In this document: positions 1 through 64,000 of the stretch, in pieces
Layout: every line of letters begins with the position of its first letter
Position numbering within the stretch: the stretch's first letter is position 1
From: an uncultured delta proteobacterium
Lineage (GTDB): Bacteria; Desulfobacterota; Binatia; UBA9968
Direction of reading: 5' to 3'
DNA: 64,000 nucleotides
Assembly: GCA_963804165.1 (NCBI GenBank)
Contig: CAWDPO010000001.1
Location: 32,001 to 96,000, forward strand
The notes under the pieces: generated by a model
Told to the model about the DNA's origin: nothing
Database searches by the model: none
What the model saw: the letters and a program-made list of their open reading frames with translations, nothing else
Made by a program: the position numbers and the translations under genes

Positions 1-706
1 TGTCATAGACCTCGTCCGGGCTGCCCAATTGCTCGATTTTTCCGTCTCGCATCAACGCCACCCGATGCGCCAGCGTCATCGCTTCATCTTGGTCGTGGGT
101 CACGAAGATGAAGGTTGTTCCCAACTGCCGTTGTAAGTTTTTCAGCTCCAACCGCATTTGCTGGCGCAGTTGCGCGTCGAGGTTGCTCAAGGGCTCGTCC
201 AAAAGCAAGATATCAGGCTCGTAGACGAGCGCTCTGGCCAACGCCAATCGCTGCTGCTGCCCGCCGCTCAGTTGCGTGGATAAGCGTTTTTCCAGTCCTG
301 ACAGACCGACAAACTCTATGGCTCTACCGACCTTCTCGGTGATCTCGTTCTTCGACCGGCGCCGAACCAGTAGCGGGAAAGCGACATGCTCTTCCACCGT
401 CAAGTGTGGCCAGACGGCAAAGGCTTGAAAGACCATTCCCATGTTGCGCTTTTCGGCGGGGGTGAAGACACCTGATTGAGCGTCGACGACAATATTTTCT
501 TTCAGCCGAACGACTCCGCCGTCAGGCCGCTCCAATCCGGCTACCAAACGCAGCGTCGTGCTCTTGCCACAGCCGCTCGGTCCCAACAGCACGAGTATCT
601 CGCGCTCGTAGACGTCAAAGCTTACCTGGTCGAGCACGCAAACGCCGCTGTAATATTTGCTGAGACCGTCGACGCTCAGTATGACCTTGGCAGGTGATTG
701 CGGCAT
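1..706 (-). CDS. ABC transporter ATP-binding protein (PotA/FbpC-like), runs off the window edge
   Basis: Manual translation from ATG at 706: MPQSPAKVILSVDGLSKYY...LLGPSGCGKSTTLR (Walker A)...LSGGQQQRLALAR...LLLDEPLSNLD...FVTHDQDEAMTLA. Not in the ORF track because the stop lies outside the window. Confidence 0.92.
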   Translation of the reverse strand, partial: MPQSPAKVILSVDGLSKYYSGVCVLDQVSFDVYEREILVLLGPSGCGKSTTLRLVAGLERPDGGVVRLKENIVVDAQSGVFTPAEKRNMGMVFQAFAVWPHLTVEEHVAFPLLVRRRSKNEITEKVGRAIEFVGLSGLEKRLSTQLSGGQQQRLALARALVYEPDILLLDEPLSNLDAQLRQQMRLELKNLQRQLGTTFIFVTHDQDEAMTLAHRVALMRDGKIEQLGSPDEVYD

Positions 707-767
707 GAATCGCGCCAAATGGATGCGAACTCTATACGACGCTCGATCAGCCTTGTTGGGCGCGGGT

Positions 768-1904
768 CTACCGCCCCAGAAGATTGTTTAAGACTTTCAT
801 CACTTCGGGGCGCTTCTTGGTGTAGAAATCGTGGGAATAGGTATCGAGGTATTTCACTCCGGGTTTGGGATAAAGATAGGATGGAACGTCATCCAATTGC
901 ACATCGACACGGCGGCTCGGTTGATCGACCGTACGGGAGCAAATTTCTTGACCTTCTTTGGAAGCCAGCCAGTTTAGCAAGACGATAGCCCCGTCAGGAT
1001 GAGGCGCGTCCTTCATCACCTTCACCACGCCCGATCCGCCAAGCAGATAACCGGGTGCATCGTCGAGACTGTTGAGAACCTTCAAGGGAAAGCCTTCCTT
1101 CATGAATGGTTCGAAGCCTCGCTCTTGCACGCCCAGCGCCATAAAATACGTTCCGCGCGCAATCCAATCTGAGAGCTGACGGTGATTCGTGGAGTAAACC
1201 AGAGACTGACCGAGATATAGTTTACGGACATAATCTTCGCCGAACATCGTCAGCAAATATGCCGCGGTGGCCTGCCCAGCCCCGCTGATTCGAGGATCGA
1301 ATCCCGCGATCTTGCCTTTGAATTTGGGGTTGAGGAGGTCCACGGTGGAGCGTAACTCCTGAGGCTTGACTTGATCGGTGTTGAACAGCAGTCTTCCGAA
1401 GGATGCAAATTCTGAAAGCTGCAGCAGATACTGCCCTTCGAGATCGTTGAATTTCAGACTGCCGCCGCGCCAGTACTTTCCATTAGCGACTTCGGGCAGA
1501 AGCAACTTGGGTTTCACGGGCGCCAGGCAACCCTTTGGATGGAGCGTGATCAATTCACTCAATCCGCTCAGCAGAACATCCATACTTGCGCGGCCGGCGG
1601 CGCACTCTCGTCCGGCTACGGCTACGAGCTCCGCGCCTTCGAGCACGCGGATTTCCACCGTGATGCCATACCGTTTTGCGAACGCCGTGGTGACGCCTTG
1701 CCGAAACTCCGGCGTACCGACGTTTGACCCCAGAGTGACGCGGCCATCCTGACGCGCCCGAGCCAAAACTTTGTCCCAGTCATCCGCCTGGGTTTGGCGC
1801 GCTTCCCCCGCATACGACAAAGCCGCAGAAAGGAGGACCGACGCCGCAACGAGTAGAAGTTCGAGTATTGCTGTCTGTGATGATTTAAACCGTCTCAACC
1901 CCAT
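768..1904 (-). CDS. ABC transporter extracellular solute-binding protein (Fe3+/thiamine-type family)
   Basis: Signal peptide, WDKVLARARQDGRV, DLLNPKFKGKI and APHPDGAIVLLNWLASKEGQ motifs; directly upstream of the ATPase gene. Confidence 0.85.
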   Translation of the reverse strand: MGLRRFKSSQTAILELLLVAASVLLSAALSYAGEARQTQADDWDKVLARARQDGRVTLGSNVGTPEFRQGVTTAFAKRYGITVEIRVLEGAELVAVAGRECAAGRASMDVLLSGLSELITLHPKGCLAPVKPKLLLPEVANGKYWRGGSLKFNDLEGQYLLQLSEFASFGRLLFNTDQVKPQELRSTVDLLNPKFKGKIAGFDPRISGAGQATAAYLLTMFGEDYVRKLYLGQSLVYSTNHRQLSDWIARGTYFMALGVQERGFEPFMKEGFPLKVLNSLDDAPGYLLGGSGVVKVMKDAPHPDGAIVLLNWLASKEGQEICSRTVDQPSRRVDVQLDDVPSYLYPKPGVKYLDTYSHDFYTKKRPEVMKVLNNLLGR

Positions 1905-1978
1905 TCACGACCTCGTGGCTCGCAATGAACACAACACGCGCCAAGCAAAGTAGACCGAGTTTTGCCGACCCTAATACC

Positions 1979-2851
1979 TTATTGCCAATAGAGCTTCCGA
2001 TAAGTGTCAATCATAACCGAATCCTGACTGCCTTCGAGGAATTCCAACAGCGTGCGGTTAAATATATCGGCGCGCTCATACTGCGGCCAGTGACCTGACT
2101 TGTCGACCAGCACGAATCTCGACCCGGGCACGGACTGATGAACCTTGTCGGCCACCGGCCAAGGGCAAGTCGGATTGTGGGTCGTCCAGAAGAAAAGTAT
2201 CGGCACTTGCAGCTTGGGGATCTTGTCGATCAAATTATAAATCGTTCGATCGCGGGTCTGGAGCACATGCTGAAAATCCGGCTGGCTGTAGATTTTGAGC
2301 CTGATATCGACCAATTCGTCCGGTAAGGTCTTCGGATCGTGAAACAACCATTCCATCCGCTTGCGGATAGTTTCCTTCGTCGGCATGCCAGTCGCTTCGC
2401 GGTTGAGTTCCTGGAGACGATTCTGCCCCGACATGTAGCCGTGCTCGTTGGACGGAATACCACCGACGATAAGACCCAGCTTGTCGACGCGCTCGGGATG
2501 CTCATGGGCTGTCAACACGCTGATTTGGCCGCCTTGGGACTCGCCCACCAGGTGCGCTTTCTTGATGCCCGCCGCGTCCATGAAGTCCACCAGATGTTTG
2601 GAAAATGCATCGAGATTGTAGGTGATCTTCGGCTTATCCGTGTACCCATGACCGAGATAATCGATCGCCAGAACACGAAATTTTTCCGACAACGGGATGA
2701 GATTGCGCACCCAGGTTTCAGCGTGGCCGCCGCCGCCGTGCAAAAGTATCACCGGTTTTCCCTCGCCTTTTTCAAAGCAGCGCGTGCGAATTCCAGCCGC
2801 GTCGTAATAGCGCTCATATTTTGCGTACGTTTCCAGCTCTTTCGCTGACAT
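1979..2851 (-). CDS. Alpha/beta hydrolase, MhpC/BphD-like (meta-cleavage product hydrolase type)
   Basis: LLHGGGG, GESQGG nucleophile elbow and GHWPQYE. Start set at ATG 2851, which follows an AAAGGA SD. Confidence 0.8.
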   Translation of the reverse strand: MSAKELETYAKYERYYDAAGIRTRCFEKGEGKPVILLHGGGGHAETWVRNLIPLSEKFRVLAIDYLGHGYTDKPKITYNLDAFSKHLVDFMDAAGIKKAHLVGESQGGQISVLTAHEHPERVDKLGLIVGGIPSNEHGYMSGQNRLQELNREATGMPTKETIRKRMEWLFHDPKTLPDELVDIRLKIYSQPDFQHVLQTRDRTIYNLIDKIPKLQVPILFFWTTHNPTCPWPVADKVHQSVPGSRFVLVDKSGHWPQYERADIFNRTLLEFLEGSQDSVMIDTYRKLYWQ

Positions 2852-2889
2852 TGAGGAGTTCCTTTCGTAATTCAATGCGATTTCTAGTT

Positions 2890-2948
2890 GTCTCACACCG
2901 CAGGACGATGTCTCAGCGACACTACTCCAGCCGCTTTCTTGGTGTCAA
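2890..2948 (-). promoter_or_regulatory. Sigma70-like promoter TTGACA-N18-TAGTGT with a downstream 17-bp operator-like palindrome
   Basis: -35 at 2948-2943 and -10 at 2924-2919 on the minus strand; GTCTCA-caccg-CAGGAC at 2890-2906. Confidence 0.55.
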
Positions 2949-3121
2949 GAACTCGCATGAGCTTACCGATGATCATCAGCCCGTCTTGGCGCAATCAAAG
3001 ATCGCAGCATCCTCACGACTGCTGAGTCGGATCGACTTTGATGTCTTTCATGAATGCGAAACTCAGCGAGCTCACCGAGAGCCCGCCAACTTGTTTTTGC
3101 AAAAGAGTCGACGCACATTTC

Positions 3122-3179
3122 TTGACAAGGGAGAAAAGCTTGGATTAGTGTATCGAGATGATGTTTTACGATATAAGAC
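3122..3179 (+). promoter_or_regulatory. Sigma70-like promoter TTGACA-N18-TAGTGT with a downstream 17-bp operator-like palindrome
   Basis: TTGACA 3122-3127, TAGTGT 3146-3151, GTTTTA-cgata-TAAGAC 3163-3179; mirrors the divergent promoter. Confidence 0.55.
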
Positions 3180-3264
3180 GTCATTTTTTAATGATCTGCG
3201 GCGTGGCGTCGGTGAGTAATCGCCGGCAACGTTCCGCCAGGAAACAAAACGTCTGGAGGCAGCT

Positions 3265-4698
3265 ATGATTCCCGACCTTCGTCAATTCTTGGATCGATTA
3301 GAGACCCTCGGAGATCTTCGGCGCGTCAGCAATGCGGCGCTGAAATACGAAATTGGCGCGATTTCGGAAATAGCATTCGAAAAGGGCGGGCCGGCGCTTC
3401 TTTTCGATCGCATCGAAGGATATCCACCCAACTTTCGCATCGCGGTGAACGTCTGTTCGACGCAGCGCCGATCCTTGTTAGGCGTGGGCATGGACCCGGA
3501 TTCGTCCGAACTAGACGCGATGAAGACTTGGCGGGCGCGATGGGATGCTTATCGACCGATCCCGCCAAAAGTCGTCGCCGATGGACCGATTCTGGAAAAC
3601 GTGCAAAACGGCGCCGATGTCGATCTTTTCAAAATTCCCGTGCCGATTTGGCACGAGCTCGACGGCGGCGCATACATCGGCACCGGCTTAGCGGTCATAT
3701 TGAAAGATCCCGACAAGGGTTGGGTGAACCTCGGCAGTTATCGGCTGCAGCGTCATGATCGAAACACCACCGGATTTTTCTGCGAGCCGGAAAACGACGG
3801 CGCCGCGATCGTGCGCAAGTACTGGAAGCAGGGCAAAGCAGCGCCGGTTGCTGTTTCTTTGAGTCCCGAACCGATAATTTTTCTTACGGCATCGGGTTCC
3901 ACTGGATGTCCACCGGGCGTGCCGGAATACGATTTCGCCGGATTTATCATGGGGGAACCCATCGAAGTTATCGAAGGACCGGTCACCGGCTTGCCGATTT
4001 CGGCGCGCGCCGAAATCGCCATCGAAGGCGAAGTCATGTCGCCGGAAGTCGAAACCCGACCCGAGGGACCCTTCGGCGAATGGACCGGTTATTACGCTCC
4101 CGGCGGCGTCCTGGAACCCGTGCTGCGAGTGAAAGCGCTCTATCATAGAAACGATCCGATTCTTTTCGGCGCTCCGCCATTCAAACCGCATCGCGACGCC
4201 TATTCCTTTTCGCTCCCCATGCGCACCGTTACTCGGCTCGGCGACCGGCTCCTCAAAGAGGGATTGCCGGTGCGGCGTGTCACCGACACGGTAAAAATGG
4301 GCGCGGTGGTGATCAGCGTGCATCAGGAAAGCGAGCATGACGTCACGAACATCATGAAAGTCATCGACAAGGTGAAGCCACCGAGCCGGTTGTTTATCCT
4401 GGTCGACGAAGACGTTAACCCGGAAGATCCCTTGGAAGTTCTCTGGGCCATCGGCACGCGCTTCGATCCGATCACCGGTGTGCGCGTCAGCGTCACGCAG
4501 AGCGCCTGGTTGTTGGATCCGATGCGGACGACGGACCAGAGAGCGGGTCACTCCGCGCAGCCGTACAAGCGGCTGATCATCAACGGCTGCCGGCCGTTCG
4601 AACGGTTGAAGGACTTTCCGACGGTCAACAAGTTGAGCGACTTGCGCCGCAAAGAGACTTGGCAGAAGTGGAATATGTCCGAGTGGTTATCTAAATGA
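3265..4698 (+). CDS. UbiD family (prFMN-dependent) decarboxylase
   Basis: DLRQFLDRLE...GPALLFDRIEGYP, WHELDGGAYIGT, VNLGSYRLQ, EGPFGEWTGYY, VDEDVNP; GGAGG SD. Confidence 0.92.
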   Translation: MIPDLRQFLDRLETLGDLRRVSNAALKYEIGAISEIAFEKGGPALLFDRIEGYPPNFRIAVNVCSTQRRSLLGVGMDPDSSELDAMKTWRARWDAYRPIPPKVVADGPILENVQNGADVDLFKIPVPIWHELDGGAYIGTGLAVILKDPDKGWVNLGSYRLQRHDRNTTGFFCEPENDGAAIVRKYWKQGKAAPVAVSLSPEPIIFLTASGSTGCPPGVPEYDFAGFIMGEPIEVIEGPVTGLPISARAEIAIEGEVMSPEVETRPEGPFGEWTGYYAPGGVLEPVLRVKALYHRNDPILFGAPPFKPHRDAYSFSLPMRTVTRLGDRLLKEGLPVRRVTDTVKMGAVVISVHQESEHDVTNIMKVIDKVKPPSRLFILVDEDVNPEDPLEVLWAIGTRFDPITGVRVSVTQSAWLLDPMRTTDQRAGHSAQPYKRLIINGCRPFERLKDFPTVNKLSDLRRKETWQKWNMSEWLSK

Positions 4699-4738
4699 TC
4701 CTAATTCACGACGGTCACAAAGCCCCGAGATCACGTTT

Positions 4739-6010
4739 ATGAACGAAGCAGAAAATGAATTATTGACAAGAACCGGACCGGGAACTCCCTGCGGCGAGTT
4801 GATGCGCCGCTACTGGCAGCCTGCGGCTCTCTCTGAAGAGCTGCCGCCAGGCGCTCCTCCCCTGCCAGTTAAATTATTTGGCGAAGAGCTCGTCCTGTTT
4901 CGCAACGATCAGGGGAAGCTCGGTCTCATCGACCTTCACTGCGCGCACCGTGGCGCCGATCTGAGCTACGGCAGACTCGAAGACGGCGGGATCCGCTGCA
5001 TCTATCATGGCTGGCTCTACGATGTGGACGGCAAGGTCATCGACATGCCGGGAGAAATTGATGGAGGCAAAGGTTTTCGCGAATCGATCTGCCACAACGC
5101 GTATCCGGTGGAAGAGCGGGCCGGCGTGATCTTCGCCTACATGGGGCCCGGCAAACCACCGTTGATTCCCAACTACGGCTATCTCACCGTGCCCCTCGAT
5201 CATGTCTACGTCACGAAGATTTACCAGGAATGTAACTATCTGCAGGGCAACGAGGGCAACATCGATCTCATGCACCTGTCCTACCTCCATTTTAACAAGT
5301 ATCGCGATACCGGCGGGCCGGGCGTCGAACCGGTAAAATTCTCCGGGCAAGGCGGCGCTCCGGGTGGTATCGAGACCACTGAAGCAGATCTCACGGATTT
5401 CGGATTGCGCGTTTGCAAGACCAGAAAAGTCGGCGCGGACAAAAAATATCTGCGCGTTGGCAATTTTGTCATGCCGAATCTTTCCGCTCCTCCCGGACAG
5501 TTCAACGGTCACGAAGGCTACCTGATGAACTGGCATGTGCCCATCGACGACACGCATCATTGGAAATACATCATCATCTTTCACCGCGAGCGTCCGCTGA
5601 ACGCCGAGGAGCAGCGGCGCAATCGCTTGGAGCTCAGCGAAGGCTACCGGCCGGTGCGAAACAAATCGAACCGCTACATGCAAGATCGGGAGTCGATGAA
5701 AGACGAGAGCTACAGCGGCATCGGGCTGGTTTTCCAAGTTCAGGATGTCTGCGTCACCGAAGGCGCCGGCGCGATTCAAGACCGCACCAAAGAGCATCTC
5801 GTGACATCGTCCGATGCCGCCATCGTCGTGGCGCGCAAGCTCATGTTGAAAGGCATTCAGGATGTGGAAGCCGGCCGCGATCCCCAGCACGTGATCAGGG
5901 ATCCCGCGGCAAATAATTTGTCTCATCTTTTCGCCTACAGCGCGGTCGTCAATAAAGATGCTAACTGGAAAGAAATCTGCAATGGCATCGCCGCTGAGGC
6001 GAGAGCCTAG
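4739..6010 (+). CDS. Rieske aromatic ring-hydroxylating oxygenase subunit, phthalate 4,5-dioxygenase (OphA2)-like
   Basis: ENELLTRTGPGTPCGELMRRYWQP N-terminus, Rieske CAH...CIYHGW, mononuclear Fe motif DLMHLSYLH, QD...DRTKEHL. Confidence 0.9.
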   Translation: MNEAENELLTRTGPGTPCGELMRRYWQPAALSEELPPGAPPLPVKLFGEELVLFRNDQGKLGLIDLHCAHRGADLSYGRLEDGGIRCIYHGWLYDVDGKVIDMPGEIDGGKGFRESICHNAYPVEERAGVIFAYMGPGKPPLIPNYGYLTVPLDHVYVTKIYQECNYLQGNEGNIDLMHLSYLHFNKYRDTGGPGVEPVKFSGQGGAPGGIETTEADLTDFGLRVCKTRKVGADKKYLRVGNFVMPNLSAPPGQFNGHEGYLMNWHVPIDDTHHWKYIIIFHRERPLNAEEQRRNRLELSEGYRPVRNKSNRYMQDRESMKDESYSGIGLVFQVQDVCVTEGAGAIQDRTKEHLVTSSDAAIVVARKLMLKGIQDVEAGRDPQHVIRDPAANNLSHLFAYSAVVNKDANWKEICNGIAAEARA

Positions 6011-6054
6011 AAGTTTCGGAATACTGAAACACAAAGGAACAACGCGGAGGGATT

Positions 6055-7281
6055 ATGGATGACGTTTTACGTTTAGGATTCGTCGGCGTCGGCATGGCCG
6101 TAACGAGAATTTTTTCCGAGAAACCGGGCATCACAAAACTGCCGTACGTTAAGATCACCGGCGCCGCGGATCCGCGCAGTCACGCATTGGATGTTTTTGA
6201 AAAGGAATTCAACGCGGAGACTTACAACAATATCGAAGATCTGTGTAAGAGCCGAAACGTCGATGCGGTCTACATCGCCACGCCGCCGGAAATGCACGCC
6301 GAGCATACGTTGATCGCGGCGAAACACGGCAAGCATGTCATCGTCGAAAAACCCATGGCGTTGACGATCGAAGATGCGGAAAAAATGAACGACACCGCCG
6401 ACAAGTACAAGATCAAATTGTTGTGCGGTCACACCCACAGTTTCGATGCTCCGGTGCGCAAGATGCGGGAAATCGTCAAGGGCGGCGAGCTCGGTCCCCT
6501 GCGCATGATCAACACCTGGAACTTCAACGAATTCATGTATCGCCCTTGGCCGACCCATGAATTGGTCACCAGCAACGGACTCATTTTCAATCAAACGCCG
6601 CATCAGGTAGACGTCGTGCGCTTGATCGGCGGCGGCAAGGTAAAAACGGTGAGAGCGTGGACGGGCGCCTGGGACAAAATCCGTCCCGGCGTCGGCGCGT
6701 ATTCCTGCTTTTTCGAATTCGAAGACGGCGTTCCCGCGACGATGGTCTACAACGGCTATGGGTTCTTCGACACCGCCGAGCTCATGTGGTGGACCGGCGA
6801 GGGCGGACAGCCGCGCGACCCCGACACGAATCTGAAAATGCGAACCAACCTTAGCGGCATTGGCGGCGACAACGTCGACAAGGTCCTCGAAGAGCAAAAG
6901 GAACAGATGCGCTACGGCCAAAGGTCGGATAAATGGCCGTCGATCTGGCAGATCTGGGGCGCCGGTCACGACGCGCCGGTGCACCACCAGTCGTTCTTCG
7001 GCTTGACCGTGGTCTCCTGTGAAAAAGGCGATATGCGCCAATCGCAAGACGGCATCTTTGTATATGGCGACAACAAGAAATGGGAAGTTTCCCTGGAAAA
7101 AGTGATGCGCGGCCGCCAAGCCGAAGTGACGGAGTTGTATGAGGCGGTGAAGAACAACCGGCCGGTGTCGCACGACGGACGCTGGGGCGAAGCAACATTG
7201 GAAGTTTGTTTGGCCATCGTCGAGTCCGGCAAGACCGGCAAAGAAATCGTCATGAAGCACCAAGTCCCGTCCTGGGAATAG
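6055..7281 (+). CDS. Gfo/Idh/MocA oxidoreductase, phthalate cis-dihydrodiol dehydrogenase (OphB)-like
   Basis: GFVGVG, VYIATP, VIVEKPMA, GHTHSFDAP, FNQTPHQVDVVRLIGGG, SHDGRWGEATLEVCLAI. Confidence 0.85.
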   Translation: MDDVLRLGFVGVGMAVTRIFSEKPGITKLPYVKITGAADPRSHALDVFEKEFNAETYNNIEDLCKSRNVDAVYIATPPEMHAEHTLIAAKHGKHVIVEKPMALTIEDAEKMNDTADKYKIKLLCGHTHSFDAPVRKMREIVKGGELGPLRMINTWNFNEFMYRPWPTHELVTSNGLIFNQTPHQVDVVRLIGGGKVKTVRAWTGAWDKIRPGVGAYSCFFEFEDGVPATMVYNGYGFFDTAELMWWTGEGGQPRDPDTNLKMRTNLSGIGGDNVDKVLEEQKEQMRYGQRSDKWPSIWQIWGAGHDAPVHHQSFFGLTVVSCEKGDMRQSQDGIFVYGDNKKWEVSLEKVMRGRQAEVTELYEAVKNNRPVSHDGRWGEATLEVCLAIVESGKTGKEIVMKHQVPSWE

Positions 7282-7287
7282 TTTGTC

Positions 7288-8430
7288 ATGCGGTTTATCG
7301 AGATGAGCGGCGCACTGCTGTTGCGACTATTTGGCTGGGTCGCCCTGCTGGCGTTTTCTTTCACCAATGTGTCGGCGGCGGCTCCGAGTCCCAACTGGCA
7401 AGGTGAATGGGAAAAGGCGGTCGACGCCGCCAAGAAAGAAGCACAAGTCGCCGTTTATACCAAGGCCGGATACGACGGCGTGTTTTTTGCCTTTCAGAAA
7501 AAATATCCCGAGATCAAAGTCATCTCCGTCGCCGGCCAGGCCGCCGATATCACTAACCGGTTGATTGCCGAACGTCGAGCCGAGAAATATATCGCCGACG
7601 TCTTCAGTTTCGGTGTCCGTTCAACCCAGTCGCTGATGCAAATCAAGGGGCTGGACCCGATTCGCCCCCTGCTCCTTCTGCCCGAAGTCGTTGATGAATC
7701 GAAGTGGTACGAAGGACATGTCTACACCGATCCGGAGAAGACCTACATATTGCGCTATCTCAGTGTCGCGGAGCAACAACTGGGAATGAACACGAATCTT
7801 GTCAAAGAGCAGAAAAAAGAGTTCAAATCCTACTGGGATCTCGTCAATCCGAAATGGAGGGGCAAAATCGTCGCCCGGGATGTCCGAACCGCGGGACCCG
7901 GCAATGGCAACATGCTTTTTTGGTATCACAACCCGCAGCTGGGTCCGGCTTTTCTGAAAAAAGTCTTCGGCGAGATGGATCCGACGATGACGCGCTATTC
8001 GCGCCAGGCAACCGATTGGCTCGCACAGGGCAAGTTCGCCATCTGTTTTTTTTGCAGTGAAGACGTCGAAATCGGCAAACGCCAGGGTTTGCCGATCGAT
8101 TCCCTTGACGTCGATTGGAAGGAAGGCGCCGGTCTGGTTTCACAGTCGGGCAACCTGGCCGTCTTGAAAAACGCGCCTCATCCCAATGCCGCGAAGGTTT
8201 TTATCAACTGGTTATTGTCCCGCGAGGGGCAGACCGAATTGCAGCGAGTCTTGGCGAAAGTCCAGCCGGCCGAATCACGGCGAAACGACATCCCCAAGGA
8301 CGACGTGCCGCCCGACATCAGGCGCAAACCGGGAGAGAAATATATGGATCTCGACAGCCGTCCGGAATGGAGCGACATAGAGCCGGTGCGCAAGCTCCTT
8401 AACGAAGTGCTGAAAGAGACAAAAAAATAA
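7288..8430 (+). CDS. ABC transporter extracellular solute-binding protein
   Basis: Signal peptide, WEKAVDAAKKE, DLVNPKWRGKI, APHPNAAKVFINWLLSREGQ; paralog of 768-1904. Confidence 0.85.
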   Translation: MRFIEMSGALLLRLFGWVALLAFSFTNVSAAAPSPNWQGEWEKAVDAAKKEAQVAVYTKAGYDGVFFAFQKKYPEIKVISVAGQAADITNRLIAERRAEKYIADVFSFGVRSTQSLMQIKGLDPIRPLLLLPEVVDESKWYEGHVYTDPEKTYILRYLSVAEQQLGMNTNLVKEQKKEFKSYWDLVNPKWRGKIVARDVRTAGPGNGNMLFWYHNPQLGPAFLKKVFGEMDPTMTRYSRQATDWLAQGKFAICFFCSEDVEIGKRQGLPIDSLDVDWKEGAGLVSQSGNLAVLKNAPHPNAAKVFINWLLSREGQTELQRVLAKVQPAESRRNDIPKDDVPPDIRRKPGEKYMDLDSRPEWSDIEPVRKLLNEVLKETKK

Positions 8431-8472
8431 ACCGCAGCGACAAGCCAAAATGATTCGAACGAGGAGCCAACG

Positions 8473-8862
8473 ATGACGAAACGGGAAGTGATTAAAGTTC
8501 CGAATGCGCCCAAGCACGGCGACAACCCCATACCGGTTTGCGTAAGAATGGGAAATCAGATTTTTCCCTCGGTCATCAACGGCCGCGACCCCAAAGAGCC
8601 GGGAGTGTCCGACGATCCGAAAAAACAGATCGCGCAGGCCTTCATCAACATGAAAAACATCATCGAAGCCGCCGGCGGCACCACCGACAGCATCGCTAAA
8701 GTGATCGTCTATCTGAAAGATTTCAAGCACCGCGAGTTCGTCAACAAAGAGTGGGCGGCGATGTTTCCCGACGAAGACAATCGCCCCGCACGGCACGTGA
8801 TGAACACTTCGGATCTGCGCGGAAAAACGCTCATCCAGCTCGACGTAACAGCGATGCTATAA
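8473..8862 (+). CDS. RidA/YjgF family protein (imine/enamine deaminase, 2-aminomuconate-deaminase-like)
   Basis: 129 aa; H.DNPIP, NIIEAAGGTTDSIAKVIVYL, VNKEWAAMFPD...RPARH; GAGGAG SD. Confidence 0.85.
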   Translation: MTKREVIKVPNAPKHGDNPIPVCVRMGNQIFPSVINGRDPKEPGVSDDPKKQIAQAFINMKNIIEAAGGTTDSIAKVIVYLKDFKHREFVNKEWAAMFPDEDNRPARHVMNTSDLRGKTLIQLDVTAML

Positions 8863-9143
8863 GGATCGGCGTCGCTCTACGGTGGCGCGTGTTCCGTTCC
8901 AACTGCAGGTTCGATTTCCGTCCATCACGCGATTGATTTCGTAGCGTGGAACCATCTCGCTTTCCGAATAAGGTCTTCACTCATGGTGGCACTGCCTGAG
9001 AAACACGCATGATCGGCGAGATCCTTTCCTGTTCTAGATTTCCAGCGGCCAATCAACTCGCTCATGATCTATTAGGATTCCGTTAGACACGTTTTGGGCA
9101 CTCTGATAATGAAAAGCCGCTCAAAATAGCATGCTGATACGTT

Positions 9144-9160
9144 CTCTCATATCGTGAGAC
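9144..9160. promoter_or_regulatory. Third copy of the GTCTCA-N5-TGAGAC-type palindrome
   Basis: CTCTCA-tatcg-TGAGAC, same 6-5-6 geometry as the sites at 2890 and 3163. Confidence 0.35.
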
Positions 9161-9290
9161 ATCCAATCACAAGCCATGATAATCGAGACGAGCGTAAAAA
9201 CTCCGACTAACATCTTCTGACGTTGGCGTCGTGATGTGACCCGAGATCCGCGGCAAAATGCCGCGATGTGATACCCATCTCACACGGTTT

Positions 9291-9411
9291 GTGACCGCAC
9301 GATTCCGCACTCGCGAAGCGCAAGCTCAACAGTTCCCTCAGCTAGGCACTCCCCACACGCGCCGGGGGTTGTCTGCGGCGGAAAGTCCTCGGGCATAGCC
9401 CCCCTAAATGT
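9291..9411 (-). pseudogene. Degenerate fragment of a UBP-type zinc finger gene
   Basis: Reads PEDFPPQTTPGACGECLAEGTVELALREC with indels; DNA aligns by eye with about 14070-14195 of the intact copy. Confidence 0.8.
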
Positions 9412-9423
9412 GTGTCGATCTTC

Positions 9424-10140
9424 CTATTTTGCATCGTGAAAAATAATTCCCAGGGTGTATCGCTCGCCGGAATGCACGGTGCTGACACCGTGACGAAGGT
9501 TGGCGCGATAATAACCTTGCGCGCCGCGAACGGGTCGATGATGAACTGAAAAGATGACCGCATCGCCCTGCTCGGGAGTGAGCACTTCAACACGGGATTG
9601 CCGGCGTGGTTGTTGCTCGGCAAGGACAAATTCGCCGCCGTCAAAATCTTTGCCGCGCTGACTCAAGAAACAGGTCACCTGAAAAGGAAAGACGACTTCG
9701 CCGTATAAATCTTGATGCAGACAATTGAAGTCGTCGGTGCCATATTTGAGAAGCAAGGGCGTTGCACGCTTTTGACCGGCACGATGACATTGGTTAAGAA
9801 AGTCCGCAAACTTTTCAGGATAGCGAGGCGTTTTGCCGCCAAGGCGTTCGTTCCACTGGTTGGCAAGCGGCGCGAGCTGCGGATAAATCGCTGCTCTAAG
9901 CTGTTGCACGAGCTCGGGCAACGGATAATTGAAATACTTATACTCGCCCCGACCGAACGAATAGCGCGACATCTCGATCCGCGAGCGGAATCGATGATCC
10001 TCGGCGTAATAGCCGGCCATTTCTTTGCAGATATTCTTCGTGAGCACGCCAGGGATCAACACAAATCCGCGTTCGTCGAGCTGTGACCGCGAATGTTCCC
10101 AATCAATGTCGCGCTCACCCATTGTCGATGGGATTTTCAT
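9424..10140 (-). CDS. 2OG-Fe(II) oxygenase (DUF2086 / prolyl-4-hydroxylase-like)
   Basis: FGRGEYKYF, TPLLLKY, CLHQDLYGE (HxD), LRHGVS, RYTLGIIFHDA. Confidence 0.88.
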   Translation of the reverse strand: MKIPSTMGERDIDWEHSRSQLDERGFVLIPGVLTKNICKEMAGYYAEDHRFRSRIEMSRYSFGRGEYKYFNYPLPELVQQLRAAIYPQLAPLANQWNERLGGKTPRYPEKFADFLNQCHRAGQKRATPLLLKYGTDDFNCLHQDLYGEVVFPFQVTCFLSQRGKDFDGGEFVLAEQQPRRQSRVEVLTPEQGDAVIFSVHHRPVRGAQGYYRANLRHGVSTVHSGERYTLGIIFHDAK

Positions 10141-10152
10141 CGAAAATTTCTC

Positions 10153-10653
10153 TCAGCAATTCATTGATACAGTGGAACGGGTTTCGAGAGCCAGAAGCGC
10201 GGCTTTCGTCTCGACCCCGCCCGCGAAGCCGGTAAGCGATCCGTCCGCACCAACGACCCGATGACATGGCACGATGATGGACAAAGGATTCTTGCCGTTG
10301 GCAGCGCCGACAGCGCGAGCAGCCTTGGAAGAACCGATCGCCCTTGCGAGATCGATATAGCTCCTGGTTTGACCGAACGGTATTTCTCTCAAGGCCCGCC
10401 AGACTTTTTTCTGAAACTCGCTACCGTCGGGCTGAAGCGGAAGATCGAACTCGGTTCTTTCGCCGGAGAAATATTCCGTAAGTTGTCGCTCGGTCTCCAG
10501 CAATATTGAGTGCTGCGGATCCAACGTCCCAGTATCAAGCTTTATTCGGTTTGGGGACTCGCGTTCCCAGAGAACCGCGACCAAAGCGTTGGAGCTTGCG
10601 ACCAGTTTGAGCTTGCCGACGGGGGATTCGATCTCTTTGTAAAATAGCGTCAT
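10153..10653 (-). CDS. ogt: Methylated-DNA--protein-cysteine methyltransferase
   Basis: SPVGKL, FQKKVWRALREIPFGQTRSY, ARAVGAANGKNP, active-site PCHRV; AAGGAG SD. Confidence 0.93.
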   Translation of the reverse strand: MTLFYKEIESPVGKLKLVASSNALVAVLWERESPNRIKLDTGTLDPQHSILLETERQLTEYFSGERTEFDLPLQPDGSEFQKKVWRALREIPFGQTRSYIDLARAIGSSKAARAVGAANGKNPLSIIVPCHRVVGADGSLTGFAGGVETKAALLALETRSTVSMNC

Positions 10654-11587
10654 CGTTTTTCTCCTTTTTGCGTTTGGACAGACTTTGAGTGAATTCCTTC
10701 CACAGATAAGTTGCCGCGTAGGATCGCCAAGGTTTGATCGGTTCCAAATCCAGATCAGGATGAAGCAAAAGAGCGCGCTTAAGAATCAAATCCGTCTTGG
10801 GAAACGCATCCGTGTCACCGATGGCCCGAAGGCTGATATACTCAGCGGACCACGGGCCGAGACCCTTCGTGTCGAGCAGCGACTTGCGAAACGCTGCGGG
10901 ATCTTGAGATTCGGAAAGAGAAATAGCGCCGCTCAGCACGCGCCGGCTGAAGTCGCGTATCGCCTCGCGGCGCGCGATCGTGGTTCTAACCGCGCTCAGA
11001 TCGGCCTTCGCCAAAACGTCGGCTTCGGGGAACAATCGCATGTTTTCTCCCGACGATGGATGCGCGATCGCCACTCCATAGTTGTGGACGAGTTGGCCGA
11101 CAAGATTTGCCCTTTGCTGTGCCGAAACCAATTGCCCCAGGATCGAACAGATTGCCGTTTCGAACGGATCCCATCCTCGCGCCAGTCGTAAACCCGGATA
11201 GCGGTGGCAAAGACTTGCGAGCAGAGGAATTCGCCTAAAGCTCCTCTCGATCAACATGGGATCACAGTCCAAATCGAACATTTTTCTTACTCGCTGCACG
11301 ACATCTATTTTTATCTTGGGCTCATCAGGCGCGATTCGAATTTTGAGCTGCGGCACGCCGACCATCGTTTCTATGCGAACAATTCCAGTCTTGCCTTCGC
11401 TGTAAAACACTCGCTCGAACGACTTTGCCGTGACCCGTTCCAACCCGGGAATCAGATGCGTCTGGTAAAATCGAATGATCGTCTGCCAATCATACGGTGA
11501 CTTAAACGGCAGATTGATCTCGATGCCGTCCGTGTCACCGGTCTTGGAGCGCTTCGCTCGTCCTGTCCGTTGCAGTCTCAAGGCCAA
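10535..11587 (-). CDS. alkA: DNA-3-methyladenine glycosylase II (AlkA N-terminal plus HhH-GPD domains)
   Basis: LPFKSPYDW, PGLRLARGWDPFETAICSILGQLVS, HhH GLGPWSAEYI, DAFPKTD, PWRSYA. TTG start. The 3' end probably lies near 10650 (see findings). Confidence 0.88.
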   Translation of the reverse strand: MALRLQRTGRAKRSKTGDTDGIEINLPFKSPYDWQTIIRFYQTHLIPGLERVTAKSFERVFYSEGKTGIVRIETMVGVPQLKIRIAPDEPKIKIDVVQRVRKMFDLDCDPMLIERSFRRIPLLASLCHRYPGLRLARGWDPFETAICSILGQLVSAQQRANLVGQLVHNYGVAIAHPSSGENMRLFPEADVLAKADLSAVRTTIARREAIRDFSRRVLSGAISLSESQDPAAFRKSLLDTKGLGPWSAEYISLRAIGDTDAFPKTDLILKRALLLHPDLDLEPIKPWRSYAATYLWKEFTQSLSKRKKEKNDDAILQRDRIPRRQAQTGRKLQRFGRGSLGTRVPKPNKA

Positions 11588-11590
11588 TCT

Positions 11591-12400
11591 CTAGGCTGGC
11601 TGACAGATTTTGCACGGGCGCATGCCTGCTTGTCTCGCTTCCGTAGCGTCAGCGAAAATCAAGATGCGCGCCCGGTCGACGCGCGCAGCGGTCCGGCAAG
11701 TGACCCGACAATAGATTTTGGTTCCCTTGTGGCCCCAGACGACGTTGTCGGGAAGGCGCACAGCCGCCTCCGCCAGGACAAAACCTTCGCTCCGCAGCAA
11801 TTGCAACTTACGCGGGATGCCGCCGCCATATCCACCGATCCTGCCGCCTGAAGCGATCACACGATGGCACGGAACGTAGATCGGCACCGGATTGTTGTGC
11901 ATGGCATTGCCGACGGCCCGCGCTCCCTTCGGCGCTCCGGCTGCGGCGCCCAAAGCTTGGTAGCTGACCACAGCGCCGCGCGGGACTTCCTGGAGCTTAT
12001 GCAAAACTTTCTTTTGGAACGCACTGGCCACCAGAGTGAAGTCGACTTTCTGACGCAGCGCTTTTGCCTCTCCGGCCAGATAACGGCGAATCTCCTCGCT
12101 GACTTCATTGATCGTCCGTCGATCGTCGACGAGATCCAGTTCGACTCGAAGTTTTGCAATCGTAACTGCGAGGTCGTCACCGTCCAGCAAGTAATGATTG
12201 AGCACGATGCCGCGGCCCGTCATGGCCACGAGCAGATCACCCAACGGTGATTTTACAATGCCCACTGCCGCGTCAGGGCGCCGAACATGCTTCAGCGCAT
12301 GATCGACCCGACTGCGAGAGCGACGCAACAATGCGTCGATTCCATGTTCTTCGAATTCCCTGCCGATTGACCCGATAATTTTTTCGATTTTCATAAACAT
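11591..12400 (-). CDS. Fusion protein: N-terminal extension, O6-alkylguanine methyltransferase and C-terminal Ada metal-binding domain
   Basis: SPLGDLLVA...ARAVGNAMHNNPVPIYVPCHRV, then TKIYCRVTC...FADATEARQAGMRPCKICQP. The ATG overlaps the sigma stop (TGATG). Confidence 0.88.
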   Translation of the reverse strand: MFMKIEKIIGSIGREFEEHGIDALLRRSRSRVDHALKHVRRPDAAVGIVKSPLGDLLVAMTGRGIVLNHYLLDGDDLAVTIAKLRVELDLVDDRRTINEVSEEIRRYLAGEAKALRQKVDFTLVASAFQKKVLHKLQEVPRGAVVSYQALGAAAGAPKGARAVGNAMHNNPVPIYVPCHRVIASGGRIGGYGGGIPRKLQLLRSEGFVLAEAAVRLPDNVVWGHKGTKIYCRVTCRTAARVDRARILIFADATEARQAGMRPCKICQPA

Positions 12401-12919
12401 CACCACATTGACTTAATTTTTCTTATCGCCTGGGAAACATTCGCCCGCGCCCCCTGTTCTGAGCAGTCCATCGCGGCGGCTATCTCCGCGTAGTTCAGAC
12501 CGGCGAAGCAGCGCAGATGCAGCGCTTCGCGTTGTTTCGGCGGGAGTGAAGCCATCAGCTCGCGCATGCGCACAGCCGCGTAACCTTCGTTTTCACTAAA
12601 CCCACGATGGGCTTTGCCCGATCCGCTCCCCTGCCGGACTTTTCTCCTCAACGGCCACGATCACGCGCGCTCGGCGCGCACCGTCACGTGCCCGATTGCG
12701 GCATAAGTTGACCGCGATCGCGTACAGCCACGGCCTGATCTCGCTCTCCGGCTCAAGGCGCGGATAGGCGCGATACGCGCGCAGCCAGGTTTCTTGAAAC
12801 AAGTCCGCAGCGTCCGCGCCATTGCCTGTCAGGCGCAGCAAATAGCGCAGGATCTCCCGTTCGTGGCGTTGCATGATTTGCTCGAAGGGAAGCGGTATTT
12901 GCAACTTTTTGGGCGCCAT
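12400..12919 (-). CDS. ECF RNA polymerase sigma factor (one frameshift near 12600-12650)
   Basis: Region 2 (DAADLFQETWLRAY, WLYAIAVNLCRN) in ORF 12596-12919; region 4 (LPPKQREALHLRCFAGLNYAEIAAAM...ARANVSQAIRKI) in ORF 12400-12651; span 520 nt, one base off frame. Confidence 0.88.
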
Positions 12920-12925
12920 ATGTCT

Positions 12926-12956
12926 CTTAAAACCCCGGGGGCGGGCGATTGTGAAA
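12926..12956 (-). promoter_or_regulatory. Putative ECF promoter TTTCACAA-N12-GGGGTTTTAAG, likely leaderless transcript
   Basis: The motif ends 6 nt before the sigma ATG, there is no SD, and a matching copy lies on the opposite strand. Confidence 0.7.
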
Positions 12957-12996
12957 AGTCTGCGTTTGAATATTAAATATTAGCGCGCTGGTTCGA

Positions 12997-13027
12997 TTTC
13001 ACAAATCACGCCCGTTGGGGTTCTAAG
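12997..13027 (+). promoter_or_regulatory. Putative ECF promoter TTTCACAA-N12-GGGGTTCTAAG
   Basis: 18 of 19 fixed positions and the spacer length match the 12926-12956 copy; upstream of the flavin reductase gene. Confidence 0.7.
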
Positions 13028-13085
13028 CAATAGATCGCTTCAAACCGATGTTACAACTGGGCCGTAGAAGAAAGGAGAAACGATC

Positions 13086-13799
13086 ATGCATATCACCTGC
13101 GAACTCTTCGATTTTGTACTTTGGTACGCCCGTCGTGCTGATCAGCAGCGTCAACGAAGATGGCTCGTACAATCTGGCGCCGATGTCATCGGCGTTTTGG
13201 CTCGGCTGGCGCTCGATACTTGGTTTGGCCGGGGTATCCAAAACGCCGCAAAACATAAGACGCACTGGCGAGTGCGTTCTCAATCTGCCTTCGGTCGACC
13301 TCGTACAGTCGGTCAATCGCCTGGCCCGTACCACCGGCACGAATCCCGTTCCCGAGACAAAAGTGCGCCGTGGCTATCGCTATGAACCAGATAAGTTCGG
13401 AATCTCGGGGTTAACGCCTGTTCGATCCGAAACGGTTGTTGCACCCTGCGTCCTCGAATGTCCCGTGCAGCTCGAATCCAAGGTCGAAGCGATCCATAAC
13501 GTAGCGCAGGACGATGCAGCACAGCGCGGACGGATCGTCATTTTCGAAGTGCGGATTCCGCGGGTGCATCTCGATGCATCGATTTTAATGGACGGAGATC
13601 GCAACCGAATCGACCCGAACAAGTGGCGGCCGCTCATCATGAGCTTTCAGCAATTCTAGGGCTCGAGTCGCATCAGCTGCACGATTCGACACTGGGACAA
13701 ATTCCCGAACGTTTGTACCGGGGCCCCGACATAGAGCAGGCACGCCGCGCGTCAAGGGCCGAGCGATATAATGGAATCAAGCGTGACGTTGGATCGTAG
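13086..13799 (+). CDS. Flavin reductase family protein (DIM6/NTAB), two indels
   Basis: AAAGGAG SD then ATG 13086 (MHITCE), shift to SILYFGTPVVLISS...NLAPMSS...ECPVQLE...WRPLIMSFQQF, then shift to GLESHQLHDSTLGQIPERLYRGPD, ending at TAG 13799. Confidence 0.8.
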
Positions 13800-13931
13800 C
13801 TTTGTTGACTTACCAACGTCTGACCGGATTATGCCCTGACTCGCAGAGTTTCCAAGTGGCTACAGCGATTACACCACGCCGGGAATCGGTCTCAAGCAGT
13901 GGCTGACACCGCGTCGCCCGGTAATTGAAAG

Positions 13932-14207
13932 TTAATTGAGGATTCCCTGCGTCTCATGGACATAGCACCAGATCCAAGCCGCCGGCGGGACAGCGCGCAT
14001 GACGGGATGTTGCGTCTCATGGAAATGTTTCGTCGCGTGCTTGCCCGTCGAGGAATCGCAACAGCCAATGTGGCCGCACGATTGGCACTCGCGAAGGGCC
14101 ACCCAAACAGTTCCTTCAGCTAGGCACTCCTCACACGCTCCGGGGGTTTTCTGCGGAGGAAAGTCCTCGGCAGTTAGTCCGTCCAAATGTTCACATGACG
14201 TTGCCAT
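13932..14207 (-). CDS. UBP-type zinc finger domain protein
   Basis: MATSCEHL...CEEC...LRECQSCGHIGCCDSS..KHATKHFHETQHP...WCY; GGAGG SD before ATG 14207. Confidence 0.88.
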   Translation of the reverse strand: MATSCEHLDGLTAEDFPPQKTPGACEECLAEGTVWVALRECQSCGHIGCCDSSTGKHATKHFHETQHPVMRAVPPAAWIWCYVHETQGILN

Positions 14208-14242
14208 ACGTTCCTCCTGCCGCGTCTGATCGTGTGGGTCAC

Positions 14243-14704
14243 TTAAAATTGAGACAGCACCCACAAGCTTCCGACGATCGCCACGAGATCCTCGACTAGA
14301 GCGATGTAAATATCCTGCGTGCCCAGCGCTTTCACGAGTCCGGTCCGAGCCTGGTAGCCGAGAAAACAACCCGCGACGCCGCCGACGGCGCCGAGGGCGG
14401 CGCCAAGAAAAATTCCTTGCGCTCCGCCGGCGGCAACGCATGCGCCGGTCAACCCGCCCATCACAATGCGCGCGATCAAACCGGGCGGCGCCGTGCGGCT
14501 CGGTGTCCGCGGTAGCTTGTCGGCAACCAGCTCGACGACCGCGAGCAGTGTAAAAATAACGACGGCGGGCAGTGAGCCGATGAGAGACAGCGGGTGCTCG
14601 AGTTTCAGCCAGCCCAAATACACAGCCCACGCTGTTGCGGCGGGAGCGGTCAGCGCGCGCAGCCCGCCAAAAAATCCGATGAGAAAAGCAAAAAGAAACG
14701 TCAT
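14243..14704 (-). CDS. DUF4126-like membrane protein
   Basis: GLRALTAPA, ELVADKLPRTPSRT, ALVEDLVAI; hydrophobic segments. Confidence 0.75.
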   Translation of the reverse strand: MTFLFAFLIGFFGGLRALTAPAATAWAVYLGWLKLEHPLSLIGSLPAVVIFTLLAVVELVADKLPRTPSRTAPPGLIARIVMGGLTGACVAAGGAQGIFLGAALGAVGGVAGCFLGYQARTGLVKALGTQDIYIALVEDLVAIVGSLWVLSQF

Positions 14705-14866
14705 GAAATGGTCATTCGTTCATCCGTCTATTTTCGCTAAAGACATTGTTCCGGCCCGTCTTGGAGACCTCATGGGCAAGCGCTCATTCCTGCCATCTTC
14801 CGCGAGAGCTTGTCCAGACTCCGCGATCGAGCAGTGCTGCCCTGATCGCTTAGTGTCTGTGGCCTA

Positions 14867-15565
14867 TCAAGCCAAATCGAATACAAGGATCTCGGCGTGA
14901 TCGAGGGCCCTGAGCTCCAGAGTGCTTTCTTCGCTGATAGCCGCGCCATCGCCTGCGTTCAGTGACATGCCATTAAGGGTAACGGCACCACGCGCCACTT
15001 GGGTCCAGATATTTCGACTCGGCTTGAGGGGCAAACTTGACTGCTCTCCAGGAGAGAAACGCGTGGCCCAGACATCCACATCCTGATGCACGGTGACGGA
15101 ACCGTCGCGACCGTCTTGCGCAGCGACAAGAGTCCATTTGCCACGATGGTCATCGAGTGAAAAAGCGCGCTGTTCATAACCCGGTGCCAAACCTGTCTTG
15201 TCCGGAATGATCCAAATCTGCAGGAAGTGCACGGGCTCGGTTTGCGACGCGTTGTATTCGCTGTGACTGATTCCTGTTCCCGCGCTCATCCGTTGGACAT
15301 CACCGACGCGAATGACCGAGCTCGCCCCCGTGCTGTCTTTGTGCGCCAAAGCGCCTTCGAGCACGTAGGTGATGATTTCCATGTCGCGGTGCGAGTGGGG
15401 CGGAAACCCGGCGCCGGGAACCACCCGGTCTTCGTTAATGACTCTGAGATCACTGAACCCCATCTGCTTGGGGTCGTAATAGTCGCCGAAAGAAAATGTA
15501 TGACGGCTGTCGAGCCAATCGAATTTAGTATGCCCCCTACCCTCACGGCGACGGAGTTTGATCAT
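14867..15565 (-). CDS. Pirin family protein (YhhW-like)
   Basis: WLDSRHTFSF, LRVINEDRV, FPPHSHRDMEIITYV, MSAGTGISHSEYN, FLQIWI. Confidence 0.93.
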   Translation of the reverse strand: MIKLRRREGRGHTKFDWLDSRHTFSFGDYYDPKQMGFSDLRVINEDRVVPGAGFPPHSHRDMEIITYVLEGALAHKDSTGASSVIRVGDVQRMSAGTGISHSEYNASQTEPVHFLQIWIIPDKTGLAPGYEQRAFSLDDHRGKWTLVAAQDGRDGSVTVHQDVDVWATRFSPGEQSSLPLKPSRNIWTQVARGAVTLNGMSLNAGDGAAISEESTLELRALDHAEILVFDLA

Positions 15566-15649
15566 ATCGGCCTCCTAAATTCTGACGGCGTTTACCTTTC
15601 CTGGCCGGCGACAGCTCTACTAGCAGAAGCCTAAAAACAATTGGGAATG

Positions 15650-15726
15650 CTTCGAGTGCCTCAGCATGAACGGAAAACCCTCGTCGAGATCAAAAGTTTT
15701 CCGTTCGTCCTGAGCTTCGTCGAAGG
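15650..15726. repeat. REP-like palindromic element
   Basis: CTTCGAgtgcCTCAGcATGAACGGAAAAC...GTTTTCCGTTCGTcCTGAGcttcgTCGAAG inverted arms. Confidence 0.75.
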
Positions 15727-15751
15727 ACTCCGAGAGAGTTTTTCAGCATCC

Positions 15752-15843
15752 TACTTGTGACCCGGCCGCTGTTGCCGGTGTTCTCGTTCCGGCCGAACAG
15801 CCATGCGTCCAACGACCAGGGACCCCGCTCCGCTGTAGTGCAT
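15752..15843 (-). pseudogene. DoxX-like gene relic (start codon joined to a C-terminal tail)
   Basis: GAGGAG SD and ATG at 15843, followed out of frame by GPWSLDAWLFGR, typical of DoxX C-termini; next to pirin. Confidence 0.5.
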
Positions 15844-16016
15844 ACTGTTTCTCCTCAAGCTAATTTGAAGGTTTCACTCACGTCTTGATCAACGCAGGCA
15901 GATATTCCTTGACCTCTTCCCTTTGAGCAAAGCACCGGCCGCCCGGTATGTGATCTCTGCTGACTGGCGCCACGATTTTTTCTCCCGACGATTTCATCCT
16001 CCATGCAGATGGCTTC

Positions 16017-16700
16017 TCAGCCGATGAAGCCACGCCTGCGGGCGGCTGCCTCAACCAACGCAGCTGGCATTTCTTGTTTGAGAATCGACTCCGCTGTCGC
16101 CAACGTCTCGGCCGATGCAAGCTCCGGACGGCCTACACCGAAGGGTGGCTGCGGCGCGTATTCGATGAGCAGCTCGGCCAATCTTCCCGTTTCTAAACCT
16201 TCCCATTTGCCGATCATCGCAAGCGCGAAATCGACCCCGGAAGTGACGCCGCCACCACTCGCACGATTGCGATCGATCACGACGCGAGCATCGTCCGGGA
16301 TTGCGCCAAATATCGCCACATGAGGTCGGGCGTACCAATAGCATGCGGAACGATAGCCCTTAGTCAGCCCCGCTGCACCCAACAACAATGCGCCGGTGCA
16401 CACGCTGGTCACCCACTTGGCCTGGCTGCCGATTCGTGCGATGGCGTCAAGTAATTCATCGTCCTGCAGCGCGTTACAGACACCCTGTCCGCCACCAGGT
16501 ACGAACAGGACATCGGGAGCGGACCAGCAGTTGTCAACGCTATGGGTTGCGACAACCTCGAGACCCATGTCGACCTTCACCGGCCCCGCCGTGCGTGCGA
16601 CGGTTTGGAACTCCGCGCCGGGCATAAGGCCCCAGACGGTTGTCGGCCCGATTAGATCAAGTGCCGTGAAACCTGGAAACAGAAATGACAGGATCTTCAT
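16017..16700 (-). CDS. DJ-1/PfpI family protein (isonitrile hydratase-like)
   Basis: FPGFTALDLIGP, DVLFVPGG, TSVCTGALLLGAAGL, GGVTSGVDFAL, EYAPQPPF. Confidence 0.9.
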   Translation of the reverse strand: MKILSFLFPGFTALDLIGPTTVWGLMPGAEFQTVARTAGPVKVDMGLEVVATHSVDNCWSAPDVLFVPGGGQGVCNALQDDELLDAIARIGSQAKWVTSVCTGALLLGAAGLTKGYRSACYWYARPHVAIFGAIPDDARVVIDRNRASGGGVTSGVDFALAMIGKWEGLETGRLAELLIEYAPQPPFGVGRPELASAETLATAESILKQEMPAALVEAAARRRGFIG

Positions 16701-16996
16701 GCTTTCACCCCGCCGGCTCCGAAAGCCTGCCCGTGATGCAGCAATATCTTTCGCGTCTGTTCAGGATTGCCTGAAGCCATATTGGAATCCCTTAATGGGT
16801 TTCGTTCACACCGTGAAGGATGCAAGCAAATCCTAGCCGCTCCGCGTTTTCCTAGTCCGTTGACTCGGCCAGCGCGCAACGCTTTACGATTACACGCGGC
16901 GGCGGCAACGGCGTCGCCGCATGCAAGCGCCGCACGAGCGATTTCCAGGCCGAGCTCGCGCGACGCGTCCGTAATGAACCAGACAATGGGTTTCAT
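16697..16996 (-). pseudogene. Truncated SDR N-terminal fragment
   Basis: VWFITDASRELGLEIARAALACGDAVAA is a degenerate WFITGASRGxG motif; similarity is lost after about 40 codons. Confidence 0.65.
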
Positions 16997-17024
16997 TTAG
17001 ATTTTCCTCGCTGCAATACGCCGA

Positions 17025-18077
17025 TCAAAAACCGTTGACTTCTACGACAGCCTTGGCAAAGGCCTGCGGCGCTTCCTGAGGCAGATTGTGCCCTATGCCA
17101 CCCTTGATAATCCGGTGCGAATACTTGCCGGAGAATTTCTTGGCGTAAGAACTGGCGTCGGGATGCGGCGCACCGTCGGCATCACCTTGAAGCGTAATCG
17201 TCGGCACGGTGATCACCGGAAATCCGGCAAGCCGCTTTTCCAGATCATCGTACTTCGATTCGCCTTCAGCCAGTCCGAGCCGCCAGCGATAATTATGGAT
17301 AACGATGCTGACGTGATCCGGATTGTTGAAAGATGCCGCAGTGCGCTCGAATGTGGAATTATCGAACTTCCACCTTGGCGAAGCGATCTGCCAAATGAGC
17401 TTCGCAAAGTCGTGCCGGTATTTGTCGTAGCCGGCCCGGCCGCGTTCCGTGGCAAAATAATATTGGTACCACCATTCGAGCTCATTCTTCGGCGACAACG
17501 GCATTTTGCCGGCCTCCTGGCTGCCGATGAGATATCCGCTCACCGACACCATCGCCTTGCAGCGCTCTGGCCAAAGCGCAGCGATGATGTTGGCTGTCCG
17601 CGCTCCCCAATCAAAACCGGCAAAAACGGTGGTCTTGATCTGGAGAGCATCCATGAGCGCGATGGTATCGACGGCCAGTGCCGAAGGCTGGCCATTGCGC
17701 AACGTTTCGGCTGACAGAAATCGCGTCGTGCCGTAGCCGCGGACAAAGGGAATGATCACTCGGTAGCCCGCCTTCGCCAGCAACGGCGCGACGTCAACGA
17801 AGCTGTAAATATCGTAGGGCCAGCCGTGCAGCAGAATGACCGGCGGCCCATTGATCGGGCCGGCTTCAGCGTATCCAACATTCAAGAGGCCGGCATCGAT
17901 TTGCTTCAGAGGGCCGAACGACGTGTTCGTGCCCGGTTTAATCTTAGGTAGGTCCGCCGGTTTCGTGCTGCCGGATTGTGCGCCCGCAGAGCTAATGACG
18001 CCGAGTTGGACGGACGCGAGGCTCATGAATGCAGCAGTCAAAAAATGCCGGCGATCACGGTTGATTTCTTTGGACAT
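17025..18077 (-). CDS. Alpha/beta hydrolase (epoxide hydrolase-like) with Tat signal
   Basis: DRRHFL twin-arginine leader, LLHGWPYD, GFDWGAR, GHNLPQEAP. Confidence 0.88.
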   Translation of the reverse strand: MSKEINRDRRHFLTAAFMSLASVQLGVISSAGAQSGSTKPADLPKIKPGTNTSFGPLKQIDAGLLNVGYAEAGPINGPPVILLHGWPYDIYSFVDVAPLLAKAGYRVIIPFVRGYGTTRFLSAETLRNGQPSALAVDTIALMDALQIKTTVFAGFDWGARTANIIAALWPERCKAMVSVSGYLIGSQEAGKMPLSPKNELEWWYQYYFATERGRAGYDKYRHDFAKLIWQIASPRWKFDNSTFERTAASFNNPDHVSIVIHNYRWRLGLAEGESKYDDLEKRLAGFPVITVPTITLQGDADGAPHPDASSYAKKFSGKYSHRIIKGGIGHNLPQEAPQAFAKAVVEVNGF

Positions 18078-18114
18078 TTATCTGCCCTCCGCCTGGAGTC
18101 AAAGCATGATGGAA

Positions 18115-18765
18115 TCAGTACCGCACATGATCCGTTGGGTTTAGAGAAGCGATCGAGTCGACGACTTCATCTGTCGTCACAATGGCGGTGGCGTAGTTCG
18201 GGATATTGACGTCGAGAGCGGCGTGCATCTCCTTACCCGAATAGCTTGCGGTCGCGTCCTTGACCATCGTGACCTCGTAGCCGAGCTCAGCCGCATAACG
18301 AACAGTCGCCTCCACACAGGTGTGTGCTATGAGTCCCATGACAATGAGCTGATGGATGCCGTGTTTCTTGAGCTGCAAATCAAGATCGGTGTTGGCAAAG
18401 CCACTGGAACACCAATGCTCAAGCGCCACGATGTCGCCCGGCTGAGGCGTGAACTCGCTACGGATCTCGCCACCCCACGTTCCGTATTCAAACGTCTTTC
18501 GCGACCAGGCTGCTTTTTGAACTGGCGCAATGTACTTCCAACTCTCGTAGTCGCCAGGGCGATAGCGACGATGCAGCGCGTAGAAAACACGAATGTCCGC
18601 CTTTCGCGCAGCGTCCAAGACCTGCATCATATGAGGGACACACTTGTTCGCCTCAGCTACACCCTTTAAGCGATCCCATACTTTGCCGCCCTCGGAAATA
18701 AAATCGTTATACGGATCGATCACAAGAAGTGCAGCGATCTCCTTGTCAAATGTCACTTGCACCAT
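18115..18765 (-). CDS. Isochorismatase family cysteine hydrolase
   Basis: ALLVIDPYNDF, SSGFANTDLD, GLIAHTCVEATVR. Confidence 0.9.
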   Translation of the reverse strand: MVQVTFDKEIAALLVIDPYNDFISEGGKVWDRLKGVAEANKCVPHMMQVLDAARKADIRVFYALHRRYRPGDYESWKYIAPVQKAAWSRKTFEYGTWGGEIRSEFTPQPGDIVALEHWCSSGFANTDLDLQLKKHGIHQLIVMGLIAHTCVEATVRYAAELGYEVTMVKDATASYSGKEMHAALDVNIPNYATAIVTTDEVVDSIASLNPTDHVRY

Positions 18766-18865
18766 GATCTACCTTCCCGGCGACGACGTTGTCAGCCATC
18801 CATGACGAAACTCTGAAGTAATGCGGCCACAATGACTCGGCGTCACTGAGCGCTCACTTTTCCGA

Positions 18866-19789
18866 TCAACGGTCGGTCAGCTCGCCCAGCAGGCGGCCCA
18901 AGGACATTTCCGCATCTCGAGTCTGGAAGCCGCGCTTGATCGCGGCTTGGATTAGCTTTTGAGCCTCGGGAGTGCGCACACCCTCGCCGAAAAGATCGGA
19001 ATCGCGACGGAAGTCCTCGGTCGGCGCGAGCGCGATCGCATTGACTCGCTCCTTTACCGCGACTTGGCCGGCGGCCGGGAACCCGGCGATCCGATGAGCG
19101 AGCGATCTCACGAAACCGTCGAGATCTTTGGCAGGCAGCGCTCGATTGATCCAACCATAGCGTTCAGCCAACTCCGCGTCGTAATCGTCGGCGCTCAACA
19201 TGACCTCGAGCGCCCGGCCTCGGCCCATCAGGCGCGTAAGATGTTGGACGGCGCCGCCGCCGGGAATCACACCTAACCCAGGCTCGGGCTGACCGAAAAT
19301 CGCCGACTCGCGAGCGGCGAAGCGCATGTCGCAGGCCAACACGAACTCGCTGCCAGCGCCGCGTACGCGCCCCTCGATTTGTGCGATCGTGACGAGGCGG
19401 CTTGCGCTTAGATGGCGAAACAGGAGGGCGATCGATGGTTCACCGGCCAGCCTTGCCGCCTCCTCCCGGTACTCTTTGATCCGGGTCACATCGACGTGTG
19501 AAATGAAGTAGTCAGGGTCGGCGCTCTTGAATACGAGCACCTTGAAAGCGTCGTCGGACTCGGCCTGCCTGATTAGGGAGACCAGATCGCGCACCAGTTC
19601 GGGCCCGAGGAGATTCATGGGCGGGGCCGCGATTTCCGCGAACAGAACAGCCCCATCCTTACGCACCCTCAGCGTCTCGAAAGCCATGGCGCCATCGTCG
19701 GTCGCCGCGTTAGGGGAGGAAATGCCGCAAAGCCCGAAGGCGATTGCTGCCACCATGGCCGCGACAAGTCTGCATAGTGGTTTCTTCAT
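18866..19789 (-). CDS. Enoyl-CoA hydratase/isomerase family protein with signal-peptide-like leader
   Basis: PPMNLLG, IAQIEGRVRGAGSEFVLACDMRFA, QPEPGLGVIPGGG; start placed at MKKPLCR (19789). Confidence 0.85.
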   Translation of the reverse strand: MKKPLCRLVAAMVAAIAFGLCGISSPNAATDDGAMAFETLRVRKDGAVLFAEIAAPPMNLLGPELVRDLVSLIRQAESDDAFKVLVFKSADPDYFISHVDVTRIKEYREEAARLAGEPSIALLFRHLSASRLVTIAQIEGRVRGAGSEFVLACDMRFAARESAIFGQPEPGLGVIPGGGAVQHLTRLMGRGRALEVMLSADDYDAELAERYGWINRALPAKDLDGFVRSLAHRIAGFPAAGQVAVKERVNAIALAPTEDFRRDSDLFGEGVRTPEAQKLIQAAIKRGFQTRDAEMSLGRLLGELTDR

Positions 19790-19815
19790 CGTCGTTGTTC
19801 TTCCTTTTTGCGCGC

Positions 19816-20217
19816 TCACTTGACCACCGTGACAAGCGGCTTGCCTTTTTCGACGATATACGTGGCGAGCTCCGCTGCGCGGCCGCTGCCGACGTTCTTC
19901 GCCGAGTGGATTGTTCCGGCCGGGATGAACAGGACCTCGCCGGCTTTGAGGGTCACTGGCGGCTTGCCCTCCACCGTGTATTCCCAAGTGCCTTCGAGGA
20001 CATAGATGATCTCTTCGCCCGGATGCGTGTGCCTCGGGGCAGTCGTTCCCGGCGCGAGCTCGACGCGCACCTGGATAACCTCACGTCCCGGGACGCTCAG
20101 ATCATGCCGCTGGAGATCGATGCGCCGGGCTCCCACTTGCTGCGAGTGACCCACGTGGAGCGTCAAGCCGGTTGTGACGACCAGCGCCGCTACCATCATG
20201 ATTCGGGTCGTTTTCAA
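19816..20217 (-). CDS. Exported cupin domain protein
   Basis: Signal peptide, HTHPGEE...IPAGTIHSA. Confidence 0.88.
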   Translation of the reverse strand: MKTTRIMMVAALVVTTGLTLHVGHSQQVGARRIDLQRHDLSVPGREVIQVRVELAPGTTAPRHTHPGEEIIYVLEGTWEYTVEGKPPVTLKAGEVLFIPAGTIHSAKNVGSGRAAELATYIVEKGKPLVTVVK

Positions 20218-20302
20218 TTGGACATCCTTTGTCCTTCAAATGGGCCGCTCATGGTTGTTGTTTACCTCGCAAACGTCTGGTCCCTAGAAACACCCCCGCG
20301 AA

Positions 20303-21310
20303 TCAGAAATCCGCATCCAGTACGATGCGGTAACGGGCCTTGCCCGATTCGAGTCGGGCGAAGGCCTCATTGATCTGACTCATCGGGAAGTGCTCGGTCT
20401 GCGGCGCGACATTGTGCCGTGAAGCAAAGTCGAGCATTGTCTCGATCGCCACTGGCGAGCCAGTCGGCGAACCCGAGACACTACGCTGCTGCAAGATGAG
20501 CGAGAATGCCCCCACCGGGATCGGTTCCAGCACAGCACCAACCATATGTAACCGGCCGTTCGGAGCGAGCGTGCCGATCATCGCATCCCAGTCGAGCTTC
20601 ACGTTGACGGTGCTGATCAGGAGGTCAAAGCTGCCACCGAGTTTCTTGATCGCCGCCGAGTCCTTGCTCGAGACGACCTGGTTTGCCCCGAAACCCTTCG
20701 CTTCATCGAACTTGCTCTCGCTCGAGGTGAACGCTGTCACGTCGCAGCCGTACGCGGCGGCGAACTTCAGCGCCATATGCCCCAATCCGCCGATGCCGAT
20801 GATGCCTACCCGATCGGTCGGCTTGGCGTACATGGTCAGTGGCGCGAAGACGGTGATGCCCCCGCACAGGAGCGGGCCGGCTTCGGCCCTGTTTAGTTTC
20901 TCCGGCAGCGGGATAGCCCAAGCCCAGTGGGATCGGATGTGGGTCGCAAACCCGCCGCGATGATCAACAATGGTCGGTTGCACTTGCGGGCAAAGGTGAT
21001 GGCTTCCCGACATGCACTGGTGACAATGCATGCAGCTAGCCGAGTACCATCCGACGCCGACGCGCTGTCCGACCTTGAGTCCTTTGGCATTCGGACCTAC
21101 GGCCGTGATCCGACCGATGACCTCGTGGCCAAGAACCGCGGGGTACTGCGAAATACCCCATTCATTTTGCCAGACGGAGAGATCGGAGTGACACAAACCG
21201 CAGTGTTCGACAGCGACTTCAACGTCCTCGGCCCCGAGCGGTCCAAGATCAACGGTTTCGAGCGCCATCGGCTGTTTCGCCGCCTTCGCAACCCATGCTT
21301 TATAATTCAT
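20303..21310 (-). CDS. Zn-dependent NAD(P)-dependent alcohol dehydrogenase (Ahr/YjgB-like)
   Basis: CGLCHSD, GHEV, CMHCHQC...C, LLCGGITV, GIGGLGH, GKARYRIVL. Confidence 0.92.
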   Translation of the reverse strand: MNYKAWVAKAAKQPMALETVDLGPLGAEDVEVAVEHCGLCHSDLSVWQNEWGISQYPAVLGHEVIGRITAVGPNAKGLKVGQRVGVGWYSASCMHCHQCMSGSHHLCPQVQPTIVDHRGGFATHIRSHWAWAIPLPEKLNRAEAGPLLCGGITVFAPLTMYAKPTDRVGIIGIGGLGHMALKFAAAYGCDVTAFTSSESKFDEAKGFGANQVVSSKDSAAIKKLGGSFDLLISTVNVKLDWDAMIGTLAPNGRLHMVGAVLEPIPVGAFSLILQQRSVSGSPTGSPVAIETMLDFASRHNVAPQTEHFPMSQINEAFARLESGKARYRIVLDADF

Positions 21311-21389
21311 CGCGTCTCCTATTCTAAAACTTGGGCCGGATTGAAGACGGAGTGAACCCCACCTTCGAACCCCGCCGCGAATACAACCG

Positions 21390-22226
21390 TCACGGAGCCT
21401 TAAAGAACGCGAGTAGATCCGCGTTGACCTCGTCCTTTTGCGTCGTGCACATGCCGTGCGCGCCGCCCTTGTAGATTTTCAACTGCGCATTTTTGACTAG
21501 CTTGGACGAGAGCATGGCCGATGCGCCGATCGGCACGATCTGATCGTCGTCGCCGTGCAGGATGAGCGTCGGCACATCGAATTTCTTCAGATCTTCCGTC
21601 AGGTCGGTTTCGGAAAAAGCCTTGATGCAAAAGTAGGACGCGGGGAAGCCGGCCATCATTCCCTGAAGCCAGAACGATTCGCGCACGCCTTCCGAGACCT
21701 TTGCGCCCGCCCTGTTGTAGCCGTAGAACGGCAGGCTGAGATCCTTCCAGAACTGTGAGCGGTCGGCGAGGACGCCGGCGCGAATCTGATCGAACGTTTC
21801 CATCGGCAAGCCGCCGGGATTGGCAGCCGTCTTCAGCATCAGCGGCGGGACGGCGCCGATCAGCACGGCCTTGACCACACGCTTGGTGCCGTGGCGGCCT
21901 ATATAACGGGTGACTTCGCCGCCGCCGGTGGAATGGCCGACATGGATCGCGTTTTTTAAGTCGAGTGCTTCGACCAACTTCGCCAGATCATCGGCGTAGG
22001 TGTCCATGTCGTTGCCGCTCCACGGCTGGCTCGATCTCCCATGGCCGCGCCGATCATGGGCAATGCAACGGTAGCCGCGGGAGGCCAGGAAAAACATCTG
22101 GTCCTCGAAGGCGTCCGCGCTGAGTGGCCAACCATGACTAAAAATCACCGGCTGTCCGCTGCCCCAGTCCTTGAAATAAATTTCGATGTCTTTGGAATTT
22201 TCTTTACCTACTGTGACATAGGGCAT
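21390..22226 (-). CDS. cpo: Non-heme chloroperoxidase / perhydrolase (alpha/beta hydrolase)
   Basis: [48 protein letters not shown]. Confidence 0.9.
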
Positions 22227-22377
22227 GGCTGCTCTCCTTCTGCAGAGTTGAAATCAATTCGTGTTTCCGTTCTTGCCAGGTGCCATCAACCAATAACGAG
22301 TGCGTCACACCCTGCTCCAGTAAGCGGGCGAGGAAAAAATCCCTCACCCATTCGATGGGAGCGAGCCGGGATATTCA

Positions 22378-22998
22378 TCAATTCCCGCCACCGCTGCCGC
22401 TATCTGAGCCTCCGCGTCCTCGCGCCTGATCGCGGCGCGCTTTGTCGATCTCCTCGTCGAACTGACGCCCGACGTATTCGCCCGCCATGATAAGCTGCGC
22501 GTCATCCAGTTTGACGGCCAATGTTTTTCGAACGTCGTTGCGAATTTGCATGCCGGGATCCCAAAAGACCCCGTACACGCGGTCCTCGGAGAAATATTCG
22601 AGTGTGTCATCGATCAACTTGAGCCCCGCTTCGATTTCTTTGCGACCGCGCTCGCGATCACCGGTTTTCAACATCGCGATCCCAAGATAAAGATGCGCGA
22701 ATGCATCGTCCTTATCGACATTGACCGCCCTTTCCAAAGTTTGCCGCGCTTCTTTGTCTCTGCCGGTTTCTAGGTACGCCCGTCCCAGCAACGCCAGAAC
22801 GCGGGCAGGAACCCGGTAGGGGAGCCTGTAGTTTGGATCGAGCTCGGCTGCTCGGGCCAGATAACCTACGGCATCGTTGGGGCGTCCGGTTTGTAGCGCA
22901 TTGCGGCCCGCTTGAACGTCGCCCCCGACGCTGGAGCAACCCGAGATGTACAACAGCCCTGAAAGGGCGATAGAGCCGAGGATGTATTTTAAGATCAT
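22378..22998 (-). CDS. Tetratricopeptide-repeat lipoprotein, copy 1
   Basis: Lipobox ISGC; TPR helices LLGRAYLETG and AHLYLGIAMLKTG; start placed at MILKY (22998). Confidence 0.8.
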   Translation of the reverse strand: MILKYILGSIALSGLLYISGCSSVGGDVQAGRNALQTGRPNDAVGYLARAAELDPNYRLPYRVPARVLALLGRAYLETGRDKEARQTLERAVNVDKDDAFAHLYLGIAMLKTGDRERGRKEIEAGLKLIDDTLEYFSEDRVYGVFWDPGMQIRNDVRKTLAVKLDDAQLIMAGEYVGRQFDEEIDKARRDQARGRGGSDSGSGGGN

Positions 22999-23117
22999 AA
23001 AATTATCTCCGCTGTTCCCGTGTTGTCCTCGCCTTGAAACGTTCAAGGACCACACGTGGTTTCTCATGGATCTCGAACATTGAACCTTGAAGTTTGAACT
23101 GACCGCTAAAATACCCA

Positions 23118-23250
23118 TCATTTATCGAAAGTCGTTAGCTCCGCGCCGTCGTCAGCGACGAAAACAGCCAGCAAACTCGCCGGCTCTTTAGCGCTGACGT
23201 TTTCGCTGACCAGATGCTGGCTGCCGGGCGGCTCGAAGAAGCTTTGCCCC
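23118..23250 (-). pseudogene. Cupin C-terminal fragment
   Basis: GQSFFEPPGSQHLVSENVSAKEPASLLAVFVADDGAELTTFDK-stop, with no start or N-terminal half. Confidence 0.7.
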
Positions 23251-23343
23251 GTCGAATTGTCGGCAAAAGAACAGTCTCTGCGACACATCGGAATAAATCA
23301 CAGAGAGCTTAAGATAAACAAGCGTTGGGCCGGCCTGCATGCG

Positions 23344-24015
23344 TCAATCCTTTGAGGGCTCCGTTAGCTTCGCAAGTCGATGCCGGAAATAGCTCTTCCA
23401 GCTTTCGGGAAGCGTTGCCACCTCAAGGGCGCGGCGAAGCAATCCGATGTTGTGCTTCTCGTGAGTATAGAGCGCGGTGATATCGCTGAGTCTGAGACTG
23501 TCTTTGCTTCTTTCAATGAGTTCGATCGGATCACCGACTCCGACTTCGCCCTCTTGCAGCACCGCAAAATAGCAGCCCGTGCGCTCGCTCGCCAAGAATC
23601 TTTTGACGACGTCAGGGCGGCCGAATCTGATGCCGAGCTTGTAACAAGGCATGCGCGGCTCGGTCACCATCACGATGGCAGAGCCGACGCCAAATTTGTC
23701 ACCGACGTTTAGCTCCGATTCAAAAAGTCCCGCAGTCGTGAAGTTCTCGCCGAACATGCCCCAGGGTAATTTCATCTCAGGCAATTCGTGCTTCCAGTAT
23801 TCGTAGTGTTCAGAGGGGTAAGCATAGACTGCCTTGCTGGGCCCACCATGCACGGAAAGGTCAGCCTGCCGGTCACCGTCGAGGTTGAGCGTTCTCAGCG
23901 TGACACGGCCCGCCACCGGCACTTTGAAAATCCCGGTCGATACTGGGTCGCCACTGCTCATGATTACCCGCGGGAGACCGACATTGACGGAGATGAGCTT
24001 CGCGCCAGATTGCAT
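23344..24015 (-). CDS. MOSC domain protein (YiiM-like)
   Basis: ISVNVG, TGIFK, GDRQADLSVHGGPSKAVY, FGENFT, PRMPCYKL; start placed at MQSGAK. Confidence 0.9.
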   Translation of the reverse strand: MQSGAKLISVNVGLPRVIMSSGDPVSTGIFKVPVAGRVTLRTLNLDGDRQADLSVHGGPSKAVYAYPSEHYEYWKHELPEMKLPWGMFGENFTTAGLFESELNVGDKFGVGSAIVMVTEPRMPCYKLGIRFGRPDVVKRFLASERTGCYFAVLQEGEVGVGDPIELIERSKDSLRLSDITALYTHEKHNIGLLRRALEVATLPESWKSYFRHRLAKLTEPSKD

Positions 24016-24115
24016 ACGGATATCCTGTGCCGGTAACAACGCCTCGGCGTGGCCGCGGAGGCTGATCGGCGGCGACACGCGCCGGCAAGATCGCGGCGCT
24101 TTATCTAACAGGTTA

Positions 24116-24301
24116 TCAATCTCGGTATTTGGGTCGCAACTGCTTGTGATCGCGCACACGCTGGCGAGTTAAGACGTCATTAAGCACCCATGACACCACC
24201 ATGTAGGCGCCGGCTGGATCACGGATGATCGGCATAAGCTCGTCTGCCACCGCGACGATGAGATCACCCAGGGTAGTCTTGATAACTTTTCGCTGCCGCA
24301 T
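24116..24301 (-). CDS. Small hypothetical protein (61 aa)
   Basis: GGAGGAG SD before the ATG; sigma-54-like site upstream. Confidence 0.6.
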   Translation of the reverse strand: MRQRKVIKTTLGDLIVAVADELMPIIRDPAGAYMVVSWVLNDVLTRQRVRDHKQLRPKYRD

Positions 24302-24398
24302 GTTTTACTCCCTCCACGTACATCCGAATAGAAATCCCTTCGTTTACTGCTAATACTGATCTCAGCTTTTTTTTTAGTTTGGTTGCATCAGCATGGCA

Positions 24399-24413
24399 GC
24401 AAGCTGCGTACCA
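24399..24413 (-). promoter_or_regulatory. Sigma-54 (-24/-12) promoter motif
   Basis: TGGTACGCAGCTTGC (GG-N10-GC), about 100 nt upstream of the small ORF. Confidence 0.6.
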
Positions 24414-24785
24414 GACTCGAGCCAAGCCTGGAAAATATCCGTGTCTTACGAAATCGGGATTTTAGGATTTGCGAGGGAGAGATTGTTACGAAGATACGTG
24501 ACTATTTATCGGCAGGTGTCGAAATATCGGCGTTGCCGCGGTGAGAAAATCACAATCTCAACATCCGAGTGTGAAGAAGTTGAGTGCTTCATCGTGAGCC
24601 GAGCGGCGTTGACGGAGGATGTGTTGATGATTCATTTCGGGGGTTGTTTTAGGGTCGTCGTTTTGGGGTCGTGCTCTCTAATCCATAATCCGTTCATTTC
24701 TTGAAACCCTATTGATTCGACAGATACGCTAGATTAGAAAGCCCGACCCTGCGGCCTTCCCCTGGTCTCAGGCGGATGCGGCTCT

Positions 24786-25208
24786 CTAGGCGTGCGAGTG
24801 ATTGATTGCCCAGAGCGTAAGGACCGCCCCGATGATCGCCGGCAGGGTGACAGCAGGAAAATCGCGGGGAATTACCGATGGAGAGCAGATGCCGACGGCA
24901 ACTTCCCACAGGTGGAAAACGGCATGCGCGGTGAGCCACAAGGTCGCGGCGGCCCACAGCCCAACGCGGCGCTCCGGTCGGATCATACCGATGCCGAAAG
25001 CTACGCCGAGGAACAGCTGAATAATCCCAATATCGCGAATGAAGTGCTGATTAAAGAAGCCGGTGTCGATCACACCTGGAACGAACTTATACCACGCCAG
25101 TGGAGCGACGAGCATAAAAAGTCCGTTTACCGATAGAAATATTCCGTTGAACGCCACCATTATGAATACCACTATCAAAATGGCACGACTACCTTCTGTC
25201 ATCTTCAT
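24786..25208 (-). CDS. Hypothetical membrane protein
   Basis: Several hydrophobic segments; FNQHFIRDIG and HAVFHLWE motifs. Confidence 0.7.
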   Translation of the reverse strand: MKMTEGSRAILIVVFIMVAFNGIFLSVNGLFMLVAPLAWYKFVPGVIDTGFFNQHFIRDIGIIQLFLGVAFGIGMIRPERRVGLWAAATLWLTAHAVFHLWEVAVGICSPSVIPRDFPAVTLPAIIGAVLTLWAINHSHA

Positions 25209-25387
25209 GATTTATAGCCTTCCCCTATAGAATGAGTTGCGGTTCGACCGCGCTTGGAACACTCTCCCTCGCGAACCGCGTCGCGGATATGAAGGCGTAC
25301 TCCTCGGTAAAGCGTAGGCAGGGTGACGGGCAGCTCATCGCCGGTCCGGCGCTACTTGATCTGGGCGTCGACCCTGCCCTGGCTAAC

Positions 25388-26143
25388 TTACTTTTGAGGT
25401 ACGGAGCGGCTAAGCCAGTTCTCGAAACGCGTCGGGCCGATGCGCGGGTTGTCGCCTGGGGTGAGGCTTTGATCGTTCAACTCTATGCCGAAGTAGAGTG
25501 CGTGGACGTCTGTGGTTACCTTCCGTGCGTCTCGGCGCGCGCTTAAGAATCGTCGGACGAGTTCGTCGAGACGTATCGGTTCGGGACCGGCCAGCTCGAC
25601 CGTGCCGTTCAACGGTGCATCGACTACGACTTGGACCAGTGCGGCAGCGACATCATCCGACACGATGGGTTGCACAAGCGCAGGTGACAACCGAACCGTT
25701 TGCCCGTCGGTGGCCGATTGGGCAATGCCGCCCACGAACTCGAAGAACTGCGTTGCGCGGACGATCGTATATGGAACGGGTGAGGCCTTGATCAGGTTTT
25801 CTTGGGCCATCTTCGCGCGGAAGTAACCACTCGCAAGTAGGCGTTCGGTACCGACAACCGACAGTGCAACGTGATGCCGCACGCCAGCGGCCGCTTCTGC
25901 GGCAAGGAGATTGCGACCCGATGTCTCGAAGAACTCCAAAACTGCCTTGTCCTCCCACGAAGGCGAGTTCGCTACGTCGACGACAACCTGAGCGCCCGCA
26001 AGCGCTTCAGCCAGTCCCTCGCCAGTGATGGTGTTGACGCCCGAGGAGGGTGATGCCGCTACGGCCTCATGGCCCTGCTGACGAAGGTTGTTCACGAGCT
26101 TTGTTCCGATGAGCCCGCTGCCGCCAATAACCACAATCTTCAT
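25388..26143 (-). CDS. Atypical SDR / NmrA-like NAD(P)-binding protein
   Basis: MKIVVIGGSGLIG, HHVALSVVG, YFRAK, VRATQFFEF; start at 26143 after GGAGG. Confidence 0.88.
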   Translation of the reverse strand: MKIVVIGGSGLIGTKLVNNLRQQGHEAVAASPSSGVNTITGEGLAEALAGAQVVVDVANSPSWEDKAVLEFFETSGRNLLAAEAAAGVRHHVALSVVGTERLLASGYFRAKMAQENLIKASPVPYTIVRATQFFEFVGGIAQSATDGQTVRLSPALVQPIVSDDVAAALVQVVVDAPLNGTVELAGPEPIRLDELVRRFLSARRDARKVTTDVHALYFGIELNDQSLTPGDNPRIGPTRFENWLSRSVPQK

Positions 26144-26347
26144 GCCGAACCTCCTAGTTCGTAGCGGATCGATCTTATAAGTCGCTTTCAGATAATTCTC
26201 CTTTTTCTCCCGGGAAGCAACTGTATAACTCCTACCTTTTTGCAGTCCGCTTGCCACAGTTGGGATATTGGTGGGACTAACTCACCTTCAACGCCGATGC
26301 ACCATTGCACACGAGATTCTGCGGAGACCCAAAGACCAAACGAAAAA

Positions 26348-26411
26348 GGCAAACGGGGTCAAGTCTGGAGCTGATTAGATCTGAGGAACCTCGACAGGCG
26401 ACAAGATCAAC
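26348..26411. repeat. Dispersed repeat, partial copy of 35191-35310
   Basis: GGCAAACGG(GG)TCAAGTCTGGA..TGATTA.ATCTG.GGA.CCTCG...AGGCGACAAGATCAAC is shared by both copies. Confidence 0.7.
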
Positions 26412-26493
26412 AATGGAACCACGAGCCGTACAAAGAATCGTTGATCGCTTCCGTGAAACGTTGAGTCCCTTTGGCAGTGCACAGAGTCGACGG

Positions 26494-26724
26494 TCAAGGC
26501 TGAATAGGCCGTTGCTTCAGGTCCGTCATTACCGACTTACGTTTTATCTTTTCGGCTCTTTTCGCCGATTCCATTTTCACTGCGGGAAGCCCCAACTGCT
26601 TCGCCAGCCGCGCACATGAAGAGCATACAAGCATATTAAGCAGAACAACGCCTGCGTCCTCGCTGGTGACGCGATAGAGTTTCTGTTTTGTAATCCGGTC
26701 GCAGCGCCGACAAATGAAGCCCAT
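26494..26724 (-). CDS. Small CxxC...CxxC (zinc-ribbon-like) hypothetical protein
   Basis: AAAGGAG SD; MGFICRRCDR...VCSSCARL; 76 aa. Confidence 0.6.
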   Translation of the reverse strand: MGFICRRCDRITKQKLYRVTSEDAGVVLLNMLVCSSCARLAKQLGLPAVKMESAKRAEKIKRKSVMTDLKQRPIQP

Positions 26725-27401
26725 GGCCCTTCTCCTTTTATAATCCAAGCGCGAGATGCTTCGAACAGGTTGACGAACAGTTACAGTAAAGTGCGTGAAA
26801 CGTTAAAGCGAAGAGTACCGCAGCGTTAGCACAAGGAGAAGAAAAAAATCAGCGCGGCGGTTTTGTCGGATGCTAGATTATCCACAGCACAGTGTGAATA
26901 AATTGTTTATAAGGTCCGTCAAGCGTTGATTTCGCCAGCCGTTGCGCCATCAGCCTCACATTGCCTAACGCATGAGCGACGACGAAAAAAGTTGCGGCGC
27001 CACTCCAGTTTCTTTCCGGCTGTTCAGCTCGCCCGAGTTTGTGGTCAAATTGACGCACAGCACAAAGTTTCCAAGGTATCAGGGTGAATATTGGTGAGTG
27101 AATATTGCATTGGTGTCTGGCTTTACAGATTGACTGATCGATCTAAAGCTCGCCGACCAAGATCCGACAAAGATGCAGATCAGAGCCGTCAGGTGGGTAA
27201 ACTGAGATACCGCGCTTGACGAGTTCGCCGGCTGCTCCTATAGGGCAGCGAGCCGGTAACCGGCGCGATGGCGCGCAGCGCATGATTTGGCGGCTGACGT
27301 TACCGCATCATCTATTCGACCGCGCATAGCGAAGCATGACGTCACCGGAGGGGTACTGCTTGGACTCGACGAAATCCAGTCTCAAGTTTTGACATGATCT
27401 C

Positions 27402-29094
27402 TTAGGTTGGCACATTCGCGCGACGCTCTGCCGGCTCGTCAGGCTGTCCTGCCGTGATCATGTCGCGGTTGGCGCGCCCCGGTGGCACGATCGGGTAAAC
27501 GTTCTCATCGCCCGCGATCGGCACATTGACGAGACACGGGCCCGGTTGGCGCAGCGCTTCGGCAAGGGCCGCCGAAGGGTTCTCTGCTTGGCCAAGATCG
27601 ATCGCGCGAATGCCAAAGCCACGGGCGATGGCGACGAAGTCCGTGCTCCCCAGGTAGGAACCGTGATAGCGGCCGCCGTAGAAGAGTTGTTGCTGCTGGC
27701 GCACCATTCCCAACTGGGCGTTGTTGAGCAGGATGATTTTAACTTCGACATATTCCTCGGCAGCCGTGGCGAGCTCTTGCAGGTTCATGAGCAAGCTGCC
27801 GTCGCCGGTGAAACAAGCGACCGTGCGGTCGGGGAGCGATGCGGCACGATGGAGCCGGCGGCCGAAGACGATCATGTCTTTGCCGCCGAAGTTAGCCATT
27901 GGCGCGGACGCTTGAAGGGATAGGCCTGCGCTGCCCACATCTGGTGCTGTCCGACGTCGGTGGTGATGATGGCGTCTTCCGGCAAAAGAGCGGCGGCGGC
28001 GCGGATAATTCCGTACGGCCGCAACGGGTCGTCTGCGCCGGGCATCATGAGCGGATAGCGCGCTCGAACAGCGTATGACCCGACGCATCCACTGGCAACG
28101 GCTGTCGCGCGCAACCAGGGGCGCCAAAGCGGCGAGCGCGTCGCGGATATCGGCCACGAGCCCGAGGCTCGGCTCTTATGGTCTGCCGATTCGCGCGGGT
28201 CGAGTATGTGAAGAATTTGACATGCGGGCAGAACTCCGCCGCTTTTCCGGTGGCTCGGTCATCGAAGCGCACGCCCAACCCGACCAGCAGATCGCACTCG
28301 TCGAGCAGCATGTTAGTAAAACGCGCCGCGTGCATGCCGACCATGCCCAGGTAAAGCGGATGGTCGTGCGGCAACGCTCCCAGGCCGAGCAACGTGACCG
28401 CCGCCGGAAGCGCCGCCTTCTCCATCAAGTTACGCAAGTCGCGTCGACGTGCCCGCGGCGATCACTCCGGAGCTGATCGAGAAGAGCAGTTTTGCGCGCG
28501 TTGATCATTGCCGCGGCGCGGCCAAGATCCTCGTCGTGAACTCAGCGGCGGCGGATCGGCGCGGCCGGGCTCGGGAAACGAAGCCCGTCGACCGATTCGG
28601 TCTGCACGTCCTTCGGAACATCGACCAGCATCGTAAGTCCCGGACGGCCCGAAACCGCAAGGCGAAAGGCCCGTGGAATGACTTCGAGCAACTCCGCGGC
28701 GGAGCGCACCAGGAAATTGTGCTTGGTGACGGGCAAGCTCAGCCCGAAGGTGTCGACTTCTTGAAAAGCTCGGTGCCGATCATGTTACGCGGCCTTGGCC
28801 GGTGCTCGCCATCGGGCAGGACCGAATCCAGTTTCCGTCGGCGATGGCGGTGAGCAGGTTGGTCGCTCCGGGTCCCGACGTGCCCAGGCACACCGGCGGC
28901 ACAGCCGGTGGCGCGCGCCATGCCCTGCGCGATAAATCCAGCGCCATGTCGTGGCGCGAGAAGCCATGGCGAATCGTCCTGCCGGCGCGCGTCGTACATA
29001 AGACACCTTCGACGCCGCAGGGGATGCGGGCAATCGTCGTCACACCGTGGCGCTCGAGGAGCGCTGGAAGAATCTGGGAACCTGTAAGTCTCAT
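27402..29094 (-). pseudogene. ilvB: Acetolactate synthase large subunit, multiply frameshifted
   Basis: Collinear fragments in several frames: [92 protein letters not shown]. Could be an assembly artefact. Confidence 0.8.
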
Positions 29095-29153
29095 GGGAGC
29101 TTTCCTCTCTTCGATTTGCTCCCTGCGTAGCTTGCGGAGACGGCAGGCGGGTG

Positions 29154-29200
29154 AAAAAACAAAACCCCCGCCGGCCATCGCGGCCGGCAGGGGTTTTTTA
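29154..29200 (-). terminator. Attenuator terminator hairpin upstream of ilvB
   Basis: Minus strand AAAAAACCCCTGCCGGCC-gcgat-GGCCGGCGGGGGTTTTGTTTTTT. Confidence 0.85.
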
Positions 29201-29220
29201 AAATTGTTGCTACTTTCCCG

Positions 29221-29319
29221 CTAGGACGCGACGGTGCCGTTGATCAAAACTACTACGACTACGAGGCCTAAAAAGAGCGCGTTCAAAGCCACCGTCTTGC
29301 GCGTCCGAGTCGTGAACAT
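29221..29319 (-). CDS. ilv leader peptide (32 aa)
   Basis: MFTTRTRKTVALNALFLGLVVVVVLINGTVAS-stop; Val/Leu/Ile run immediately before the terminator and ilvB. Confidence 0.85.
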   Translation of the reverse strand: MFTTRTRKTVALNALFLGLVVVVVLINGTVAS

Positions 29320-29433
29320 GAGGACGAAGCTAGCATCAATTTCCTCGCGCCGCAAACCGGAACGCGGCTCAGGAACTTGGTGTCGGTCAAAACATTAAAC
29401 GACCGCCGCAACATTAGTGAATCTAATTTGCCG

Positions 29434-30150
29434 TTATCTCCATGTTTGGTGAAAACCCGCGCGCCAAGCCGCAATCTTTTGAGCGGCGCTCACCGAGCGA
29501 TCCTCACCGGCCGAACTCTGTTCCGACGAAATTGCCGCGAAAGCCTCGGCAATGCGCGGCGGCGCGCTCGGGCGGGCGTACATCCGTTTCATGTAGGCAA
29601 GCAGCTGCGGGCATTCGCCGAGCAATTTATCCTCGTTGCCCCAGTCGAGCGTGTACGCCGCCACGAAATCGGCGACCGTCGCGTTATCGCCCGCGACGAA
29701 CTCCCGCCCCTGCATGTGCTTCTCCAGCACGGCTGCCATCTCCTTGAACTCCCGGCCCGCGATGACCACGTCTTCCGGCAAGCGCTGCTCTTCCGGGTAC
29801 AGCGCCGTATGGCGCGAAATGCGCCACAGCGGCTGCTCCAACTCCGTCGCCGCGAAGAGCAACCAGCGATTCACTTGGGCGCGCTGCTCGAGGTCGGTGG
29901 GAAGGAAACCCTTGTCCGAATATTTTTCGCCCAAGTAGAGTACGATCGCCACCGACTCGGTGAGCACCAGGTCGTCGTCAACGAGCACGGGTATTTTACC
30001 GGCGGGATTGATCTTGAGGAACTCGGGGCGCCGGTGCTCGCCGGCTATGAGATTGACGCGGATCGGCTCGAAGTCGACGCCGAGCTCCTGCAGCGTCCAG
30101 CGCGCGCGGATCGATCGGGTCGGGCCGAATTCGTAAAGTTTCATCTTCAT
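29434..30150 (-). CDS. Glutathione S-transferase family protein
   Basis: TRSIRARWTLQEL, INPAGKIPVL, LTESVAI, TVADF. Confidence 0.92.
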   Translation of the reverse strand: MKMKLYEFGPTRSIRARWTLQELGVDFEPIRVNLIAGEHRRPEFLKINPAGKIPVLVDDDLVLTESVAIVLYLGEKYSDKGFLPTDLEQRAQVNRWLLFAATELEQPLWRISRHTALYPEEQRLPEDVVIAGREFKEMAAVLEKHMQGREFVAGDNATVADFVAAYTLDWGNEDKLLGECPQLLAYMKRMYARPSAPPRIAEAFAAISSEQSSAGEDRSVSAAQKIAAWRAGFHQTWR

Positions 30151-30174
30151 CGTTCACTCCTTCCTTGATGTTCC

Positions 30175-30258
30175 GTTCAAATTGTTCAAGTGGTTCGACA
30201 GAGCTCACCATGAGCGGGATTTTAATCGCTGCGCTCCGTTCAAAACGTTCAAGCCGTT
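30175..30258. repeat. REP-like core flanked by 9-bp GTTCAAnnn tandem units
   Basis: gttcaaatt gttcaagtg gttcgacagagctcaccatgagcgg ... gttcaaaac gttcaagcc. Confidence 0.65.
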
Positions 30259-30277
30259 ATGCAACGTCGGTATGGCG

Positions 30278-30730
30278 CTACGGTTTGAGGTCGACCGCGG
30301 CTTTGAAGCTGCCGTCCATGTAGAAGGGCACGGAGCTGTGCTCATGCGTGATCTTCCACTGGCCGTCGATCTTGCGAAAGCCGAGGGTGTCGCGAAACCA
30401 GAGGTCGACTTTTTCTCCCTTAGTCGTCGTTGCCATCATCCGGTTCAAGCTGTGGCAGAAACCGACGTCGTTGCCTGCCGTGATGTTGAGGTCGCGATTT
30501 TCGTAATCGATCGGTCCTTGGAACGAAGAAAACCATTTCTCGAGGCCGTTTTTGTCGAACGGATGATCTTTCGTGTATTGGAGCGGAGGCGCCAAGGTGA
30601 ACTTAACGTTGTCCGCCGCATATTGAGAGACCACGCCGTCGGCATCCTTCGCACGCATGGCGCTCGCCCATCTATCGATCACCGCGCGGATTGCGGCTTC
30701 TTCATTTGCCTTTGTGCCGGTTGTCGTCAT
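30278..30730 (-). CDS. SnoaL/NTF2-like (YybH/SgcJ family) protein
   Basis: EAAIRAVIDRWASAMRAKDADG...WFRDTLGFRKIDGQWKITHEHSSVPF; AAAGGAG SD before ATG 30730. Confidence 0.88.
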   Translation of the reverse strand: MTTTGTKANEEAAIRAVIDRWASAMRAKDADGVVSQYAADNVKFTLAPPLQYTKDHPFDKNGLEKWFSSFQGPIDYENRDLNITAGNDVGFCHSLNRMMATTTKGEKVDLWFRDTLGFRKIDGQWKITHEHSSVPFYMDGSFKAAVDLKP

Positions 30731-30790
30731 TTCTGTCTCCTTTCTGCCGATACCAGTGCTTCGATTCGCTGCTTTTGCCCCTTCATTAAT

Positions 30791-30819
30791 ACGACGAACC
30801 AAGGAGCCGTCTCGGGACA
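30791..30819 (-). promoter_or_regulatory. Possible ECF-type promoter TGTCCC-N17-CGTC
   Basis: Resembles the TGTC.../CGTC elements of ECF41/42-type promoters; 60 nt upstream of the SnoaL gene. Confidence 0.4.
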
Positions 30820-31177
30820 TATTTTTGGGCTCTCTATAATTTAATTGTGTCAAAATCGAGCCGGATCTGAAGGGCGCGTCTGAAAATTTACTGTTGTCGA
30901 CGATCCCGGACTCTGCGCTTTTGTTGTAAAATGTCATCGATTCTCTTAATGACCCGGACTTGGAGAACTATCAGCAGGCAAAAACAAGCCTTAGGTCGGT
31001 GATCGGGCCCGCAGTTTCTTTTCGAGCAATCCGACAGAGCACTTTTGGGGTATGAACCCTCTACCTGGGGGGGATACCATGTAGTAGGAGCTCCACGGAG
31101 ATGGCAGGATATATGGAGGGCCAAGTTAGCCCGGCACCGATGCATTACGCGGGACGCGCCGCAAGAAGGTCGTAACA

Positions 31178-33028
31178 ATGGCTGAAGACGAGGATCAACA
31201 AACCAGACAATACCTGCTCGCACGTTTTTGGGAGGCGGCTCTTGGCTTCTGGCGCAAAGGCGGCGGGCGGACCGCGTGGTTGCTGACTTTCACGGTGATC
31301 ACGATTGCGTTTGTCAATCTCGGTCTTCAGTACCGGCTGAACGTATGGCACCGCGCCATGTTCGATGCGCTCGACAAGCGCGATGGCAGCGAGGTGCTGT
31401 ACCAATCGATGATCTTTTTCCCGCTGATCTTCGCTGGTGTGAGCGTGGCGGCAGCGGCCACCTATGCAAAATTGACGCTGCAGCGCGGATGGCGCGAATG
31501 GCTGAATGCGCACGTGCTCGATCAGTGGCTCACCAACGGCCGTTATTATCAGCTCAACTTGGTTCCGGGCGATCACAGCAACCCGGAACATCGCGTGGCT
31601 GAGGACCTGCGCCTGAGTGTCGACGCTCCGGTCGAGTTTGCGATCGGCGTCTTCTCGGCAGTCATCTCGGCAATCACTTTCATCGGCGTGCTCTGGTTCA
31701 TCGGCGGTGAGCTCGCGATCCCGGTGGGCAGCACGATACTCCACATCCCTGGTTTTTTGGTGATCGCCGCTTTTCTCTACGCGGTGCTGGCCAGCGGATC
31801 GATGGTTAGCATCGCGCGCGGCTTCGTCGTCGTGGCCGAGAATAAGAACCAGGCGGAGGCCGATTACCGATATGCGCTCACGCGTCTGCGCGAAAATGGC
31901 GAGAGCATCGCGATGCTCGGCGGCGAGAATGAGGAACGCGCCGGCCTGGATGCGGCATTCACGACAGTCCGCAGGCGCTGGCGCGAACTCATGATGCAGT
32001 ACATCCGCACGACGATTGTGTCGCAGACCAGCGGCGGCATCGCGCCAATCATTCCGATCCTCCTATGCGCCCCCAAGTACGTCGGAGGGACCATGACTCT
32101 CGGCGAAGTCATGCAGGCCGCTTCCGCGTTCGTCATCGTGCAGACGGCGTTCAATTGGCTCGTGGAAAACTATCCGCGATTGGCCGATTGGACCGCGTCG
32201 GCGCGACGACTCGCGTCGTTGCTGGTGTCGTTGGACCACTTGGAGCGCGCCGACCGTGAAGAGACGACCGGGCGAATTGGTCGCCGGCAAACCGAGGATG
32301 GGGCGCTCCGGTTGCGAAACCTCTCGGTGACCTTGAATGATGGCAGCGCGGTGGTGAACGAAGCCGATGTCGCGATCACCCCCGGCGAGAAGGTGCTTGT
32401 CGTCGGCGAATCCGGCACCGGTAAGAGTACGCTGGTGCGCGCGATCGCCGGCCTGTGGCCGTGGGGCGGGGGCGAGATCTTGATCAAATTCGAAGGGATG
32501 TTCTTGATGCCGCAGCAGCCCTACGTGCCGCTTGGAACGTTGCGCCGCGCCGCGACCTATCCCCTCTCGCCCGAGACGGTCGATGATGCCATGGTCCGTA
32601 AGGCGGTCGAGGAAGTGGGGCTGGGTCATTTTCTCGACCGTCTTGATGAAGAAGACACACGCTGGGAACACATACTCTCCGGCGGAGAAAAGCAGCGGCT
32701 CGCGTTTGCCCGCGCGCTTATCCAGCGTCCTAACATTATCGTGATGGACGAGGCCACCGCCGCCCTCGATCCATTGAGTCAGGACCAGTTGATGCAACTG
32801 GTCCTGGAGCGGCTCCCTGAATCTACCCTCGTCAGTGTCGCACACCGCGCCGAGCTCGAAGCATTTCACACGCGCAAGCTTGTCCTGGAATATCACCCTG
32901 AAGGGGCGCGCCTTGTCCGCGATGAACCGCTGCCAAGAACGTTCCGCCGCTCGGCGCGGTTGCTCTCGAGGCTGCGGACGCGCGACAAATCGCCGAAGGC
33001 GCCAAATGCGGATCGGGGAGCCAGATAA
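31178..33028 (+). CDS. ABC transporter fused permease/ATPase (YddA/ABC_membrane_2 family)
   Basis: NPEHRVAEDL, EADYRYALTRLRENGESIA, GESGTGKST, LSGGEKQRLAFAR, MDEATAALD. Confidence 0.92.
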   Translation: MAEDEDQQTRQYLLARFWEAALGFWRKGGGRTAWLLTFTVITIAFVNLGLQYRLNVWHRAMFDALDKRDGSEVLYQSMIFFPLIFAGVSVAAAATYAKLTLQRGWREWLNAHVLDQWLTNGRYYQLNLVPGDHSNPEHRVAEDLRLSVDAPVEFAIGVFSAVISAITFIGVLWFIGGELAIPVGSTILHIPGFLVIAAFLYAVLASGSMVSIARGFVVVAENKNQAEADYRYALTRLRENGESIAMLGGENEERAGLDAAFTTVRRRWRELMMQYIRTTIVSQTSGGIAPIIPILLCAPKYVGGTMTLGEVMQAASAFVIVQTAFNWLVENYPRLADWTASARRLASLLVSLDHLERADREETTGRIGRRQTEDGALRLRNLSVTLNDGSAVVNEADVAITPGEKVLVVGESGTGKSTLVRAIAGLWPWGGGEILIKFEGMFLMPQQPYVPLGTLRRAATYPLSPETVDDAMVRKAVEEVGLGHFLDRLDEEDTRWEHILSGGEKQRLAFARALIQRPNIIVMDEATAALDPLSQDQLMQLVLERLPESTLVSVAHRAELEAFHTRKLVLEYHPEGARLVRDEPLPRTFRRSARLLSRLRTRDKSPKAPNADRGAR

Positions 33029-33186
33029 TGGCTGATAGCTCACCGTTCAGGGATCATCTCTTGTCGGTTTCGTCGTCTGGAGCTTGGACTTTCAATGGAC
33101 GAGCCGCGTGGATCCAGTTTGACGCTTGCCTGCAGCATCATCTGCCCGTTCAGACATAGCGCGCACGCGGTCATGCCATCGTGCGC

Positions 33187-34063
33187 TTATTCGATCTTGA
33201 CCACTTTCTTGTAATCCATGCCGTCATGGGAATGATGCAAGTCGAGTTTCCCGCGCGGGGGCGTCTTAGCTTCGCGCCCGGCCAAGGCGCCGATCGCGCC
33301 TTTCGCCGGCGTTATGCCGCCGTCGACGAGCCATACCGCACCGGTGACGTAGCTTGCGTCGTCCGACGCCAGGAACGCATAGACGTTGGCGACTTCCTCG
33401 GCCGTTCCCCCGCCTGCCGAAGGGTGTGGCAGCGACCAATGCTTCTTCGATCTGCGCATCGACGGCGCCGGTTTCCTTATGCGTCCAAGCGGTGTCAATC
33501 GGGCCGGGAGAGACGCAATTGGCGCGCACGCCGTATTGCGCTTGCTCCACTGCGACGCCCATCATGAACGCGTGCAAGAATGCTTTTGTCCCGCCGTAGG
33601 GTGTATTTCTCGGCTGCCCGTTCACGCCGGCTTCGGAACCGGCGCTGATGACGTTGCCCTTGGTTTGGCGCAGATCCGGCAGGGCGAACTTGGTCATGAG
33701 GAAAGCCGAGCGGATATTGCATCGGATATGTTCATCGAAGACGTCGACAGGCATTGCGTCGGTCTCGGCGTTGGCGAGCAAGACGCCCGCGTTATTGATC
33801 AGAACGTCGAGCTTGCCGTACTGCCGGATAGCGGCATTAATGCATTCGCGGGCCAGTTGCTCCTGCGAGACATCACCGGCAACCGGGATTGCCTGGCCGC
33901 CCTCATGCACAATCGCATTGGCTACATCGGCAATCGGATCACTTGGCAGTCCGTTGACGACAATCTTCGCGCCTTCGCGAGCGAACTTTCGGCAAATAGC
34001 CTCGCCGATGCCCGTCCCGCCGCCCGTAACAATAGCAACTTTGTCTTGAAGCTGACCTGTCAT
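33187..34063 (-). CDS. SDR family oxidoreductase (one frameshift near 33410)
   Basis: TGGGTGIG, NNAG, YGGTK, then after the shift TAEEVANVYAFLASDDASYVTGAVWLVDGG; AAGGAG SD. Confidence 0.85.
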
Positions 34064-34277
34064 GACTTCTCCTTATGTTTGAATGAATTCTTTTCACCGA
34101 GCTTTTTCTAAACGTCGACATCACCAGCCCTATAAATCCTGGAGTGTGTCGCAGTTTCGTTACAGCCGTCCGAAAAATGCGAACATGGGTTTTTTCAGGG
34201 CAATCGCTTCATTTAATCTTTTCACGCAGCGCGCGCACCTAATTATGCGGAGTTTTCACACCTGTTAGAGAAAATAC

Positions 34278-34293
34278 TGCATCACGTGTGCCA
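34278..34293 (-). promoter_or_regulatory. Sigma-54 promoter motif
   Basis: TGGCACACGTGATGCA (GG-N10-GC), facing the SDR gene. Confidence 0.55.
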
Positions 34294-34429
34294 CACAGCT
34301 CTTCTACCGGAGTGAAATTTTGTGAACTGAGCCGCGCGGGATCGTTTGAAGGCCGGTTGTCCCAGTTTTCCATACGACAATTCACCTGCGTGGTATCGAA
34401 AATTCTTTAAAAATGAACCGCCGCCGCGC

Positions 34430-34444
34430 CGGTATCGTTCTTGC
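34430..34444 (+). promoter_or_regulatory. Sigma-54 promoter motif
   Basis: CGGTATCGTTCTTGC (GG-N10-GC), about 100 nt before the ferritin-like gene. Confidence 0.5.
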
Positions 34445-34546
34445 GAAACATTAGCCTAACGCCCCTTAGGTGTTGGCAGCACACTTTATCTATCTTAATG
34501 CGCATCTCTTCGCGGAAATGACGAAATGAAATGAAAGGAGACAATC

Positions 34547-35080
34547 ATGGCGAATCAAAAAAATAGCGTTGGTGAAGTTCAGCAAGCCATCAAGCAAGGC
34601 GCGATAACTCGCGAATACCAAGCCGACAAGGAGCATGTTGTCCAAGCACTGAATAGTTTACGCTCCACCGAAATTATGAGTTATCTGCAATATATGCAGC
34701 ACCAGTACATGGCGGTCTCTCTGCTGTCGCCGGGAATGAAGACCGAGTTCGAAGCGCATGCCACCCAGGAGCTTGATCATGCCAACCGGCTCGCAGATCG
34801 AGTGCAGCAATTGGGAGGAGTTCCTATCTACGATCCGAAGGAAATTTCTTCAAAGGCAGCCAACGCCGGCGTCGCTCCTGAGCAGGGCGCGACTTTGGCG
34901 GAAATGGTTACGGAAGATTTAATGCTCGAAAGGCAGCAAATAGAAGTTTACAGCGCGCTCATTCGCGAGATCGGCGACCAGGATTTGGTAACGCGGCAAG
35001 TCTTATTAAGCATTCTAGTAGAAACGGAAAAGCACGCCAGCGAATTGGCCGATTATCTCAAGAGATCGTCGAACCAATAA
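34547..35080 (+). CDS. Ferritin-like / bacterioferritin-family protein
   Basis: STEIMSYLQY, QELDHANRLADRVQQLGG, EDLMLERQ, ETEKHA (ExxH diiron motifs); AAAGGAG SD. Confidence 0.85.
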   Translation: MANQKNSVGEVQQAIKQGAITREYQADKEHVVQALNSLRSTEIMSYLQYMQHQYMAVSLLSPGMKTEFEAHATQELDHANRLADRVQQLGGVPIYDPKEISSKAANAGVAPEQGATLAEMVTEDLMLERQQIEVYSALIREIGDQDLVTRQVLLSILVETEKHASELADYLKRSSNQ

Positions 35081-35190
35081 GATCCAGATAGTGCCATCAT
35101 CTAATTTAATGTGTGGCCGGCGCTGGAGTGCCGCGCGTCCGCCGCAGCATTGGTGTGAAAGTGCGGGCTCCGGCGCCGCCCCCGCAGGTC

Positions 35191-35310
35191 GGCAAACGGT
35201 CAAGTCTGGAATTGATTAAATCTGCGGAGCCTCGGCAGCGTAGGCGACAAGATCAACTGTGAACACAAAGTAACGCCAACTATCTAACTCCAGATTTGAT
35301 CTCGTTCGCC
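35191..35310. repeat. Miniature element with imperfect terminal inverted repeats
   Basis: Left arm GGCAAACGGTCAAGTCTGGAATTGATTA; right arm TATCTAACTCCAGATTTGATCTCGTTCGCC. Confidence 0.6.
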
Positions 35311-35744
35311 TACGCGGACTGAGATGGCCCGGATTCCGTCTGACGCAGATCCCAGCGTGAGACAAGTTAAGCATCAAGAGTCCCGGCCCCATAGGCCTTC
35401 CCTCGTTTGGTGCTATTTGGGTTCCTTGCTTAAGGATATCATCGATCTTTTAAGTGTGAAGTAGCCATCCTCTTCGATCGAGTCATTCATCCGCCGTGGA
35501 TATAAAACCGGCAACGACCACGTATCGTTGATCTCGCTCGTGCCCGGCTGCATCAAAACACGCGACAAACATCCTTCAGGTAACCCTCGCAAATATACAG
35601 AAAGCCGCTAGGTTCGGGTTGATCAGCTTCTTTACCAAGCTGACGATCTCATCATAGGTGTAATGCAAGCCTATGGAGAAATTCAGCGCTCGGTGGCTGA
35701 GCTCGAGCGCCTAACACAGCTTGGATCGCGGCGGCCCCTCCTTC

Positions 35745-35822
35745 GGCGGCCGATGGCCCTGCACGCACGGCGTAGGTTACCACGGACTCGGCGATCCTTT
35801 TACGAATTCAGCGGGCATGGGG
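35745..35822 (-). repeat. Relic copy 1 of a class III nucleotide cyclase-like 3' end
   Basis: PMPAEFVK(G)IAESVVTYAVR; near-identical DNA at 36551-36600 and 37911-37985. Confidence 0.65.
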
Positions 35823-35836
35823 ACGAGCACCCCTTT

Positions 35837-36462
35837 TCATTTCTTTTCAGAGCCCCACAGCTCTTGCAGGCGTTGGTCGCGGCCGCAGCCATAGCGGTAG
35901 ACTTTGTAGCGAATGGGGTTCTTTTTGTAATAGTCCTGGTGATAGTCTTCGGCCGGATAGAATTCCGAAGCGCGAACGATTTCCGTGACGATGGGTTGTT
36001 TGAAACGACCCTGAAGACTTTCTTTGACGCTTCCGCAAGCTTCTTCTGTGCATCATCGTGGTAAAAGATGGCGGAGCGATATTGGTTGCCGGAGTCGCAG
36101 AACTGGGCGTTGGCGGTGAGCGGATCGATGTTGCGCCAAAACACCTCGAGCAGTTTTTCATAGCTGATTTTCTTCGGATCGTAGGCGATCTGTACCGCTT
36201 CGGCGTGGCCGGTGTTGCCTGACACGACCTCCTCGTAAGTAGGATTCTTTTTAGTGCCGCCGATATAGCCGGAGATCGTGGACATCACCCCGTCGAGCTC
36301 ATCGTAGGGCGGTTCCATACACCAGAAACAGCCGCCGGCAAAGGTGGCTTTGGCCGTCGGCGCGCTGCCGGGACTCGGCGCGGCGGCGTACCCCGCGCCG
36401 ACTAGGATCAGTAAAATCATCGCAATCCGTGACAGCGACTTCAGACAAGTTACGGTGCTCAT
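35837..36462 (-). CDS. msrA: Peptide-methionine (S)-S-oxide reductase with signal peptide (one frameshift near 36020)
   Basis: [33 protein letters not shown], then after the shift [16 protein letters not shown]...[12 protein letters not shown]; GGAGG SD. Confidence 0.9.
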
Positions 36463-36550
36463 ACATTCCTCCGAGGCCGCCAGTTCGGCGCGTCTATCTG
36501 TCCCATGGATCTTAATCGCAGGCCGTTTAGTCTGCAATCACACATTCCCC

Positions 36551-36640
36551 CGGGCTCGGCGATCCCTTTTACGAATTCGGCGGGCATGGGCATAAGCACG
36601 AAGCGCGCGTCGAGCTCGACGCTCCGGTACTCCCGTGGCT
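36551..36640 (-). repeat. Relic copy 2 of a cyclase-like 3' end
   Basis: ELDARFVLMPMPAEFVKGIAEP. Confidence 0.65.
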
Positions 36641-36784
36641 GGCGGAGCGCCGAGCCGTTACGGCTGTAATTGAACTGAATTCTCCAACGAAACAAACTCA
36701 CGCTGAATCAAACTCACGGGTCGTTTGACATTTCATGCGATTCTGAACGGATAACACCAAATTTTACGACTGAGAGGTGGCCAC

Positions 36785-37348
36785 TTGAAGCTCAAGCAAA
36801 TCGCATCATTCTTAGCTTTACTATTCGTTTTGAATAACGCCACGGTCTGGTCACAAGAGCCCATCCCGTTTGTGCCCACGACGATGCCAGTTGTTGAGCG
36901 TATGCTTGAACTGGCTGGAGTCAGGAAAGGCGACGTAATATACGACCTGGGCTGCGGCGATGGACGGATACTCATTCATGCCGCGAAAAAATATAGCACG
37001 CGAGGCGTCGGAGTTGATTTGGACCCGCAACGCATAGCGGAGGCTAAACAAAAGGCGACAGAGGAAGGGGTCAGCCATCTGCTCGAATTTCGCGCGGAAG
37101 ACGGGACCCAAACGGATATTTCCAAGGCAACGGTAGTCACACTCTACATGTTCAAATGGTTCAATAATGCAATTCGATCCAAGCTACAGAAACTCAAACC
37201 GGGATCCCGTATCGTGGCGCATGATTATGACATCGACGACTGGAAACCCACGCGGGTTGTAAATCTTGAGCCGGGGAAGGACCCCGACATCGAAAGGCAT
37301 CACACGCTCTATTTATGGGAGGTTAACGCGGAGTCACCCGCGCCATAA
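36785..37348 (+). CDS. Class I SAM-dependent methyltransferase with signal-like N-terminus
   Basis: PFVPT, IYDLGCGDGRI, GVGVDLDP, ATVVTLY, PGSRIVAHDY; TTG start after GAGG. Confidence 0.85.
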   Translation: MKLKQIASFLALLFVLNNATVWSQEPIPFVPTTMPVVERMLELAGVRKGDVIYDLGCGDGRILIHAAKKYSTRGVGVDLDPQRIAEAKQKATEEGVSHLLEFRAEDGTQTDISKATVVTLYMFKWFNNAIRSKLQKLKPGSRIVAHDYDIDDWKPTRVVNLEPGKDPDIERHHTLYLWEVNAESPAP

Positions 37349-37455
37349 AACGCAATCCTCTACGGGCAATGCTGGTAGAGGGCGCCGTAGAAGTTTCTTG
37401 AGCGCCTAGCGTGTCACACTTGCCTAAGTCTATTAACTCATGACAGGCCAGAACG

Positions 37456-37580
37456 ATGCCGCGCCACCCGCGAGTTCATGTCGAAGGATTGCTCTTCCAC
37501 GAAATGGCCCGTGGCAATGATGGGCAGAAGATCTTTCTCAGCCAAAGCGACTATCAGGCTTTCATCGAGGAAATAAGGAA
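37456..37580 (+). mobile_element. Truncated REP-associated tyrosine transposase (RAYT / Y1, IS200-like) N-terminus
   Basis: MPRHPRVHVEGLLFHEMARGNDGQKIFLSQSDYQAFIEEI matches the MPRxxR...YHVxxRGNxxxxIF pattern; the HUH core is missing. Confidence 0.75.
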
Positions 37581-37584
37581 ACTA

Positions 37585-37825
37585 GTTCCAATTGTTCCAA
37601 ACGTTCCAGCCGTTCCAATTGTTCGACCGTTCGAGAAGCCTCACGGCAGGCTTCCTCGACAGCCTTCAGTTCCGAGCCCGTCGAGGAATCACCATGAGCG
37701 GTTCCGATTTTACGCTCATCTGAGTTCATCGAAGGATTCGCGGAATCTGTCCTGAGCAAGGTCGTGCAACTCACACGCCGGTTCCAGTCGTTCTAAGCGT
37801 TTCAATGGTTCCAGTCGTTTCAACG
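37585..37825. repeat. Composite repeat: five 9-bp units, REP-like palindromic core, five 9-bp units
   Basis: gttccaatt gttccaaac gttccagcc gttccaatt gttcgaccg ... tcaccatgagcgg ... gttccagtc gttctaagc gtttcaatg gttccagtc gtttcaacg. Confidence 0.75.
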
Positions 37826-37910
37826 ATTGGACTATTACGATCAAGAGATTCCTTGACGGCGTCGCTGGCGCGGCGGTCATCTGTCTCCTGTCTCCTCAGC
37901 CGATGGAGCG

Positions 37911-37985
37911 CCGGCCGATGGCCCTTCACGCACGGCGTAGGTACCACGGGCGCGGCGATCCCTTTTACGAATTCGGCGGGCATCG
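37911..37985 (-). repeat. Relic copy 3 of a cyclase-like 3' end
   Basis: MPAEFVKGIAAPVV, continuing TYAVR after an indel. Confidence 0.65.
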
Positions 37986-37993
37986 GCAGACAC

Positions 37994-38913
37994 TCAGGCC
38001 GCTTTTGCCGACGCGGTGAATGTCGCCGCATTCTTCCTGACGAAATCCTGCACGCTCAGCGGCCCTTGCCCCGTTAGCGTGCGCACGTCGTCCGACATCC
38101 GGTCGTAGCGGCCCACGCGGTGTAGATCGGCCATAGTCGCGAGGTGGTTCACCAGGTGAACCGGCAAGCCGCGCTCGAGCAGCCCGTCCCGCCACGGCTC
38201 GACCGGAATGTCCTCAAAGGTGATCGTGCGGCCAAGCGCCTTCGAATACTCCTGTGCATAGAAATGCATGTTCTCGGACTGCGGACCGGTCAGGTGATAG
38301 ATCTTGCCGATGTGCGGCTGCGGATTAGCGAGCAGCGCGGCGAGCACACGTGCAACGTCTTCCACTGCGACCGGCGAAGTCTTGCCCTCGCCGAACGGTA
38401 GTCTGATCTGATTTGATTGCCTGACCGAATCCGCAGTGAAAATTAGGAAGAAGCCTTCGAGAAGCACTGTCGGCCGCACGTGCACGACCGGCAGACCGGA
38501 CCAGTTCAGCGCCTGCTCGGAGAGCCAGTGCAGCTTGTGCTGCGGACTCGCGTGTGGTTTCGGTAATGCTCATCTGTGAGAGCGTCATCTGCGACATATT
38601 GATGAACGCCTTCACGCCGTGATGCTTCGCCACCGCCGCCGCATTGACCGTCGCGGCCAGATAGGCATCCGAAACCGACATGCCGAAGTACATCGTCTCG
38701 CAGCCGGCAATCGCCCTATGCATCGCATCGAGATCGAGCAGGTCGCCGACTACGACCTCCGCACCCATGTCGCGCTAACGCCTGCGCGCGTTCGTCTTCA
38801 TTTCGCACCATCGCACGCACCGCTTTGCCTTGCTTCAACAGCAGTTCGGTGACCGTGCGCCCTACCGCGCCCACGCGGCCCGCCGCGCCAGTGACCAGAA
38901 TGGGGTTCTCCAT
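37994..38913 (-). CDS. NmrA family NAD(P)-binding protein (two frameshifts)
   Basis: ILVTGAAGRVGAVG / GAEVVVGDLLD / HVRPTVLLE...YHLTGP in three collinear ORFs. Confidence 0.8.
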
Positions 38914-39097
38914 GTTTTTTCCTCCCCTGCGTTCACCTAAATCGAAAGTCAGATTTGTTGAATGTATGCATTCGCCGGCAGAATCACTTTTGCCTCACTA
39001 CGTCACGTTCGAAAACTTTTGCAAAGCCAGGCGTCTCCCGCCGGTTATGAGCCTCGTGTGTATCGCTGCCCGACGAGCCTCGTCGACCGCGCCCGAC

Positions 39098-39544
39098 CTA
39101 TCTCTGAACGGGTTGCTCCACGAAAGTCGCGATCGGCTGGCCTGTCTCGACGATATAAGTCGACAGCATCCTCCCGGTTTCCGGGCCGAGGTCGCGCGCA
39201 TTATGAGGGGTCCGCGGGGGGATCAGAAATCCATCTCCCGGATGCAGTACAACGGTAGCACGTCCCTGTACCCTCATCTCGACCTGGCCGGCGATGATGT
39301 AGCCGACCTCTTCTCCTGGATGAACGTGCCATCCGGACTCGACTCCCGTCGGAATCAACGTCTCGACCTGCACCATCTCGCGACTTGGAATCGATAACGG
39401 CGAGCGTTGGACCTCGCGCCGAGCAAGCTTGCCCGCCAGATCGTCCCGTGTCCCCTTATTGGCTTGTCCAGATGCGGGGACGATGTAGGCGACCATCCCG
39501 GCCATCGCTACGACTGCAACAAGCACGAAAACAATCCGTCTCAT
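39098..39544 (-). CDS. Exported cupin domain protein
   Basis: WHVHPGEE...IPPRTPHNA; AAGGAG SD. Confidence 0.85.
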   Translation of the reverse strand: MRRIVFVLVAVVAMAGMVAYIVPASGQANKGTRDDLAGKLARREVQRSPLSIPSREMVQVETLIPTGVESGWHVHPGEEVGYIIAGQVEMRVQGRATVVLHPGDGFLIPPRTPHNARDLGPETGRMLSTYIVETGQPIATFVEQPVQR

Positions 39545-39753
39545 ACGGTGTCTCCTTCAAGCATGCGTAAGTGAACCCATGCGTAATCCGGCAAATCGCG
39601 GATCATGGTTCACAACAGGGCGTGATCACAAAACAATCCCGAATAAGGACCGCCTATCGGGCTTCGAATACGGACGATCCTTTGCGTAAGTCATTCTATT
39701 CACATTAGATTCGAGCGCGCCACGGACTTGGGTGAACAAAGCCCGCCATCGAG

Positions 39754-40845
39754 CTAACCGAACGTGAACGCAAAAGCCTCCACGCCTGAATCGAGAAACT
39801 CGATCTCGAACTGTCGCTCAGTAATAGGCTTAGATTGTCGGATCAGCTGATACAGCCGCTGTTCGACAACCGTGCCGTTGCCCTGGACATCAAGGTCAAT
39901 CCCGTGAGCAGCGCCCGGCGGCTTGCCATCGATGAGCACGCGAAATCGCACGGAAGTTCCTCGCGCCGCCGGTCCCATGACGAGATGAAGATCGCGGGCG
40001 TGAAAGCGGTACGCGATCTTCCCGTTGGCATTGTTCAGCACAGTGGCCTGTTTCTTCACCGTCCAATCACCCGAAAGGGCCCAATGATTGATTTTCAACC
40101 GCGCGGGAGCAGCATAGACACGACGCCTGTCCAAGACTGCACCGCCGGGAGACGCAAAATTCTCGGTGCGCTCATGGCCGAGATAGTTTTCCGGAGATTT
40201 CAAGCTACCCCAATCGGCGGGAGCTTCCAGACCAGGGGCATTGACCGAAACCAGTTTAGGATCGATGTTGCTGCTTCCGGCCTCGGCCAGCAATTGTTGA
40301 ATAATCCTTTCCGACTGTTCGTATTCGCCCTCGCCGAAATGATGACCGCGAATATGCCCCTTGGCATCGACGAAATAGAGCGCCGGCCAATATTGGTTCT
40401 TGAGAGCACGCCAGATCGAATAGTTGTTATCGATCGCGATTGGAAAATCGACCCTTATGTCCTTCGCGGCCCGGCGAACGTTATCAATGTTTTTCTCGAA
40501 TTCGAACTCAGGCGTGTGAACACCGATCACCACCAAACCTTGGTTCTTGTATTTCTCGGCCCATGCGCGGACATAGGGAAGCTGGCGTAACCAGTTGATG
40601 CAGGTGTAGGTCCAGACGTCGATCAGGACGACTTTTCCGCGCAGGCCAGCCGCCGTCAGTGGTTGGGAATTTAGCCACCCGGTCGCGCCCCCGAGCGAAG
40701 GCAATTCCCCTTCGATGGGTAGTTGACGCCCTGCAGGCGCGACCTGCTGCACCACAGGACCGAAAATATTGAGTGAGGTAGCGCCGAGAATAAGCGCCGC
40801 AGCGGTAAGAAAGCGGCGGCGATCATGGTTGATTTCTTCTGACAT
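39754..40845 (-). CDS. Thioredoxin/redoxin family protein (DipZ C-terminal-like) with Tat signal
   Basis: DRRRFL, WLNSQPLT, WTYTCINW (single-Cys CxxW), GVHTPEF, FGEGEY, AFAFTFG. Confidence 0.88.
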   Translation of the reverse strand: MSEEINHDRRRFLTAAALILGATSLNIFGPVVQQVAPAGRQLPIEGELPSLGGATGWLNSQPLTAAGLRGKVVLIDVWTYTCINWLRQLPYVRAWAEKYKNQGLVVIGVHTPEFEFEKNIDNVRRAAKDIRVDFPIAIDNNYSIWRALKNQYWPALYFVDAKGHIRGHHFGEGEYEQSERIIQQLLAEAGSSNIDPKLVSVNAPGLEAPADWGSLKSPENYLGHERTENFASPGGAVLDRRRVYAAPARLKINHWALSGDWTVKKQATVLNNANGKIAYRFHARDLHLVMGPAARGTSVRFRVLIDGKPPGAAHGIDLDVQGNGTVVEQRLYQLIRQSKPITERQFEIEFLDSGVEAFAFTFG

Positions 40846-40915
40846 ATATCGATCTTCGCATCGTTCCAGTATTCACGGAGCCAATCGCGCAAAGACGAAA
40901 TCGTGCCCTTTCACG

Positions 40916-41105
40916 TTTAGATCATCGGCATGGCCGCGCCGGTCGTGGGCTAACCCTGCTTGAGGAAGAACAGCATCTGCGTATCCCAGTCGTCGGCCGA
41001 TAGCGGCCAGCCGTGGCTGAACACCACGGGCTGCCCGCTGCCCCAGTCCTTATAATAGATCTCGATCTCCCTGGAATTTTCCTTGCCGACCGTGACGTAT
41101 GGCAT
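40916..41105 (-). pseudogene. Truncated non-heme chloroperoxidase paralog
   Basis: [40 protein letters not shown]...stop, then AHDRRGH joined directly to ADDL (internal deletions). Confidence 0.85.
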
Positions 41106-41196
41106 TGGCGCTCTCCTGATTCCGCAAGATTTAAAATCCGTTTAGTCGGTTTCGATAACTGTGCATAGTGCTGCAACGGGCGAGATGCCCCGCCGA

Positions 41197-41817
41197 TCAA
41201 TTACCACCGCCGCTGCCGCTGTCGGAGCCGCCGCGTCCTCGCGCCTGGTCGCGGCGCGCCTTGTCGATCTCCTCGTCGAACTGACGCCCGATGTATTCGC
41301 CCGCCATGATAAGCTGCGCGTCATCCAGTTTGGCGGCCAATGTTTTTCGAATGTCGTTGCGAATTTGCATACCGGGATCCCAAAAGACGCCGTACACGCG
41401 GTCCTCGGAGAAATATTCGAGTGTGTCATCGATCAACTTGAGCCCCACTTCGATTTCTCTCCGGCCGCGTTCGCGGTCACCGGTTTTCAACATCGCGATT
41501 CCAAGATAAAGATGCGCGAATGCATCGTCCTTATCGACATTGACCGCCCTTTCCAAAGTTTGCCGCGCTTCTTTGTCTCTGCCGGTTTCGAGGTAGGCCC
41601 GTCCCAGCAACGCCAGAACGCGGGCAGGAACCCGGTAGGGGAGCCTGTAGTTTGGATCGAGCTCGGCTGCTAGGGCCAGATAACCTACGGCGTCGTTGGG
41701 GCGTCCGGTTTGTAGCGCATTGCGGCCCGCTTGAACGTCGCCCCCGACGCTGGAGCAACCCGACATGAACAGCAACACTAAAAAACAGATGGGCACAAAA
41801 CCACGATTTGATGTCAT
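41197..41817 (-). CDS. Tetratricopeptide-repeat lipoprotein, copy 2
   Basis: Lipobox MSGC; mature part nearly identical to 22378-22998; AGGAG SD. Confidence 0.8.
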   Translation of the reverse strand: MTSNRGFVPICFLVLLFMSGCSSVGGDVQAGRNALQTGRPNDAVGYLALAAELDPNYRLPYRVPARVLALLGRAYLETGRDKEARQTLERAVNVDKDDAFAHLYLGIAMLKTGDRERGRREIEVGLKLIDDTLEYFSEDRVYGVFWDPGMQIRNDIRKTLAAKLDDAQLIMAGEYIGRQFDEEIDKARRDQARGRGGSDSGSGGGN

Positions 41818-42123
41818 AAATTTATCTCCTGTTTTCAGTTTCTGAGAATCACCGGATGGTTTTCGGCTTCCCCCAGCCTCAATGTTCGGTACAGACAACA
41901 TTATTTGGTTGAAAAATGTTTTTTCACGCTAATATGCTTTCAACTTTCATCGGTGCTGATAATCACCATGAAGTCGTTACTGCCTCCGGACAGCAGTTGT
42001 CAAGCCGGCGTGGTCGGCGTTAGAAAGAATTCACGCGATTTCACTGGCTACGTCGATTGACACATAGTTTGGCTTTCTATAAGACACAACTTGTCGATCA
42101 ATCATTCCAGCTCGGATCATTGA

Positions 42124-42933
42124 ATGAGACTGCAAAATAAAATCGTTTTGGCCACAAGCGCGCAAAACCCTTGCGCCAAGGCGATCGTCCTGGGTTTCGC
42201 CCGCGAAGGCGCAGATTGCGTCGTCATCGATGAAGACGTGAGTCAAGCAGCACAGCTGGCAGGCGAAGCTCGATCTCTGGGCCGGCGAGTTTTGTCGCTC
42301 CGGTGCGATGTCACGAAGAAATCCGATATCGAGGACGCCGTGCGGCATGCCGTCGCCGAGTTTGGCCGCATCGACGTCCTGGTCAATTGTTCGGGGATCA
42401 CACGCGATAGCGATTTCCTAAGTTTCACTGAAGAAGCATTCAACGAATGCATCGAGCGCGGTCCCAAGGCTTACTTCCTTATGTCGCAGACCGTCGGGCG
42501 GCAGATGGCCGAGCAGCGCTCCGGAAAAATTATCAATCTCTCGACCACTGATGCTCGCATCGGTTCAGGTGAGTCGACCGGCAACAGCGCGGCCTATTCG
42601 AGCATCGACTCGATGACGCGTGCCATTGCCCAAGCGCTGGCATTTTACGGCGTCCAGGTGAACTCGCTCGTCTGCGGGCCGCTGGAATATTTTTCCCTGA
42701 CCGCCGATGAAGCAGGCGAGCGCCTGCGGCGCATTCCGGCGGGACGTTTGGGTAAACCCGAAGATCTCGTGGGCGCGGCGATTTTTTTGGCTACCGACGA
42801 TTCCAATTTCGTCGCCGGCGAAAGCCTCGTCGTCGACGCCGGTTATGCCAATGCCGCGGTAACGGAAGACAGCTTTCGACCGTCATGGGGCCGGACCTGG
42901 GGTCCATTCGAAATTCCATCCCGGAATAAGTAA
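42124..42933 (+). CDS. SDR-fold protein lacking the canonical Gly-rich and YxxxK motifs
   Basis: FGRIDVLVNCSG, GKIINLS, GRLGKPEDL, GESLVVDAG; TSAQNPCA replaces TGxxxGxG and NSAAY replaces YxxxK. Confidence 0.82.
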   Translation: MRLQNKIVLATSAQNPCAKAIVLGFAREGADCVVIDEDVSQAAQLAGEARSLGRRVLSLRCDVTKKSDIEDAVRHAVAEFGRIDVLVNCSGITRDSDFLSFTEEAFNECIERGPKAYFLMSQTVGRQMAEQRSGKIINLSTTDARIGSGESTGNSAAYSSIDSMTRAIAQALAFYGVQVNSLVCGPLEYFSLTADEAGERLRRIPAGRLGKPEDLVGAAIFLATDDSNFVAGESLVVDAGYANAAVTEDSFRPSWGRTWGPFEIPSRNK

Positions 42934-42954
42934 CCGTGTAAGAGGGACAATTAT

Positions 42955-43833
42955 ATGGGAACCAAATTTAAGGAAGTGAACACGCTATCGTTCATCGGCC
43001 ACGTCGGCCCCAAAGCCGAACGGTTGTGGAAGGAAGTCGATGAGGAAGTCGACATCATCGGCTGCAAAGACAAGTTCGACCGGCCCTGTCAACTGATCGC
43101 GCCGTTGAAATTACTCGAAAAGGATCTCCCCGGCGACGGCGACACCAAACAGATTCCGATCTTCGTCAATGATGCCGTGCGGATCGAGTTGATGCATTGC
43201 CGCTCTTCGAAGGGCGCGGATGGACACAGGCCGGCGGGGTTTTCCGAAACCCAGATCCAAGTCCAAAACAAGCGCGTCACGAAGACCTCCGAGGGTGATT
43301 TTGAATTGGTCGAAGGTGACGTCCTCGTCGTGCCGCCGAATATAAGCCATGAAAATATTGGCGATGGCCCGACCACACGATTAATCGTTTACACCCGCAA
43401 CCCGGTTCAGATCGCGCAGACCTATCCCGTCAAAGAAAGCGTCGTGCCGAACAAGCAGTGTACGTTCCTCAAGCCAACGACGGTGCTCGACAAAGTCGAA
43501 GAAGGCGGCTCCGGCGGCAAGCATTTCGAGCTGGTGGAAAACGCCGACATCATGGTCGAAACCACGCATCGCTCCGACGCGCAGAGAATCTACCACCGTG
43601 GTTTCGGTCAAGACGAAGTCGCCTTTCAACTCTCCGGCCGGCGCGCCACGCTGACCAACCAGGGGGAATACATGTTGGAGACCGGCGATTTTCTGTTAAT
43701 CCCACCGGGCACATCGCACCGCAATATCGGCGACATGGCGACGATCCGAATCATCCTCTACGCCAGAAAGCCGGTGCGCTTGGCCGATGAATTCATTGAG
43801 CGCGCTAAACGGGCCGGACAGGCGATCTCGTAA
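42955..43833 (+). CDS. Bicupin protein, distantly homogentisate-dioxygenase-like
   Basis: Two cupin repeats: GDVLVVPPNISHEN and YHRGFGQDEV...GDFLLIPPGTSHRN. Confidence 0.7.
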   Translation: MGTKFKEVNTLSFIGHVGPKAERLWKEVDEEVDIIGCKDKFDRPCQLIAPLKLLEKDLPGDGDTKQIPIFVNDAVRIELMHCRSSKGADGHRPAGFSETQIQVQNKRVTKTSEGDFELVEGDVLVVPPNISHENIGDGPTTRLIVYTRNPVQIAQTYPVKESVVPNKQCTFLKPTTVLDKVEEGGSGGKHFELVENADIMVETTHRSDAQRIYHRGFGQDEVAFQLSGRRATLTNQGEYMLETGDFLLIPPGTSHRNIGDMATIRIILYARKPVRLADEFIERAKRAGQAIS

Positions 43834-43877
43834 AACCAAAAGTCTTTCTCGAATGGCCAGACATTATTTACAAAACA

Positions 43878-44860
43878 ATGTTCGAAAAGTCGTGCGTCGG
43901 TTTTATCTCGTTCCGCTTTTTTGACGAGTCGCAGTCCTTCGCCCTCTCGGCCGACAACATACGAGTGTCTTATGCGACGCTCAGCGCAGCGTACATGGAC
44001 CATATTTGCGCGATGGACAAAGGTTACTTCCGCGAAGAGGGGATTGAACATCGAAGTCATTCGCGCCCCGGGCGGTGTGGCGACTCCGGGTCTGCTGTCG
44101 GGCCAGTTTCAGTTCAGCAGCTCGGCAAGCTCAGCGGTGAGCGCCGCGGTGCGCGGCGGTCCGGTGAAAATCGTCTATACGAATCTCTCGCGTCCGAGCT
44201 ATACCCTGGTTTCGATAAAGCCGGAGATCACTTCGGCGAAGGAGTTGATCGGAAAAAAAATCGCCATCAATAGCTTTGGCGATACCGGCCATCTATCGAC
44301 GATTCTCTATCTGAAAAAAATGGGCGTTAATCCGTCGTCCGTGCTTTTCATCGCGGTCGGCAGAAACGAAGTCCGTTTTCCGGCTCTCCGTACCGGTGCC
44401 ATCGATGCCGCTCCATTGGTGCCGCGCGACATGGTGGTTTTGAAAGACCAAAAACACATCGTCCTCGCCGATTTGGGTAAAGAGATCCAGTTGGTGTGGA
44501 ATGGCGTTGCCGTATCCACCAAGCTTTCGGCCGAAAATCCGCAACTGGTAGAGCGATTCCTGCGCGGCTTGGCGAAGGGCCGGGAGTTTGCCCGGCGCTA
44601 CCGCGACGAAACGATTTCGCTCATCAGCAAGCGTGATCCTTCGCCTCTCGATGCCATCAAAGTCGACTACGAAGTGACCAGAGCGAGCATGACCGAAGAC
44701 GGCTCGTTGCCTGACGATATTCTTAAGAGATGAAGTTGCGACCCGATCCGAGCTGACCAAAGTTGCCAATCCACCCAACATATCGACCGTGTTTGATTAC
44801 AGTGTTACGAGAAAAAACTACGCCCAGCTAAAGGCAGCCGGCTGGCAGCCGGTCCGGTGA
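43878..44860 (+). CDS. NMT1/THI5/TauA-type ABC substrate-binding protein (frameshifted)
   Basis: KGYFREEG / LNIEVIRAPGG...ELIGKKIAI...VERFLRGL / VFDYSVTRK...GWQPVR-stop; paralog of 48763-49788; start uncertain. Confidence 0.8.
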
Positions 44861-44864
44861 ACCA

Positions 44865-45657
44865 ATGAAACTTGAAGGAAAAATAGCCATCGTCACCGGT
44901 TGCAACGGCGAGTTCGGTTCGGCCATCGTGCCCGGATTTGCCGCCGAAGGTTGTGATCGTCGCTTGTGTGGATTTCAAGCAGAGCGGACGCCGATGCAGC
45001 GGCGGAAAAAGTGCGGCAAAAGGGCCGGCGCACTCTCGCGATCGCGATTGATCTACGCAAGCGCGGCGAAATCGAAGCGATGGTGAAGCAAGTCGTCGAA
45101 ACGTTCGGGCGCATCGACATCCTCGTCAACACCACCATGGCTTCGCACAACCAGGAGTTTTTGAATTTTAAGGAAGAAGACTTTCGACGATTCGCTGAGC
45201 CGAGGCGTGAAGAGTTACTTTCTCACCTGCCAGGCGGTCGCGCGGCAAATGGTGCAAGCAACGCTACGGCAAAATCATCAATCTCAGCTCCATCGTCGGC
45301 GTGCTCGGCCCCGGCCAGGCGGCGTCATGGACTGCGGATCGCGGCGCGTCAACGGGCTGACCCGCGCGGCGGCGCATGCGCTGGGATTTTACGGTATCAA
45401 CGTGAATGCAGTCGCGCGCGGCAACACCGCGCGCAAGCCTTACAACGCCGGCGTTCTCGAACGAGTTCGCAGGTTGCCTTTGGGCCGGACTGAAACCGCT
45501 GAGGACATGGTCGAGCCCTGTGTCTTTCTTGCCTCCGACGGGTCGAGTTACGTCACCGGAACGATTCTCTATGTCGACGGCGGCTACACTGTCGCCGGCG
45601 TCACCGACGACCGTTATCGCCCGGAGTGGGCGCGCGCAGGCGCCGAGAGAAAAATAG
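44865..45657 (+). CDS. Second non-canonical SDR-fold protein (several frameshifts)
   Basis: MKLEGKIAIVTGCNGEFG, FGRIDILVN, NLSSIVGVLGPGQAASWTADRG, FLASDGSSYVTGTILYVDGG; end inferred at TAG 45655-45657. Confidence 0.72.
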
Positions 45658-45712
45658 CATCTTCCTTTCGCGAATCGGATTTCAGCATTTTGTTGCAGTC
45701 GCACAGGATAGA

Positions 45713-45816
45713 TGTCATGTCGAGCGAAGCGAAACATCTCGACTCTCAAGAAGATAACAAAGACGAGATCCTTCAGCGAAGTTTATCCCGAGAACATCGA
45801 AGGGCCTCGAATGACA
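45713..45816. repeat. REP-like palindrome (GTCAT...ATGAC family)
   Basis: TGTCATgtcGAGCGAAGCGAaacATCTC ... GAGATCCTTC ... CTCGaATGACA, between convergent genes. Confidence 0.7.
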
Positions 45817-46785
45817 TAACGTTTTCGTCGACCAATACATTCTCCGAAAACATATCCTTGATAGCTAGCTTCCTGTCCGTCACGCCGACCATCTCCGCAT
45901 AACGCGCCATGGTCTCCAAGACGACCTGGTTGTCTCGAATATTGTAGGGCCACGCGTCGTCCCCGAATAGCTCTCTTTCTTCTTCCAACTCCGCGCCGTA
46001 CCAAGCGAGAAATGAGCGCCGCGTATCGCTCACATGTTTGATGCCTATCTCCTTGGCTGTGATAAAAGCCTCGACAAGACTTCGAGCCACCCACGGATGA
46101 CGTTCCAGGATGGAATTCTTCACCACCACCACGTGGCGGATCGGGAAGATCTTGGTGCGCAGATAATATTCTTTTTCGACCTCGCGAAAATTCGGCCACA
46201 AGCGGCGCACTCCGGGAGTATGACGGATGTGCTTCGGCGAGATTTCCGGCAACATGCACGCGTCGATCTCGCCGCTCGGCAAGCACATCTTCTATTTTTT
46301 GTCCCTTCGGCAAACGCTCGATCTCCATCCACTCCGGCGGTTGCCAGCCGGGAACCTGCTCCTGCTGATTGGTGCGTATGCGCAGTGAGCGCGCCGGCAC
46401 GTCGTGTTCTTCCTGCAGCACGCCGCGCATCCAGAGCGATACCGGATTGAAGTGGGCGCGCATGCCGATGATTTTTCCGGCAAGGTCTTCGGGTTTTTGA
46501 ATGCCGCTGGCGGCATGGACGAGCACGTTGCCATGACAGAATTTCCGGTGCGGAAAAACCGGGATCGCGCTAAACGGCGCACCGCGACCGATCCAACCGA
46601 GAAATACACCCATCTGCAGCTCGCACACGTCGAACTCCAGATCGCGGGAAAACCGTCTGTGACGCTCTTCCGACGGCAAGGATAAGATTTCGAGATCGAT
46701 TCCTTCCGCCTTCACGGTTCCGTCGACCGAGAAATCGCGTTCGATCGTATTCGTTGCAGGATAAGGTCAGACGAAGTGGTGCCAT
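45773..46785 (-). CDS. 4,5-dihydroxyphthalate decarboxylase (OphC/Pht5)-like protein (frameshifted)
   Basis: LTLSCNEYDRT / EFDVCEL...AIPVFPHRKF...WMRGVLQEEH / TKIFPIRHVVVVK...FGDDAWPY; 3' end uncertain because it runs into the REP. Confidence 0.8.
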
Positions 46786-46789
46786 ACGA

Positions 46790-47742
46790 TTATCGGGCCA
46801 ATTGCGGCTTGATTTCATTTAACAACAGACGCGACTGAGCGCGCACATCATCCGACGCGATCCGCGCGATGATAGCGGTAAGACCTGCCGCGGCGTATCC
46901 TTTTAACAAGCGCACGCATTCATCCGCCGTGCCGAAGATCGTGAAATGATGGCTGAGGTTTTCCCGGGGTTGCTCGAAGAACCGCTCCATCCATCTCCAG
47001 CCTTCGTCTCTGCCCGGTCACCATTGGTTTGAATATTGAATGTCGCGTATAACGCGCTCACCCGACATTTCCCCACGCGGCCATGCTCCTGAGCATATCG
47101 ATCGATCTTGCCCCGCGCCGCAGAAAATCTCTCCAATGTCGGCGCTAGCGTGACCCAGCCATCGCCCAAACGGCCTACCCTCTTAAAACCGTTCTCGTTT
47201 CGGTCGGCGGCGATCCAGATGGGTATTCCCGGTTTTTGCGCGGGGTGAGGCAGGATTCCGACATCATCCAAATTATAGTAACGCCCTTCATAGCTGATCG
47301 TTCTCTCGCTCCACAGCCGGCGCATGATCTCGATGCACTCGCTCAAACGTCCGGCTTTCTCGTGCGGCGGAACTCCACACGCGGCGAATTGGCGCTGGAT
47401 GTAATCCCGTACGGGCCCTACGCTGACGCCGAGGATAATCCGGCCTTGCGAGATGACGTCCACGGTGGCGAGCGCGTGAGCCAACAAGACCGGATTTCTC
47501 AACGCGGGGAGCATGGGCACCGCGCCGATTTTGATCTTATGCGTGCGTGCCGCCAGCGCCGCCATCGTCGTCAAACAATCGCCGCGCGCTTTGTCCAAAA
47601 CCGTGACGCTGTCGCCCAGCCAAATATGGTCAAAGCCTAACTCTTCTGCTTGCGCCGCATCCGCCCAGAGTTGCTCGAAACTTTTCGCCGCGTCTTCCTG
47701 CCGGATGATTTGGCGCGTGTGTAAGAGAATACCGATATCCAT
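46790..47742 (-). CDS. LLM class flavin-dependent oxidoreductase (one frameshift near 47000)
   Basis: AEELGFDHIWLGDS, LRNPVLLAH...DVISQGRIILGV, PIWIA, GDGW, IFGTADEC. Confidence 0.85.
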
Positions 47743-47863
47743 ATCGTCGCCGTCAAATTTGCTTAACCTTTTAGAACGCCAAAACGCAAGCGCCGTTGGC
47801 GTGAATCGCGACTTGTCTGACCTCGGCACCTGATATATACACGCGAATTGAGGAGTAACGAAG

Positions 47864-48766
47864 ATGTCGAACACCGATACAGTCGCGTTGGAGCGAATCG
47901 ACCACGGCGTAATTCCCTCCAACGATCTCGGCCGAGCCTACCGCTTTTGGTCGACCTTTATGGGCGCACGGCTTGGCTTTCATGCAAATCTCAACGCGCG
48001 AGGGCTCAATCGCGAAGTGCCGATGATCGTTTTTTTTACGGTTGCGAATCACTCCGGCTTCGGTCTCGCCTTGCAGGATTTCCGTTTATCTCCGATCCCG
48101 GCGCGCCGTCTGGAAGGTGTGGTTTGGGGTTTCGAGGTCGCCGATGATGATCTCACGGCGGCCGCCGATGAAGCCGCGAAGCAAAAGCTGCGCTGGGAAC
48201 GTGTAGCCGACTTTCCGCCGTCCAGCCCGATAAAGGAGTCGTTGTTCGTCCTCGATCCCGACGGCAACACCGTGGAGCTCTGTATTCGGAAGCAACCATC
48301 GGATTTAATCCCACAACAGGCGACCATTCCGCTGCGTCGCATCAGCCACGTGCGCATAGAAGTAACCGACCTCGAACAAGCGCGCTCTTGGTACAGCAAA
48401 ACTTTCGGTATGGTCGAAGCTGACCAAGTGCGGGCGGAAGACCAGTTGACCCTGACCGTGCCTAAATCGGGGCAGTTGGTGATCATGAGAAAAGTTGCGC
48501 AAGTCGCCGAGCGCAGCACGCAGTGCTTCAAGGGACCGCATATCGATTTACGCTCCAGCGAGGAATATTATCCGGAGATCTTGAAACGTTTCAATCGCAA
48601 GGAAACGTATTGGGGTCCAGATCCCGATCTCATCCCTTGGCATGAACCGGATCCCAACACGGCTTACGGTTACGATCCGTTCGGCAACCGCATTCAGATC
48701 GGCGTCCTCGCCCAGCGTCCGATGCACTTCGGCAACGTGTCGCGTTTCGCCAACAGCGGCCATTGA
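47864..48766 (+). CDS. Two-domain VOC (glyoxalase/extradiol dioxygenase superfamily) protein
   Basis: IDHGVIPSNDL...DPDGNTVEL and ISHVRIEVTDL...DPFGNRIQI; GAGGAG SD. Confidence 0.85.
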   Translation: MSNTDTVALERIDHGVIPSNDLGRAYRFWSTFMGARLGFHANLNARGLNREVPMIVFFTVANHSGFGLALQDFRLSPIPARRLEGVVWGFEVADDDLTAAADEAAKQKLRWERVADFPPSSPIKESLFVLDPDGNTVELCIRKQPSDLIPQQATIPLRRISHVRIEVTDLEQARSWYSKTFGMVEADQVRAEDQLTLTVPKSGQLVIMRKVAQVAERSTQCFKGPHIDLRSSEEYYPEILKRFNRKETYWGPDPDLIPWHEPDPNTAYGYDPFGNRIQIGVLAQRPMHFGNVSRFANSGH

Positions 48767-49788
48767 TAACGAAGATTCTTCCCTGTCCCGTCATGTTAAT
48801 GAAAACAGGTCCGGTCCTCATCTTCACCCTGCTCGGCGCAATTTTCATAGCGCCGCAAAATATCGATGCCGCCCACCCGGAAGAAAAAGTCCGTTTCTCG
48901 GTCGCCGCGGTCACCGGCAGCTACATGGATGAGTTCGTCGCCATCGAAAAAGGCTATCACCGCGAGGAAGGGCTGGCGGTGGAAATGATCCGCGCCGGCG
49001 GCGGTATCGCCACCCAGGCGCTGATCGCCGGCGATCTCCAATTCAGCACGTCGGCCGGCTCGGCACTCACCGCCATGCTGCGCGGCGCCGAGATCAAGGT
49101 CGTCTACACCAACATCGACCGGCCGGGCTATCAACTCTGGTCCGCACAACCGGAACTCAAGCACCTGAAAGATTTAATCGGCAAAAAAATCGGCGTCACC
49201 AGTCGCGGTGACACGCAAGAATTGTCCGTGCGCCTGTTGCTGCGCAAGCATGGCATCGACGCCAACTCCGTTGTGTATATGCCCGTGGGTTTCGGCGGCA
49301 CGCGCCTGGCCGCGCTGCAAGCCGGCACCGTCGATGCTGTGCCACTCGGCGCCGGCGACTTCGCTCAGCTCAAGCAGCCCAAAGGACACATGCTGGGCGA
49401 CACCGAAAAAGAAATCCGTTTTGCCTACGTCGGTCTGGCCGTGTCGAGTCGATTGCTGGCGCGCCAACTCAATTTGGTCGAACGTTTCTTGCGCGGCGTG
49501 ATCAAAGGCCGAGAGTACGCGCGGCGCTACCGTGAGCAGACCATTCCGATGCTCGGCAAGTACACGCAGCGCAAGCGCGAATTCAATGAAATCGACTACG
49601 ATTCAACAGTTCCGGTCTTGACCCCAGAAGGTTGGGTCAGCGATGAAGTCCTAAAGGAAGACGTCGCCATGCGGGCTGAATTGGTTGGCGTAGCCGCGCC
49701 CGCCGATTACAGCAAGTTTTTCGACTATAGCATCGTGAAAAAAATTTACCGCGATCTCAAATCGACGGGGTGGAAGGCGAGTCCGTAA
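48763..49788 (+). CDS. NMT1/THI5/TauA-type ABC substrate-binding protein
   Basis: KGYHREEGL, DLIGKKIGV, RLAALQAGTVDA, FFDYSIV; the true start may be ATG 48793 or 48799. Confidence 0.85.
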   Translation: MITKILPCPVMLMKTGPVLIFTLLGAIFIAPQNIDAAHPEEKVRFSVAAVTGSYMDEFVAIEKGYHREEGLAVEMIRAGGGIATQALIAGDLQFSTSAGSALTAMLRGAEIKVVYTNIDRPGYQLWSAQPELKHLKDLIGKKIGVTSRGDTQELSVRLLLRKHGIDANSVVYMPVGFGGTRLAALQAGTVDAVPLGAGDFAQLKQPKGHMLGDTEKEIRFAYVGLAVSSRLLARQLNLVERFLRGVIKGREYARRYREQTIPMLGKYTQRKREFNEIDYDSTVPVLTPEGWVSDEVLKEDVAMRAELVGVAAPADYSKFFDYSIVKKIYRDLKSTGWKASP

Positions 49789-49827
49789 GAACTTGCGTGG
49801 CAATGACGAACCCATATAGCCCGATAG

Positions 49828-49890
49828 TGTCATTCTGAGGCGAAGCCGAAGAATCTCGACCGAGATCCCTCGCGTGCGCTCGGGATGACA
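49828..49890. repeat. REP-like palindrome (GTCAT...ATGAC family)
   Basis: TGTCATTCTGAGgcgaagcCGAAGAATCTC-gacc-GAGATCCCTCGcgtgcgCTCGGGATGACA. Confidence 0.8.
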
Positions 49891-49931
49891 ACGTGACAGA
49901 GAGACGATTCTGATGAATTGAAGGAGAAATC

Positions 49932-51047
49932 ATGACCACTACGTATCAAGTCGCCGATATGATGATCGGAGTTCGCAACATGATCGAAGCCGCCGATCTG
50001 CGCCGCGGCGATCAAGTGCTCCTGTTGGCCGACACGCGCAGCGATAAAACCACATTGGAAGCGCTGACCGCGGGGCTGCGTTTTTTTGGCGCCGAGCCGA
50101 TGACTCTCGTCACCGAACCGATCGCGCGTTACGGCGCCGTGTCGCAGGCAGTGTTAGCGGCCATGCACGAGTCGGACGTGGTCATTTGGGTGTGGCCTGT
50201 GTTCATCACGTTCACGCCGGCGCATCGCGCCATGGGCCGCAAGCGCGAAGAAAGCGGCACCCAGCTTCGTGAAGAACGGATGAAGCCCTACCATATATAC
50301 TTCGAAGGCAATGCCGGACTTCTCGCCCGCGACTACGCGAAGTTTCCCAACAAGGTGCTGTGGAAATTGGCCGAGAAAGTGCGCGAAGTCGTCGCTGCCG
50401 GAAAAGTTGTGCGCCTGGAAGACTCGCTGGGCACGAAATTGACGGCAACTTATGACGGCAAACGCCTGTACGGCATGCAGTTTCGCGCCGGCGATCCGCC
50501 CGGACGGTGCCACTTTCCGTGGGGACGCTGCGGCGTGTTCAACGGCGATGGACAGGCCAACGGCGAAGTGTATTTGACTTGCGTCCAAGGCGTCGCCGGC
50601 AGACTGGCGGAACCGATGCGCTGGAAAGTGAAAGAGTCTTTGATCACCGAGGTAGACGGCGGCGGTGAAATCGGCGAAGAATGTAAGCGCTTGTTCAAGG
50701 ACGTTCCCGAATCGAATCGGCTGATCGAGATCATGTTCGGCTACCATCCGAAAGCGTCGGCGCAACATGGCATCAACGATCCGATGCATTGGGAGCTCAT
50801 CAGCAAAATGCCCTGGGCCGGCTTGGGGACGCCACGCAAGCATCCCAATTTTAGACATATCGACGGCTCGGTATTTAATGCACGCCTCTTCATCGATGAC
50901 CGACTCGTTGTCGACATGCACGGGATGCTCGATCGCGCGCTGCTGCACCACCCGGAAGTGCTCGATGCGGCGGCGGAGTTCGGCGATCCTTATAAAGTGC
51001 TGGCGCCGGTTTCGCATGAAGCGCACGGCTCGGGATCGAGCTGGTAG
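49932..51047 (+). CDS. M29 peptidase / NicX-fold-like protein
   Basis: GDQVLLLADTRSD, LGTKLT, ANGEVYL, IEIMFGYHPKA, RHIDG, LFIDDRLVV; AAGGAG SD; function uncertain. Confidence 0.6.
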   Translation: MTTTYQVADMMIGVRNMIEAADLRRGDQVLLLADTRSDKTTLEALTAGLRFFGAEPMTLVTEPIARYGAVSQAVLAAMHESDVVIWVWPVFITFTPAHRAMGRKREESGTQLREERMKPYHIYFEGNAGLLARDYAKFPNKVLWKLAEKVREVVAAGKVVRLEDSLGTKLTATYDGKRLYGMQFRAGDPPGRCHFPWGRCGVFNGDGQANGEVYLTCVQGVAGRLAEPMRWKVKESLITEVDGGGEIGEECKRLFKDVPESNRLIEIMFGYHPKASAQHGINDPMHWELISKMPWAGLGTPRKHPNFRHIDGSVFNARLFIDDRLVVDMHGMLDRALLHHPEVLDAAAEFGDPYKVLAPVSHEAHGSGSSW

Positions 51048-51287
51048 AGACGCGCGCGCGCAAGGCGCTTTCTTTTTGATCGAAGCGCCAGCGTTCCCTT
51101 GGAAGACTCTTCACCGGTCAACGCTAACGAGGCGGTCGCCATGAATTATCGCGCCCCCAGAAATTTGACGGCCTGGAGGTGGCTACAAACAACCCGCGCG
51201 TCGGAATGTCGGGCGCGCGCTCTGCTGCTGAAATTTTCCCGCATTCGCACTTGACCCGACAAGCGTCAATCCATTACCCTAAGGGCT

Positions 51288-52697
51288 ATGGCTACGACTG
51301 ATCCTAGAGTTGCAGTCAACATATTGTACGCTGAAGACGATCCCGCCTCTGGCCGTCTGGTAAAATCGATCGCATCCACCGAAGGATACTCCGTCATGGT
51401 GGTTCCCACTGGCGAGGAGTTCTTGCGAGCCCTGGATGACAAGCCCGACCTGATACTCCTCGATCTTCACTTACCGGATGCATCCGGGCTGGACTTGCTC
51501 GCGCGCTCGCGAGCGCGCTATCCGGACGTGCCGGCGATCGTCGCAACCGCATCAAATTCGATCAACGACCCCGTGGCCGCGCTCAAAGGCGGCGCGATGG
51601 ACTATCTCACTAAACCCATCGACCATCAGCGTCTCGTCGTCTCGCTCGCCAACGCGATAAAAATACTGCGCCAACAGCAAGACCTTACCCAGCTTCGGTC
51701 AGAGCTCAAGGAAACCTATAAACTCGAGCATATGATCGGCGGCTCGCCCGCGATGTCCCACGTTCGGGAACTGATCCGCCAGGTCGCGCCAAGCGATGCG
51801 ACCATTCTAATCATGGGCGACAGCGGCACCGGCAAAGAACTCGTCGCGCGAGCGCTTCATTATTCCAGCCCGCGAGTGGGCAAGCCCTTCATTGACGTAA
51901 ACTGCGCGGCGCTCAGCGAGACCTTGATCGAAAGCGAATTATTCGGTCATGAAAGAGGCGCGTTCACCAGCGCGATTTCGCGTCGACGCGGAAAGTTCGA
52001 GCAAGCGAACGGCGGCACGCTGTTTCTCGATGAGATCGGTGACATGCCGCTGTCGACTCAGGCAAAGATGTTGCGCGTGCTGCAGGAGCGAACGTTTCAG
52101 CGCGTGGGAGGAGAAGATAAGATTACGGTCAACGTTCGCGTCATCTGCGCCACCAACCGCAATCTTGAAGATGCGGTTCAAGCAGGAACATTCCGTATGG
52201 ACCTTTTTTATCGGGTTAATATGTTTGTGATCGAGGTCCCGCCGCTGCGTGAGCGCGCGGCCGACATTCCCGAGTTGGCTCGACATTTCTTAGCGATGAG
52301 CAGCCGATCCGGAAAATATGCCGCTCGGTCGATTTCCGACGCGGCGCTCGTCGCGCTCGGCAAACATCGTTGGCCGGGAAATGTGCGCGAGCTACAGAAC
52401 GCGATCGAACGGGCTCTGATGATTTGTCATGAGGAGGAAATCCAAACCTCACACCTGCCCCCGGCTGTGCTGCATGAACCCCGGTCCGATCCCCAACAAG
52501 CCTACAATCCCGCTAGCCTTAACGGTCAAAATTTGGTGGAAGCAGTGGAAGATTTCGAACGCTCCATGATTCTGGCCGCGTTGGAAAAATGCGACTGGAA
52601 TAAGTCCCAAGCGGCGCGACAACTCGGAGTCACGCGGCGAATCTTATCGTACAAGATGAATAATCTCGGCATCGACAAGTCCACTCTCGATCAATAG
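51288..52697 (+). CDS. Sigma-54-dependent response regulator (REC-AAA+-Fis HTH)
   Basis: LLDLHLPD, GDSGTGKE, ESELFGHERGAFTSA, LFLDEIGD, WPGNVREL, WNKSQAARQLGV. Confidence 0.95.
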   Translation: MATTDPRVAVNILYAEDDPASGRLVKSIASTEGYSVMVVPTGEEFLRALDDKPDLILLDLHLPDASGLDLLARSRARYPDVPAIVATASNSINDPVAALKGGAMDYLTKPIDHQRLVVSLANAIKILRQQQDLTQLRSELKETYKLEHMIGGSPAMSHVRELIRQVAPSDATILIMGDSGTGKELVARALHYSSPRVGKPFIDVNCAALSETLIESELFGHERGAFTSAISRRRGKFEQANGGTLFLDEIGDMPLSTQAKMLRVLQERTFQRVGGEDKITVNVRVICATNRNLEDAVQAGTFRMDLFYRVNMFVIEVPPLRERAADIPELARHFLAMSSRSGKYAARSISDAALVALGKHRWPGNVRELQNAIERALMICHEEEIQTSHLPPAVLHEPRSDPQQAYNPASLNGQNLVEAVEDFERSMILAALEKCDWNKSQAARQLGVTRRILSYKMNNLGIDKSTLDQ

Positions 52698-52767
52698 CTT
52701 AAACTGCACTGCGGGCAAATTGATGGAGTTGAGCCGTCGCCGAAATCACTGCCCACCCAGTCGCACG

Positions 52768-52998
52768 TCAAACACGCCGGCTTGGGATCCACGCCCGGCC
52801 TGACCCTAAATCGCATCTTTGTCCACTTCTGTTCGTTTTTGTAATTCGCACGCATCCCAGCGCTGAATTCACACTCATTTCTAATTGAAAATATTGAGAA
52901 TTCATCAGGTCAGGAGCGCTTAAGTTTGGCATAATGGTTGCCTGGTATTTTGTAGCATCGCAACCGAAACCGACGGCATCCTTAACCCTTTTAACCAT
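52768..52998 (-). CDS. Small hypothetical protein (76 aa)
   Basis: Extended SD GAGGAGGTGAT directly before ATG 52998; no family recognised. Confidence 0.4.
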   Translation of the reverse strand: MVKRVKDAVGFGCDATKYQATIMPNLSAPDLMNSQYFQLEMSVNSALGCVRITKTNRSGQRCDLGSGRAWIPSRRV

Positions 52999-53331
52999 CG
53001 TTATCACCTCCTCGATTGGTTATTCGCTCTGCCGTACGGTTCCGACACCGGCACAAGCTAATGACTCATCGATCTCACCAAAAGCACTGCACGCAACTGT
53101 TTGCGCTGGATCTATTCACGCCGTTGACGCTTCTCGCGCGCGTTAATTTCCGGATCCCGCCAGCTAGTCGGAAAATCACTGACAAAGGCAACGGCATCGA
53201 TCACTGCCGTGTGCGGTTTGCACACGCCCATTCTATCGATCACGCGAAGCCTGCATTTGCACTTGAAGAATGTCATCGGGATGCCGATGCAGTTAACTGT
53301 ATAGCAAGCAAATATTTGGGGAATTTCGCGA

Positions 53332-56046
53332 ATGCCCGACCATACTCCCAAGAGACTGGACAGCGAGAAAGAACAGGGCTCGATGGCGCTGTTTAGCCGA
53401 TTGCGCTTCGGTCTCGCGGCGCAAATCGTGACCGTGGTCGTGCTGATGGTTGTACTGGTCGGCGGGCTGATCAGCACCGTGATGGTGCGCCAGAGCCAAA
53501 ACATGCTGCACGCGCAGATCATCGCCAACAATCTTGCTTCCGTCGACCTTGCCGCTGAATTGGCCCACCGCTACATCGAAGGCACACAGATAGCCATCCG
53601 GCTTTTTGCCCGGAGCCCGTTCATCGAACAATCGGTGTTCAGCGGCGATTTCAGCCGCGCAAGTCCGGAGCTCCAGGAATTTCTCCGACTCAACCCGCGG
53701 GTGAACAGTTGCGGCCTGATCGACAGCAATGGCAACTACCGCGCCACGGGCACGACTCGGGCAGTAAGCCTCGGTAACTCGGCACGACACCGGGAATGGT
53801 TTCAGCACGTGATAGCGACCGGGAACGCCTATCTCGGATTGCCGACGATTACGCGCAGCAACGCCCGGCCCGTGGTTCCCTACGTCGTTCCTATTCGCAC
53901 TTCAGAAGCAGAAACAAAGGGTATGCTCATTTGCGGCATCTCGCTTGCGGCGCTCAACGACGCGTTCACAAGGTTCCAAACCGGCCCTTCCTCCCGTGCT
54001 TCTCTCACCGATCGGCGTGGTAATGGCATTATCCTAGCTGACCGGGACCGCAATCGCATCCTGGCAACGCCCACGGGACGCAACCAAGCAGTAGATCGGA
54101 TGCTCAAGGGCGAGCGCGGTGCCATCGAGACGACCGACAGCGCTGGCGAGCTGAATCTTGCAGTCTACGCACCGGTACCGGACTTGCCTTGGGGAATCAT
54201 GATTCTGCAACCGAGCAAAGCTGCCTTCGCTCCCATCCACGAAGCCGCACGGCAGGGCGCGTTTTTCATAGCCCTGCTTCTGGTACCTTCAGCGGTGGTC
54301 AGCGGATTATTGGCGCGGCGCGTGACCCGCCCGCTGATACGGCTTCGCACGGCGGCCGGCCGCCTCGCCGCAGGCGATATCGCAACACGGCTGAACCTTA
54401 CCCGACACGACGAGGTCGGCGACCTCGGCCGCGCTTTCGATCAGATGGCGATGGCGCTCGCGGACCACTCGGCACAGTTGCGGGCTGCCAACGAGGACTT
54501 GCACGCGCAATATCTCCAGGTCCAGGACGCCAATCGCTTGAAAAGCGAATTTCTCGCCAATATGTCCCACGAATTGCGCACACCGCTGAACGCCATTATC
54601 GGTTTTGCCCAACTCCTGCACGACGGTAAAGTTGGAGCGGTCAGTGCCGACCAGCGGGAATATCTTAACGATGTCCTCACCAGCGCCGATCATCTGCTCC
54701 AACTCATTAACGACGTGCTCGATCTCGCGAAAGTAGAGTCGGGCAAATTGGAGTTCGATCCCGAGCCGGTCCATCTCACGAAATTGATCGCCGAGGTGCG
54801 TAACATCCTTCAGCCTCTGGCGGCGGCCAGGCGATTAACCATCGCCGCCGAGGTCGACGATGCCGTGGAGCAGGTAGTCATTGATCCAGCGAAACTGAAG
54901 CAGGTGCTGTACAACTATCTTTCCAACGCCATCAAGTTCACGCCCGAGGAGGGACGTATCTCAGTGCGAGCGCGCATGGAGGATCGTGCGCATTTTCGTC
55001 TGGAGGTCGAAGACAGCGGTATCGGCATCCTGCCCGATGAAATGGAAAAGCTTTTTGTCGCATTTCAACAACTCGATTCGAGCACGACGAAAAAGCACCA
55101 AGGCACCGGACTCGGACTCGCTCTCACCAAAAAGATCGTCGAAGCTCAAGGCGGCCGCGTCGGTGTTCAGAGTCATCGAGGGCGAGGGAGCATCTTCTAC
55201 GTGATTTTGCCCCTAGCCGCAGATATGAAAAAATCGCCCGCGCCGGTCCATTCTGCGCCCGAGCCAGACGCGCCCACCATCCTTGTCATTGAAGACAACG
55301 AAGCGGATCTCAACTGGTTGAACCAGACTTTGACCCAAGCGGATTATCGCGTTGAGACAGCAAAGACCGGCGCCGAAGCGATAATGAAATCACAGGCACG
55401 CCTGTACGCGGCGGTTTTGCTCGATCTCATTCTGCCCGACACCGGCGGCTGGGAGATTTTGCACGCGATTCGTAGCGCCGGTCCCAACGCGAACACACCG
55501 GTAGTCGTCGTTACCGTCGTCGCCGAAAAAGGCGTGGCTCGGGGTTTTCCGGTTCAAGACTACCTGGTGAAACCGATCCAGCCCAATGCGCTCCTGCACG
55601 CGTTAAAAAACGCCGGCGTACACCCCAGGGACAACGCAAAAAAAGTCATGGTCCTGGATGACGACGCAAAAACCCTGAAACTCGCCCAGGTCGGTCTTCA
55701 AGCCGACGGCTATGAGGTTGTATGCCATCGCAGCGGCGCCAGCGCGCTTCATGATGCAGCGCAGTCAGAATTTGCCGCAGTTGTCCTGGATTTGTTGATG
55801 CCACAGATGGACGGTTTCGAATTTCTCGATCGCTTTCGCCAAATCGACAAGTGTCGAAACACGCCGGTGATTGTCTGGACGAACAAAGATATCACCAGCG
55901 CCGATTTCGAACGGCTTAAAACTTCGGCCCAGACCATCGCACTGAAGAACCGTGATGGCATCGGTACCGTGCTTAAAGCGTTGCAGCACCAAACGCCAGC
56001 GGGCGGAACCGCACCGACGATAGAAAAAACTGGAAACGCCCGTTAA
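53332..56046 (+). CDS. Hybrid sensor histidine kinase (Cache-HAMP-HisKA-HATPase-REC-REC)
   Basis: Two TM segments, DEVGDLGRAF HAMP, MSHELRTPLN, GTGLGL and two receiver domains; the start may be ATG 53383. Confidence 0.92.
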   Translation: MPDHTPKRLDSEKEQGSMALFSRLRFGLAAQIVTVVVLMVVLVGGLISTVMVRQSQNMLHAQIIANNLASVDLAAELAHRYIEGTQIAIRLFARSPFIEQSVFSGDFSRASPELQEFLRLNPRVNSCGLIDSNGNYRATGTTRAVSLGNSARHREWFQHVIATGNAYLGLPTITRSNARPVVPYVVPIRTSEAETKGMLICGISLAALNDAFTRFQTGPSSRASLTDRRGNGIILADRDRNRILATPTGRNQAVDRMLKGERGAIETTDSAGELNLAVYAPVPDLPWGIMILQPSKAAFAPIHEAARQGAFFIALLLVPSAVVSGLLARRVTRPLIRLRTAAGRLAAGDIATRLNLTRHDEVGDLGRAFDQMAMALADHSAQLRAANEDLHAQYLQVQDANRLKSEFLANMSHELRTPLNAIIGFAQLLHDGKVGAVSADQREYLNDVLTSADHLLQLINDVLDLAKVESGKLEFDPEPVHLTKLIAEVRNILQPLAAARRLTIAAEVDDAVEQVVIDPAKLKQVLYNYLSNAIKFTPEEGRISVRARMEDRAHFRLEVEDSGIGILPDEMEKLFVAFQQLDSSTTKKHQGTGLGLALTKKIVEAQGGRVGVQSHRGRGSIFYVILPLAADMKKSPAPVHSAPEPDAPTILVIEDNEADLNWLNQTLTQADYRVETAKTGAEAIMKSQARLYAAVLLDLILPDTGGWEILHAIRSAGPNANTPVVVVTVVAEKGVARGFPVQDYLVKPIQPNALLHALKNAGVHPRDNAKKVMVLDDDAKTLKLAQVGLQADGYEVVCHRSGASALHDAAQSEFAAVVLDLLMPQMDGFEFLDRFRQIDKCRNTPVIVWTNKDITSADFERLKTSAQTIALKNRDGIGTVLKALQHQTPAGGTAPTIEKTGNAR

Positions 56047-56065
56047 CGCGGGAGGATTTGAACCG

Positions 56066-58426
56066 ATGCCGAAAAAATCTCCGCCACGGCGACCAAAGAA
56101 ACGCACACAGGGACGCAATCCACCTCCAAAGATAGGACGCGGGCTGCGCACGATGCTCCTCGAAGCTTCACCGGACGCGCTGATCGCACTGAATCTCGAC
56201 GGTACCATTCTTTATTGGAGCGCCGGGGCCGAGGGCGTGTATGGCTACACCAAAGAAGAGGCGATCGGCATGCGCCTGGATGATTTAATCGTGCCGCCGG
56301 AGCTCACCGGCGACAGTGAGCAGATCACTCGGGAGACCATCGACAGTGGCGCCGCGGTGCATGAAACATTACGTCACAAAAAAGACGGCTCGACCATTTA
56401 CGTTAATGTTACCGCCAAAGCCGTGCGCGCTCAGAACGGCGACGTCGAGTTCGTCGCCGAGAATCACAAGGATGTGACCCCGCTCAAAGTCTCAAATCAC
56501 GGAAAAATGCTCGAGGCGAGATACAGCGGCCTTCTCGAATCGGTGCCCGACGCCATCGTCATGGTGAACAAGACCGGACGAATCGTTCTCGTAAACGGAC
56601 AAGCCGAAGAATTGTTCGGTTACAGCCGCGACGAACTGCTGGGAAAGCCCGTGGAAGAGTTGTTACCCAAACGTTACCGCGACGGTCACGTGGCGCACCG
56701 GACCCGTTATTTTTCCGAGCTCAAGACCCGCTCCATGGGCGCCGGTTTAGAGCTATTCGCCAACCGCAAAGACGGCGCGGAAATTCCCGTCGAAATCAGC
56801 CTGAGCCCGCTCCGAACCGCAGAAGGCGTGTTCGCCATGACCGCCATCCGCGACATCACGGATCGAAAAAAGCTCCAGGAAGAACTGCGCAAGACTAACG
56901 AAGAGCTGCAACAGCAAAACCTGTCGGCGCAACAAGCCAATCGCCTCAAGAGCGAGTTTCTCGCCAATATGTCGCATGAGCTGCGCACGCCGCTCAACGG
57001 CATCATCGGTTTCGCCGAGATCATGCATGATGAAAAAGTCGGCCCGATCTCGCCGGATCACAAAGAGTATCTGCACGACATTCTGACTAGCGCGCGCCAT
57101 CTGTTGCAGCTGATTAACGATGTCCTCGATCTCTCCAAAGTGGAATCCGGAAAGTTCGAATTCATGCCGGAAAATATCGATCCGGTGATCCTCGTCGGCG
57201 AGGTACGGGATATCGTGCGCACGCTGGCGGCCAAGAAGCGGATCAAGCTCCAAACCGAGATCCATCCCTCGCTCTCGAGCATCGAAGGCGACGCACGCAG
57301 TCTGAAGCAGATCCTTTACAATTACATCTCGAACGCTCTCAAGTTCACCCCGGAAGAAGGCGAAGTCAAAGTGAGCATCATGCCGCAAGACGCCGGCGAC
57401 TTCCGCATCGAAGTGGCCGACACCGGCATCGGCATCCGGCCGGAAGATTTGAATCGGCTCTTCGTGGAATTCCAGCAGCTCGACACCAGCAGCACTGAGC
57501 AATACGCCGGGACGGGTCTGGGGCTCGCGTTGACGAAAAGGATAGTCGAAGCACAAGGCGGCCATGTTGGCGTCAAGAGCACGCCGGGCAAAGGCAGCAT
57601 CTTTTACGCTACGTTGCCGCGAGCCAAGGGTGTAGCGGCAACGATTGTCCACGAGACGCAGGCGGTCGCGATGCCCGGCGCGCCGCTGATTCTCGTTGTC
57701 GAAGATGATGCCAGCGACCGCGCTTCCATCGCCACGGCATTGCGCGGCGCCGGTTACGCGGTCGAGGCCGTCGCCACCGGAGCCGAGGCTCTGGTGCGCT
57801 CCCGGGAGCAGCGCTTCAACGCCATCACTCTCGATATCATACTGCCGGACATGAGCGGGCGCGCCGTACTGGAGAAGCTGCGCGAGCGCGGCCTCAACCA
57901 GCAGACGCCGGTGATCATTGTGACCTTGCTGGCGCACAAGGGAGTCGTCGCCGGTTTCCAAGTCACCGATATCCTGTCAAAGCCGGTCGCCCAGAGTGAA
58001 CTCATAAAAGCCCTCGAGCGCTGCAGCGTCGCCCCCGGCAAGGTTCGGCCCATTCTTGTCGTGGATGATGACGAAACCTCTTTGCGGCTTGCCGATGAAA
58101 TGCTGCGCCAGCTCGGCTACCGGACGGTTTGCCACCAAGATGCTAAGAGGGCACTGCGGGCTGCATCCAAGGAACACCCGGCTGCGGTCGTCCTCGACCT
58201 CGTCATGCCGGAAATGACCGGCTTCGAGTTTCTCACGCGCTTTCGCAAAACCATCCGAGGCCGGCGTACTCCCGTGATTGTTTGGACCGGCAAGGACTTG
58301 ACCGACATGGAGCGCGCCGAGTTGCGCTCCGCGGCGAGTATCATCACCAGGAAAACGGAACAAGCCGAGGAACTGGTGCACGAAATCCAGAGCATTCTGA
58401 GGGCGCCGGAGAGGTTCGCACACTAA
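56066..58426 (+). CDS. Hybrid sensor histidine kinase (PAS-PAS-HisKA-HATPase-REC-REC)
   Basis: SPDALI and VPDAIVMVN PAS starts, RDITDRK, MSHELRTPLN and two receiver domains. Confidence 0.93.
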   Translation: MPKKSPPRRPKKRTQGRNPPPKIGRGLRTMLLEASPDALIALNLDGTILYWSAGAEGVYGYTKEEAIGMRLDDLIVPPELTGDSEQITRETIDSGAAVHETLRHKKDGSTIYVNVTAKAVRAQNGDVEFVAENHKDVTPLKVSNHGKMLEARYSGLLESVPDAIVMVNKTGRIVLVNGQAEELFGYSRDELLGKPVEELLPKRYRDGHVAHRTRYFSELKTRSMGAGLELFANRKDGAEIPVEISLSPLRTAEGVFAMTAIRDITDRKKLQEELRKTNEELQQQNLSAQQANRLKSEFLANMSHELRTPLNGIIGFAEIMHDEKVGPISPDHKEYLHDILTSARHLLQLINDVLDLSKVESGKFEFMPENIDPVILVGEVRDIVRTLAAKKRIKLQTEIHPSLSSIEGDARSLKQILYNYISNALKFTPEEGEVKVSIMPQDAGDFRIEVADTGIGIRPEDLNRLFVEFQQLDTSSTEQYAGTGLGLALTKRIVEAQGGHVGVKSTPGKGSIFYATLPRAKGVAATIVHETQAVAMPGAPLILVVEDDASDRASIATALRGAGYAVEAVATGAEALVRSREQRFNAITLDIILPDMSGRAVLEKLRERGLNQQTPVIIVTLLAHKGVVAGFQVTDILSKPVAQSELIKALERCSVAPGKVRPILVVDDDETSLRLADEMLRQLGYRTVCHQDAKRALRAASKEHPAAVVLDLVMPEMTGFEFLTRFRKTIRGRRTPVIVWTGKDLTDMERAELRSAASIITRKTEQAEELVHEIQSILRAPERFAH

Positions 58427-58477
58427 TGCAAAAATACGTGAGCGTGCGCCGAGACGCGGCAATTTTGGAGGTTTAGC

Positions 58478-58873
58478 ATGGAGCAAGACACGATCTTGGT
58501 CGTTGACGATAATCCTTTGAACATGAAACTTGTCCGGGTCCTGCTCGCCGGAGAGGGTTATCACGTGCGAACCGCCGCTGACGCCGGAGAAGCTCTGACG
58601 GTTCTGAACGAATGTCATCCGCGCTTGATTCTAATGGACATCCAGTTGCCGGGGATCGATGGCCTCGAACTAACCCGGCGATTGAAAGCCGACCCATCGA
58701 CCCGTGACATCACGATCGTCGGGCTCACGGCGTACGCGATGAAAGGCGACGAGGAACGGATTCGCGCCGCCGGCTGCGACGGTTACATTCCCAAGCCGAT
58801 CGACACGAGAACGTTACCAGGCTTCATCAAGGCATACTTAAAGGACGACGCGCCAAAGACCGGCGCCACCTAG
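58478..58873 (+). CDS. Single-domain response regulator (DivK-like)
   Basis: ILVVDDN, LMDIQLPGIDG, LTAYAMKGDEE, GCDGYIPKP. Confidence 0.93.
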   Translation: MEQDTILVVDDNPLNMKLVRVLLAGEGYHVRTAADAGEALTVLNECHPRLILMDIQLPGIDGLELTRRLKADPSTRDITIVGLTAYAMKGDEERIRAAGCDGYIPKPIDTRTLPGFIKAYLKDDAPKTGAT

Positions 58874-59045
58874 AGCGCCACCGAGCTACCATCGAGGGCC
58901 GCGCAAATGCAGCCGCTGAAGAACGAGACTTCGATTATGGAAGAAAGCTTCGGTCGCAAAAATCGGCGGCCGGCGTGTTCGGACCGGCAGCAGCCGGCCA
59001 ACGGTGAAACTCGGATGCTTGAGGGTGGAGCGCTGAGGCTTTGAC

Positions 59046-62000
59046 ATGAAAATCCTGGTCGCCGACGACGACGCCGTGAATCGAAAGTATCTGCGCGCTT
59101 TACTGACGCTTGAGCGCCATACGGTGGTCGAATGCGAGGACGGCTTGGATTCCCTCTCCTACCTCGAACAAAACCCATGATCTCCGATGTCCTAATGCCG
59201 CGGATGGACGGCTATCGGCTATGTTACGAAATCCGCAAAAATGAAAAACTCAGAGCCACGCCCATCATCCTCTACACCGCGAGCTATTTATCCGACGCGG
59301 ATGAAAAGGCGGCCCTGGCCATGGGCGCCGATCGATTCATTTCGGAAGCCGGTTCCCGAGCTCATCGTCAAGACCCTCCACGAGGTCATCGCAGCCCGCC
59401 CCGCGCTCAACGACGCGCCGCTGCAGGAGCCAAAGGATTCCTCCGCCCTACGCGAGTACAGCGAAGCGTTGGTGCGCAAGCTCGAAGAGACCAACGCGCA
59501 GCTTGCGGCGGCTAACGAGTCGCTGCGCGAGAGTGAAGAGCGCCTGCGCCTAGCGGCTTCGGCCGGCAATGTCGGCATCTGGGAATGGGACCCCGCCACA
59601 GACCGTCTCGTCTGGAGCGACCAGCAAAAAATCGTTTTTGGTTGGCAGCCCGACAGCCAAGGTCTAACGCTTCAAACATTCTTAAACGCAATTCACGGAG
59701 AAGATCGCAAATCCGTCGAGGAATCCCTTCATGCCGCGGTGGCAGAGCGCACCGATTATGAAGCGGAGTACCGCGTGATCTGGCTCGACGGCAGCGTGCA
59801 TTGGATCGCCGACAAGGGGCGCGGCGACTATGATGCAGCCGGCCGGTGTCTGCGCATGAGGGGGATCGCGCTCGACATCAGCCGTCGCAAGGAAACGGAC
59901 GAGGCATTACGGAAGAGCGAGGCGCGATTTCGCGAGATGGCGGACAGCGCGCCGGTGATGATTTGGATCACGCGATCCGACGGTTTTTGTATTTATCTCA
60001 ATAAGCAATGGCAAGACTTTACCGGTCAGTCTGACGCCACCGGTCTGGGCTTCGGCTGGTTGGATGCCGTCTATCCGGAGGATCGCGAGCGCACCCACAC
60101 AGAGTTCCGCACGGCGATGGAGCGCCGTGAGGAATTACGCATGGAATCCTGCGCCGGCACGACGGCGCGTATCGCTGGGTGATCGACTCGGCACTGCCCC
60201 GAATAGGTCAAACGGGAGAATTTTTCGGCTTTATCGGTTCAGTCATCGATATTACCGATCGTAAACTGGCCGAAGAGGAGCGCCAAAGCGTTCTCGAGCG
60301 GATTCGCTTCCTCCATGAAATCGGTTTGTCTATCAACTCGAGCTTGGACCTGCAAACAATTCTCGATACGCTCTTGGAAAAATCGATCTGTTCATCCCCT
60401 ACCCCTCGGCGACGGCCGTAAGATTGTTAAACAAAAATAGCGGCCGATTGGAGGCGCTCGCCTGCCACAACCTTGATGCGGTTGAATGGAAAAATTATTT
60501 CGACGTCGCGCCGGTGGGGCGTGCTAAAGACGTGCTGGAGAGCAAGACGCCGGTGATCGTGCGCAACGTGCTGACGGATCCCGAAACGGCAAATCCCGCC
60601 ATTTATCGGCGGCTGGGCGTGGTTTCCTTGATCGGCGTTCCCTTGATCATCGAAGGCGAAGCTTTGGGTATTCTCAACTTTTTCACCAAGGAAGAGCGCG
60701 AGTTTACTTTCGAGGAAATTGAATTTCTTATGACCCTAGCCGGGCAAGCGGCGGTCGCAATCCACAACGCCCGGCTCTACGATGAGAACGAGCGGCGGCG
60801 GGATGAAGCGGAAGAGCTCGCCAGCATCGCTCGATCGCTCACGGAAACTCTCGACCTGAAAGCGATCGGAGAGCGTGTCGTGTCCAGCGTGGTGAAGCTC
60901 TTCGGCGTCAAAGGCGCGACCGTGCGGTTGCGCGAATCCGACGGCTCGCTGCGTAGTTTCGCCGCAACGGGCGAAGTGTTTTCGCAAACTCCAGCGGGCG
61001 CGGTGGTGCCCGCCGGCGCGGGGCTGGCGAGCCGCGCCTTTACCGAGGAAAAACCGGTCTGGTCCACTGACATGCTGAACGATCCCAGCATTCGTCTCAG
61101 CGATCGGATGCGCGACTACCTCTCCCAGTCGGGTGATGGCTCGATGATCGCCGTGCCGCTGCGCGCTCACGACAATCTTATCGGCGTTCTCTCCCTCGGC
61201 GATCGCACTGGGCGAAACTATCTCGAGAGCGAGGTCGCGCTCTTGCAAACTTTCGCCGATCAAGTCGCTCTAGCGCTCCAGAACGCCCGGCTCTACGAAC
61301 AAAGCCAGAGTCATCTCAAGCGCATCGAAGCACTGCGCGAGATCGATCGAGCGATCACCTCGACGTTGGACCTGCACTCCGTTCTCCATCTTCTGCTCGA
61401 GAAAATCGACGTCTTTCTACCCTATCCCGCGGCAACGACGATCCGACTATTCAACGGCGCCACGAGAAAGTTCGACAACACCGCGTGTCGGAACATCGAT
61501 GAACGCGAGTGGAGAGCGCGGATCGGTCAGGGCTCCGGCAATCTCTCGGAGCAGGTTCTGAAAACGAAGCGCCCTGTCATTGTCCCCAATATTCAAGAAG
61601 ACGCGCAAAGATCCGCTTCGCTCTTTTATCGCCAGTATGGCTTTGTCAGCTACCTCGGCGTGCCGCTGCTGGCCAAAGACGAGGTTCTCGGCATCCTCGG
61701 CTTTTACACCAAAATAGCTCATGAATTTACCCGGCTGGAGACCGACTTTCTGTTGACATTGGCGGGCCAAGCCGCCATCGCCATCAACAACGCCCAGCTT
61801 TACGAAGAGATCGATCGATCCAAGAAGGAACTGGAAATCACCAACCGGTCGTTGGAAACATCGCTAAAAAAGCTTGACAGTCTGTATACCGCCTTGTCGC
61901 CCATCACGACGACTGTATCGACGCAAGAGCTAATGAGTGGCATCATCAACCGGATCATCGAGGCTACCGGAGCCGACGCCGCGCTCATCCGAATAAGAGA

Positions 62001-63762
62001 TCACAATGATGATAGCTTGCCCATCGTCGGCCACTACGGTTTTTCTCATGAATATCTCACGCGGGTTGCAATAGCGCCCATCGCTGGCGCGGCGGCGTGG
62101 GTTATCGAACATGGGGAGCCGATTATTGCCCCGGATATCGCCGCGGAAGCACGGCTTACGGGCAAAGTTCAGCTACAGCTCGGCTTGCGCTCCTGTGCCA
62201 TGCTGCCGGTCAACGTCCACGGCGAGGTGCAGGGCATTTTGCATGTCGCCAGCCGCGTTCTAGGGCATTTCGACGAGGAGCAGAGAAACCACTTAGTGGC
62301 GATCACCCGACAGATAAGCATCGCCATGGAAAACCGCGAGCTTTTTGACAGGGTTAAAGCTTCGCGCGATGAGTTGGAACGGGCAAATGCGGCACTCAGA
62401 GAAAGCAATCGCATGCTGTCGGCGCTTCACGCGGTGGCGGCTGCGTCGAGTCAAACTTGGAATCTCGACCTGGTTCTAAATTCCGCGATTCAAAAGATCA
62501 CCGACATCTTTCATTTCGACGCAACGCAAATTCATGTTTGTGACAAACAACTCGATGAGCTCCGTCTCCTGGCTTCATTTGAAAACGATCCGGCGCGATT
62601 CTCGACAGCCCGGTCTTTCAAAATGGGGCAAGGTATCATTGGCAAAGTGGCGCAGTCCGGCGAAAAAATCATTTTTGCCGACGTCCAAACCGATCCACGA
62701 TACCAGGAGCTCAGCCGCACCAAGACCTCGGGACGACATGGCTATCATTTCTTTGCGACCTTCCCAATGAAAAGCAAGACGCGAAACTTGGGGACAATCG
62801 CCTGTATCGGCGCCGACCGCCGGGAGCTCGCCGCGAGCGAAGTTCAACTCCTGGAGGCGATCTCGGATCAACTTGCGGTGGCGATCGAAAACAGCGAGCT
62901 CTATGAAGACGTCCGACTCAAAGTCGAGGAGCTCCAGCGCAAGACCACTGAGCTGGAACAGGCAAACAAAGTGAAAGACGATTTTCTCGGCGTGGTTTCC
63001 CACGAGCTACGCACCCCGATCAATGTCATCATGGGTTATACGTCGCTCTTCAAAGACGGATTTTTCGGCGAGGTCAAACCGGGGCAGGACGAGGCTCTAG
63101 CCAAGATTGCCCGTGAATCCAAGGACCTGCTGGCGATGATCAATAGCGTCTTGCATGGGACCGCGCTTGAAGCTGAATGGGCGCCGCTCGAAACCATGGA
63201 GTTCAGCGTCGAAAGTCTCTTGGCGGAATTACGCGCGAACTATGCCGTAACCGTGCCGCGGCAATTGAGCCTTTATTGGAATTATCCGACCGACTCGCCG
63301 CAGCTCAAAACTGACCGCAGAATGCTCACACAAATTCTCGACAACTTGCTCGGCAACGCGGTGAAATTTACCGAAGAGGGCACGGTGACGATCACGGCGC
63401 GAGTCGGGGACGGTAAGGAGCGAAGCTGCGAGGGCACGGGAAAGGTTTCCGAGTTCGCGCCGCCCTGTCCCCAGAGGTCGTTGCTTGAATTTGAAATAGC
63501 CGACACCGGCGTGGGGATACCGAACGATCGGTTAGGCAAGATCTTCGATAAATTTTACCAGGTCGACAGCTCGGAGACGCGACGTTTCGGCGGCGTCGGC
63601 ATCGGTCTATACATCGCGAAGAAATTCGCCGAGCTGCTCGGTGGAAGAATCAGCGTTGAGAGCCGCGAAGGCAGCGGCTCGAAATTCACACTGACCCTAC
63701 CGTGCGAATCCGCTGCGGCAAACTCTTTCGAAGCGGCACCGCATCCGCCGCCGGCTCCCTAG
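59046..63762 (+). CDS. Large hybrid kinase REC-PAS-PAS-5xGAF-HisKA-HATPase, 5' third broken by indels
   Basis: MKILVADDDAVNRKYL at 59046, SDVLMPRMDG, PAS repeats (GIWEWD, APVMIW), five GAF units each ending in an A-x-x-N-x-x-L(Y/F) motif, VSHELRTPIN, GVGIGL; 60424-63762 is intact. Confidence 0.82.
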
Positions 63763-63839
63763 GCGAATTCGCTCCTCACTCACCGCCCATCGTGCCGACG
63801 ACAGAGAATCCGACTAGCGATCGAAAACGCCGCGCGAAC

Positions 63840-63868
63840 TTGACAACTTTGACAACACTTCCCATAAT
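63840..63868 (+). promoter_or_regulatory. Near-consensus sigma70 promoter
   Basis: TTGACA-N17-CATAAT, with TTGACAAC directly repeated; points off the window end. Confidence 0.6.
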
Positions 63869-64000
63869 TCGGGCCTCCCGATGGCCAGAACGGACATGAT
63901 CCCCCCTAGTGCCCTAAAAATCGTGTATGCAAAACGATCTTGCAGGGTTTTTCACCGCGTTGCTCGCGCAAGCGTCCGGCGGCAGCGGCGCCAAATAGTC

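Follow-up and report, generated by a model that had tools for sequence, protein, structure and literature searches.

A methyltransferase fused to an Ada-type zinc domain as a candidate anti-sigma factor of an ECF sigma factor gene in an uncultured delta proteobacterium

Introduction

What does a suicide DNA repair enzyme do when it is encoded directly after an ECF sigma factor, and what keeps such a sigma factor in check? The question is raised by a locus in the genome of an uncultured delta proteobacterium (GCA_963804165.1, contig CAWDPO010000001.1, positions 32,001 to 96,000). This whole stretch of 64,000 nucleotides is referred to as the window, and positions are given in its own numbering. 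An ECF sigma gene is followed here by a gene for a protein that contains the same two suicide methyl-acceptor modules as Escherichia coli Ada, Bacillus subtilis AdaA/AdaB and Caulobacter Cada2. E. coli-type Ada is reported from only about 17% of genomes (PMC7617703), and its residue C38 senses methylphosphotriesters (PMC4437013). The initial annotation of the locus read the window protein as a reordered Ada in which both acceptor sites are kept for sensing and an extra N-terminal helix is the sigma-binding element. The evidence presented below partly supports this overall interpretation, which we regard as largely right, though unproven.

Architecture of the window protein

The gene is located on the minus strand at 11591-12406 and specifies 271 aa when read from a GTG; the likely start is either an ATG at 12400 that shares bases with the stop codon of the sigma gene (TGATG), or an alternative ATG at 12394, and homologues are mostly 266-271 aa long, the partner protein of locus L001 being 93% identical. 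The protein comprises (i) an N-terminal extension (residues 5-45, 12272-12394, minus strand), with an amphipathic helix at residues ~20-39 (12290-12349), (ii) an Ogt-type O6-methylguanine methyltransferase (Methyltransf_1N plus DNA_binding_1, 11783-12259, minus strand), with C180 in a PCHR motif at 11861-11872, and (iii) an Ada-type zinc domain, the methylphosphotriester acceptor (11597-11746, minus strand), with C233 and C237 in CRVTC (11696-11710), C265 and C268 in PCKIC (11603-11617), and no AraC HTH. Pfam placed Methyltransf_1N at residues 50-122 (just under the cut-off), DNA_binding_1 at 129-208 (PF01035, 105 bits) and Ada_Zn_binding at 221-270, and detected no HTH anywhere in the protein. 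The order proposed earlier, about 40 extra residues, then the methyltransferase with PCHR, then the CRVTC/PCKIC zinc domain, was thus confirmed by the ORF, the Pfam matches and the motif coordinates. The same applies to the proposed correspondence of the four zinc-domain cysteines, which align with C38/C42/C69/C72 of E. coli N-Ada (PDB 1adn, E 7.6e-8).

These four cysteines were invariant in both sets of aligned homologues (69/69 and 89/89), and the PCHR cysteine was kept in 69/69 and 88/89; in the first set, residues 149, 163 and 207 were also invariant, along with the PCHR motif. The AlphaFold2 model (mean pLDDT 91) combines N-terminal helices with an AGT fold and a small zinc domain, and resembles AGT structures with an E-value of about 1e-11. 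The protein therefore has the two-domain fold and the PCHR site of Ogt/MGMT-type alkyltransferases, and is predicted to perform methyl transfer. Homologues were abundant: 615 scored, and among the 120 listed almost every one had both Pfam domains at the same length, so an assembly artefact was rejected as the source of the unusual domain order.

Operon neighbours and the split sigma gene

On the same strand, the ECF sigma gene (12400-12919) and the overlapping partner gene are followed by genes for an alkA-type 3-methyladenine DNA glycosylase (10535-11587), a plain Ogt methyltransferase lacking the extension (10153-10653) and a 2OG-Fe(II) oxygenase of family PF09859 (Oxygenase-NA; 9424-10140) with a predicted role in alkylation repair. 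A flavin-reductase-like gene (PF01613; 13048-13659, likely start 13086), possibly a regulon member, lies on the plus strand. The initial annotation had noted the separate Ogt, which was indeed found, and had called the repair role of the fusion redundant. That view holds for the repair of O6-methylguanine, but not for the zinc domain, which is the only one of its kind found in this 81%-complete genome: neither methyltransferase nor Ada-zinc genes were identified beyond those of the window locus.

The sigma gene is split into a sigma2 frame (12596-12919) and a sigma4 frame (12400-12651) by an extra base in the three-base run 12617-12619, as judged against all four aligned relatives; the initial annotation does not mention it. 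The flavin-reductase-like gene likewise has one extra base near 13104 relative to locus L003, and in the assemblies of relatives other operon genes show single frameshifts. Across the window genome, a frame change was seen at 2 of 37 matched places, the sigma gene being one of them. Among the sequencing runs, no contig of the same strain was found to span the frameshift site; one of ~90% identity (depth 2.4) is one base shorter there, in agreement with the relatives and compatible with either an error or a mutation in the window. We consider the frameshift probably an assembly error rather than a real mutation. Broken sigma copies do nevertheless occur, since locus L005 (L005:275-715) has lost part of sigma2 through a separate deletion inside its sigma gene.

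Association of the architecture with ECF sigma genes

When 251 genomes of the window's class were searched with Pfam for the Ada zinc domain, the matches fell into two score classes. The 54 listed matches of the weak, C-terminal-type class, all from outside the window genome, were fetched, while four partial matches resembling cut canonical domains and 83 weaker matches beyond those listed were set aside. All 54 proved to be methyltransferase-zinc genes directly after (+1) an orthologous ECF gene. Members of a divergent second subtype followed a different ECF gene in 14 of 15 loci, and 13 of 13 loci of a further set, whose genomes are partly shared with another set counted here, also lay beside an ECF gene; as the genomes are kin, such counts show a pattern but overstate independence. 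The restriction of this architecture to ECF neighbourhoods, which had been set as a test of the earlier interpretation, thus held almost without exception. At least six representatives seen without gene context (among them P0149, P0159, P0198, P0228, P0230 and P0251) have a full-looking methyltransferase and zinc domain and no extension.

The association was also found in the opposite direction. All 19 metagenome sigmas of the clade with at least 600 nt of downstream sequence have a methyltransferase at +1, and all 15 with at least 1100 nt also have the zinc domain; nine further ones are cut by contig ends. No sigma gene was present in the fetched flanks of other methyltransferase loci (0/24 and 0/9) or of canonical Ada loci (0/39).

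In Actinobacteria, sampled through six plasmid-collection records, the pair of a sigma and a methyltransferase-zinc gene was found on Streptomyces, Rubrobacter and Nonomuraea records. The Arthrobacter and Rhodococcus records carry a sigma gene and an extended methyltransferase with no fused zinc domain, and Rhodococcus encodes the Ada zinc domain in a gene of its own, two places further along. Among 85 sigmas placed in a tree, which has a midpoint root only and gives no order of events, 49 methyltransferase-linked ones formed a clade (100/92) that holds the orthologues of the window sigma, the sigmas of the zinc-type forms described below and the Rhodococcus plasmid sigma. The Streptomyces, Nonomuraea, Rubrobacter and L021 sigmas fell outside it on long branches, and the sigmas paired with the architecture are therefore not one clade.

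Several loci had features of their own. Loci of the second subtype (L253-L266) have a shorter helix, a sigma from a different ECF clade and no TTCAC promoter, and a PF09859-like oxygenase gene is often next. On the plasmid of Streptomyces sp. NBC_01022 (L242), the sigma, methyltransferase-zinc and ogt genes come after metK, metF and a SARP regulator gene; this plasmid has three Ada-zinc matches, and the arrangement may possibly provide self-protection beside methyl-donor metabolism. Three zinc-type loci of family f4 (L123, L148 and L152) encode a small PF01035-only protein after the pair, and in L123 and L148 a SnoaL-like gene is also found downstream.

Promoter motif and predicted regulon

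The motif TCAC-N15/16-G(G/T)GT(T/C) precedes the sigma gene in 67 of 69 loci; with the spacing fixed at 15 bases, it was found in 45 of 69, compared with a mean of 0.3 in shuffled sequences. In the window, a predicted autoregulatory promoter, TTCAC-N15-GGGTT (12931-12954, minus strand), is the best-scoring site of the genome, and its -10 core lies about 11 nt before the sigma ATG. The second-best site (12999-13022, plus strand) is divergent and faces the flavin-reductase-like gene; degenerate copies of it are present in L001, L002, L003 and L005. The third-best match of the genome (G000:C34:31064, minus strand; L297) has no clear gene behind it.

A matrix trained on sigma-upstream sites only was then applied to unlinked genes at a score threshold of 16. 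Sites scoring at least 16 were found before the unlinked plain ogt gene in 13 of 20 genomes of family f6 (9 of 15 when the five genomes seen beforehand were omitted) and before unlinked 2OG oxygenase genes in 7 of 30. No such site was found among 1640 shuffles or ahead of any of 32 methyltransferase genes from other families that served as controls, a further gene having been dropped for its short flank. These matrix results provide the strongest indication of an alkylation-repair regulon headed by the sigma, with its own and unlinked repair promoters, and we consider this a strong inference from the sequence data.

A scan of family f6 with the exact pattern gave 49 matches in 41 genomes, compared with 11 for the reversed pattern. 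Of these, 29 were located at the sigma operon, one at ogt and one at a 2OG oxygenase gene, and one more, at a contig end, has the sequence of the 2OG-oxygenase site. The remainder fell in unrelated or coding sequence, about half of them expected by chance, and the exact-pattern matches were not counted as regulon members. No conserved alkA/ogt operon was recognised downstream of the sigma pair among 57 same-strand ORFs of f4 and f6 loci, as picked by a crude ORF procedure in GC-rich DNA. In two genomes of one genus (G328 and G374; L316, L334, L332 and L333), strong promoter matches lie before a gene that, on reading by eye, resembles a thioesterase, and in both genomes also before a membrane-like ORF of ~65 aa.

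Comparison with catalogued ECF groups

Two published groups resemble the window locus. In ECF122, an O6-methylguanine methyltransferase is encoded at +1, all members are from Actinobacteria, no putative anti-sigma is given and the promoter consensus is CTCAC/CGTCTAC (Casas-Pastor et al. 2021, PMC7826278 supplement); a review describes its mechanism as uncharacterised (PMC8999054). In ECF203, also restricted to Actinobacteria, a methyltransferase is at +1 with Ada_Zn_binding nearby, a TetR protein is the proposed regulator, and neither a conserved promoter nor an anti-sigma is reported (PMC7826278 supplement). The main text of PMC7826278 mentions neither group.

The window locus shares the +1 methyltransferase and the TCAC of the -35 element with ECF122. 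It differs in the -10 element, which is CGTCTAC in ECF122 and G(G/T)GT(T/C) in the window clade, and in the hosts, since the window host's close relatives carry the labels Candidatus Binatia or delta proteobacteria. The partner also differs: it is unfused in ECF122, whereas the window partner has a fused Ada zinc domain and its relatives have a zinc anti-sigma domain. In the tree, the 100/92 grouping joins the window sigma clade with the Rhodococcus plasmid sigma, whose promoter matches the ECF122 consensus. With ECF203, the window locus has in common the methyltransferase at +1 and the Ada_Zn_binding domain nearby, but no TetR or MFS gene was detected among the eight window-neighbourhood ORFs scanned. 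The gene pairing is already catalogued as ECF122/ECF203; its parts are known and its probable mechanism is undescribed.

The N-terminal extension and anti-sigma domains

The AlphaFold2 model resolved the extension of the window protein into a short helix and a 20-residue helix (residues ~20-39), at a pLDDT of 49-78 compared with at least 90 elsewhere. The initial annotation set the element at residues 1-40. Only the long helix and the RRP that follows it are conserved, the first ~15 residues varying widely outside the closest relatives, and the conserved element is better placed at residues ~20-44. Each of the 49 aligned zinc-free pairs has a long amphipathic helix ahead of the methyltransferase. 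Positions 27, 34 and 38 of the helix hold hydrophobic residues throughout the 69 aligned rows.

Some relatives have a longer extension with an HxxxCxxC motif: 18 of the 54 listed class members, and 23 of the 150 best cluster representatives. A zf-HC2 match above the cut-off was obtained for L019 and for five of nine representatives picked for HxxxCxxC. The profile of these zinc-type extensions matches ChrR residues 12-81, last helix included (E 0.0014), and their model consists of four helices. The ten best Foldseek rows for the zinc-type domain were all class I anti-sigma chains (MucA, ChrR, RsiW and RslA), none of them reaching E 0.001, and the best VIA-align hit, with a Z of 6.0, was tied with an unrelated protein. 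By its HxxxCxxC motif, its four helices and its likeness to solved domains, the extension of the zinc-type relatives is a class I anti-sigma domain (zf-HC2, ChrR-like). Class I (zinc) anti-sigmas such as ChrR, RsiW, RslA and MucA are encoded, like the window partner, at +1 of an ECF gene (PMC7406223). They share HxxxCxxC and the four-helix model with the relatives of the window protein, whose conserved helix aligns with the last helix of ChrR. The window protein itself differs from them, as its sensor domain is a DNA-repair enzyme and it has one long helix and no zinc knuckle.

The window extension showed neither HxxxCxxC nor a Pfam match to zf-HC2, and with one short and one long helix it lacks the three-helix bundle plus helix 4 of class I. 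Its long helix is placed like helix 4 of the relatives, just before the first methyltransferase strand. The helices of the zinc-free and zinc-type profiles align, but the match is weak, with a score of 12.8 and a probability of 1.9%, and 40 column shuffles reached 11.3 at most, so the assignment rests on position and pattern. On these grounds the window helix is likely, though not proven, to be a retained helix 4, the part with which anti-sigma factors of class I bind sigma2 in solved complexes (PMC7406223). A zinc anti-sigma domain at the same site in relatives thus indirectly supports the idea of a putative sigma-binding element.

Two rearranged loci agree with the helix-4 assignment. In G083 (L020/L069, G083:C15), a deletion fused the first codons of the sigma gene in frame to the end of the helix, with the methyltransferase and zinc domain following; the promoter was kept, and the sigma body and the zinc knuckle/anti-sigma part were lost together. 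On a plasmid of Streptomyces sp. NBC_00212 (L247:2350-3696), one ORF contains sigma4, a degraded methyltransferase and the Ada zinc domain; sigma2 was not detected in it, and a plain ogt is next. This fusion was found separately from a search for longer fused forms, in which none scored, a result that is weak evidence.

The helix may, alternatively, be a vestige or linker, with the +1 protein a mere member of a regulon whose sigma is controlled by other means (an unlinked regulator, proteolysis or activity that is constitutively low). In favour of this, the window lineage has neither helices 1-3 nor the zinc knuckle, profile homology to helix 4 is weak, and the helix is the least conserved part of the protein (mean identity 35%, compared with 48% for the methyltransferase). 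A mirror-tree analysis gave a lower correlation with sigma2 divergence for the helix (r 0.81) than for the methyltransferase (0.94), so there is no special co-evolution signal. The published suggestion of TetR control in ECF203 and the lack of a putative anti-sigma for ECF122 (PMC7826278 supplement) also favour control of another kind. Against this, the helix keeps its hydrophobic face in 49 of 49 zinc-free pairs, whereas plain Ogts that share the promoter do not lie beside a sigma gene. Moreover, an autoregulated sigma needs a brake, and G083 lost its sigma and anti-sigma part at the same time. We consider a vestigial helix unlikely.

Relation to Ada

The Ada systems and the window locus involve the same kinds of target gene (alkA, 2OG oxygenase and methyltransferases), but the order of domains in Ada is Zn-HTH-methyltransferase, whereas in the window protein it is reversed, with the zinc domain C-terminal and no AraC HTH. 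R71 of the Ada A-box is replaced by I267; the position is occupied by Ile, Leu or Val in 63 of 69 fusions and by Arg in all 37 canonical motifs counted. Of 89 homologues, 74 retain an Arg aligned with Ada R67, and the equivalent of R45 is ambiguous in the alignment. The window protein was rejected as an Ada orthologue. Of 19 genomes from the window's genus, 14 contain a single Ada-zinc gene, which belongs to a canonical Ada or Ada-AlkA in five and to the methyltransferase-zinc system in nine; three of the 54 listed class genomes have both this system and a canonical-type match. The sigma/methyltransferase-zinc system thus mostly stands in place of Ada, although the exclusion is not strict.

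Ada and Cada2 are DNA-binding activators once methylated (PMC4437013, PMC10957082), whereas the window protein is predicted to act via a dedicated sigma. Positive control of the Ada kind could still be imagined, in which the methylated protein binds the sigma, or promoter-near DNA through an electrostatic switch in its zinc domain, and activates transcription. The invariant zinc cysteines and the frequent R67-aligned Arg would suit such a switch, methylation of C38 raises the DNA affinity of Ada about a hundredfold (PMC4437013), and Cada2 provides a precedent for another methylation-activated route. This is opposed by the missing AraC HTH, by the loss of Arg at the R71 position and by the inhibitor-type domain of the relatives. 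Furthermore, in the 67 promoters compared, the 60 nt preceding the -35 element contain no conserved box (information of at most 0.24 bits beyond 4 nt). Activation in the manner of Ada is accordingly quite improbable.

Proposed mechanism

The reading we prefer, to which we assign a probability of about 0.6 as a whole chain, is that methylation consumes an anti-sigma partner and so would release the sigma to transcribe repair genes. Its starting point is the gene order: sigma and partner are adjacent and overlapping, with alkA, ogt and 2OG oxygenase genes downstream. The sigma very probably reads TTCAC-N15/16-G(G/T)GT(T/C) before itself and before unlinked repair genes. The helix at residues ~20-39, as a retained helix 4, would dock on sigma2; helices 1-3 and the zinc knuckle, kept in some relatives, are absent in the window lineage. 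In the last and weakest step, methylation of C180 may destabilise the partner and free the sigma, while C233 would be an added second input, from methylphosphotriesters. Expression of the induced operon would also supply new, unmethylated partner and so finally shut the response off.

C180 in the PCHR motif is the likelier trigger than C233, because PCHR is the sole acceptor common to all forms and its alkylation destabilises AGTs. ECF122-type partners have no fused zinc domain at all, which leaves the earlier idea of sensing at both sites a conjecture, and the Tm of SsOGT falls from 80 to 60 C on alkylation (PMC4605297).

An anti-sigma that responds to another signal, either thiol oxidation or alkylation of its zinc site, as in RsrA, or lesion binding that pulls the protein off the sigma, seems very doubtful: the relatives' zinc domains do resemble those of ChrR and RslA, and some Streptomyces partners combine a degraded methyltransferase (about 40 compared with about 100 bits) with an intact zinc domain, but 36 of the 54 listed class members lack the zinc anti-sigma site, as do ECF122-type partners, PCHR and residues 149, 163 and 207 never vary in the 69 aligned homologues, and the predicted regulon is one of alkylation repair.

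Within the preferred reading of a methylation-consumed anti-sigma, we lean slightly towards a broader proposal. The suicide repair enzyme itself would be the anti-sigma, counting lesions by its own consumption and releasing the ECF sigma; it would be interchangeable with Ada in one genus, a single stripped helix would suffice to inhibit, and proteins of this kind would be the missing anti-sigmas of ECF122 and ECF203. In a literature search conducted largely outside subscription journals, no published study of an alkyltransferase acting as an anti-sigma factor was found. The accessible portions of an alkyltransferase review (PMC10779285), a review of SOS-independent responses (PMC7617703) and the Cada2 paper (PMC10957082) do not mention a sigma-based route.

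Significance

If the proposal is true, the sigma has its brake in the repair enzyme at +1, and the irreversible methylation of that enzyme is the signal, which would answer how ECF122-type sigmas are controlled. This would contrast with Ada, AdaA and Cada2, which become DNA-binding activators upon methylation. For experiments, the reading names two Cys residues and a 20-residue helix that can be mutated, together with target genes and a promoter consensus, and comparable loci are available in cultured, non-pathogenic Actinobacteria, on the Streptomyces, Rubrobacter, Arthrobacter and Rhodococcus antarcticus records. The locus would then exemplify an additional way of organising the adaptive response of bacteria to alkylation.
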